DNA of 32,000 nt, taken from assembly GCF_003945235.1 (NCBI RefSeq), contig NZ_RSDW01000001.1, positions 630,001 through 662,000 on the forward strand, read 5' to 3'. The notes under the pieces were generated by a model. The model was not told the origin of the DNA, did not search any database, and saw nothing but the letters and a program-made list of their open reading frames with translations. Of this stretch, positions 1 to 32,000 are shown one piece after another. A program made the translations under genes and the position numbers. This DNA comes from Edaphobacter aggregans. Its GTDB lineage: Bacteria; Acidobacteriota; Terriglobia; Terriglobales; Acidobacteriaceae. How positions within the stretch are numbered: position 1 is the first letter of the stretch; every line of letters starts with the position of its first letter.

Positions 1-342
1 CTGCAAGGTGGATGCGGTACGACGCCGATTGGCACGCGAGGAACGAATGGCTACTGCATGATCAATCCGACGGCATTTGCTGTGCCGGTGGGATCATTCG
101 GAAACATGGGGAAGATGCCGTTCCGTGTGCCGTCGTCGAATGGCATGGACTTTTCTCTGGTGAAGGAGACGCCGATCTGGGAGAGCGTGAATCTGGAACT
201 GCGGGCAGAGTCGTTCAATGTGTACAACGTTGTGATTCCTGGGAATCCGGGGACTACGATCGGGACGGCTTCGGCAGGATTGGCTACGACGCAGGGAAAT
301 ACTCCGCGCGAGCTGCAGTTCGGGGCGAAGATCATCTTCTGA
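1..342 (+). CDS. TonB-dependent outer-membrane receptor, C-terminal fragment (5' end lies outside the window)
   Basis: Frame 1 is open from base 1 to the TGA at 340-342. The terminal sequence ...NTPRELQFGAKIIF ends in an aromatic residue, as OM beta-barrels do, and fits the RxxQFGxKxxF ending of acidobacterial TonB-dependent receptors. Confidence 0.7.
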   Translation: MQGGCGTTPIGTRGTNGYCMINPTAFAVPVGSFGNMGKMPFRVPSSNGMDFSLVKETPIWESVNLELRAESFNVYNVVIPGNPGTTIGTASAGLATTQGNTPRELQFGAKIIF

Positions 343-390
343 GCTGAGAGCAAGGCGACAGACAGAGCGAAGACTGCAGGGTTCTGGGAC

Positions 391-1383
391 TCACGGCTGG
401 AAGGCAAAGATCTGCTTCCAGTCGTCTTTCATGCTGACCACGGTCCAGCCTTTGGCATTTGCCTCGTCGAGAGCTTTGTCGAGTTTGCCGACGGATGATT
501 TGCGGTCGTAAGCGTACTCTCGTTCGGCGTCGGTGTGGTGAACGAGGAGCATAAAACGAGGGCCTGGACCAGCGGCAGTCCATTCAAGCATCTGCTGGTC
601 GCCGTCGGAGTTGCCGAAGGCAGCGATGGGGCGTTCGCCTATGAATGTGTCGATCCCGACGGGCTTACCGGGACCATCGTCGACGAAGCTGATCTCGGGC
701 AGGCGCATGATGACAGGTTTTCCGTCCTGTGTCTCAAGCTGCGTCTTCATGGTGGTGCCGACGACCTGATCGGGTGGGATGCCATAGGCCTTCTCGGTCC
801 AGGGGCGCATGAATCCGACCTCGCCGCCGGACACGATGAAGGTCTTGAAACCGTTGCTGCGAAGGTACGCGAGTAGCTCGACCATGGGTTGATAGATCAG
901 TTCTGTATAGGGGTGGTTGAACTTTCGATCACGTGCCTGGGCGATCCAGTCGGAGACTGTCTGCTCGAATTGCTCGTTGGTCATGCCTGTGCTGGTTGCG
1001 ACGACGATCTGAAAGAGTCCCTTCTCGCCTGTGGCGGCAACGGCTTTCATGTCACCTTCAAGGATGCCTTTGAACGGCTGCTGTGTCTTCCACTCGGGAT
1101 GCTGGGGAGCCATCTGCTTTACGCGATCAAAGGCGAAGGCTACCTGGGTGTAGACGGGAGACTCAACCCATAGAGTGCCGTCGTTGTCGAAGGTTGCGAC
1201 ACGGTCGGCTGGAGGCACGAAGTCGGGGCCACCCTCTTTGGTGACGCGGTCTACGAAGGCGATGATGGCTTTCTTGGGTGCGGTATCGTTCCAGGAAGGA
1301 AGCGGATCCGATTGAGCCCACGCCGGGCAAGAGATAGCAATGGGCAGGTAGATGTAGAGGAGAACGCGCAACAACTTCTTCAT
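391..1383 (-). CDS. Secreted HAD-superfamily hydrolase (phosphatase-like)
   Basis: 330-aa ORF. N-terminal signal peptide MKKLLRVLLYIYLPIAISCPAWAQ. HAD motif I FDNDGTLW (DxDxT) and C-terminal FGNSDGDQQML acidic motif. Confidence 0.8.
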   Translation of the reverse strand: MKKLLRVLLYIYLPIAISCPAWAQSDPLPSWNDTAPKKAIIAFVDRVTKEGGPDFVPPADRVATFDNDGTLWVESPVYTQVAFAFDRVKQMAPQHPEWKTQQPFKGILEGDMKAVAATGEKGLFQIVVATSTGMTNEQFEQTVSDWIAQARDRKFNHPYTELIYQPMVELLAYLRSNGFKTFIVSGGEVGFMRPWTEKAYGIPPDQVVGTTMKTQLETQDGKPVIMRLPEISFVDDGPGKPVGIDTFIGERPIAAFGNSDGDQQMLEWTAAGPGPRFMLLVHHTDAEREYAYDRKSSVGKLDKALDEANAKGWTVVSMKDDWKQIFAFQP

Positions 1384-1429
1384 CGGATCCCTCCTGAAAA
1401 GATAGATCGTTCAGTGCACTATGAATCGA

Positions 1430-2680
1430 TCAGGTTTGCGGGGCCGATTTCACGCAGCGAAAACCGAGGTGGTTCGTGCCGGTGGTAGTCTCACCCTTGC
1501 CGCGGGTTCCCACCATATAGCGGGAGCAGTACTGGTCGGTGCAAAGATACGAGCCGCCGCGCATGGAGTGTTTCTGCACTCCGCGCTCTTCCGGATCGAA
1601 GGAGGAGTCGGGACCGGTAGGGTTTCGGGCTACGCCGCCCTCGGAGGCTAGTTGGCTGTAATAGTCAGCGCGGTACCAGTCGGAGGTCCACTGCCAGACG
1701 TTCCCCGCCATATCGTAGAGGCCATACCCGTTAGGCGGAAACTTTGTGACGGGTGAGGTAGCCGCAAATCCATCGTCGTCGGTGTTCTTATCGGGGAAGT
1801 GGCCCTGGAAAGTGTTGGCCATGTACTTACCATCGGGCTGGAAGGTGTCGCCCCATACGAAGGGTTTGCCGGTGAGACCTCCGCGGGCGGCGAACTCCCA
1901 CTCGGCCTCCGTGGGGAGACGCTTGCCAGCCCATTTGGCATAGGCCTGCGCGTCGTCGTAGGAGACATGGACGACGGGATAGTTCTCCTTGCCCTTGATG
2001 TCGCTGCCGGGGCCGGTCGGGTGACGCCAGTCCGCTCCCTTGACGTACGTCCACCATTGGAAGTGATCGTTGAGGGAGACCGGGTGATCGGGGGCGGAAA
2101 AGACGACAGAACCGGCGACTAGGTTCTCGGGGGGTGCGTCGGGGAAGTCCTCAGCTTTGGGTGTGCGCTCGGATTGGGTGATGTAGTGGGTGGCGGCGAC
2201 GAAGCGAGCGAACTCGGCGTTGGTGACGTCGGTCTTATCCATCCAGAAGCCGTCGACGTAGACACGGTGGATGGGCCGGGAGTCTTCCGTGGCCTTCATG
2301 CCTACGTGGTCGTGCTCCATGTCCGGTGGGTTCTGGGCCCCCATAGAGAATTCTCCGCCGGAAATCCAGACCATGCCCGATGGAGCTTTCTCCGTGGGCA
2401 TTGTCTTGTTGGGGATGGTGGGGGCGAAGGCGACGGTTCCTGATGCCATAGGCATTGCGGTGGGCGCAGGCATGGCGTTAGGTGTAGGTTCTGGCGGGGC
2501 TTTTACGGCGGATTTGACTGACGATGGAAGGACAGGTGCGGCCACGGCGGCGTTGGTCGAGGAGATCTTCCAGATGGCTGCACCCGCGATGGCGATGACC
2601 AGAAGTGCGAGTAGTACCAGGTGATGCGTTTTGTATCGGGCAGAGCGGACCTGTTTTGCGGCTTTATTTGCTTTCGGCAT
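1430..2680 (-). CDS. Formylglycine-generating enzyme (SUMF1/FGE-sulfatase domain) family protein, membrane-anchored
   Basis: C-terminal RGGSYLCTDQYCSRYMVGTRGKGETTTGTNHLGFRCV and WQWTSDWY are typical FGE-domain motifs. I prefer the start at ATG 2680-2678 (MPKANK...), preceded by GAGGAG, followed by a TM helix and an Ala/Pro-rich linker. The ORF-track start at 2767 is probably an overcall. Confidence 0.85.
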   Translation of the reverse strand: MPKANKAAKQVRSARYKTHHLVLLALLVIAIAGAAIWKISSTNAAVAAPVLPSSVKSAVKAPPEPTPNAMPAPTAMPMASGTVAFAPTIPNKTMPTEKAPSGMVWISGGEFSMGAQNPPDMEHDHVGMKATEDSRPIHRVYVDGFWMDKTDVTNAEFARFVAATHYITQSERTPKAEDFPDAPPENLVAGSVVFSAPDHPVSLNDHFQWWTYVKGADWRHPTGPGSDIKGKENYPVVHVSYDDAQAYAKWAGKRLPTEAEWEFAARGGLTGKPFVWGDTFQPDGKYMANTFQGHFPDKNTDDDGFAATSPVTKFPPNGYGLYDMAGNVWQWTSDWYRADYYSQLASEGGVARNPTGPDSSFDPEERGVQKHSMRGGSYLCTDQYCSRYMVGTRGKGETTTGTNHLGFRCVKSAPQT

Positions 2681-2868
2681 CAGGCTCCTCGTAAAGAAAG
2701 CCCTTAGACGGCAACTGACTGATCTTTGCGCTGTCACCCTTGGGGAGTAGAACGGGCTTGAGAGCAAAATCTATCACAGGGCGTTCAGCGGGTTCAAACT
2801 GTCTAGAGACGGGAAATTCATGGCTTTGTAATAAAGGGTTGCGGCCTGGGGGCTTTAGACTTGCGGGC

Positions 2869-3213
2869 ATGAGCGATCAGGCGTTGACGTACAGCTCCAG
2901 CGAGACCGGCCGGGAAGGTTTTGTCTTGATGAAGCTGGTTGGCCCGTTGGTGCTGCCGAACATCTTTTCCCTTCAAACCGAACTGAAGACGAACAAGCCA
3001 CCGGTCATGATCTTCGATCTGAGCGAGGTTCCTTATATGGACTCGGCAGGAATTGGGGTTTTGATTAATTACTACGTTTCGGCGGAGAAGAACGACCGCA
3101 GGATGGCCCTGGTGGGGGTTAATGAACGGGTGGATGCTCTGCTGGTCCTGACGAAAGTTCAGGCATTGCTGCGGAAGTTTCCAACGGTGGAAGAAGCCGT
3201 AGCCAAGGCTTGA
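2869..3213 (+). CDS. STAS-domain protein (anti-sigma-factor antagonist, SpoIIAA-like)
   Basis: 114 aa from ATG 2869 (MSDQALTY...). The stretch FDLSEVPYMDSAGIGVLINYY is the characteristic STAS phosphorylation-loop region. The ORF-track start at 2740 adds an unlikely leader. Confidence 0.8.
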   Translation: MSDQALTYSSSETGREGFVLMKLVGPLVLPNIFSLQTELKTNKPPVMIFDLSEVPYMDSAGIGVLINYYVSAEKNDRRMALVGVNERVDALLVLTKVQALLRKFPTVEEAVAKA

Positions 3214-3260
3214 AAGTCGGCTTTCAGTGTAAGGTTTTGAGTGCTGCAATGATGCGTGTC

Positions 3261-3686
3261 TTACAGCTGGCACGTTAACTGGGCAGGACTACCAACACAG
3301 GAGCCACAATGAGAATGTTTGTAGCCGAACGGCAATGAAAGACTGTTCCCGACCGAAGACTTTGTTGTTTTCCTCCGATGGGGTATGTGTCCAGGCCAGC
3401 CGGGCAATGATTGTGCCGTCCGGAAATGGAAGAGTTCCAGCGCGATAGGCTGAAATTGCCGGATCGTGCCCAGGATAGCGCGAAGATCGTTAAGATTGCC
3501 TTCCTCGTGGGCCACAGAGATCAATCTCCAGTCGCGATATCCGGGAGGAAGCTGAATTTCGGAGATGGAAGGTATTTCGTTAGCAGCCACTCCTGGTGTG
3601 AGTGCCTTGGAAACGATAGCGCCGACCATTGCTGCCCCCGCTAACCTTTCTTTCGGTTTATGCACCAGCGTGGTTCCTGTAACCAA
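3261..3686 (-). pseudogene. Cytochrome P460 family gene remnant (frameshifted, 3'-truncated)
   Basis: The N-terminal part reads LPPGYRDWRLISVAHEEGNLNDLRAILG, then loses the family pattern. After a 1-nt frame change near 3463-3468 the reading continues PAISAYRAGTLPFPDGTIIARLAWTHTPSEENNKVFGREQSFIA to a stop at 3289. The expected ~60-70 C-terminal residues with the CxxCH haem site are absent. Confidence 0.6.
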
Positions 3687-3942
3687 ACCGCCAGACTAGT
3701 GGCAATGTGAATCTCAAAACAATAGAGTTTCGTTTAGCCGGATGGCCCATACCTTACCTTCACCATAAATCGGGTGCCCAATATCTCGATTCTGAGATGT
3801 GGGCATTCGCGCAAAGCGCGAACCGCTTTTCCTTTCCCCACAGGAATGCCTCAAGCTTGGATGAAATATCAGGACAGATCAAAGTGGCTTCAGCCCCAGC
3901 CTCCGCCTAATCGCCCCAGATGCCCATTCAAAAATATGTCAA

Positions 3943-4140
3943 TCCCCAAACCCCACTAACTTGCTGCAAATCTGCAAGATAGGGGTGCGTAGTAATTACG
4001 TCCATTTCTCTATATAATGGATATAGAGCCCAAAAGCCTCGGCGTTAGCCCGAGGCTTTCTTTTTTGGAAGAGGTATAGTTTTCAGAAAGCAGGTACCCA
4101 CCGAAGTCCGGGGCTAAAGTATTACTTTTGAATACTTTGC
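3943..4140 (+). repeat. Copy A of a conserved non-coding leader module, upstream of the 4170 gene
   Basis: Colinear similarity to the reverse complement of 10371-10680: TCCCCAAACCCC, GTGCGTAGTAATT, an AT hairpin, a GC terminator hairpin, and a 40-nt block at 4101-4140 with 29/40 identity to copy B, ungapped. Confidence 0.6.
4033..4067 (+). terminator. Rho-independent terminator hairpin with no upstream + strand gene (orphan)
   Basis: AAAGCCTCGG (4033-4042), 7-nt loop, CCGAGGCTTT (4050-4059), then a CTTTTTT tract. It is immediately preceded by the perfect 8-bp AT hairpin CTCTATAT-aatgg-ATATAGAG (4008-4028). Confidence 0.75.
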
Positions 4141-4169
4141 AACCTTAAGTAAAGGAGGGGAGGTACTAG

Positions 4170-5054
4170 TTGCATAGAAAGCAAACCGTCTGGATCGGCT
4201 TTCTCCTGCTCTGCCTCCTAAGAGCAACCGCGTGGATAATTCCCTCTAATCCGGACTCCCTACCCGCGGCGGAACAACAAGCGCTCCTGTACGGTATCGC
4301 CGGAATCGGAGCGTTCCTCTTCGCGAGACGGGGACTAACCCACCGCCTGGGAACTTCTGCCTGGGCTTCGCTGTCCATCACTAGCGTGGGCTTGCTGGGA
4401 CTGCCAGTTGTGCTGATCGGCTGGGCTCAAGGAAGCATCACGGAGACCGGAATATCCGCGTTATTCGCAGCGGTCCCCGCAGTGGTAGCAATCGGAATGG
4501 CCACGGGAACCGAGGGAGCAGGACGCAAATTCCTGACCCCGGCACTAGTCGCATTCGGAGGCGCTTTATTACTCCTGCCGGTTGATCTACCTGGATCACT
4601 CTCGGGCGACCTGAAACTGGCCGGATTGATCTTGGCGATTCTCTTGGTCGGCATCTGCAGCGTGCGAATGTTCCGACTCCTACAGTCGGTCGCCTACCTG
4701 GATGCTGTCGTGATCATCGGGCTCTCAAACGCAGTCTTCCTGATGATCTACTGCATCACAAACGGCTCGTTCCTATGGCGATGGAACCAATTGGCCCCCA
4801 TCACCTCCATCGCATCGTCAATCGACCTGATCGAAATAGCATTGCTGGTCTGGCTGCTACGAGAGCTGCCACCGATCCGCCTGTCTGCCCGCTATCTGGT
4901 GATTCCTCTCCTCACCGTGATTGAGGGATACATCGTATTGCAACCACAGATCACCGCGAGGCTAACCGTCGGAACCACCCTACTCACCGCCAGCGCCGCA
5001 TGGATACTGTTCGCCCGAATCGAAGAGAATGAGCCCGTGTTGTCACTCTCCTGA
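4170..5054 (+). CDS. Polytopic inner-membrane protein, possibly DMT/EamA-like transporter
   Basis: 294-aa ORF with about 9-10 hydrophobic segments, the size and topology of drug/metabolite transporters. TTG start preceded by AAAGGAGGGGAGG (4151-4163). The family assignment is by impression only. Confidence 0.65.
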   Translation: MHRKQTVWIGFLLLCLLRATAWIIPSNPDSLPAAEQQALLYGIAGIGAFLFARRGLTHRLGTSAWASLSITSVGLLGLPVVLIGWAQGSITETGISALFAAVPAVVAIGMATGTEGAGRKFLTPALVAFGGALLLLPVDLPGSLSGDLKLAGLILAILLVGICSVRMFRLLQSVAYLDAVVIIGLSNAVFLMIYCITNGSFLWRWNQLAPITSIASSIDLIEIALLVWLLRELPPIRLSARYLVIPLLTVIEGYIVLQPQITARLTVGTTLLTASAAWILFARIEENEPVLSLS

Positions 5055-5503
5055 TGTTTTTCTACAGGAAGTTTGGAGGTAAACTGCGAGGGATGGCTGC
5101 TTCCATGTACATCGTAGTTGAGGGTGAAGACCCCGGGTTCGACATCTTCGTAAACGGTCGCTCCCTCGCACGACACGAAGACGCACTCGAGAAGCTCGCC
5201 CTCCGCCAAGGAGTGAAGCCCCTCATCGAATTCTTCTCCGCCGACGAAAACTCGATGTCCCTTCTCATCGAAGAAGGTGCAGGCAACAAGGAGTTGATCC
5301 AGCGACTGCCACCCCCACAGTGGTATTCGCCAGACGACGGACTCATCACCGTGCAGGCGCTGGTTCGAGCCCTTGAAGATGAACCACAACAGCTCGGCTC
5401 CGAGGGCGAGCAGGTACTCTCCGAACTCCTCGAATATCGCAAGGTACTCGAAAAAACCAGATCCCGCGATCTGCGTTGGCACCTCGCCGTTAGTTGGCGA
5501 TAA
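5054..5503 (+). CDS. Hypothetical soluble acidic protein (no family recognised)
   Basis: The ATG at 5054 overlaps the stop of the upstream gene (TGATG). Alternative starts at 5093 (MAAS) and 5105 (MYIVVEG). Composition looks coding, with no TM segments. Confidence 0.55.
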   Translation: MFFYRKFGGKLRGMAASMYIVVEGEDPGFDIFVNGRSLARHEDALEKLALRQGVKPLIEFFSADENSMSLLIEEGAGNKELIQRLPPPQWYSPDDGLITVQALVRALEDEPQQLGSEGEQVLSELLEYRKVLEKTRSRDLRWHLAVSWR

Positions 5504-5530
5504 AGATCTAAGTAACTCCGCCAGTGCGAT

Positions 5531-8500
5531 TTATTTGATGACCTGAAGACTCGGTTGGAGGATCTTGAAGATGCTCCCGCCTATCTCTGGAAACTGGTAG
5601 GCAAACCAAGTCAGGACTGGTATGGCTCCAAAGCTGATGACGCGGATGTAGAAATCGCGGCCGAGTTCGTTAGGCTTGGTGTCGGTGATGCGGCTGAGGA
5701 TGGCGTTGCGGTGCATCTGTGCAAAGACCCAGATGAAGCCACAGCCGAGGAAGACCATCAGAAGGGTGAAGCACCAGTCGATAAGTTGGTGGGGTTGGAA
5801 GGGGTAGGAGTTCCAGGCGATGATAGCGAATACGAAGGCCGATGAGACGAAGAGCATGAGATACCGGGTGTTGACGAGGACCGCGCGAATGAGTGCGACA
5901 TAACGAATGGTGAGGAGCTCTTCGGCCAAACGAATATGAGTGGGGTCTTCCGGTGCGTCGGGATCGGGTATGGATTTGGAGCTATCGGAACCGGGGTGCT
6001 CCCCTTCCCCCTCCTCAACGAAGCCAACGCGCCGCTCATTCCAGTAGGGGATGAGGAGGTAAGCGAGGAGATGTTCGCAGAATTTCGCATACAGCATTTC
6101 GATTCTGTAGATATAGCCAAGATCGTAGCGGTGATCCTCTTCGGGTAGATCGTCATCACCTGGAGGAGCGGCGGGGGGGTTGGGTTCAGGTTTCGGCGGC
6201 GGTCGCATGGTGATGCGCTTACGCAGTTCCGTGATCTGATCAATGAGCTCATCATAAGTATCTGAAAGGTCTTTCCAATGGGCCCCCTCGCCGATTGCTT
6301 GGGCGAGGTCAGGATTATTGATGAGTTGGCGCAGGGATTCGGTGGAACGAGCCATATCGCGCCACCGGAAATGGAGGCTGCTCTGGGAAAGCATGGTCAT
6401 CCAGCCGACATCCTTGAGGCGGGTAAAGGCAAGACGGAGAGGTGTGCGCTCGAGCGGTTCCAGAAGGCCACGACTCAGCGCACCCCAGATGAAGATCATA
6501 CGCAGCCAGCCAGTGAGCGCGACCATGATGAGTGGAAAGAAGAGCGTGGCAATGAGGAACTCGTATGCTGTGGGCCAATGTCCGGGATGTAGAAGGAAAC
6601 GTTCCAGGCTTTGAATATGACCGCAGAAGATGCAAATCGCGAACAGGCCGAGGTAGATGGCGAAGAAGATCGCGTTCAGTTTGGTAGCCGACCAGCCGGT
6701 GAATCGGCGGATCGTCTCTCGCGTGATCAGAAGACATGTGACGTTTTCTATAAGACAGGAGTCGATGGGGGTTTTACATTGCGTCAGAGCGCTGTCAGAG
6801 ACGAAGAGTGGATAGGGGCTTTTGGTCGGCACATTATCTGGAAGCCTTGGCCTGCTCATCGTGGAAAAACGGAGACGAGCGGTCTGGAAGACGGACCAGA
6901 GATACCAACTGAAGAGAAGAAGGAGGATTGGGACTACGGGAGAGACTCCGCTTGTGGGATGAAGCGAGCGGTAGCTGAAGAATGGTCCTACATAGGATGC
7001 TGTGCCGTCTACTGTCGTCCGAAGACATATCCATATCCACAAGAGAGGGACAGCGACAACCGTAATAAGTGCCACCAAATTGAAGTAGGGATAGAGGCGA
7101 GTAGTAGATTCAGGGTTGATGCCCTTCGCGCGCCCGGAATGGGGAAGGGTGCGGCTTAGGGTGGCTATAAGAGCGGCGAATCCGGAGAGTAATGTGATGG
7201 ATGCGACGGTGAGGCTAGGAGTATCTACAAAATAAAAACGGTCTGTCGAAAACAAGGGAAAGAGCATGGCAAAGAGCGGAAATGACACCACGAAAGCCAT
7301 GGAGAAGAGAACAGATGTGCCGATGTTGATGTAGACCGATCTTCGGCGAGGTTGGTCGTTCTGGCGAACGGCGAGATCGCGGGTAAAAGCTGACCAGTAT
7401 TCGGCAGACAACATGACGGTGGTGTGGCCGATGCACAGACTGGTAATGAGAGTGCAGAGGACAAACCAAAAGAGCGAGGGAGCAGAGTTGGGAGACGCTG
7501 GGGCAAGACGGGGCCTGAACTGACCGTCTGTCTGCGAACAGACCTTGAGGCTACCTTCAACGATATTGGGCAGGATAGTCCGTGTATCGCTTGCGCATGG
7601 ACTGAGAATTCCAAGGGGATAGTAACCATCCCCGCCGACGGTGGTGGCCCAGAGTGGAATCTGCATCGTGTCGTTCGCTGTGCGTTGATAACCGGCGAAG
7701 GTTGGCTTCGAGTTTGAGGTGCCGAACCAGAAGATGTAGCTTGCTGCATTGTAGGCACGCTCGGCGTGCGCATCGGAGAAAGCACGTGCGGAGCCATTGG
7801 CGTTCTCGAGATCGATCAAGGTATAGGGAGTGATGACAATAGAGCCAATGTAAGGGACGTTGTCGACGTCGCGCTCAATAAGCAGGTCGCCCCCGTTGTA
7901 GAAGACGAGTCTCGCATCGGGGCAGGCGCGATGGAGGAATTGAGCGAGAAAGATCTCGTCGAGGATATTGGAACCGGCGATAAGGATGTACTGCGTGCGG
8001 TTGCGCTGGAGTTGACGGGCGATGGCCATCAACTCGGCCTCCTGGGAGAGTGGAGTTTGGGCACTGGAGAAGTGAGGAACCGTGTCGTCGGCGTCAGAGT
8101 CCTTAAGCGAAAGGTTGAGATAGGGACTGGGGGCGGCGCTGGACTCGCCGGATGACTTTCCCCCTTGGTCGATCTGAGCGTTACGCAGTAGTGATATCTC
8201 GCGAGGAAAGCGGATCTGAATTCCGCCTTGCTTCCCACTAGCATTTGCGTCACCGAATACTGTTCCCTCCTCTACGAGAATCGCGATGCGTCGGACATCG
8301 TAACGGGATTTATTAAGAGCGTCGAAGAGTCGCGACAATTCGAAGCCTGTGTTTTCGGCGAAAGAGACATAAGTTATCTTTTGCTCACCCTTCTTCTGCG
8401 AATTGAGTTCGCTGTTTGCGATTCCAGTAGAGGTCTCGCCAGCAACAATGATTTCGGGAGGAGCGTGATCAAACTTCGCGTTTTCGAGACCTTCTCTGAG

Positions 8501-9331
8501 TGATGCCGCTGAACCGGAAGAGAACGGGCCTATGATGGCAAGTCGATTCCCTTCTCCCATGGAGAGCCTGGCTTTGTAGTCTTTCTTGAGCATCGCCTCA
8601 TACCGCAGTGCGTTGCGAAGCTGAGTTCCATTCACGCCGAGTGCGGGGGTTTCGCCAACGAGAAATAGGTAGATAACGCGGTGATAGCCGGACCAGGCTA
8701 CGTCGGATTCTCCGGCTCCAGCTTTCGGGGCGAATTTGAGAATGATGAGACCAGGCTGCTGCTCTCGTTTAAGGTCCTGCTCGCTCTCGGGTGGGATCGT
8801 GGATGAGTCTCCAGAGGATGGCGGAGCGATGCGACTCTTCCAAGGAAGCCAGTATTGGCTTTCTAGAAAGCGATTGTCGGATGCGGCCTGCATGAAGGCA
8901 TCGATGGTTCGGTCAAATTCGAGCGCAAAGTGGCTGTGGATGGGGTCGGGAACGGTTGCAATGATGGCACGGATGTCTGGCTCGTGATCGGGTTCTGGAG
9001 GGGGAATGCCCCAGTTGTCACTGGCGCAGCTGGTTTCGGGGTTGTCTGTAGATGCGGTTGCTGGAGAATCGGCTTTGACGGCGGCTTGTTTTATGGATTT
9101 AGTCGATTGTGGAGGCTTTTTAGCGGTTGGAGGTTCTTTCCATCGGGCGGCGCTCCAGTAGCTGCAGGAGGCGAGCCAGGGGCCTTCGCCGGTGACTACA
9201 GATTGAGCAGATATGGGCTGTGATTTTGAGGCACTGGAGTTTCCATCACGACTTATGGTGGCGTGGAACATGGCTCCAGCCAGAGCGGCTGCTCCGATAC
9301 CGGCGGCTCCCAGTCCTCGCTTCATCTCCAT
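5531..9331 (-). CDS. Very large (1266 aa) polytopic membrane protein with ~600-aa extracytoplasmic N-terminal domain; function unknown
   Basis: Uninterrupted 3.8-kb ORF. N-terminal anchor/signal GLGAAGIGAAALAGAMF. A long hydrophilic region with alternating beta-alpha-like pattern (LAIIGPFSSGSAASL, IIVAGETSTG, ILIAGSNILDE). At least 9 hydrophobic helices. A cytoplasmic insert with the Pro-rich stretch RPPPKPEPNPPAAPPGDDDLPEED. Confidence 0.85.
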   Translation of the reverse strand: MEMKRGLGAAGIGAAALAGAMFHATISRDGNSSASKSQPISAQSVVTGEGPWLASCSYWSAARWKEPPTAKKPPQSTKSIKQAAVKADSPATASTDNPETSCASDNWGIPPPEPDHEPDIRAIIATVPDPIHSHFALEFDRTIDAFMQAASDNRFLESQYWLPWKSRIAPPSSGDSSTIPPESEQDLKREQQPGLIILKFAPKAGAGESDVAWSGYHRVIYLFLVGETPALGVNGTQLRNALRYEAMLKKDYKARLSMGEGNRLAIIGPFSSGSAASLREGLENAKFDHAPPEIIVAGETSTGIANSELNSQKKGEQKITYVSFAENTGFELSRLFDALNKSRYDVRRIAILVEEGTVFGDANASGKQGGIQIRFPREISLLRNAQIDQGGKSSGESSAAPSPYLNLSLKDSDADDTVPHFSSAQTPLSQEAELMAIARQLQRNRTQYILIAGSNILDEIFLAQFLHRACPDARLVFYNGGDLLIERDVDNVPYIGSIVITPYTLIDLENANGSARAFSDAHAERAYNAASYIFWFGTSNSKPTFAGYQRTANDTMQIPLWATTVGGDGYYPLGILSPCASDTRTILPNIVEGSLKVCSQTDGQFRPRLAPASPNSAPSLFWFVLCTLITSLCIGHTTVMLSAEYWSAFTRDLAVRQNDQPRRRSVYINIGTSVLFSMAFVVSFPLFAMLFPLFSTDRFYFVDTPSLTVASITLLSGFAALIATLSRTLPHSGRAKGINPESTTRLYPYFNLVALITVVAVPLLWIWICLRTTVDGTASYVGPFFSYRSLHPTSGVSPVVPILLLLFSWYLWSVFQTARLRFSTMSRPRLPDNVPTKSPYPLFVSDSALTQCKTPIDSCLIENVTCLLITRETIRRFTGWSATKLNAIFFAIYLGLFAICIFCGHIQSLERFLLHPGHWPTAYEFLIATLFFPLIMVALTGWLRMIFIWGALSRGLLEPLERTPLRLAFTRLKDVGWMTMLSQSSLHFRWRDMARSTESLRQLINNPDLAQAIGEGAHWKDLSDTYDELIDQITELRKRITMRPPPKPEPNPPAAPPGDDDLPEEDHRYDLGYIYRIEMLYAKFCEHLLAYLLIPYWNERRVGFVEEGEGEHPGSDSSKSIPDPDAPEDPTHIRLAEELLTIRYVALIRAVLVNTRYLMLFVSSAFVFAIIAWNSYPFQPHQLIDWCFTLLMVFLGCGFIWVFAQMHRNAILSRITDTKPNELGRDFYIRVISFGAIPVLTWFAYQFPEIGGSIFKILQPSLQVIK

Positions 9332-9477
9332 TGCTGCGCTCGCATGGCTGCGTTCCTCGATGATTCTGGATACGGGCCCGACTGCGTTAGAGAGGATCTA
9401 GCCTTTGGTGGAGCGAAGTTTAGCACAGGCCCATCGTGCAGGATGAGTCTTTCGTTTGGTTCGCCTGTGGTGCAGGG

Positions 9478-10272
9478 CTACCAGGCGTGGTGGAAGCCGT
9501 CCTTTTGCGTGAGGTGGACTTCAGTCCTGAAAAGAGCGCTGAGGTGGGGGGCGGTGAGGAGTTCAGACTTGGGGCCGTCGGCCACGATGCGGCCATCCTT
9601 CATCATCAGGATGCGGTCGATCTCGGGGATGATGTCGGAGACGTGGTGGGTGATGAGGAGGATGCCGGTTCCCTGCTGGGCCAGGCGGCGTAGGAGGTCG
9701 CGGAGGTCTTGCTGGGCGGCGATGTCGAGGGCGTTGGAGGGCTCGTCGAGGAGGAGCATCTGGCGGTCTGAGCCGGTGCTGGAGGAGCCTACGAGAGCGC
9801 GGCCGATCATGATGCGGCGCTGCTGGCCGGCGGACATTTCTCCTACGGGTTTGTTGGCCAGGGGGACGGCGCCGATCTGCTCGAGGACTTCGTCGGCGCG
9901 GGTGCGCATGGCTTCGGTGACGGTGAGGTTGGGCCAGAGGGTCGAGCTTGAAAAGAAGCCGGTGAGGACGGCGTCGCGGCCGGTGGTGGTCAGGGTTTGG
10001 CGGCCGGGGAGCTCAGCGGAGACCACTCCGAGGCGTTTCTTGAGCTCGGTCAGGTCCCAGCGCTCACGTCCGAAGATGCTGACGGTTGTGTCGGGCTGGG
10101 CGATGGGGTAGCACTCGCAGGTGATGGTCTTGATGAGGGTCGACTTGCCGCAGCCGTTGGGGCCGAGGATTGCAATATGCTCGCCGGCGTTGACTGAGAG
10201 GTTGATGTCGTGGAGGACGATGTTTTCGCCGCGAGCTACGTTTACATGGGCCAGGTGCAGGAAGGGTGTCAT
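9478..10272 (-). CDS. Stand-alone ABC-transporter ATP-binding protein (ModF/YlmA-like)
   Basis: Walker A GPNGCGKST, signature MSAGQQRR, Walker B LLLLDEPSNALD, H-loop ITHH. I prefer the start at ATG 10272 (MTPFLHLAHVNV), preceded by AAGGTGA. The ORF is also open in frame from TTG 10383. Confidence 0.9.
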   Translation of the reverse strand: MTPFLHLAHVNVARGENIVLHDINLSVNAGEHIAILGPNGCGKSTLIKTITCECYPIAQPDTTVSIFGRERWDLTELKKRLGVVSAELPGRQTLTTTGRDAVLTGFFSSSTLWPNLTVTEAMRTRADEVLEQIGAVPLANKPVGEMSAGQQRRIMIGRALVGSSSTGSDRQMLLLDEPSNALDIAAQQDLRDLLRRLAQQGTGILLITHHVSDIIPEIDRILMMKDGRIVADGPKSELLTAPHLSALFRTEVHLTQKDGFHHAW

Positions 10273-10370
10273 GCTCACCTTAGAATACTGTTCCTCGTGG
10301 CGACTGCGGATCTTCAGGCTGTGTTGTAAATTAGCAGACTTCAATGGACTCCCAAGGGGTACATTTTCGC

Positions 10371-10680
10371 GCAAAGTATTCAATATAAAAGGTTTGGCTT
10401 TGGACTTCCGTTTACTGTGATACGGAAAGTCTCTGGATTCAGGGGTTTGATGAATATGGCAGACGCAAAGTATTGATTTAATGATCCCTAGCGGGTAAGT
10501 CTCCTTTTGGATTTGAAATTAAAGAGAAAGCCCCGGTGGTTGGCCGGGGCTTTTATCTCTATATCTAGTATAGCGAATTGGGTGGAATTACTATGCACGC
10601 GAATCTTCGTGATTGGTGCGGCGATTTGCTATTTGGGGGCTTGACAGGTTTTGCTGTGGATAAATTTTCGGGGTTGGGGA
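10371..10680 (-). repeat. Copy B of the conserved non-coding leader module, upstream of the ABC ATPase gene
   Basis: The reverse complement is colinear with 3943-4140, with two extra segments of about 40 and 80 nt. It contains CGCAAAGTATT twice on the + strand (10370-10380 and 10464-10474). Confidence 0.6.
10515..10553 (-). terminator. Orphan terminator hairpin, - strand reading (possibly bidirectional)
   Basis: On the - strand: AAAGCCCCGG, 7-nt loop, CCGGGGCTTT, then CTCTTTAATTT. No - strand gene lies upstream of it. On the + strand the hairpin is followed by TTTTAT. Confidence 0.6.
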
Positions 10681-10796
10681 GCGATTCCAAGGACGAAGGA
10701 CAATTCTGCCCAGATACTTGCTCATGCCGTAATCAGGCTGTTGAATAGGGGATGGTGAATAGCCGGCAGTATATCTAAGGATCGGATAATCAACAG

Positions 10797-12470
10797 TTGA
10801 ACAAGCTCGGTGTACTGACCTTACTCTCGATCGTCGTTGGCGGGCCGGCTGTCGGCCAAACACGTGACTCCCATGCAGGACTACCGCACCTCGAAAAGCG
10901 TGGAGGTGCAACCCAGCTCATCGTTGATGGCAAGCCTTTTCTGGTTCTTGGGGGAGAGCTGCATAACTCCAGCTCCTCCAGCGTTGCGTACATGAAGCCG
11001 GTTTGGCCGCGGCTCACAGCAATGCACATGAATACAGTGTTGTCGCCTGTCGCATGGGAGACGATCGAACCTGAAGAGGGGAAGTTCGATTTCAGTGTGG
11101 TGGATAGGCTTCTAGAAGGAGCACGCGCGAACAACCTCAAACTTGTAATTCTGTGGTTTGGCGCATGGAAGAATACGTACTCCAGCTACGTGCCAGCCTG
11201 GGTCAAGACTGATACGGAACGGTTCCCTCGCGTTCAGACCAGCGACGGCCGAAGCACAGAGCGACTATCGCCTTTCAGTACGGCTGTTCGGGATGCAGAC
11301 GCGCGCGCCTTCGCGAGACTGATGCGTCACCTGCGAGAGGTGGATGGAGATACGCATACTGTGCTGATGGTGCAGGTCGAAAATGAGGTCGGTGTGATTC
11401 CTGAATCACGGGATCATTCGGCTGTCGCGAATGCCGCTTTCTCGGGAGCGGTACCATCAGCCCTCATGAGTTTTCTGCAGAAGCATCGGACAACATTGGA
11501 TCCGGAGTTTCGCGCAGCCTGGGAGGCGGCGGGCGGGAAGACCGCGGGGACGTGGCAGGAGGTGTTCGGCAAAACTTCTCTGACAGATGATCTCTTCATG
11601 GCCTGGCACTACGCCACCTACATCGAGCATGTAACGGCAGCAGGCAAGGCGGAGTACCCTCTACCGATGTTCGCGAATGCTGCGCTGATCCGGCCTAATT
11701 ATGAACCAGGACAGTACAACAGCGGTGGTCCGCTTCCCCATTCGATGGATGTATGGCATGCCGGAGCGCCGTCTCTTGATCTTTTGTCGCCCGACATCTA
11801 CTTCAATGAATTTGCGCTGTGGGCAGGCAGGTATGCGCGTCCTGACAACCCGCTCTTCATCCCGGAGGCGCAAGGGGGGGCAGCGGGCGCCGCTAATGCG
11901 CTTTATGCTTTTGGACATCTGTCGGCTATGGGATTCTCTCCGTTTGGCGTCGACGATCAAGGTAACGCTCCGCTCGACCTGGTGGGTATCACCAATTCTT
12001 CGGAGCGCCCGGATAACTCCGCTATAGGCAACGTGTATAGCGAATTGTCCAAACTGGCGCCGATGATTCTGGAAAAACAAGGAACGGGTGGCGTCACTGC
12101 CGCGCTCATGGAAGGCGAAGCACAGCGGTCGGCGAGGCTTTATCTCGGTGACTATACAGCGACCATGACTCGGGCTGGAGGTTCGTCCGGCGCGGGAGCG
12201 CGACTGGCTGCGATGTTTATTCAGACGGGCCCGAATGAATTTCTGGTTGCAGGCAGCGGCGATGCTCAGATCACCTTCTCGACGGACAAACCCGGGCTAC
12301 CCATTGTTGGCATTGAGAGTATCGACGAAGAGTTCTTTGAGAATGGAGCCTGGGTGCCGGGAAGGCGTCTGAATGGTGACGAAAACTCTCAGGGGCAGGC
12401 CTTGAGACTCTATGCTTCTGATTTGGCTCAAGGCAAAATTTATCGAGTGCGGCTTTATCGCTATCGCTAG
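10797..12470 (+). CDS. Secreted glycoside hydrolase, GH35-like TIM barrel with DUF5597-type C-terminal region (probable beta-galactosidase-type enzyme)
   Basis: 557-aa ORF with signal peptide MNKLGVLTLLSIVVGGPAVGQ. The N-terminal region QLIVDGKPFLVLGGELHNSS...VAWETIEPEEGKFDF...LVILWFGAWKN is typical of this family. Confidence 0.8.
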   Translation: MNKLGVLTLLSIVVGGPAVGQTRDSHAGLPHLEKRGGATQLIVDGKPFLVLGGELHNSSSSSVAYMKPVWPRLTAMHMNTVLSPVAWETIEPEEGKFDFSVVDRLLEGARANNLKLVILWFGAWKNTYSSYVPAWVKTDTERFPRVQTSDGRSTERLSPFSTAVRDADARAFARLMRHLREVDGDTHTVLMVQVENEVGVIPESRDHSAVANAAFSGAVPSALMSFLQKHRTTLDPEFRAAWEAAGGKTAGTWQEVFGKTSLTDDLFMAWHYATYIEHVTAAGKAEYPLPMFANAALIRPNYEPGQYNSGGPLPHSMDVWHAGAPSLDLLSPDIYFNEFALWAGRYARPDNPLFIPEAQGGAAGAANALYAFGHLSAMGFSPFGVDDQGNAPLDLVGITNSSERPDNSAIGNVYSELSKLAPMILEKQGTGGVTAALMEGEAQRSARLYLGDYTATMTRAGGSSGAGARLAAMFIQTGPNEFLVAGSGDAQITFSTDKPGLPIVGIESIDEEFFENGAWVPGRRLNGDENSQGQALRLYASDLAQGKIYRVRLYRYR

Positions 12471-12493
12471 CCCAGAGGTCACGACCTCGTTAG

Positions 12494-13699
12494 CTACTCT
12501 ACGGCTTGCTTTGCGTTGTAGCCGTCGCGGGCGATGACGGAGTACTTGAGGGGCTTGTGCTTCTCGTCCTGCATCTGGAGGGGGTGGCCTTCGTTGTCGA
12601 CCAGGAGCACTTTGATCTTGCGGTAGGAGCCGTCGTTCTTGTTGTTGGTGGGGCGGTAGGTGAGGACGTACTGGTTGCGGATGGAGTCGTTGATAGTGCC
12701 GAAGACGTCGGGGAGCGCACCCTGGAAGACGGGTTTGAAGCTCATGCCTCCGGTCATGCGGGCGAAGGTTTGCATCTGGTTGTCCGCCTGGAGGTAGTTG
12801 AGGTCACGGATGGCGCCGCCCATGCCGCCGTGGCCTTCGGTCATCTCGCGGACCATGCCGCCGGTGCTGATGGTGAAGATGGTGACGTTGGGAGTGGCCT
12901 TGATCTTGGCGAGGATCTTGTCGAGGGTGATCTTGGAGAAGGTGTCGCGACCGGTGCCGATGAGGATGATGTACTTGCGGCCTTCGATGCGGCTGGTGCG
13001 GTCGAGTGTCTCGTAGAGGGCGTCGAACAGGTTGGTGTCGGAGAAGCCAGGGATGATTAGCGATCCGAGGGCGCTGCCGATGACGTTTTTGTCGTTGGTG
13101 AAGTCGGTGAGGATGTGGGTGCGGAGGTCGTAGGTGACGACGGCGACGTAGTCGTCTTTGCGCAGAGTGTTGAAGAACGTGAAGGAGGCGTTCTGCATGT
13201 CGTTAATGAAGTAGTAGCTGTTGGCCGCGAACTCGAGCAGCATGACGGCTGTGATGGGGGTCTGGGCCATGTGAACGCTGGTGACGGTCTGGGGAACGCC
13301 GTCTTCGAGGACGAGGAAGTTGGGGGCTTTGAGGCCGGGGACGAACTGGTGGGTCTTGTCGAGGATGACGTTAACGTCGAGGTTGACGATGGGGACGTCG
13401 ACGCGGAGGGAGTAGGTTTCGTTATTGGGGTTCTTGACCTTGGGCTCGGCGGGAGCGGCGGGGGGTGGGGGCTCGTCGGCCTCTTTCTTTTTCTTCAGGA
13501 CGATGGTTCCGGAGTCGGTTTCGGGCCCAGCGGAGTCGGAGGGTTGGTCGGGCTTCTGCTGCTGAGCCGGGGGCTGCGTCGCGGGAGTGGTCTGACCGTG
13601 AGCAGAGGGCAGGGCGATCAGGGACGCGAGAATTAGCAGGAAAAGTGCCGAGGCCGGCTTGCGGGAGGCGCTGAATCGACGGGAACGGTGAGTCATCAT
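12494..13699 (-). CDS. VWFA-related acidobacterial domain protein (von Willebrand factor A fold), secreted
   Basis: Signal peptide, then a Pro/Gln-rich linker, then YSLRVDVPIVNLDVNVILDK...FLVLEDGVPQTV and a VWA-like core, as in the acidobacterial VWFA family (TIGR03436-type). Confidence 0.85.
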   Translation of the reverse strand: MMTHRSRRFSASRKPASALFLLILASLIALPSAHGQTTPATQPPAQQQKPDQPSDSAGPETDSGTIVLKKKKEADEPPPPAAPAEPKVKNPNNETYSLRVDVPIVNLDVNVILDKTHQFVPGLKAPNFLVLEDGVPQTVTSVHMAQTPITAVMLLEFAANSYYFINDMQNASFTFFNTLRKDDYVAVVTYDLRTHILTDFTNDKNVIGSALGSLIIPGFSDTNLFDALYETLDRTSRIEGRKYIILIGTGRDTFSKITLDKILAKIKATPNVTIFTISTGGMVREMTEGHGGMGGAIRDLNYLQADNQMQTFARMTGGMSFKPVFQGALPDVFGTINDSIRNQYVLTYRPTNNKNDGSYRKIKVLLVDNEGHPLQMQDEKHKPLKYSVIARDGYNAKQAVE

Positions 13700-13830
13700 C
13701 TAAAACTTTACTCCGAATGTTGGACGCTCACGGGGGTCTCTGGTGAGAGGAGAGCGTTTTCGAGAGAATATCCGTCTAAACAGGTGCGCCCGCTATACGT
13801 AGAGATGCGGGACGCTCTAATCTGGTAGAC

Positions 13831-15642
13831 GTGAATATTCGGCTAAAGACGCGATGGGTGGTGCAGGGTCTGGCTGTGTGCTGGATGTTGACGGGTTTGG
13901 CCGGTGTTTATGGGCAGGGTGTGGCTATTCCTGCGAGTGCTGCCGCCGCTATGGGTGCTGGGGGGCAGCGGATCTTTCCGCTGGCTGAGGTGAAGCGGGG
14001 GCTGCATGGGGTGGCGTATACGGTTTTTGAAGGGGTGAACCCGGAGCCTATGGAAGTGGAGATCCTTGGGGTTCTGAAGGACTCCCTGGGACCGGGGCAG
14101 GACATGATTCTGGCTCGGCTGCATGGGGCGAAGCCGGAGTATACGGGCGTTGTGGCAGGGATGAGCGGAAGTCCGGTGTATATCGATGGGCGGCTGGTGG
14201 GCGCGTTGAGCTATCGGATCGGGCAGTTCAGTAAGGACCCCATTGCCGGGATTACGCCTATTGAGTACATGCTGGAGGTTCGTGACGGTGCGGTACAGGC
14301 CGCTGGGTCGGGTGGGATCAGGCAGGCTAGTACGGCGGGTGGGCAGGCTGAGGTGCAGCCGATGGAGACTCCTCTGGTGTTTGGGGGGTTCAGCCAGGAG
14401 GCCGTGGATCGGTTTGGGGATCGTTTTCGGGCTCTGGGGCTGACTCCAGTGGCGGGACTGGGCGGGTCGGATGCTAAGGCGTTGCAGCCGGAGCCGGTGG
14501 TACCAGGCTCGGCAGTGAGCGCGGTGCTGGTACGTGGGGATCTGTCGATGGCGGGGACCTGTACGGTGACTTATGTCGATCCGACGCAACTGCTGGCTTG
14601 CGGGCACCCGATTACGCAGTATGGGCCGGTGGACATGCCGATGACCAAGGCGATGGTGGTGGCTACGCTGGCTTCTCCGCTGAATGCTTTCAAGATTGTG
14701 AATACGACCGAGACCGTTGGGGCGTTTACCGAGGACAGGGCTTCGGCGATTTTGGGGCGGTTTGGGGTGAAGGCGCGGATGATTCCAGTGACTGTAGAAG
14801 TGGTGCCTACACCGATGGATGGTAAGGGGCGGCCTCCACGGACGTTTCATTTTGAGGTGCTGGATAATCGGCAACTGACTCCGTCGGCGGTGCTGGTGTC
14901 GGTATATCAGAGTCTGCAGGGGACCAACGCCGCGGCAGCGGAGACTAGCTTCCGGCTTACGGGGGAGTTGGCGGTGGAGGGTCAGCCGCCTGTTCAGTTG
15001 AAGGCGCTTATTGCGCAGAACGATTTGAACTCGGGTGCTATCAACACTGCTCTGTTTGTGGGAGACCGGTTTGGAAGGCTGTACGGAAATGCCCTGGAGC
15101 AGCCGGTGATTACGGGAATGCAGTTGAAGATGGAAGCGATTGCCGAGCGAAGAACGGCGCTGATCGAGTCGGCGAGGCTAAGCAAGATCGAGGCGCTCCC
15201 GGGTGAGACGATCGAGGTGGAGATTACGGTGCATCCGTATCAGGCTGCGGCTCGCGTGGTGCGAGTACCGGTGACTCTGCCAGCGGAGCTGACGCCAGGA
15301 ACACTGCGCGTGATGGTGAGCGATGGAGCTTCGGTGGACAAATTGACCACGCCTCCGGGGGGTGCGGCGCAACGGGCGTCGGGAGTATCCGACACGGTGG
15401 CGCAGATCAATCGACTGCATGATAACGACCGGGTGTATGTGACGCTGCTGGATCATGCGGCGCAGGCGGTACTGGAGAGCGAGACGCTGCCGGAGGTGCC
15501 GTTGTCGATGGCCAATGTGCTGGGGCCGCTGAAGGATGCACAGAAGATGCAGCTGACGGGGGAGAGCGTGGTGGAGTTGGGGTCGTCTGAGACGGGGTAT
15601 GCCATAGCGGGGTCGCAGACTCTGAACCTTGTTGTACGGTAA
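13831..15642 (+). CDS. SpoIVB-type peptidase S55 domain protein, secreted
   Basis: GTG start and signal peptide. The stretch GVAYTVFEGVNPEPMEVEILGVL...GVVAGMSGSPVYIDGRLVGALSY contains the GMSGSP serine-protease motif of S55-family proteins. Confidence 0.8.
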   Translation: MNIRLKTRWVVQGLAVCWMLTGLAGVYGQGVAIPASAAAAMGAGGQRIFPLAEVKRGLHGVAYTVFEGVNPEPMEVEILGVLKDSLGPGQDMILARLHGAKPEYTGVVAGMSGSPVYIDGRLVGALSYRIGQFSKDPIAGITPIEYMLEVRDGAVQAAGSGGIRQASTAGGQAEVQPMETPLVFGGFSQEAVDRFGDRFRALGLTPVAGLGGSDAKALQPEPVVPGSAVSAVLVRGDLSMAGTCTVTYVDPTQLLACGHPITQYGPVDMPMTKAMVVATLASPLNAFKIVNTTETVGAFTEDRASAILGRFGVKARMIPVTVEVVPTPMDGKGRPPRTFHFEVLDNRQLTPSAVLVSVYQSLQGTNAAAAETSFRLTGELAVEGQPPVQLKALIAQNDLNSGAINTALFVGDRFGRLYGNALEQPVITGMQLKMEAIAERRTALIESARLSKIEALPGETIEVEITVHPYQAAARVVRVPVTLPAELTPGTLRVMVSDGASVDKLTTPPGGAAQRASGVSDTVAQINRLHDNDRVYVTLLDHAAQAVLESETLPEVPLSMANVLGPLKDAQKMQLTGESVVELGSSETGYAIAGSQTLNLVVR

Positions 15643-15819
15643 GGAGTTGGACGGCATTACCGAAGTAAGGGTTGATGCTGCCCTTGTTCTCCGACGTGGG
15701 TGACGTTCGGGTGGGCCTTTCGTTCGAGGCTTTATGTGGAGTTTTGCGCGAGGGGATGTTGTAGCATCAAACAACAGCGCGGACGACTACGTTGGCGCTC
15801 AGAAGGAAACAGATTTCGA

Positions 15820-16827
15820 ATGAGTGAATTTCATGGGTTGGCTGTGCATGCGGCCGGTGCACATTTGCTGCCGTATAAGTACGATCCCGGCGAGTTGCTT
15901 GCAGATGAGGTTGAGATCAAAATCTCGCACTGTGGCGTGTGTCATAGCGATATTCATCTGATCGACAACGATTGGGGCTTCAGCAAGTATCCGTTTATTC
16001 CTGGCCATGAGGTCGTGGGGACCGTGGTGGGGGTAGGCAGCGATGTGAAGAGCCACACCGTGGGCCAGCGGGTCGGCGTGGGCTGGCAGTCCGATAGCTG
16101 TGGGATATGCGAGTGGTGCCGACAAGGTGATGAGCATCTCTGCGCGAAGGCTCAGCCGACGTGCGTGGGCCGGAATGGCGGCTATGCGGACCGGATCCGC
16201 GTGAACTGGCGGTTTGCGATTACGATTCCTGACGCGCTGGAGAGCGAGGGCGTGGCTCCGCTGCTTTGCGGGGGGATTACGGTGTATTCGCCACTACGGA
16301 ACCATGGGGTGCGGCCGTCGTCGCGGGTAGGTGTGATTGGGATTGGCGGTTTGGGCCACATGGGTCTGCAGTTTGCCAAGGCGTTCGGCGCTGAGGTGAC
16401 AGCGTTTTCGACCTCGAAGGACAAGGAAGCTGAGGCGCGGGAGCTAGGGGCTCACCAGTTTGTGAATACGCGAGATACGGGCGCGCTGAAGAAGGTTGCG
16501 GGATCATTTGATTTCCTGCTCTCGACGGTGAGCGCGGATCAGGACTGGCAGGGGTATGTGAATGCTCTGCGGCCAAAGGGAATGATGTGTGTGGTTGGGG
16601 TTCCTCCTTCTCCTATTCAGCTTCAGGCATTTGCACTTCTTGGACAGCAGAAGGCGGTTTCGGGAAGCCCTACGGGCAGCCCGCGCGATCTGTACGAGAT
16701 GTTGGATGTGGCGGCTCGCCATGGGGTGAAGGCCATTACGGAGCGGTATGCCATGGCCAAGGCGAACGATGCGGTTGCCAAGGTGAAAAAGAACCAGGTT
16801 CGATACAGAGCCGTTCTGGCGAATTAG
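15820..16827 (+). CDS. Zinc-dependent NAD(P)-alcohol dehydrogenase (cinnamyl-alcohol/YahK-like)
   Basis: CGVCHSDIH and GHEVVG zinc-site motifs, the structural-zinc Cys cluster CGICEWCRQGDEHLC, and the GIGGLGH cofactor loop. Start at ATG 15820 (MSEFHG); the track start at 15700 is an overcall. Confidence 0.9.
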   Translation: MSEFHGLAVHAAGAHLLPYKYDPGELLADEVEIKISHCGVCHSDIHLIDNDWGFSKYPFIPGHEVVGTVVGVGSDVKSHTVGQRVGVGWQSDSCGICEWCRQGDEHLCAKAQPTCVGRNGGYADRIRVNWRFAITIPDALESEGVAPLLCGGITVYSPLRNHGVRPSSRVGVIGIGGLGHMGLQFAKAFGAEVTAFSTSKDKEAEARELGAHQFVNTRDTGALKKVAGSFDFLLSTVSADQDWQGYVNALRPKGMMCVVGVPPSPIQLQAFALLGQQKAVSGSPTGSPRDLYEMLDVAARHGVKAITERYAMAKANDAVAKVKKNQVRYRAVLAN

Positions 16828-16850
16828 TTTTTGGCGTGATTAATCATGTG

Positions 16851-16880
16851 GGCGGAGGCTTCGGCTTCCGCCTTTTTCTT
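16851..16880 (+). terminator. Rho-independent terminator after the dehydrogenase gene
   Basis: GGCGGAGGC-ttcg-GCTTCCGCC (one G-U pair) followed by TTTTTCTT. Confidence 0.75.
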
Positions 16881-16906
16881 CTGCGTGCTTTAGACTCAGG
16901 AACACG

Positions 16907-19126
16907 ATGATGCGACAAGGATTTGTAACGGGTTTGGTTGTGGCGGCTTCCCTGCTGCCTGGATTTTCTGGCGGATTTGCCGAGGCGCAGGGGACGAAGC
17001 TGTGGAGCGTCAGCCGCTACGACGAGATGGAGAAGGGCTCGGCGGATGGAGTGGCGATCCGAAACGATGGGCGGCTCGAAGCTGGGCCGGCTATCTCTCT
17101 GCTGTATGCGACGGGGAAGAACTATGTGTGGTCTCTGGCGGCCGATGCTGCGGGGAATGCATATCTTGGGCTGGGCGGGACGTCCGCTGGATCGGCTGAG
17201 GTGATGCGGGTTTCGCCGGATGGGAAGTCAACGAAGGTCTTCGAGGCGAAGGAACTTGCGGTGCAGGCGCTTCAGGTTGTCGCAGATGGCAGTGTGCTGG
17301 CGGCTACTTCTCCTGATGGTAAGGTCTATCGGATTTCCGCAGGTGGCGGGACGGCGTCGGTGGTGTTCGATCCGAGCGCTACGGAGGAGAAGCCGAAGTA
17401 TCTTTGGGATCTTGCTGTGAGCAAGACGGGCGCTGTCTATGTGGCGGCTGGGGCTCCGGCGGTGGTGTATCGGGTGCCCGCGGGTGGCGGTAAGGCGGAG
17501 GTATTGTTCAAGACCGCCGACCAGCATATCCGGTGCCTGTTGCTGGGAGCGGATGGGATGCTTTGGGCGGGGACAGATGGCGCGGGTGTGATCTACCGGA
17601 TCGACACGAAGGTTGCGGGAGCGAAGCCTTTTGCGGCCTATGCGGCTTCGCGGCGGGAGATTACGGCGCTGGCGATGGATCCTGCAGGGAACGTCTATGC
17701 TTCTGGCGTTGGCGCGAAGGGCGCGATGACATTGCCGCCTCTGCCAGCGACGGGAAATGTGGGCGTGACCGTGACGTTTGTACAGCCGGGGTCTTCGACG
17801 GCGGCTGGTGCGAATACGCTGGTTCCCGATGGAACCGAGATTTATAGGATTGCCACGGATGGGACTCCGCAGAAGCTGCTGACGCTGAAGGATGATGTCG
17901 TCTATGCGCTGACGGTTCGGGATGGGAGTCTGTTGGCGGCTACGGGCAATCGGGGGCGAGTGTATCGGGTGGATGTCGGGATGCCGGGAAGGTTTACGGA
18001 TGTAGCGCATCTAGAGGCGTCGCAGGCTATGGCGTTTGCCGCTGTGAAGGATGGTCTGTTGGTCGCGACGAGTAATAGCGGGAAGGTTTTTCGACTGAAA
18101 GATGTAGTTTCGCAGGATGCGACTTACGTCAGTGATGTGTTTGATGCGCAGGGGTTCTCGCAGTGGGGGCGCGCGGAGGTACGGGGTGGGGCTGCAGCTG
18201 GATTTGATTTGTATGTGCGGAGTGGGAATGTGGAGAGTCCGCTGATGGGGTGGAGTGAGTGGGCTCGGGTGGGGGCGGATGGGGGAGTGAGTGTTCCTGC
18301 GGGGAGATATGTGCAATGGAAGGCGGTGTTGCGGGGTGGCGGTGCGGTGGAATCGGTTGGGTTGAACTATCTGTCGAAGAATATGGCTCCGGTGGTCGAT
18401 GATGTGGTGGTGCAGCCGGGGGCTCGTGTGGCTGCGGGTGGTAGTGCTCCACCGAGCAATACGGTGCAGGTGGCGTTTCCGACGGCTGCGGGAGCTTCGC
18501 CCATGCTGAGTTTTACGCAGGATGCAAGTCTGGCTCCCCTGACCGCACAGAAGGACAAGAACGCTGTTACGGTGCGCTGGCTGGCGCATGACGACAATGG
18601 CGACGACCTGATGTTTTCGGTCTGGTACAAGGGCGTCGGCGAGACAAACTGGCGGTTGCTGAAGGACAAGCTCAGCGACCGGTTCTATAGCTTCGACGCT
18701 TCCCTGCTGCCGGATGGGAGCTATCAGTTGAAGGTGGTGGCTAGTGATGCACCTGAGCATACCGATGCCGATACGCTGTCGGGTGATCGGGTGAGTAGCG
18801 TGTTTGTGGTGGATACCACTCCACCGGTGCCGGGGGCGTTGGCGGCTTCGCTGGTGGCGGGATCGCTGGACAAGATTCATGCGACGCTTGAGGCCCGGGA
18901 TGCTACTTCGCCGATTGCTCATGCGGAGTATTCGATTGATGCCGGGCCGTGGCAGTATCTGGAGCCGGTGGGGAAGGTTTCGGATGCGCTGACGGAGCGG
19001 TATGACTTTACGGTGCCTGTTCCGGCGACGGTTGGGCCGGTCACAAATGCGAAAGAACATGTGCTGGCGGTGCGGGTGTATGACCGCTACGAAAATATGG
19101 CTGCGGTGAAGACGGTCGTTCGGTAA
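16907..19126 (+). CDS. Secreted repeat protein, beta-propeller-like N-terminal half and Ig/FN3-like C-terminal region (function unknown)
   Basis: 739-aa ORF with a signal peptide. It has recurring ...DG.vyaa/...G.vyRi motifs (SPDGKVYRI, GAGVIYRID, NRGRVYRVD, NSGKVFRL). The C-terminal part VTVRWLAHDDNGDDLMFSVWYK...YQLKVVASD resembles an FN3/Ig fold. Confidence 0.7.
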   Translation: MMRQGFVTGLVVAASLLPGFSGGFAEAQGTKLWSVSRYDEMEKGSADGVAIRNDGRLEAGPAISLLYATGKNYVWSLAADAAGNAYLGLGGTSAGSAEVMRVSPDGKSTKVFEAKELAVQALQVVADGSVLAATSPDGKVYRISAGGGTASVVFDPSATEEKPKYLWDLAVSKTGAVYVAAGAPAVVYRVPAGGGKAEVLFKTADQHIRCLLLGADGMLWAGTDGAGVIYRIDTKVAGAKPFAAYAASRREITALAMDPAGNVYASGVGAKGAMTLPPLPATGNVGVTVTFVQPGSSTAAGANTLVPDGTEIYRIATDGTPQKLLTLKDDVVYALTVRDGSLLAATGNRGRVYRVDVGMPGRFTDVAHLEASQAMAFAAVKDGLLVATSNSGKVFRLKDVVSQDATYVSDVFDAQGFSQWGRAEVRGGAAAGFDLYVRSGNVESPLMGWSEWARVGADGGVSVPAGRYVQWKAVLRGGGAVESVGLNYLSKNMAPVVDDVVVQPGARVAAGGSAPPSNTVQVAFPTAAGASPMLSFTQDASLAPLTAQKDKNAVTVRWLAHDDNGDDLMFSVWYKGVGETNWRLLKDKLSDRFYSFDASLLPDGSYQLKVVASDAPEHTDADTLSGDRVSSVFVVDTTPPVPGALAASLVAGSLDKIHATLEARDATSPIAHAEYSIDAGPWQYLEPVGKVSDALTERYDFTVPVPATVGPVTNAKEHVLAVRVYDRYENMAAVKTVVR

Positions 19127-19157
19127 CGGGAGAGGCGGATAGTAAGCTGGGAAACCG

Positions 19158-20408
19158 ATGCGATTTGAACTGTTTATTGCGGCGCGGTATCTGCGGGCCA
19201 AGCGGCGGCAGGCGGTGGTGGGGGTAATTACCGCGATCTCCGTGATCGGGGTGGCGGCTGGCGTGGCTGCGCTGATTATTGCGCTGGCGATTACGAATGG
19301 GATGCGGCGGGATTTGCAGGAGCGGCTGGTGGGGTCGACCGCGCACGTGGTGCTGATGCGGGTGGCGGCGGATGGGATGCGAGATTGGCGGCCTCTGCTG
19401 GAACGGCTGCGGAAGGTGCCGCATGTGACGGCGGCGGCTCCGGGGCTTTATGGGCAGGTGTTGATCTCGCGGGGGGCGAGGAGTGGTGGGGCGTTGATCA
19501 AGGGGATAATCCCTGCGGATGAGAAGACGGTGGGGGATTTGCTGCAGGCGACTAAGGAGGGGTCGGCGGATGCCCTAGCGAGCCAGCCAGTCAGCGAGGC
19601 AGCGGGGCAACGGGCTGTGCCTCCGATTGTGATTGGGGGTGATCTGGCGGAGACGCTTGGGGCGAGGGTGGGGGATACGGTGCTGGTGACTAGTCCGCAG
19701 GGTGAGTTGACTCCGCTGGGATTGGTGCCTCGGTATCAGCGGTTCACTGTGGTGGGGATCTTTAAGTCGGGGTTTTATCAGTATGACTCGAGCTATGCGT
19801 TTACTCGGCTGGCGGATGCTCAGCGACTGTTTAGCGAGCCGGATCTGATCTCGGTGATCAGCTTCAAGGTAGATGATCTTTATCGCGCCGATGTGGTTGG
19901 GCAGGCGATTGAGGCTGAGGCGGGTAAGGGATTTCAGACGACAAACTGGATGGAGCAGAATCGCGAACTGTTCCGAGCGTTGAAGCTGGAGCAGGTGGTG
20001 ACGTTTATTGTGCTGGCGCTGATTGTTTGCGTCGCCGCGCTGAATATTCTGATTGCGCTGACCATGATGGTGATGGAGAAGACTCGTGATATTGCCGTAC
20101 TGATGAGCTTTGGGGTGCGGGCGGAGCAGGTGCGGCGGATTTTTCTGCTGCAGGGTTTGTTGATCTCGATTATTGGTACGGTGCTGGGGTTGATTGTGGG
20201 GTATTCACTGAGCTGGGCAGGTGGGCACTACCGGTTTATTCATCTGGATGCGGCGGTTTATTCGATTGATTATCTGCCGTTTGCGCCGCGAGTTTTAGAT
20301 GCCGTGATTGTGGCGGCTGTGTCGCTGGGGGTTAGTTTAGTGGCTACGATTTATCCGAGTGGAAGTGCGGCGAAGGTGCTACCTGCGGAGGCCTTGCGGT
20401 ATGAATAA
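19158..20408 (+). CDS. lolE: Lipoprotein-releasing system permease, LolC/LolE family (FtsX-type)
   Basis: MRFELFIAARYLRAKRRQAVVGVITAISVIGVAAGVAALI is the canonical LolC/E N-terminus. The ORF has a periplasmic MacB-like domain and a C-terminal FtsX 3-TM bundle. Confidence 0.9.
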   Translation: MRFELFIAARYLRAKRRQAVVGVITAISVIGVAAGVAALIIALAITNGMRRDLQERLVGSTAHVVLMRVAADGMRDWRPLLERLRKVPHVTAAAPGLYGQVLISRGARSGGALIKGIIPADEKTVGDLLQATKEGSADALASQPVSEAAGQRAVPPIVIGGDLAETLGARVGDTVLVTSPQGELTPLGLVPRYQRFTVVGIFKSGFYQYDSSYAFTRLADAQRLFSEPDLISVISFKVDDLYRADVVGQAIEAEAGKGFQTTNWMEQNRELFRALKLEQVVTFIVLALIVCVAALNILIALTMMVMEKTRDIAVLMSFGVRAEQVRRIFLLQGLLISIIGTVLGLIVGYSLSWAGGHYRFIHLDAAVYSIDYLPFAPRVLDAVIVAAVSLGVSLVATIYPSGSAAKVLPAEALRYE

Positions 20409-21336
20409 ACCAATTTTTGCCACGATTGTGTTCGTTCTGATGGTTGTATCTGTCCTTGGTCAAGGGCCAAACGAAGGGTACGTGATGGAAAGTGAAGCCA
20501 CCCGCCACCTTCTTGCACATATGGATCCTATCTACCCTGCCATCGCTAAAGCAGCCCATGTGCAGGGAAATGTTCTGCTACACGCCGACGTGACCGAGCA
20601 TGGAACTGTAACGAAGGTTGAGGTGATTGGTGGTCCGCCGATGCTGCGGCAGTCTGCTATAGACGCTGTCAAGCATTGGACTTACAGTCCATTTGAAGTC
20701 AATGGCGTCGCTAGCAAAGTTCAGATCGTCGTATCAGTTGCATTCTCGCTCGGTATTCCGCCAGCCACCGAAAAAAGCGACGACGCGATAGGTCAGGCAT
20801 ATTTTCCGAAGGCAACAGAGTGTCGGGCTGCAAATGCGTCCGGGCGCTGGAGCGAGGCTGTGAAATCTTGCGGAGACCTAACCCTCATTGCAGATCGTTT
20901 TCCCGATCCTTCGATGCGAGCCAACGAGATCCGTGGAGCTCATCAGGAGTACGGCGAGGCGCTGGCATTTTCAGGCGATCTTACAACGGCCTTGGCGGAG
21001 TTTCATCGAATAACCGAACTTGCGGAAAAGTCTTTGACGTCGAAAGACGCTGAGTACGGAACGGCCTATTACTGGCAGGCGTTTGCTGAACACGCGTCAA
21101 AGATGCCTGTCGAAGCGGACCACGACTATAACGTCGCCGAAGATAGTTATCGCAAGGCTATGGTGAACCTTCCCGATATGAAACAAATCTATGGGCGTTA
21201 CCTCGCCCATACCCTTGTCTATCACTCAGTCTTGGCGAAGCAGACTGGACGCGATGAAGTTGCCGCGAAGATGCAAGCGGAAGCGCTGCAGCTTGATCCC
21301 AAAGCATTGGATGGACTCGGGGGGAAGAAATCATGA
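20401..21336 (+). CDS. TonB C-terminal-domain protein with TPR-like helical C-terminal half
   Basis: Start at ATG 20401 (MNKPIFATIVFVLMVV), overlapping the lolE stop by 8 nt. YPAIAKAAHVQGNVLLHADVTEHGTVTKVEVIGGPPMLRQSAIDAVKHWTYSPF matches the TonB_C pattern. Confidence 0.7.
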   Translation: MNKPIFATIVFVLMVVSVLGQGPNEGYVMESEATRHLLAHMDPIYPAIAKAAHVQGNVLLHADVTEHGTVTKVEVIGGPPMLRQSAIDAVKHWTYSPFEVNGVASKVQIVVSVAFSLGIPPATEKSDDAIGQAYFPKATECRAANASGRWSEAVKSCGDLTLIADRFPDPSMRANEIRGAHQEYGEALAFSGDLTTALAEFHRITELAEKSLTSKDAEYGTAYYWQAFAEHASKMPVEADHDYNVAEDSYRKAMVNLPDMKQIYGRYLAHTLVYHSVLAKQTGRDEVAAKMQAEALQLDPKALDGLGGKKS

Positions 21337-21797
21337 GTGAACCGCGATTGAAGTATGGGCAGCTGGCTCCCGAGAGCCTCGCGAAGATGCGGGAGTTGGA
21401 ACACTATCTGAATACAGGTACGGGCTTCGAGACTTCGCTGAGGGAGTTGGTGCGGCTGCGGGTTTCGGTGATGAATGGATGTGAGTACTGTGTCACGTTG
21501 CATACCTCAGAGTTGAAGAAGGCGGGGGAGACGGACGAGAGGATCGCCGAGGTGGTCGAGTGGCGAAACTCTGATCTTTATACGAAGCGGGAGCGGGCGG
21601 CGCTGGCGTGGGCTGAGGCACTGACGAATATTCAGGACGGGCATGCTCCTGATGTGCTGTATGACGCAGTGCGGGCGCAGTTCAGTGATGTGGAGACGGT
21701 GAATCTGACGCTGGTGATTACGACGATCAATGCCTGGAACAGGATTTCGATTGCGCTGGGGTCGCACTCGCACCGGAATGCTGGGGTGAAGTCTTGA
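21333..21797 (+). CDS. Carboxymuconolactone decarboxylase (AhpD-like) family protein
   Basis: RVSVMNGCEYCVTLH contains the CxxC of the AhpD/CMD fold, and ERAALAWAEALT is family-typical. ATGA overlap with the upstream gene. Confidence 0.85.
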   Translation: MSEPRLKYGQLAPESLAKMRELEHYLNTGTGFETSLRELVRLRVSVMNGCEYCVTLHTSELKKAGETDERIAEVVEWRNSDLYTKRERAALAWAEALTNIQDGHAPDVLYDAVRAQFSDVETVNLTLVITTINAWNRISIALGSHSHRNAGVKS

Positions 21798-22552
21798 GCG
21801 GGGGTGGCGTTTCGTTCGAAGACGGCTCGCTACAACCCTTACCCGCGATGATTGGTCGGAAAGTGGTGCTGCGCGCTGAGGGCTTGACGAAGATTTATGC
21901 GGCGGTGTCGGAGTCGGGGCGCGGTGGTTTGGAGCTGTTTCGTGGGTTGGATCTGACAGTCTTTGAGGGCGATATGGTCGCGATTGTGGGGGAGAGCGGC
22001 GCGGGTAAGAGTACGCTGCTGCATCTGCTGGCTGCGCTGGATAAGCCGACCGCCGGTGAGGTTTGGTGCGGGGAGAGCCGGTTGAGCTCGTTGACGGCGA
22101 ATCAGGCTGCGGATTTTCGGAATCGCGATGTGGGGTATGTGTGGCAGTTTCATTACCTGCTGCCAGAGTTTACGGCGGCGGAGAATGTCGCTATGCCGCT
22201 GCTGGCTCGGGCGATGGGTCGGGTTTCGGCTTTGGAGCGGGCGCGGTACTGGCTGGGTGAGGTGGGGTTGGCGTCGCGGGAGAAGCATCGGTCGGGCGAG
22301 TTGAGCGGGGGGGAGCAGCAGCGGGTGAGTCTGGCGCGGGCGCTGGTGACGGAACCGAAGATTCTGCTGGCTGATGAGCCTACCGGGGATCTGGATGGGA
22401 AGACTGCGGAGGGGGTTTTTGAGCTGATTCAGGGGCTGCATCAGGCCCATGGTCTGACGAGCGTTCTGGTGACGCATAATCTTGATTTTGCAGGGCGTTG
22501 CGGGCGGGTTCTGCGGCTGCGCGAGGGGCGGTTGGAACAAGTAGTGATTTAG
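21794..22552 (+). CDS. lolD: Lipoprotein-releasing system ATP-binding protein LolD
   Basis: Walker A GESGAGKST, signature LSGGEQQRV, Walker B LLADEPTGDLD, and the LolD-type FRNRDVGYVWQFHYLLPEFTAAENV region. The start is uncertain: TTG 21794 (TTGA overlap with the upstream stop) or ATG 21848. Confidence 0.85.
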   Translation: MSGGGVSFEDGSLQPLPAMIGRKVVLRAEGLTKIYAAVSESGRGGLELFRGLDLTVFEGDMVAIVGESGAGKSTLLHLLAALDKPTAGEVWCGESRLSSLTANQAADFRNRDVGYVWQFHYLLPEFTAAENVAMPLLARAMGRVSALERARYWLGEVGLASREKHRSGELSGGEQQRVSLARALVTEPKILLADEPTGDLDGKTAEGVFELIQGLHQAHGLTSVLVTHNLDFAGRCGRVLRLREGRLEQVVI

Positions 22553-22828
22553 CGCATCTAAATAGGAAAGCACCGTAGAGGGTGCAATGCACCTAATTTG
22601 GTGCTCGTTTTGCACAACAGGCGTCTAAAAAGATGCTAGGGTATCCATAACTTTCGAGGGATTTTCATATAAGTTGGGCAGGCGACTACACTGTAAGGAA
22701 AGTGGGATGGATGCTTCGCAGTTTGAGGTAGCCTGATTTGTCTTCGTGAGCACGCAGCACGGAGATGGTATGGGACCAATGGCGCTACCTGGCCTTCGGG
22801 CTGGGGAGTTGCCGGCTTGAGGGGGAAC

Positions 22829-25297
22829 ATGTTCGAACGCTATACAGAGAAGGCGCGACGGGTCATCTTCTTTGCGCGGTATGAGGCCAGCCAGTTTGGC
22901 TCGCCTTATATCGAGACGGAGCACCTGTTGCTGGGGCTACTGCGTGAGGACAAGGCGCTAACGAATCGCTTTTTGCGGTCGCATGCGTCGGTGGAATCGA
23001 TACGGAAACAGATTGAAGGACATACAACGATTCGGGAGAAAGTGTCGACTTCGGTCGATCTGCCGCTTTCGAATGAGTGCAAGCGCGTGCTGGCATATGC
23101 GGCTGAGGAGGCTGAGCGGCTCTCGCATAAGCATATCGGGACGGAGCATTTGCTGCTTGGTCTGCTGCGCGAGGAGAAGTGCTTTGCAGCGGAGATTCTG
23201 CAGGAGCGTGGGCTCAGGCTGCCTGCAATTCGTGAGGAGTTGCAGCGGACGACGCAGGAGAAGGCTCCTACGGCACAGAGCGGAAAGGGTCAGCGGAGTG
23301 AGCAGAGCATGCTGGCGGAGTTCTCGCGTGATTTGACACAGTCGGCGCTGGATCAGCAGCTTGATCCATTGGTTGGGCGCGATGCCGAGGTGGATCGTGT
23401 CATTCAGATTCTTTGCCGACGGACGAAGAATAATCCTGTGCTGATTGGCGAGCCGGGTGTTGGTAAGACGGCTATCGTGGAAGGGCTGGCGCAGAAGATT
23501 GCCGACGGCGAGGTGCCGAGCTTCCTTGCGGATAAGCGAGTGCTCGCGCTGGATCTTTCGCTGATCGTTGCGGGAACGAAGTATCGCGGGCAGTTTGAAG
23601 AGCGGTTGAAGACGATTATGAAGGAGCTGATGGAGAATCAGAACTCCATTGTGTTCATCGACGAGCTACATACGCTGGTGGGCGCTGGGTCGGCGGAGGG
23701 TTCGCTGGATGCAGCGAACATTCTGAAGCCTGCGTTGAGCCGTGGCGAGATTCAGTGCATTGGCGCGACTACTCCTGCGGAGTATCGGAAGTCTATTGAG
23801 AAGGATCGGTCTTTGGAGCGGCGGTTCCAGGCTGTGAAGGTGCCTCCGCCGAATGAGGAAGACGCGGTCAAGATCATCATGGGGATTAAGGACAAGTATG
23901 AGAAGTTTCATGCTGTCAGCTATACCGATGATGCGATCACTTTCTCGGTGTCGCACTCTAGCCGGTATATTCCGGATCGGTTCTTGCCAGACAAGGCGAT
24001 TGATTTGATCGATGAAGCTGGCGCACGCGTGAAGCTGCGGCAGACTTCCCTGCCAGAAGAGTTGACCGAGGTCCAGAAGCGGATCAAGTTTATCGTGCAC
24101 CGCATGGAGAACGCGATTGCGAATCATGAGTTCGAGAAGGCGCGGTTCTACTCGGACGAGGAGCGCAAGGAGCGGGAGAATCTGCGGGCGCTGCGGGACA
24201 AGTATCACCTGGATGATTCGTCGGCGGGCATTGTGACACGCGAGGATATCGAGGATGTCGTGAGCCGCTGGACGGGTGTTCCTGTGACTTCGCTGAAGGA
24301 AGAGGAGACGCAGCGGTTGCTTCGTGTAGAGGAAGAGCTGCACAAGCGCGTGATCTCGCAGGACAAGGCGATCTCGGCGCTGGCGCGTGCGATTCGTCGG
24401 TCTCGTGCGGGTCTCAAGAATCCGGCGCGGCCGATTGGAAGCTTCCTGTTCCTTGGGCCTACGGGCGTCGGTAAGACGGAGATGGCGCGGACGCTCGCGC
24501 AGTTCCTGTTCGGCAGCGAGAAGGCGCTGATCCGGTTCGATATGTCGGAGTTCATGGAGAAGCACTCTGTGAGCAAACTGATCGGTTCACCTCCGGGATA
24601 TGTGGGCTACGAAGAGGGCGGTCAGCTTACCGAGCGGGTAAAGCGCAATCCGTACTGCGTTGTGCTGCTGGATGAGATCGAGAAGGCGCATCCTGATGTC
24701 TTCAATCTGCTGCTGCAGGTGTTTGAGGATGGTCAGTTGACGGATGGCCTGGGCAACACGGTCGACTACAAGAACACGATCATCATCATGACCTCGAACA
24801 TTGGGGCGAAGCACCTGCAGAAGCGACAGGGGCTCGGCTTCCAGAGCGAGAAGGAAGACATGGTGATGGACAAGATGGAGGAACTGGTGCGGGGCGAGGT
24901 CAAGCGGACCTTCAACCCGGAGTTCCTGAACCGTCTGGACGAGATCATCATCTTCACGTCGCTGTCGGATCAGGACCTGATGCAGATCCTCGAACTGCTG
25001 GTGCAACAGCTGAACACGAACCTGGTGCACAAGGCGATCACGATCTCGGTAACCGACGAGGCGAAGAAGTGGATCATCGAGAAGACGGCTTCAGATCGCA
25101 CGTATGGGGCTCGTCCTCTGCGTCGCGCGCTGCAGAAGTTCGTCGAGGATCCGCTGTCGGAAGCTTTGATCGGCGGCGGTATCGCTCAGCGGCCTGCTTT
25201 CCTCGAGGTCTACATGGAGAACAATGCGCTGTACTACCGGCCAGTCGCGGCAGACGGCGAAGAGAAGGTTGCGGGGCTTGCACTGACCGCGGTTTAG
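22829..25297 (+). CDS. clpC: ATP-dependent Clp protease ATP-binding subunit ClpC (class I AAA+, two NBDs, UVR motif)
   Basis: [20 protein letters not shown] Clp_N repeats, Walker A motifs GEPGVGKT and GPTGVGKT, and the UVR-like linker [19 protein letters not shown]. Start at ATG 22829. Confidence 0.92.
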
Positions 25298-25316
25298 TTC
25301 GAATAACCGTTAGAAC

Positions 25317-25348
25317 AATATGCCCCGGCGATGTTGCCGGGGCATATT
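25317..25348 (+). terminator. Strong hairpin after clpC (probable terminator, weak U-tract)
   Basis: AATATGCCCCGGC-gatgtt-GCCGGGGCATATT, a perfect 13-bp stem starting 20 nt after the clpC stop. Only GCTTT follows. Confidence 0.5.
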
Positions 25349-25371
25349 GCTTTAACGGAAGTTCTTAAGCG

Positions 25372-25399
25372 AGACGTCCCGGCCTGAACCGGGACGTCT
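25372..25399 (-). terminator. Hairpin after the YtxH gene (probable terminator, no clear U-tract)
   Basis: AGACGTCCCGG-6 nt-CCGGGACGTCT, a perfect 11-bp stem 17 nt downstream of the - strand stop at 25416. Confidence 0.4.
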
Positions 25400-25415
25400 T
25401 GTTACACGGTGAAAT

Positions 25416-25712
25416 CTAGACGAGTGATTGAGCATTCTTTACTGCACTCGAGACGACATCACCGGCTTTGTCCACCACTGAATCTACCTGATCTTTGGCA
25501 CGCTGTACGGCCTTGTGCGCTTCTGAGGCGAACCGCTCGGCCTGGGATTTCAGATAATCGCCAGCATCTTCGAGGTAGTCTCCCGCGTCTTCAACACCTT
25601 TGCGGAGTTGCTTACGTGTCTTTGCGCCGCTCTGAGGAGCACATAGGAGCGCGACGGCAGCTCCGGCGGAGGCTCCTATCAAAAAAGCCAACCAGTAGTT
25701 CTTAGCGCCCAT
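25416..25712 (-). CDS. YtxH domain-containing membrane-anchored protein
   Basis: 98 aa. N-terminal WLAFLIGASAGAAVALLCAPQSGAKTRKQL is the YtxH signature, followed by a helical Ala/Asp/Lys-rich tail. Confidence 0.85.
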   Translation of the reverse strand: MGAKNYWLAFLIGASAGAAVALLCAPQSGAKTRKQLRKGVEDAGDYLEDAGDYLKSQAERFASEAHKAVQRAKDQVDSVVDKAGDVVSSAVKNAQSLV

Positions 25713-25883
25713 GCAAGATACCTCTTTCCTAAATTTCTCCTACTGTTCTTTAGGATTCAGGCAGTTGTGCATTGGTTGGCTTCCGACGTGAACCATTGCC
25801 GGTAATGGCTAAGGCAATGCCTTGCTTGAGATAGGCTCAGCGAATCACATTTTTGCAGGCTACAGTTGGCCTTGAGGTGATGT

Positions 25884-25979
25884 GTGAAAGAGATTCTGAT
25901 TGCGCTGTTTTTCCTTGCGCTGGTGGTGGCACCGGCGTTTGCTGCCTTGAATGTTTTCACCGAAAAGAATCGGCTTTAG
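25884..25979 (+). CDS. Candidate 31-aa small hydrophobic protein (speculative)
   Basis: The GTG start is preceded by GAGGTGA. It encodes MKEILIALFFLALVVAPAFAALNVFTEKNRL, which looks like a signal peptide or single TM helix. It is below the ORF-track length cutoff, and a + strand hairpin with a T8 run follows at 26061-26097. Confidence 0.25.
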   Translation: MKEILIALFFLALVVAPAFAALNVFTEKNRL

Positions 25980-26060
25980 ATTAGAGGACCGGGAAGAAGT
26001 CTGATTCGACAGGGAGAGATTTCCTCAAGGACTAAAGTCCCTTGACTTGATTCCATTTGT

Positions 26061-26097
26061 GGCGCGGCTGGAACCGTGCCCTTTGAAAGTTTTTTTT
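26061..26097 (+). terminator. Possible terminator (hairpin plus T8, 9-nt gap)
   Basis: GGCGCGG-ctggaa-CCGTGCC (one G-U pair), then CTTTGAAAG and TTTTTTTT. Confidence 0.4.
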
Positions 26098-26107
26098 GCA
26101 GCTTGAT

Positions 26108-26833
26108 CTAGGTTTTGAGGCCGGCGAGTTCCCGGGCGCGAAGGAAGATCTTGGCGAACATGGTGCTGTTTAGCCGACCGGTGTTGGTGTTCCGCAGCGA
26201 GGGGTGGTAGCTGGAGAGAAGACGGAGTCCGTTAGGCAGCGTGTACTCGGCTCCATGGGCGAAGGTGTACTCGGATTTGCGTTCTATGACGCCCGTCTGC
26301 AGGAGATACGCGAGGTAGCCATCGAAGGCGATCTTTCCGAGACAGACGACTACACGGACGCGTGTGAGGGCTTCGATCTCTGCGGCAAGATTGGTGGCGC
26401 AGTTGCGAATCTCCTGCGGGGTGGGCTTGTCGCCGGGCGGGGCGCAGCGGACGACAGAGGCGATCCAGGCGTGACGTAGCTTGAGGCCGTCGTCGCGGGA
26501 GACGCCTTCAGGTTGGTTGGCAAAGCCGAGCTCATGCAGCACGGGGTACATGAAGAAGCCGGAACCGTCGCCGGTGAAGGGACGTCCGGTACGGTTGGCT
26601 CCGTGGGCTCCTGGGGCGAGGCCGAGGATCAGGACTCGGGCGAGGGGGTCTCCAAAGCCGGGAACGGGACGGGCCCAGTAGGTCTGGTCCTGGTAGGCGC
26701 GGCGGCGGGTCTCGCCAATACCTTTGCAGTAGGCACGGAGGCGAGGGCAGCGTTCGCAGTCGATGATGGTCTCGCGGACCTGCTGGAGGGCGGGGTTTAC
26801 TAGTTGGGCGTTGGAACGTGGCACTTCTCCCAT
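26108..26833 (-). CDS. Uracil-DNA glycosylase, family 5 (UdgB-type, 4Fe-4S)
   Basis: CERCPRLRAYC cluster cysteines. GLAPGAHGANRTGRPFTGDGSG matches the family-5 motif (GLAPxxHGxNRTGRxFTGD) rather than the family-4 GEAPG...PFVG. HPS motif near the C-terminus. Confidence 0.85.
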   Translation of the reverse strand: MGEVPRSNAQLVNPALQQVRETIIDCERCPRLRAYCKGIGETRRRAYQDQTYWARPVPGFGDPLARVLILGLAPGAHGANRTGRPFTGDGSGFFMYPVLHELGFANQPEGVSRDDGLKLRHAWIASVVRCAPPGDKPTPQEIRNCATNLAAEIEALTRVRVVVCLGKIAFDGYLAYLLQTGVIERKSEYTFAHGAEYTLPNGLRLLSSYHPSLRNTNTGRLNSTMFAKIFLRARELAGLKT

Positions 26834-26935
26834 GATAGTGGGATAAGCTGCTGCTGGCGATTTTCTGGCATTGTGGCGCTTGTTCCGTAGAATGGTCTTG
26901 AGTCAGCGAAATTAGAGAGAAGCACAGGCGGTACG

Positions 26936-28264
26936 TTGGAAGATCCAAGACTGAGTCGGATGTATGCTGCGCTTCTGATTAGGACGCTCGATCGGTGGCG
27001 CAGGGGCCTGTGGCACGTTGCCGTGATGCGCTCTGGGCTGCTGACGATGATCCTATTGACGGCTGCGTTGCTAGGCTTGGCGTTTGGGTGGCGAGCGCAC
27101 ACACGGGGAGAATTCGCACGGCTGAAATCGGAGTTGAACAGTAAGCCGTTGGTGACTCCTACGACAGTGGTGCGACCCGGGGGACAGGATGCGGTGGTGT
27201 TGCAGCGGTCGCAGATCGCAGTGGGGACTGCGCCGGAGTTTCTTTCGGCTACGCTGCTGCCGGGGCGCGGAATGAATGTGCTGCAGATTACGGCGTACCT
27301 TCCTGGCAAGGGTGAGGTGCAGTTGCTGGCTTCGCCTTCTCTTAACGATATTGAAAAAATATTGGACGGGGCTGATGCGACTGGAGGCACGAATCTCAGT
27401 TTAGGCGGAGCCTTCGAAGCTCCCTGGGCAAACCGGATCTCTGGTCCCACATCTGCTGATGGCAAGAACCTGACGACGAGTTGGGACGGGCGCATTCTCA
27501 GCCTGCCGGTGACGTCAAGAGAACATGGCACCGATGCAATCGCTGCGAACGGGCTGCTGCTGAAACGGGCCTCCGACACCGTAAAGACGAACGTGATGCC
27601 GGACGGCGGCGAGGCTGTGGGGGTGTACGACGCTGGCGATTTCGACGGCCATTGGATATCGCACACCGAGATTACGACGTCGGTGCAGTTGAGCAGCCGG
27701 ACGCTGGAGATGAAGATCTCGGCGCGGAACACAGGAAATGAGGCGGAGCCTGTGGGGATTGGATGGCATCCGCGGTTTGTGATTCCGAGCGGCGATCGCG
27801 GACAGGCGACGTTGCAGATACCAAATGGATTGCGCGTCGAGGTTCGTGATCGCCGCAGCGGGCTGCCAAGCGGACGGCTACTACCGGTTGCGGGCACCGA
27901 GTACGACTTCACCTCGCGAAATGGGGCTCGATTAGGCGAGATGAGCCTTGACGACTGCTTCGTTCATCTGAGGGCTGGTTTGCTGGATAACGGACCGATT
28001 GCGGAGCTGCGCGATCCGAAGAGCAACTACGGCTTGCGCATCACGGCGATGACTCCAACGATCAAGGCGATGCGAGCCTATGCTCCGGCTGGGGCGGGGT
28101 TTGTCTCAATTGAGCCACAGTTCAATTATGACGATCCGTTCGGGCGCGAGTGGGCTAGGGATGAGGACACCGGGATGGTCGTGCTACAGCCCGGTCAGAC
28201 GGTGGAGTGGAAGATACGACTGGAGATCCTATCGCTAAGTCGGGCTGAGACGGATCGGCTGTGA
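26936..28264 (+). CDS. Aldose 1-epimerase (galactose mutarotase-like) family protein with N-terminal membrane anchor
   Basis: GIGWHPRF (GxHPYF-like) and the SIEPQFNYDDP region suggest a mutarotase fold. N-terminal helix LLTMILLTAALLGLAFGW. The start is ambiguous (26936 TTG, 26960 ATG or 27026 ATG). Confidence 0.6.
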   Translation: MEDPRLSRMYAALLIRTLDRWRRGLWHVAVMRSGLLTMILLTAALLGLAFGWRAHTRGEFARLKSELNSKPLVTPTTVVRPGGQDAVVLQRSQIAVGTAPEFLSATLLPGRGMNVLQITAYLPGKGEVQLLASPSLNDIEKILDGADATGGTNLSLGGAFEAPWANRISGPTSADGKNLTTSWDGRILSLPVTSREHGTDAIAANGLLLKRASDTVKTNVMPDGGEAVGVYDAGDFDGHWISHTEITTSVQLSSRTLEMKISARNTGNEAEPVGIGWHPRFVIPSGDRGQATLQIPNGLRVEVRDRRSGLPSGRLLPVAGTEYDFTSRNGARLGEMSLDDCFVHLRAGLLDNGPIAELRDPKSNYGLRITAMTPTIKAMRAYAPAGAGFVSIEPQFNYDDPFGREWARDEDTGMVVLQPGQTVEWKIRLEILSLSRAETDRL

Positions 28265-28373
28265 GAGGACGGCGCTAGTGGGTGGTTGACTCGAATGTAG
28301 CTGGCCGAGGTTTGACCCCTCACAACGAAGACTCGTACAGTAGTAAAGAGGCGTAGACCGTACGGAGGGCTCC

Positions 28374-29846
28374 ATGAGCGACCGAGGCGGCATTACACAG
28401 ACGCCACGACTGGAAGGCATTGCTTTGACCCCGACTGAGACAACAGAGACGAATGCGACTGCCGAGCTGCAGTCTGAACAGACACATACCCACGACCACG
28501 CGCATGATCACGACCATGAGCATCATCATCATGATCACGCCCCCTCGCTGAACCCTGAACTGACGCGCGAAATTGAAGTGGAAGCGCCGGCTGAAGAGGT
28601 TTCGAAGGCCTTCAAGAAGGTGGTGAAGCGTTACCAGAAGCTGGCGCGGATTCCTGGATTCCGTGCGGGCAAGGTTCCCGAGTCGCTGATCAAGTCGAAG
28701 TTCGCCAAGGAAGTGCGGCAAGAGGTTCTTGAGAGCCTGGTGTCCGAGCGCTTCCGTAAGGCGATCGACGAGCAGAAGCTGCAGCCCGTGTCGGAACCAC
28801 AACTTCTGGACCTGCAGCTTTTCGATGAGCAACCGCTGAAGTTCAAGGCTGCGTTTGAGGTGGCCCCGGAGTTTGAAGTTGCGGGCTATGACAGCGTGAA
28901 GGTCGCGAAACCTGAGGTTGCGCTGACGAACGACGAGTTCGATGCCGAGTTGAGCCGCGTGCTCGACAGCCATGCGACGGTTGAGCCGGTGGAAGAGGAT
29001 CGTGCGCTGGTTGATGGCGACTGGGCCGAGATCCAGTTCCGCGGCGAGGTGCAGGACCTTGCGCAGACCGTGACTGAGGAAGGCGTTGCCAATGCTTCGA
29101 AGAGCGAGCCGATTACGGGCGAGGATGTGCTGATCGAGATTGGCGGAAAAAATACGCTGCCTGCGTTCAACGAGGCTCTGCGCGGTACCAAGCCTGGGCA
29201 GGAGCTGAAGTTTGAAGTGTCGTATCCGGCTGACTTTGGTGAGCAGCGGCTTGCTGGTCAGACCGTCAGCTACGATGTGACCGTGAAGAGCATCAAGAAG
29301 AAGACCTACCCCGAACGCGATGCTGAATTCGCCAAACAGCTTGGCGACTACGAGGGCTGGGATGACTTTGAGACCAAGCTACGGGAGTACGCATCGAATC
29401 GCAAGAAGGACGCGCTGGAGAGCCAGGCGAAGGACAAGATGCTGGAAGAGCTGATCGGGAAGTACCAGTTCCCTGTTCCTGAGTCGTTCGTACAACAGCA
29501 GGTTGATGCGCGGCTCGATCGCGGTTTGCGTGCGCTGGCTCAGCAAGGCATGAAGGCCGAGGACATGCGCAAGCTGGACTTCGGCAGACTGCGGGCCGCT
29601 CAGAGGGACCAAGCGGTCAACGAGGTGAAGGCCTCGATGATTCTCGATAGAATTGCGCAGGCCGAGAATGTAGTGGTCAGCGACGAGGATCTGGACCGCG
29701 AGTTGCTGATGTTGTCGATTCAGTCGCGCGAGCCTCTCGAGGCCTTGCGTGACAGACTTGCCAAGGACGGCGGCCTGGACAGGATTCGCGAGCAGATGCG
29801 GCGCGAGAAGACCGGAAGCGTGCTCTACGAGAAGTTGTCCGCGTAG
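28374..29846 (+). CDS. tig: Trigger factor (ribosome-associated PPIase chaperone) with His-rich N-terminal extension
   Basis: GFRAGKVP ribosome-binding signature, FKBP-like middle domain and C-terminal helical arm. It is located upstream of clpP-clpX. ATG 28374 is preceded by GGAGGG (28363-28368). Confidence 0.92.
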   Translation: MSDRGGITQTPRLEGIALTPTETTETNATAELQSEQTHTHDHAHDHDHEHHHHDHAPSLNPELTREIEVEAPAEEVSKAFKKVVKRYQKLARIPGFRAGKVPESLIKSKFAKEVRQEVLESLVSERFRKAIDEQKLQPVSEPQLLDLQLFDEQPLKFKAAFEVAPEFEVAGYDSVKVAKPEVALTNDEFDAELSRVLDSHATVEPVEEDRALVDGDWAEIQFRGEVQDLAQTVTEEGVANASKSEPITGEDVLIEIGGKNTLPAFNEALRGTKPGQELKFEVSYPADFGEQRLAGQTVSYDVTVKSIKKKTYPERDAEFAKQLGDYEGWDDFETKLREYASNRKKDALESQAKDKMLEELIGKYQFPVPESFVQQQVDARLDRGLRALAQQGMKAEDMRKLDFGRLRAAQRDQAVNEVKASMILDRIAQAENVVVSDEDLDRELLMLSIQSREPLEALRDRLAKDGGLDRIREQMRREKTGSVLYEKLSA

Positions 29847-29889
29847 ATCGAGATAGTCTGATTGCCTAACCGATAAGAAAGAGAGAGCT

Positions 29890-30480
29890 ATGGGACTGGT
29901 ACCAATGGTGATCGAGCAGACGAGTCGTGGCGAACGAGCCTACGACATTTACAGCCGTCTGCTCCGGGACAACATCATCTTCCTGGGAACGCCGATCGAC
30001 GACAACATCGCCAATGTAATCATTGCGCAGATGCTGTTCCTGAGCGGCGAGGACCCGGAGAAGGACATTCAGCTCTACATCAACTCGCCGGGCGGTTCGA
30101 TCACGGCCGGACTCGCGATCTACGACACGATGCAGTACATCAAGAATGACGTGGTGACGTTCTGCATCGGACAGGCTGCCAGCATGGGGGCATTTCTCCT
30201 CATGGCCGGCAAGAAGGGTAAGCGGTTTGCCTTGCCGAACTCGCGCATCCTGATCCACCAGCCGTCCATGGGCGGGCTGAGCGGACAGGCGACCGACATC
30301 GACATCCACGCGCGCGAGATTCTTCGCATCCGCGAGATCACCAACAAGTTGATGAGCGCCAGCACCGGGCAGTCGCTTGAACGGATCGAGAGGGACGTGG
30401 AGCGCGACTTCATCATGACGGCTGCGCAGTCCAAGGAGTACGGAATCATCGACGATATCATCGACCGCCCCCGAAACTGA
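29890..30480 (+). CDS. clpP: ATP-dependent Clp protease proteolytic subunit ClpP
   Basis: [39 protein letters not shown] and [11 protein letters not shown] (catalytic Ser) are canonical ClpP motifs. Confidence 0.95.
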
Positions 30481-30504
30481 TAAACACCCTATACAATTAC
30501 GACG

Positions 30505-30536
30505 AAAGCCCGGATGGTCAAATATCCGGGCTTTTT
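30505..30536 (+). terminator. Rho-independent terminator between clpP and clpX
   Basis: AAAGCCCGGAT-8 nt-ATCCGGGCTTT, running into TTTTT. Confidence 0.8.
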
Positions 30537-30654
30537 GTTGTATAGCAAACCGATGTACTAAGGTAGACACCTGGTCGCCGGTGGCGATCTTGAATCGGGT
30601 GTAAACTGGTATTAATACCTTTTTGTACTGCTTTGCCAGGAGCTGTAAGAACCT

Positions 30655-31941
30655 ATGAAAACGTCACGGGGCTCAGACGAATCTCTTCGTTGCTCGTTCT
30701 GCCACAAGTCGCAGGATGCCGTTGCTAAATTGATCTCGTCACCCTCGGACTATCCGCGAGCTTACATCTGCGATGAGTGCGTGGCGGTGTGCAACTCGAT
30801 CCTCGAAGACGATCGCAGCGAAACCCAGCCCGGTGCAGCCCCGGCCCATCTGCCGAAGCCGCAGGAGGTTAAGGCGTTTCTCGATGAGTACGTCATCGGG
30901 CAGGACACGACGAAGAAGAAACTGGCCGTAGCGGTCTACAACCACTACAAGCGCATCCAGATGAACAAGACTCGCGGCAATGAGGTAGAGCTGGCGAAGT
31001 CGAACATTCTTCTGGTGGGGCCGACGGGATCGGGCAAGACTCTGCTGGCGCATACGCTGGCGAAGATGCTCGATGTACCGTTTGCCATTGTCGATGCGAC
31101 GACATTGACCGAGGCTGGATACGTTGGCGAGGACGTTGAGAACATCATCCTCAAGCTACTGCAGGCCGCTGACGGAGACGTAGCTCGGGCGCAGAGCGGA
31201 ATTATCTACATCGACGAGATCGACAAGATTGGGCGCAAGGACGAGAACCCCTCGATTACGCGTGATGTCTCGGGCGAGGGCGTACAGCAGGCACTCCTGA
31301 AAATTCTCGAAGGCACTGTTGCCAACGTTCCGCCACAGGGCGGTCGCAAGCATCCGCACCAGGAATTTACAGCTGTGGACACAACAAACATCCTGTTCAT
31401 CTGCGGTGGAGCGTTTGTTGGGCTCGAAAAAGTCATTGGGCGTCGCGTCGGCAAGAAGGCGCTTGGCTTCCGCGCTGTCGCCGACCCGGACGCGAAGGAT
31501 GGCGACGTAACCCCGATCCGCGCGCAGCGTGACTCTGAACTGCTGCGTCAGGCTGAACCGCAGGATCTTCTGAAATACGGGTTGATTCCGGAGTTCGTGG
31601 GACGTCTGCCAGTGATGGGCATTCTGGACGAGTTGGACGAAGCTGCGCTGATTGAGATCCTCACCAAGCCGCGCAACGCCATTCTCAAGCAATATGCGAA
31701 ACTCTTTGACTTCGAGGGCGTGAAGGTGACGTTCTCCGACGAGGCAGCTCGGGCTATTGCGCGTGAGGCTCTGATGCGGAAGGTAGGTGCGCGCGGCCTG
31801 CGCATGATCATCGAAGAGCTGATGCTGGACCTGATGTATCACGTGCCTGGCAACAAGAAGGTCAAGGAGATCGTAATCACAGAGGCGATGGTGAAGAATC
31901 GCGATCTTACGCTGCCCATGCTGCTGGAAAAGGCAGGTTAA
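30655..31941 (+). CDS. clpX: ATP-dependent Clp protease ATP-binding subunit ClpX
   Basis: N-terminal zinc finger CSFCHK...CDEC, Walker A GPTGSGKT, Walker [10 protein letters not shown], and IPEFVGRLP. Confidence 0.95.
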
Positions 31942-31991
31942 TAACCGTTGCTGCGCGTATGACGGCGTAGATTTGTTCTCGCGAGCTTGTT

Positions 31992-32000
31992 TTAGCACTC
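31992..32000 (+). promoter_or_regulatory. Possible CIRCE (HrcA operator) left arm, truncated by the window end
   Basis: TTAGCACTC is an exact match to the left half of the CIRCE consensus TTAGCACTC-N9-GAGTGCTAA. It lies in the intergenic DNA after clpX, and the right arm would fall outside the window. Confidence 0.3.

What the first reader, a model, noticed from the sequence alone, without database searches (positions are those of the whole stretch)
3860..10727. Two diverged, inward-facing copies of one non-coding module precede two convergent operons of unknown function
The two AT-richer gaps 3860-4140 (+ strand) and 10371-10727 (read on the - strand) are diverged copies of one module. They share four colinear blocks. 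(i) TCCCCAA(A)CCCC at 3943-3954 and 10680-10670. (ii) GTGCrTAGTAATT followed by an AT-rich hairpin CTATA-loop-TATAGAG at 3985-4028 and 10598-10557, with 16/20 identical over the first 20 nt. (iii) A GC-rich hairpin plus T tract, AAAAGCCyCGG-loop-CCGrGGCTTTCTyTTT, at 4033-4067 and 10553-10515. (iv) An ungapped 40-nt block at 4101-4140 and 10410-10371 with 29/40 identical and the last 13 nt, TTGAATACTTTGC, identical. Weaker similarity (ATGA..AA.TATC.GG.CAGA) may extend the module to 3860 and 10727. Copy B carries about 40 and 80 extra nt between blocks. Each copy points at, and sits directly upstream of, the first gene of one of two convergent units: 4170->5503 on +, and 10272->5531 on -. The proteins of the two units are unrelated to each other. 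Frame-breaking indels argue against a conserved peptide. Neither hairpin has an upstream gene on its strand that would need a terminator. The simplest reading is a shared 5' leader (attenuator, riboswitch-like or protein-bound) or a pair of paralogous sRNA genes co-regulating this 6.2-kb gene set. I do not recognise it as any named riboswitch or RNA family.
Basis: seen in the sequence. Interest (0 to 1): 0.85.

Follow-up and report, generated by a model that had tools for sequence, protein, structure and literature searches.

The report
Widespread Acidobacteriaceae promoter-terminator-leader cassette
The two look-alike non-coding stretches are real, but they are not a private pair: they are two members of a large, undescribed family of roughly 200-400-base intergenic cassettes in Acidobacteriaceae, found next to many unrelated genes and carrying promoter-like, terminator-like and ribosome-binding signals.

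Summary
A profile built only from copies found elsewhere hits this 32-kb Edaphobacter aggregans window exactly twice at full length: 3936-4069 (+), E 1e-22, and 10648-10518 (-), E 6e-31.

About 24 distinct copies turned up in 432 kb of related DNA. They lie upstream of unrelated genes (alanine racemase, cinA, MATE, phoH, yjbQ and others). In 4 of 13 contexts the copy points into the 3' end of a convergent gene.

Every copy has the same polar order:
- a TGTCAAGCCCC box;
- a gap-free block TKGC-TAATT-CCAA-CGC-TATAMT-N6-AGAG;
- a GC hairpin with T-rich tails on both strands;
- 1-3 GAATACTTTGC boxes, the last inside AAGTCC-N4-CTAA-N12-GAATACTTTGC;
- a G-rich ribosome-binding box.

Only the GC hairpin is conserved as a structure. 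Everything else is conserved as sequence. There is no Rfam match and I found no literature.

Best reading: a cis-acting expression cassette read by one unknown sequence-specific factor, which places both operons in a larger shared regulon. Which start site feeds the genes is not resolved. An ERIC/BOX-like repeat is the main rival. Interest is moderate.

The parts
3937..3947 (+). Copy A: upstream box TGTCAATCCCC (family consensus yCTGTCAAGCCCC)
   Evidence: Aligned with the same box in 20 of 22 copies
3985..4004 (+). Copy A: GTGCGTAGTAATTACGTCCA, the fixed-spacing boxes TKGC / TAATT / CCA(A)
   Evidence: High-information columns with essentially no gaps among 22 paralogous copies
4011..4028 (+). 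Copy A: -10-like TATATAAT, then AGAG (4025-4028), a predicted start region
   Evidence: Family consensus CGC-TATAMT-N6-AGAG. That this is a start site is inferred, not shown
4032..4066 (+). Copy A: GC hairpin AAAAGCCTCGG-loop-CCGAGGCTTT plus T tract; terminator-like on both strands
4104..4140 (+). Copy A: proximal block AAGTCC-N4-CTAA-N12-GAATACTTTGC. In this copy it also forms the inverted repeat AAAGTATT-N7-AATACTTT
   Evidence: Logo of 23 copies; nhmmer with the proximal profile; arm pairing seen only in the A subfamily
4148..4169 (+). Copy A: AAGTA box and G-rich ribosome-binding box GGAGGGGAGGTAC, directly before the TTG start at 4170
4170..5503 (+). Unit 1: 294-aa multi-pass membrane protein (4170-5054) and 149-aa protein (5054-5503); no Pfam or NCBIfam match
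5531..10272 (-). Unit 2: ABC ATPase (10272-9478) and 1266-aa membrane protein EDE15_0552 (9331-5531; no Pfam, NCBIfam or PDB match)
10655..10663 (-). Copy B: TTATCCACA (DnaA-box-like), conserved in B-type copies
   Evidence: Read
10635..10646 (-). Copy B: upstream box TGTCAAGCCCCC
10557..10598 (-). Copy B: GTGCATAGTAATTCCACCCAATTCGC-TATACT (10572-10567)-AGATAT-AGAG (10560-10557)
10515..10554 (-). Copy B: GC hairpin AAAAGCCCCGG-loop-CCGGGGCTTT plus T-rich tail. Carries a compensatory T-A to C-G change relative to copy A
10465..10477 (-). Copy B: extra upstream box ATCAATACTTTGC, 94 nt before the last box
   Evidence: Conserved with the same 94-95 nt spacing in L001, L008, L009 and L020
10423..10434 (-). 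Copy B: AGAGACTTTCCG, a box variant inside the B-subfamily block CTGAATCCAGAGACTTTCCG
   Evidence: Invariant across the 6 B-type sequences
10371..10407 (-). Copy B: proximal block AAGTCC-N4-CCAA-N12-GAATACTTTGC
10281..10293 (-). Copy B: box in the opposite orientation (GAACAGTATTCTA) overlapping the ribosome-binding site of the ABC gene; conserved in all B-type copies that precede the ABC gene

Best explanation
Each copy is one instance of a family-wide, polar expression cassette of Acidobacteriaceae. It supplies transcription and translation signals to whatever lies downstream.

Read 5' to 3', the cassette contains:
1. DNA boxes at fixed spacing: TGTCAAGCCCC, then about 45 nt, then TKGC-N4-TAATT-N3-CCAA-N2-CGC-TATAMT.
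2. A predicted start at AGAG, 6-7 nt after the -10-like hexamer.
3. A strong GC hairpin 3-12 nt later, with T-rich tails on both strands. It should stop most transcripts from that start after about 40-50 nt, and block transcription entering from either side.
4. One to three GAATACTTTGC boxes. The last sits in a fixed-geometry block AAGTCC-N4-CTAA-N12-GAATACTTTGC, 10-15 nt before a G-rich ribosome-binding box and a start codon.

The boxes are conserved as sequence, not as helices. I therefore infer that one sequence-specific factor reads them. It could be an alternative sigma factor or transcription factor acting at a second, gene-proximal promoter, or an RNA-binding factor acting on read-through transcripts. 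That factor would set the output of every gene carrying the cassette.

On this reading the two convergent operons are co-regulated, but as members of a larger set of dozens of genes, not as a private pair.

Shown: family membership, architecture, polarity, hairpin structure, and linkage of the parts. Inferred: the start sites, termination, the existence of the factor, and co-regulation.
For: Family membership. A profile built without window sequences finds exactly these two loci in 32 kb. About 24 distinct copies share the same order of boxes.

Selection. Orthologous copies upstream of the ABC operon are 71-74% identical over 275-350 nt in genomes whose proteins are about 83-85% identical, which points to purifying selection.

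Core block. It has almost no indels among 22 paralogues and no consensus RNA fold. CGC-TATAMT-N6-AGAG is its most conserved part.

Hairpin. It is paired in 95.5% of cells, with 3 pairs carrying compensatory changes. T-rich tails are present on both strands.

Linkage. 33 of 34 proximal-block hits have a core upstream on the same strand within 450 nt. GAATACTTTGC-like sites were never seen in intergenic DNA outside a cassette in 432 kb.

Proximal block. It has fixed spacing and high information content, and ends 10-15 nt before a G-rich box and a start codon.

Context. In 9 of 13 evaluable contexts a co-oriented gene or short ORF follows. The cassette is absent from the housekeeping promoters of tig, clpP, clpX, lon and clpB, so it is not the general promoter type.
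Against: There are no expression data, so neither start site is shown.

The -10-like hexamer has no TTGACA-like partner at 16-18 nt. The conserved TKGC lies 19-20 nt upstream.

The proximal block matches no promoter consensus I could name. I checked sigma-70, sigma-54, ECF, sigma-32 and the Bacteroidetes -33/-7 type by reading the sequences.

In 4 of 13 contexts the cassette points into the 3' end of a convergent gene: GNAT (L006, L010), ClC channel (L019, L020), ftsK (L022, L037), and a small HTH ORF (L021). A co-oriented fraction of 9 of 13 is no higher than expected for any independent gene.

An obligatory short unit upstream, made of the -10-like box and the terminator, has no obvious purpose if the proximal block is the real promoter. 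Conversely, boxes that lie downstream of the hairpin cannot help polymerase read through it.
Confidence: 0.5

Rival explanations
1. It is a single long 5' leader. All gene transcripts start at the TATAMT promoter. The GC hairpin is a conditional promoter-proximal terminator or a 5' stabilising stem-loop. The GAAUACUUUGC boxes act in the RNA, for example as sites for an RNA-binding regulator or a boxA/Nus-like or ops-like element.
For: The core and the proximal boxes are strictly linked and polar. TATAMT-N6-AGAG is conserved. The hairpin plus U tract is conserved. All universal boxes lie on the sense strand in one orientation. UACUUUG loosely resembles the CUCUUUA core of rrn boxA; this is recalled from memory and was not tested.
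Against: No structure other than the hairpin is conserved in 22 cores or in 6 full B-type leaders. The arm pairings AAAGUAUU/AAUACUUU occur in only one subfamily. The hairpin follows the predicted start by 3-12 nt, so no upstream antiterminator can form. The boxes lie after the terminator they would have to override.
Confidence: 0.25
2. It is an ancient ERIC/BOX/Correia-like intergenic repeat: a modular element spread by transposition or recombination. Its promoter-like and terminator-like parts are incidental or only locally co-opted.
For: There are many copies in unrelated intergenic contexts. The build is modular, with 1-3 internal boxes, much like boxA-(boxB)n-boxC. Copies are about 70% alike and kept at orthologous sites. 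Four of 13 contexts have no co-oriented downstream gene. There is presence/absence variation upstream of the same ABC operon.
Against: I found no terminal inverted repeats or target-site duplications. No near-identical copies occur within a genome: A against B is 72%. Strong purifying selection acts over 275-350 nt at orthologous sites. The fixed internal polarity ends in a ribosome-binding box placed directly before start codons in several unrelated genes.
Confidence: 0.15
3. The copies are paralogous small-RNA genes acting in trans. Each would be either a roughly 40-50-nt RNA from TATAMT to the hairpin, or a reverse-strand RNA ending at the same hairpin.
For: A promoter-like -10 is followed at once by a terminator-like hairpin in every copy. 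T tails are good on both strands. Some copies stand between convergent genes.
Against: The segment between the start and the hairpin is 3-12 nt long and is conserved only as AGAG, so there is no conserved seed. This reading does not explain why the downstream boxes and the ribosome-binding box are always attached in cis. I found no consistent reverse-strand promoter by reading the logos.
Confidence: 0.08

Closest known systems
JUMPStart/ops leaders of RfaH-dependent operons, and leaders served by other NusG paralogues such as LoaP (from established knowledge)
   Same: A conserved short sequence box of about 12 nt, sometimes repeated, lies in one orientation in long leaders of otherwise unrelated operons. 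Leader-embedded terminators are present.
   Different: No sequence similarity to ops (GGCGGTAG). Here the boxes lie downstream of the terminator-like hairpin. The downstream genes are not long polysaccharide or antibiotic operons. No NusG paralogue was linked to the cassette.
BOX elements of Streptococcus pneumoniae, ERIC of enterobacteria and Correia elements of Neisseria (from established knowledge)
   Same: Modular, 100-400-nt intergenic repeats present in dozens to hundreds of copies. Copies are diverged and kept at orthologous sites, and they can carry promoters, terminators or protein-binding sites.
   Different: No terminal inverted repeats. The only conserved secondary structure is one short hairpin rather than a long imperfect palindrome. 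Polarity is strict, and the cassette ends in a ribosome-binding box.
Promoter-proximal terminators of phage late operons (lambda PR'-tR' under Q control), and pyrG-type attenuation by reiterative transcription in Bacillus subtilis (from established knowledge)
   Same: A promoter is followed very closely by an intrinsic terminator, so read-through must be set at or near initiation by elements close to the promoter. Here there are conserved DNA boxes at about -38 to -18.
   Different: No Q-like gene, Q-binding element or phage context was identified. No homopolymeric start region was seen. This is an analogy only.
rrn and lambda boxA/boxB (Nus-factor antitermination sites) (from established knowledge)
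   Same: A hairpin is followed by a short U-rich linear box (UACUUUG/A here, CUCUUUA in boxA), with repeats possible.
   Different: Similarity is limited to about 5 nt and was recalled, not tested. I could not obtain the boxA sequence of Acidobacteriaceae rrn operons.

Membership tests
Any Rfam 15 family (riboswitch, leader, sRNA) | Covariance-model score at or above the family gathering threshold | tested here: not met
   Window 3000-11500 with E up to 10 gave only terminator-shaped hits far below threshold, the best at 23 bits against a gathering score of 37. Eight related loci at gathering threshold gave 0 hits.
Riboswitch or structured cis-regulatory leader | A conserved multi-helix fold supported by covariation | tested here: not met
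   RNAalifold on 22 cores and on 6 full B-type leaders supports only the GC hairpin. Candidate arm pairings are not general.
Classical transcription attenuator | An antiterminator structure that competes with the terminator | tested here: not met
   The hairpin begins 3-12 nt after the predicted start, and no conserved complementary segment precedes it in the RNA.
Intrinsic (Rho-independent) terminator; applies to the hairpin only | A GC-rich stem-loop followed by a T tract | tested here: met
   A 10-bp stem with 6-7 GC pairs and a T-rich tail on both strands. 95.5% of cells are paired and 3 pairs carry compensatory changes. Termination itself was not measured.
Sigma-70 promoter (core block) | -10 TATAAT-like hexamer | tested here: met
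   TATAAT, TATACT or a near variant occurs in all 23 aligned copies, preceded by CGC and followed by AGAG at +7.
Sigma-70 promoter (core block) | -35 TTGACA-like hexamer 16-18 nt upstream of the -10 | tested here: not met
   The consensus scan does not call it. The conserved TKGC lies 19-20 nt upstream.
Sigma-54 promoter (core or proximal block) | GG and GC elements 10 nt apart (TGGCAC-N5-TTGC) | tested here: not met
   Read directly from the logos. In the proximal block, the copies that have GG show a spacing of GG-N8-GC. In the core, GG is present in only about 6 of 22 copies and the -12 GC is absent.
REP/BOX/ERIC/MITE-type repeat | Many copies in unrelated intergenic regions | tested here: met
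   About 24 distinct copies in 432 kb of held DNA, with second copies on 3 contigs. A whole-genome count was not possible.
REP/BOX/ERIC/MITE-type repeat | Terminal inverted repeats or an overall palindrome, target-site duplications, and near-identical recent copies | tested here: not met
   No long-range pairing appears in the alignments. The two copies in this one genome are 72% alike. I looked for TIRs and TSDs only by eye.
REP/BOX/ERIC/MITE-type repeat | Insertion without regard to the orientation of neighbouring genes | tested here: inconclusive
   9 contexts have a co-oriented downstream gene and 4 point into a convergent gene. The sample is too small.
Trans-acting sRNA gene | Own promoter and terminator plus a conserved single-stranded seed | tested here: inconclusive
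   Promoter-like and terminator-like parts are present, but only 3-12 poorly conserved nt lie between them. Expression is not testable here.
boxA / Nus-factor site | A match to the organism's own rrn boxA and binding by NusB-NusE | not testable with these tools
   No rrn leader of Acidobacteriaceae could be fetched. The resemblance is recalled only.

The most novel reading that the evidence does not exclude
The cassette marks a large regulon, specific to Acidobacteriaceae, that is run by a mechanism not yet described in this phylum. One possibility is a new promoter class (AAGTCC-N4-CTAA-N12-GAATACTTTGC) read by an alternative sigma or activator and always insulated by an upstream self-terminating mini-unit. 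The other is initiation-coupled control of a promoter-proximal terminator. Either way, a single factor would switch dozens of stress-type and membrane genes together, including the uncharacterised ABC + 1266-aa system.
Probability: 0.3. Interest if true: 0.75.

Novelty: new variant of a known kind. Interest (0 to 1): 0.55.

Why it matters
Acidobacteriaceae are among the most abundant soil bacteria, yet almost nothing is known about how they control transcription. I found no paper on their promoter motifs or transcription start sites. A conserved cassette attached to dozens of unrelated genes would give a ready-made handle on an unknown regulator: use the boxes as bait for DNA or RNA pull-downs. 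It would define a regulon that includes a widespread, wholly uncharacterised membrane system, the 1266-aa protein with its ABC ATPase. It could also supply expression parts for genetic tools in a phylum that has few. If it proves to be only an ERIC/BOX-like repeat, it is still a new repeat family that annotators should recognise.

Tried and rejected
- Rfam, by E-value on the window and at gathering threshold on 8 loci, and a tRNA scan: nothing.
- Peptide-coding: the short ORFs that overlap or follow the copies (32/46 aa upstream; 5-31 aa after the G-rich box in other copies) are not conserved in sequence, frame or presence. Rejected.
- Terminal repeats of a transposon bounding the 6.9-kb segment: there is no transposase inside, and the two gene units are separable in relatives. 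Rejected.
- General housekeeping promoter type: the cassette is absent upstream of tig, clpP, clpX, lon and clpB in the window and in L045/L046. Rejected. A k-mer enrichment scan of upstream regions was uninformative because the loci were chosen for having the cassette.
- Named promoter or operator types, compared by reading the sequences: sigma-54, sigma-32, sigma-B, ECF (GGAAC/GTAAC-N16-CGT), SigR/SigK types, Bacteroidetes TAnnTTTG, ARG box, CRP/FNR, LexA and IHF sites. None fits both sequence and spacing.
- RNA switch by alternative pairing of AAAGUAUU, AAUACUUU and AAAGUA arms: the pairing is significant in only one subfamily. Rejected as the general constraint.
- A reverse-strand promoter using the perfect TTGACA formed by the TGTCAA box: no -10 follows at 14-18 nt in any copy. 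Rejected.
- Literature searches on Acidobacteria promoters and start sites, on the motif string, and on REP surveys found nothing relevant.
- Function of the 294-aa, 149-aa and 1266-aa proteins: no Pfam, NCBIfam or PDB sequence match. Structure prediction was not attempted.
- One search was an empty script. The look-up found nothing on record.

Full report
**Source and gene context.** The 1266-aa protein encoded at 9331-5531(-) is 100% identical to EDE15_0552 of Edaphobacter aggregans, so the window comes from that genome. Copy A lies in the 483-nt gap between a leftward cytochrome-P460-like ORF fragment and a rightward 294-aa membrane-protein gene (4170-5054), which is followed by a 149-aa gene (5054-5503). 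Copy B lies in the 524-nt gap between a leftward ABC-ATPase gene (10272-9478, followed by the 1266-aa gene) and a rightward GH35/42 gene. The 294-aa, 149-aa and 1266-aa proteins have no Pfam, NCBIfam or PDB sequence match.

**Checking the observation.** blastn of A against B gives 72% over 90 nt and 73% over 41 nt. The most stringent test used a profile built from 19 copies found on other contigs. It hits the window at full length only at 10648-10518(-), E 6e-31, and 3936-4069(+), E 1e-22.

Three details need correcting:
- The AT-rich hairpin is not conserved as a helix elsewhere in the family.
- The extension to 3860 and 10727 is unsupported.

**Orthologous loci.** A metagenomic relative with 83% protein identity (L001) keeps the same convergent layout and both modules. 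B' is 71% identical to B over 275 nt, and A' is recognisable. L008 and L009 keep B at 72-74% over 350 nt. At this protein divergence neutral intergenic DNA should be hard to align, so I infer the region is under selection.

Other relatives at 80-85% identity (L004-L006, L008-L010) keep the ABC + 1266-aa pair but not the 294/149-aa pair. L006 and L010 have no module B upstream of the ABC gene; they carry two small hydrophobic ORFs there instead. The two units and their modules are therefore not an obligatory set.

**A large family.** L010 and L006 carry a complete copy in a different place, pointing at the 3' end of a convergent acetyltransferase-type gene. One metagenome scan with a skeleton pattern of the core returned 26 loci, about 20 of them genuine. 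A profile search of everything held (432 kb) found about 24 distinct copies, including second copies on three contigs that the pattern had not selected.

Downstream genes are unrelated to one another: alanine racemase, cinA, a MATE transporter, a sugar epimerase, yjbQ, an agmatine-deiminase-like gene, phoH, the ABC operon and the 294-aa gene. Several follow a short non-conserved ORF. In 4 of 13 evaluable contexts the copy faces a convergent gene: the acetyltransferase-type gene, a ClC channel, ftsK and a small HTH ORF. I found no copy in 25 kb of unselected Edaphobacter-like DNA around tig-clpP-clpX-lon, nor upstream of those genes in the window. It is therefore not the general promoter type. 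From these small samples I estimate tens to perhaps a few hundred copies per genome. This is a rough figure.

**Anatomy.** Logos anchored on the two most conserved points give one polar architecture:
- (TTATCCACA in some copies), then yCTGTCAAGCCCC, then about 45 nt;
- AGAT..TKGC-N4-TAATT-N3-CCAA-N2-CGC-TATAMT-N6-AGAG, then 3-12 nt;
- AAAAGCCCCGG-loop-CCGGGGCTTTT, then 40-250 nt holding 0-2 extra GAATACTTTGC boxes;
- AAGTCC-N4-CTAA-N12-GAATACTTTGC, then N3-5, AAAGTA, GGGGGAGGGGGTACC and a start codon.

The core block has almost no indels among 22 paralogues and no consensus RNA fold. The only predicted helix is the GC hairpin. That hairpin is paired in 95.5% of cells. Three of its pairs carry compensatory changes, more than in shuffled or slid controls. 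T-rich tails follow the stem on both strands, with a mean of 6.2 T (forward) and 5.4 T (reverse) in 9 nt. Six full B-type leaders show long blocks of invariant sequence but no covarying helices. The inverted repeat AAAGTATT-N7-AATACTTT seen in copy A is a real hairpin only in the A subfamily. The proximal block is never found without a core upstream on the same strand (33 of 34 hits). GAATACTTTGC-like sites were not seen in intergenic DNA outside a cassette.

**Interpretation.** Eight or more boxes keep the same order and spacing in copies next to unrelated genes. That indicates common descent of the copies and a shared function for the whole unit. Most of the unit is constrained as sequence, so I infer that proteins read it on DNA or on RNA.

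CGC-TATAMT-N6-AGAG has the form of a -10 element and a start site. However, the expected -35 is missing at 16-18 nt; a conserved TKGC sits at 19-20 nt instead. Transcripts from that start would meet a strong hairpin plus U tract almost at once. No upstream RNA is available to form an antiterminator, and the repeated boxes lie downstream of the hairpin. A classical attenuator or riboswitch is therefore not supported.

The proximal block has promoter-like geometry: three boxes within 35 bp, ending 10-15 nt before the ribosome-binding box. It matches none of the consensus types I compared it with. I therefore commit only to the level the data support. This is a cis-acting expression cassette read by one unknown sequence-specific factor. 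The hairpin acts as a two-way terminator or insulator. Which of the two candidate starts feeds the downstream genes remains unresolved.

The main rival is an ancient ERIC/BOX-like repeat. In its favour are the many copies, the modular box number, the four convergent contexts and the presence/absence variation. Against it are the lack of terminal repeats, the lack of near-identical copies, strong conservation at orthologous sites, and the fixed polarity that ends at start codons.

**Comparison with known systems and novelty.** There is no Rfam match. Literature searches on Acidobacteria promoters, on the motif string and on REP surveys found nothing. The nearest analogues are JUMPStart/ops-type leaders, BOX/ERIC/Correia repeats, promoter-proximal terminators of the lambda PR'-tR' type, and boxA/boxB sites. 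The cassette shares general logic with each and fails at least one defining feature of each (see the membership table). I rate it a new variant of a known kind, namely an intergenic regulatory repeat or cassette. Interest is moderate (0.55), rising if one factor proves to control the whole set.

Noticed in passing
L006:2100-2800 and L010:5400-5920: Upstream of the orthologous ABC ATPase gene these relatives lack module B. They carry two tandem copies of a 30-aa hydrophobic ORF instead (MYLFFTPAFAALTVIALIQLRDQFRFSTPR and a variant), each with its own ribosome-binding site and a hairpin plus T tract.
   Followed up: no
window 10655-10663 (-): A perfect DnaA-box-like TTATCCACA sits about 8 nt upstream of the TGTCAAGCCCC box. 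It is also present in the B-type copies of L001, L008, L009 and in L043, with near variants in L022 and L031.
   Followed up: partly
window 2818-3686 (-): Two adjacent ORFs of 151 and 141 aa look like one cytochrome-P460-like gene split by a frameshift. Neither has a Pfam hit, and the resemblance is recalled from the YRDW...LRAILG motif only.
   Followed up: no
window 5531-10272 (-), and P0001-P0120: The 1266-aa membrane protein has no Pfam, NCBIfam or PDB match, yet it has at least 391 relatives, all named ones from Acidobacteriaceae. In the closest relatives it is always preceded by the same ABC ATPase (92-95% identical). More distant relatives (62-65%) lack the ATPase next to it.
   Followed up: partly
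L025, L029, L035, L042 (chance hits of the pattern scan): More than 400 nt of densely repeated GGTTGTCAAACC / GGTTTGACAACC units in both orientations. These are unrelated to the cassette.
   Followed up: no
L027:1000-1090 and L034:12340-12420: A conserved non-coding stretch (CCTTCGCTGGTTAGTCCC...AAATTCATCATTTG) lies between the cassette and a phoH-like gene. It has no Rfam hit.
   Followed up: no
L021:3200-3571: A cassette copy stops right after the GC hairpin, where a convergent small helix-turn-helix (excisionase-like) ORF ends. This may be a copy interrupted by an inserted element.
   Followed up: no
L008 and L009 (same MAG, two contigs): The whole ABC + 1266-aa locus, with module B and its upstream gene, is present twice in one metagenome-assembled genome at near identity. 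This is either a duplication or two strains binned together.
   Followed up: no

Follow-up and report, generated by a model that had tools for sequence, protein, structure and literature searches.

Here we describe a 1266-residue membrane protein of Edaphobacter aggregans that belongs to a family new to description, with no Pfam or NCBIfam model and no published account that we found. In the predicted structure its periplasmic ectodomain very probably adopts the type-1 periplasmic-binding-protein (PBP), or Venus flytrap, fold, and it is followed by a 9–10-helix membrane domain. The gene lies directly downstream of an ABC ATPase gene, and it is highly likely that the two are independent and are neighbours by genome arrangement. 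As a whole, the explanation that we favour, two independent genes of which the larger encodes a stand-alone ligand-sensing transmembrane transducer, is tentative, with somewhat less than an even chance of being right.

The window analysed is a 32,000-nt stretch of the E. aggregans genome. Both genes are on its minus strand, the ATPase gene 146 nt upstream of the large open reading frame (ORF), and the ORF coordinates bear out the gap and the protein lengths (264 and 1266 aa) given in an initial annotation made from the sequence. The product of the large ORF is 100% identical to EDE15_0552, a hypothetical protein of E. aggregans; alignment of the family places the conserved start at Met3 (ATG at 9325). 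The features are as follows.

5448-5473, minus strand: terminator-like hairpin with a T-run, 58 nt past the stop of the large gene (a pattern match only)
5531-9331, minus strand: large ORF, 1266 aa
5534-5941, minus strand: TM8, TM9 and C-terminal helical hairpin (residues 1131-1266)
5942-6448, minus strand: cytoplasmic helical insert (residues 962-1130)
6449-7474, minus strand: first part of the membrane domain, TM1-TM7 (residues 620-961)
7532-8977, minus strand: periplasmic ectodomain (residues ~119-600; from AF2 and Foldseek)
9254-9331, minus strand: N-terminal signal or anchor segment, beginning MEMKRGLGAAGIGAAALAGAMF (residues 1-26)
9322-9345, minus strand: possible seven-codon upstream ORF (uORF), read from the sequence
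9332-9477, minus strand: intergenic gap between the ATPase stop and the large-ORF start, 146 nt
9359-9385, minus strand: conserved leader box GCAGTCGGGCCCGTATCCAGAATCATC in the 5′ untranslated region
9406-9427, minus strand: conserved extended −10-like box TGTGCTAAACTTCGCTCCACCA (TGc + TAAACT)
9478-10383, minus strand: ABC ATPase ORF; with the start at ATG 10272, the gene is 9478-10272 (264 aa)

The large protein matches no Pfam or NCBIfam model, gives no match in PADLOC and finds no PDB sequence at E ≤ 10 with phmmer. Pfam assigns no domain to 29 family members and 8 distant members either, and the family profile retrieves nothing significant from the PDB (best E = 0.5). The initial annotation recognised no permease, kinase or other catalytic domain, and this holds in Pfam, NCBIfam and Foldseek searches. 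Hydropathy places transmembrane (TM) helices at residues 623–641, 673–691, 707–725, 752–770, 796–814, 885–903, 925–943, 1145–1175 and 1186–1204, giving 9–10 helices in agreement with the AF2 secondary structure, and a K/R-rich loop of 191 aa at residues 944–1134. Because K/R counts put loops 642–672, 815–884 and 944–1134 and the C terminus in the cytoplasm, the N-terminal domain is assigned to the periplasm. The anatomy read earlier from the sequence (an N-terminal anchor, at least nine TM helices and a cytoplasmic insert) is therefore right by hydropathy and AF2, although the sizes shift: the ectodomain spans about 500 aa rather than 600, and the insert about 190 aa rather than 200.

Conservation is distributed unevenly over these segments. 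The N-terminal segment is followed by a conserved motif, GEGPWLASCxYW (residues 48–59), and then by a variable linker up to about residue 118. Lipid attachment at the invariant LASC (residues 53–56) was considered and rejected, as its Cys lies about 30 residues past the hydrophobic segment and not in a signal-peptide lipobox. The TM1–TM7 part carries the conserved cytoplasmic motifs TRDL..NDQPRRR and ARLRFS..RPRLP, as well as a periplasmic loop, FSYR(788), that is invariant. In the cytoplasmic insert, conserved helices are separated by variable Pro-rich and acidic linkers; the Pro-rich stretch RPPPKPEPNPPAAPPGDDDLPEED (residues 1043–1066) is poorly conserved in family alignments. Few stretches of the protein are as well conserved as TM8, TM9 and the C-terminal hairpin. 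About 36 residues of the C-terminal half are at least 95% conserved, mostly in the cytoplasmic domain or where the membrane meets the cytoplasm, and 11 of them are arginines; almost no conserved charged residues lie mid-membrane. An hhalign comparison of the N-terminal and C-terminal halves of the membrane domain detected no internal repeat.

The AF2 model of residues 67–1266 has a pLDDT of 82.4 and a pTM of 0.84; a model of the membrane domain alone has a pTM of 0.89. In the larger model the ectodomain shows alternating strands and helices in a bilobed, type-1 PBP arrangement, with a short juxtamembrane β-hairpin region and a conserved but poorly modelled loop of about 40 residues (385–424). 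The best Foldseek match of the whole model in the PDB is the sweet receptor (9opy_B, E = 4e-4); others are 4q6b (E = 1.5e-3, TM 0.57), 6n4y_C, 1pea, 3h5l and the amino-terminal domains of ionotropic glutamate receptors (iGluRs), most of them at probability 0.98–1.00. Probability 1.00 is reached by LIV-type solute-binding proteins (SBPs), AmiC and the mGluR5 and sweet-receptor ectodomains, so that the likeness to type-1 PBPs, earlier offered as an impression, now has a measured value in the predicted structure. At the sequence level, the PBP profiles Peripla_BP_6 and ANF_receptor are found in neither the query nor the 29 family and 8 distant members searched with Pfam, and an ectodomain-only profile search returned the large-gene family alone, in matches that carry no Pfam domains. 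Foldseek finds no PDB structure that matches the membrane domain (best E = 0.6, probability ≤0.28), in a comparison that is weak for all-helical membrane folds. The 50 best matches listed for the domain include no ABC permease, no FtsX or MacB fold, no 7TM G-protein-coupled receptor (GPCR) fold and no pore-loop channel. XPR1, the KDEL receptor, NRT1.1, Na+-PPase and phenylalanine ammonia-lyase were rejected as relatives, being noise at probability ≤0.28 and TM <0.3.

The family comprises 2738 clusters at 50% identity, and its named members are almost all from Acidobacteriota of the class Terriglobia. The gene often occurs in two copies per genome (L013 and L051, L016 and L033, L043 and L050), and a full-length relative in Ca. 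Angelobacter, 29% identical, stands alone. No family member examined carries a transporter or enzyme domain. A literature search returned nothing relevant on bacterial flytrap-fused membrane proteins or on flytrap domains of Acidobacteria. Some members are short although their contigs are long (P0388 and P0400, for example); they may be split genes or, equally likely, products of assembly frameshifts.

The upstream gene encodes an ABC ATPase (Pfam ABC_tran, E = 3e-24) whose translation retains the Walker A (GPNGCGKS), signature (MSAGQ), Walker B (LLLDEP) and H-loop (THH) motifs. A start at ATG 10272 fits the length of its homologues (258–270 aa); the best 120 listed are all at least 81% identical and 253–296 aa long. 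Its top NCBIfam match is the HmuV-like heme importer ATPase NF010068 (146 bits; cut-off 261), followed by ModF, NF008186 (121 bits; equivalog cut-off 459), and all its NCBIfam matches fall below the curated cut-offs. A close homologue, P0180, is named by JGI ‘ABC-type molybdenum transport system ATPase component / photorepair protein PhrA’. Like solitary COG1119-type ATPases (ModF, PhrA or YlmA-like), it consists of one nucleotide-binding domain (about 260 aa) and lacks a cognate permease in an operon, and no permease gene stands beside it on its own strand in the loci examined; it differs from ModF in scoring far below the equivalog cut-off and in having a heme importer ATPase as its top profile. 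The 264-aa protein is a solitary, slowly evolving ABC ATPase and most probably not a specific partner of the large gene.

The gap between the genes holds elements that seem to belong to the large gene. The extended −10-like box is present upstream of it in ATPase-bearing loci (L004, L006 and L015) and equally in loci without the ATPase (L007, L008, L009, L010, L012, L013, L014, L026, L053, L065 and L073); from its sequence, it is probably the promoter of the large gene itself, with the region where transcription starts. At many loci, among them L007, L008, L009, L010, L013, L026, L053 and L073, the leader box recurs about 45–65 nt ahead of the start codon, and since Rfam at gathering thresholds has no match across the window, the leader is not a known RNA family. 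The possible uORF (MRAQQWR and stop) has a GAGGA Shine–Dalgarno sequence 8 nt upstream, and its TGA overlaps the conserved ATG at 9325 (ATGA); similar short ORFs ending in ATGA are found in L004, L005, L006, L009, L010, L053 and L063 and are absent from others. A pattern scan of the minus strand of the gap found no terminator-like hairpin.

Comparison of loci shows how loosely the two genes are associated. In a tblastn search, among 68 homologous loci with enough upstream flank, the window included, the ATPase lies upstream of the large gene in six (the window, L004, L005, L006, L072 and L015), from two lineages. Neighbour clustering identified no conserved neighbour of the large gene within 6 kb, the largest cluster comprising 8 of 75 loci. 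The window ORFs at 4170-5054 and 5054-5503, both on the plus strand, were rejected as partners because none of 74 related loci holds a homologue. In five other genomes, ATPase orthologues that are 83–89% identical have no large-gene homologue as a neighbour. Four of these five loci have in common the block AIM24-(PadR-FtsX or MauE)-ATPase next to GNAT-argH; in related genomes the ATPase block is convergent with GNAT-argH-argG. L006 and L015 have the large gene precisely at the junction of the ATPase and GNAT-argH. The ATPases of L015 and the window are 84% identical and the large proteins 45%, which indicates that their evolutionary rates are decoupled. The order of ATPase and then large gene is nevertheless found in two paralogue clades, that of the window and that of L015, and together with the lack of a hairpin in the gap this leaves room for read-through co-transcription and some local functional link.

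These comparisons bear directly on the initial annotation, which had taken the ATPase and the large protein for one ABC-type system: either a transporter with binding domain and permease fused, or a mechanotransducer like MacB, FtsEX or LolCDE, with an ATPase dimer docked on the cytoplasmic loops. The shared strand, the short hairpin-free gap, the recurrence of the adjacency in both clades and the ATPase without an own-strand permease gene beside it would all suit such a system, as would the long cytoplasmic extensions of TM7 and TM8 in the AF2 model, superficially like the intracellular domains of ABC exporters. However, the ATPase is missing from 62 of the 68 loci, the whole architecture persists in distant family members that have no ATPase nearby, and the promoter-like box and leader accompany the large gene at ATPase-free loci as well. 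The initial annotation had itself held that the pairing would fall if a neighbourhood survey found the two genes not to be conserved neighbours, and they are not. The HMMER, AlphaFold and Foldseek searches that it had proposed returned a flytrap for the ectodomain and no ABC permease; no FtsX, MacB_PCD, BPD_transp, FecCD, ABC2 or ABC_membrane domain is present. Type VII ABC systems (MacB, LolCDE and FtsEX) and importers with fused substrate-binding domains (OpuA and GlnPQ) do resemble the window in having a large periplasmic domain on a membrane protein and, here, an adjoining ATPase. The large protein nonetheless lacks the FtsX and MacB_PCD domains (PF02687 and PF12704) and the ABC permease fold, its periplasmic domain precedes TM1 and is followed by 9–10 helices, whereas MacB_PCD sits between TM1 and TM2 of the four-helix FtsX, and the window ATPase is closest to HmuV/FecE/ModF-type rather than MacB/LolD-type profiles. 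With its neighbourhood not conserved, the ABC-type system is largely refuted, and we consider it very improbable.

Two other explanations dispense with the ATPase. The large protein could be a stand-alone transporter or ligand-gated channel, driven by a gradient rather than by ATP, in which the flytrap captures a solute and hands it to, or gates, a 9–10-helix conduit, by a logic like that of SBP-fused secondary transporters or iGluRs. The predicted flytrap is closest to amino acid and amide SBPs, the membrane domain and C-terminal hairpin are among the best-conserved parts, no member has a separate output domain, and two or more paralogues per genome would fit different substrates. Yet conserved charged or polar residues are very scarce in the middle of the membrane, hhalign detects no repeat of the kind common in secondary transporters, structural matches are lacking (XPR1, NRT1.1 and others at probability ≤0.25, TM <0.2), and conservation is concentrated on the cytoplasmic face, so we regard this explanation as unlikely. 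Still less probable, in our view, is a role in envelope biogenesis, for example of a lipid-linked glycan or exopolysaccharide, in which an Arg-rich interface would bind lipid pyrophosphate or anionic lipid and the periplasmic domain a polymer. The 11 conserved arginines at membrane interfaces and in cytoplasmic segments, the invariant FSYR(788) and the near restriction of named members to Terriglobia are consistent with such a role, and the conserved, poorly modelled ectodomain loop could contact polymer or a partner. Against it, glycosyltransferase, Wzx/Wzy and export genes are not conserved neighbours at the loci, the model has no structural match to GT-C, Wzy/WaaL, MurJ or SEDS folds, and no catalytic motif is recognisable.

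According to the explanation that we favour, the large gene follows the ATPase gene in only a few lineages and would have a transcript of its own, which starts at the conserved extended −10 promoter and includes the leader. The flytrap ectodomain, which is LIVBP-like, would bind a small periplasmic ligand, and closure of the clamshell would be passed through a defined juxtamembrane connection to the 9–10-helix membrane domain; the high pTM of the whole model suggests a fixed arrangement of the two. The signal might then reach the Arg-rich cytoplasmic face and the helical bundle formed by the TM7 and TM8 extensions and the insert, a surface that could serve as the output by binding or releasing a soluble partner or anionic ligand encoded elsewhere. 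A receptor was among the alternatives in the initial annotation, and it survives: the conservation at the cytoplasmic face, the few mid-membrane charges and the lack of a transporter or enzyme domain in the members examined point to a receptor or transducer rather than a transporter or enzyme, a choice that follows from the architecture and to which we give less than an even chance. As a rule, other multi-TM sensor modules of bacteria have an output domain, such as a kinase or a cyclase. The large-gene family has none, so the membrane domain could itself be the effector, whether channel, transporter or enzyme.

Comparison with known flytrap proteins highlights what is distinctive about the large protein. 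Cluster-B (LIVBP-like, type-1) SBPs of ABC importers and the amide sensor AmiC (PDB 4q6b, 3h5l, 4obb and 1pea) have the same bilobed α/β fold as the predicted ectodomain, at Foldseek probability 1.00 and target-normalized TM 0.46–0.59. In contrast to these proteins, the ectodomain has no detectable sequence-profile similarity to them, is covalently fused to a polytopic membrane domain, has in addition a Cys-containing motif towards the N terminus and the 40-residue loop that is poorly modelled, and is encoded at loci with no LivHM-type permease and no conserved nearby ATPase. Class C GPCRs (mGluR5 and the TAS1R sweet receptor) and iGluRs, the latter through their amino-terminal domains, share its logic of an N-terminal extracytoplasmic flytrap followed by a polytopic membrane domain. 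The large protein, however, is bacterial and has 9–10 helices with a 190-aa cytoplasmic insert instead of a 7TM or pore-loop domain, and beyond the flytrap fold there is no sign of common descent.

It is possible, if rather doubtful, that the large protein is the first of a new class of transmembrane receptors or ligand-gated membrane devices in bacteria, with a flytrap rigidly coupled to a previously unseen 9–10-helix fold and an Arg-rich cytoplasmic output. If so, the logic of class C GPCRs and iGluRs would have a counterpart in prokaryotes, probably convergent, in a device that is widespread and multi-copy in soil bacteria of the class Terriglobia. The apparent operon of an ATPase and a giant membrane protein ought not to carry an ABC-system annotation. 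Terriglobia rank among the commonest bacteria in soil, and a large share of their proteome lacks annotation. A flytrap sensor joined to a membrane domain without precedent would be a new kind of device for sensing the environment or for uptake, and would offer a bacterial example with which to compare the ways in which a membrane domain responds to flytrap closure.

In this window from Edaphobacter aggregans, the large gene encodes a protein of 1266 residues that shares 100% identity with that species' hypothetical protein EDE15_0552; the gene lies 146 nt downstream of the gene for a solitary ABC ATPase on the same strand:

5531–9331, minus strand: large open reading frame (ORF), 1266 aa
9478–10383, minus strand: ATPase ORF, 264 aa when read from the ATG at 10272

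For the large protein, searches of Pfam, NCBIfam, PADLOC and PDB sequences were negative with the single sequence and with the family profile alike. Hydropathy and AF2 secondary structure reveal a weakly hydrophobic N-terminal anchor and an α/β region of about 500 residues, together with nine clear transmembrane (TM) helices and a C-terminal hydrophobic helical hairpin. A 191-residue insert separates TM7 from TM8. Judging by Lys/Arg counts, this insert is cytoplasmic, as are the loops that follow TM1, TM3, TM5 and TM9, and the N-terminal domain is therefore periplasmic. The initial annotation had described the ORFs, the gap and this anatomy accurately, as judged by ORF calls, hydropathy, AF2 and Lys/Arg counts.

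The AF2 model of residues 67–1266, built from 91 sequences, has a mean pLDDT of 82.4 and a pTM of 0.84. Foldseek comparison of this model with the PDB returned the sweet-taste receptor (9opy_B, E = 4e-4), Leu/Ile/Val-type solute-binding proteins (4q6b, 3h5l, 4obb and 4mlc; target-normalised TM 0.50–0.59), AmiC (1pea), the mGluR5 ectodomain and many iGluR amino-terminal domains, most of the flytrap-type matches having a probability of 0.98–1.00. These matches identify the modelled ectodomain as a type-1 periplasmic-binding-protein (Venus flytrap) fold, bearing out an earlier suspicion of the initial annotation. A profile search with the ectodomain retrieved its own family only, with no hit bearing a Pfam domain; the flytrap relationship is visible in the predicted structure alone, not in sequence profiles. 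A second AF2 model, of the membrane domain (residues 610–1266), is more confident than the full model (pLDDT 88.9, pTM 0.89). Foldseek against the PDB, a weak test for helical membrane folds, gave no credible match to it (best E 0.6, probability ≤0.28, TM <0.3), and ABC permease, FtsX, GPCR and pore-loop channel folds were not among its 50 best matches listed. No internal repeat was detected by hhalign, and every fold or family test run on the membrane domain was negative. In the model, TM7 and TM8 are helices of 40–44 residues that reach into the cytoplasm, where their projections form a bundle with the conserved helices of the insert.

Conservation of at least 95% is seen at 80 residues in a set of 100 full-length members reaching down to 29% identity. 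Those of the ectodomain are distributed over both lobes and include a poorly modelled loop. Those of the C-terminal half cluster in the cytoplasmic helices and at the interface with the cytoplasm, and among them are R819, R821, R827, R944, R966, R995, R1143, R1149, R1214 and R1230. Conserved residues in the membrane cores are mostly Pro, Trp and Gly. Sequence varies in the Pro-rich and acidic stretches, which are linkers. Two segments stand out:

8060–8179, minus strand: residues 385–424, conserved, poorly modelled loop (conservation and AF2 pLDDT)
9155–9190, minus strand: residues 48–59, GEGPWLASCxYW motif (conservation)

The loop, part of the flytrap domain, shows strong conservation (PYLNLSLKD..ADDTVP.FS..QTPLSQEA) but has a pLDDT under 50, and is a candidate epitope for interaction or oligomerisation. 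The motif, which lies outside both structure models, is nearly invariant and is followed by a low-complexity linker that varies. Residue 102 is a second invariant Cys, and a disulfide or tether function is possible.

The ATPase matches Pfam ABC_tran (E = 3e-24), and its translation contains Walker A (GPNGCGKS), signature (MSAGQ), Walker B (LLLDEP) and H-loop (THH) motifs; the ABC nucleotide-binding domain is complete. Its 264-aa length fits a homologue class of 258–270 aa. It reaches no NCBIfam equivalog cut-off, scoring 146 bits on the heme-importer ATPase profile (cut-off 261) and 121 bits on the ModF profile (cut-off 459), and it is highly conserved, the best 120 homologues listed all being at least 81% identical.

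The initial annotation had joined the ATPase and the large protein into one ABC-type system, and the gene-neighbourhood survey that it proposed contradicts this. A pattern scan in which each species was represented by one genome yielded 71 large-gene loci, and three more found by exact look-up brought the set to 74 (L004–L073 denote large-gene loci; L075, L076, L077, L081 and L082 are ATPase-orthologue loci). By tblastn, the window ATPase has a counterpart directly upstream only in L004, L005, L006 and L072, where the large protein is 77–85% identical, and in L015, where it is 45% identical; counting the window, this amounts to 6 of the 68 loci for which the upstream sequence extends to 1.3 kb or more. 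Clustering all ORFs within 6 kb at 75 loci uncovered no conserved neighbour of the large gene, the biggest cluster covering 8 of the 75 in variable positions and strands. A 29%-identical Ca. Angelobacter relative, alignable over its whole length, also stands alone, and five orthologous ATPase loci in other genomes (83–89% identity) have no adjoining large gene. The two genes are not conserved neighbours, and an orphan ATPase with a giant partner is not real as a system; we regard the independence of the large protein from the ATPase as shown with high confidence.

Four of these five loci (L075, L076, L077 and L082) share a block running from AIM24 through PadR and a duplicated FtsX permease (or MauE) to the ATPase, convergent with GNAT–argH; argG is also clearly present in L076 and L082, and L081 retains only the upstream half. 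At L006 and L015, the convergent gap between the ATPase and GNAT–argH is exactly where the large gene is found; it therefore occupies this site occasionally. In a neighbour-joining tree the window clade and L015 fall in separate paralogue clades. Either a narrow Edaphobacter-level group inherited the adjacency from its ancestor and lost it repeatedly, or there were two separate origins; whichever history holds, the adjacency is not a family property. One metagenome-assembled genome, CAVSOH01, carries the pair twice, on two contigs (L004 and L005), with identities to the window of about 95% and 85%, which could reflect duplication or strain heterogeneity in the bin.

MacB_PCD/FtsX permeases occur near the ATPase and its orthologues:

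L076, 2891–6798; L081, 1905–5798; L082, 1893–5798: PadR and 881-aa permease region
Window, 19158–20408, plus strand: 416-aa permease
Window, 20359–21336: TonB_C-domain protein, after the 416-aa permease

At these three of the five orthologous loci, the PadR regulator and the duplicated 881-aa permease divergently adjoin the solitary ATPase. The permease has no ATPase of its own and presumably resembles the acidobacterial duplicated orphan permeases (ADOP), raising the question of whether the conserved ATPase serves ADOP-like permeases. The 416-aa permease, about 9 kb from the solitary ATPase, has no adjoining ABC ATPase gene.

Several features flank the large gene and the ATPase:

9427–9406, minus strand: extended -10-type box TGTGCTAAACTTCGCTCCACCA, inside the 146-nt gap
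9385–9359, minus strand: conserved leader box TCGGGCCCGTATCC..GAATCATC, following the first box
10527–10553, minus strand: strong terminator-like hairpin (10-bp stem, seven G–C pairs, then a T-rich tail)
4170–5503, plus strand: 294-aa and 149-aa ORF pair

The first box (TGTGCTAAACT...) is a conserved extended -10-like element, and both boxes recur before large-gene homologues whose upstream genes differ widely (leader features in L004, L006, L007–L010, L012–L015, L026, L053, L063, L065 and L073). This pattern suggests a promoter and 5′ untranslated region belonging to the large gene itself. The gap contains no detectable terminator-like hairpin, and therefore the ATPase transcript may read through. 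Some loci have an upstream ORF of 6–7 codons with its own Shine–Dalgarno sequence and a TGA stop overlapping the main ATG (ATGA). Boxes and upstream ORF, spanning 9322–9427 (minus strand) in the window, may constitute a regulatory leader or a translational-coupling device; the leader region has no Rfam match. The hairpin precedes the ATPase start and falls in the region that separates the ATPase from a divergent GH35 gene, and no minus-strand ORF of at least 150 aa separates it from the 401-aa ORF at 12494–13699. The ORF pair, with overlapping stop, is convergent to the large gene and encodes a polytopic membrane protein (294 aa) and a 149-aa protein, neither with Pfam, NCBIfam or PADLOC matches or with homologues at any of the 74 related loci.

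We weighed four readings of the large protein, with rough, approximate probabilities. A receptor or transducer is the leading one, at somewhat below an even chance; it would work like flytrap-coupled membrane receptors (class C GPCRs, iGluR amino-terminal domains), without belonging to them. A stand-alone flytrap-gated transporter or channel, whose likeness would instead be to solute-binding-domain-fused transporters, again without membership, is a distinctly weaker possibility. A role in the envelope or with lipid-linked glycans is unlikely, and an ABC-coupled protein, as the window pair had suggested and the survey of loci speaks against, is highly improbable. The topology, the conservation pattern and, as modelled, the fold we regard as established. 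Were the protein a receptor or transducer, a ligand would bind in the flytrap cleft, and binding would be passed on through the fixed ectodomain-to-membrane arrangement predicted by the whole model (pTM 0.84) to the Arg-rich cytoplasmic surface, the presumed contact site for a partner or an anionic ligand.

A profile search with the membrane domain recovered 2738 representatives (50% identity clusters) at E ≤ 1e-3 and 616 at E ≤ 1e-30. Most of the longer matches listed have 1150–1450 aa with the membrane domain at the C terminus, and among the best 150 of the 2738, from which the taxonomic range was read, named members are almost all of class Terriglobia (Edaphobacter, Tunturiibacter, Terriglobus, Terracidiphilus, Silvibacterium, Bryobacteraceae, Ca. 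Solibacter and Ca. Angelobacter). In several genomes the gene is present twice (L013 and L051, L016 and L033, L043 and L050). The large protein represents a real, large, undescribed family, in which, on the predicted structures, a presumed sensor of the known flytrap kind is joined to a membrane domain that itself has no match.
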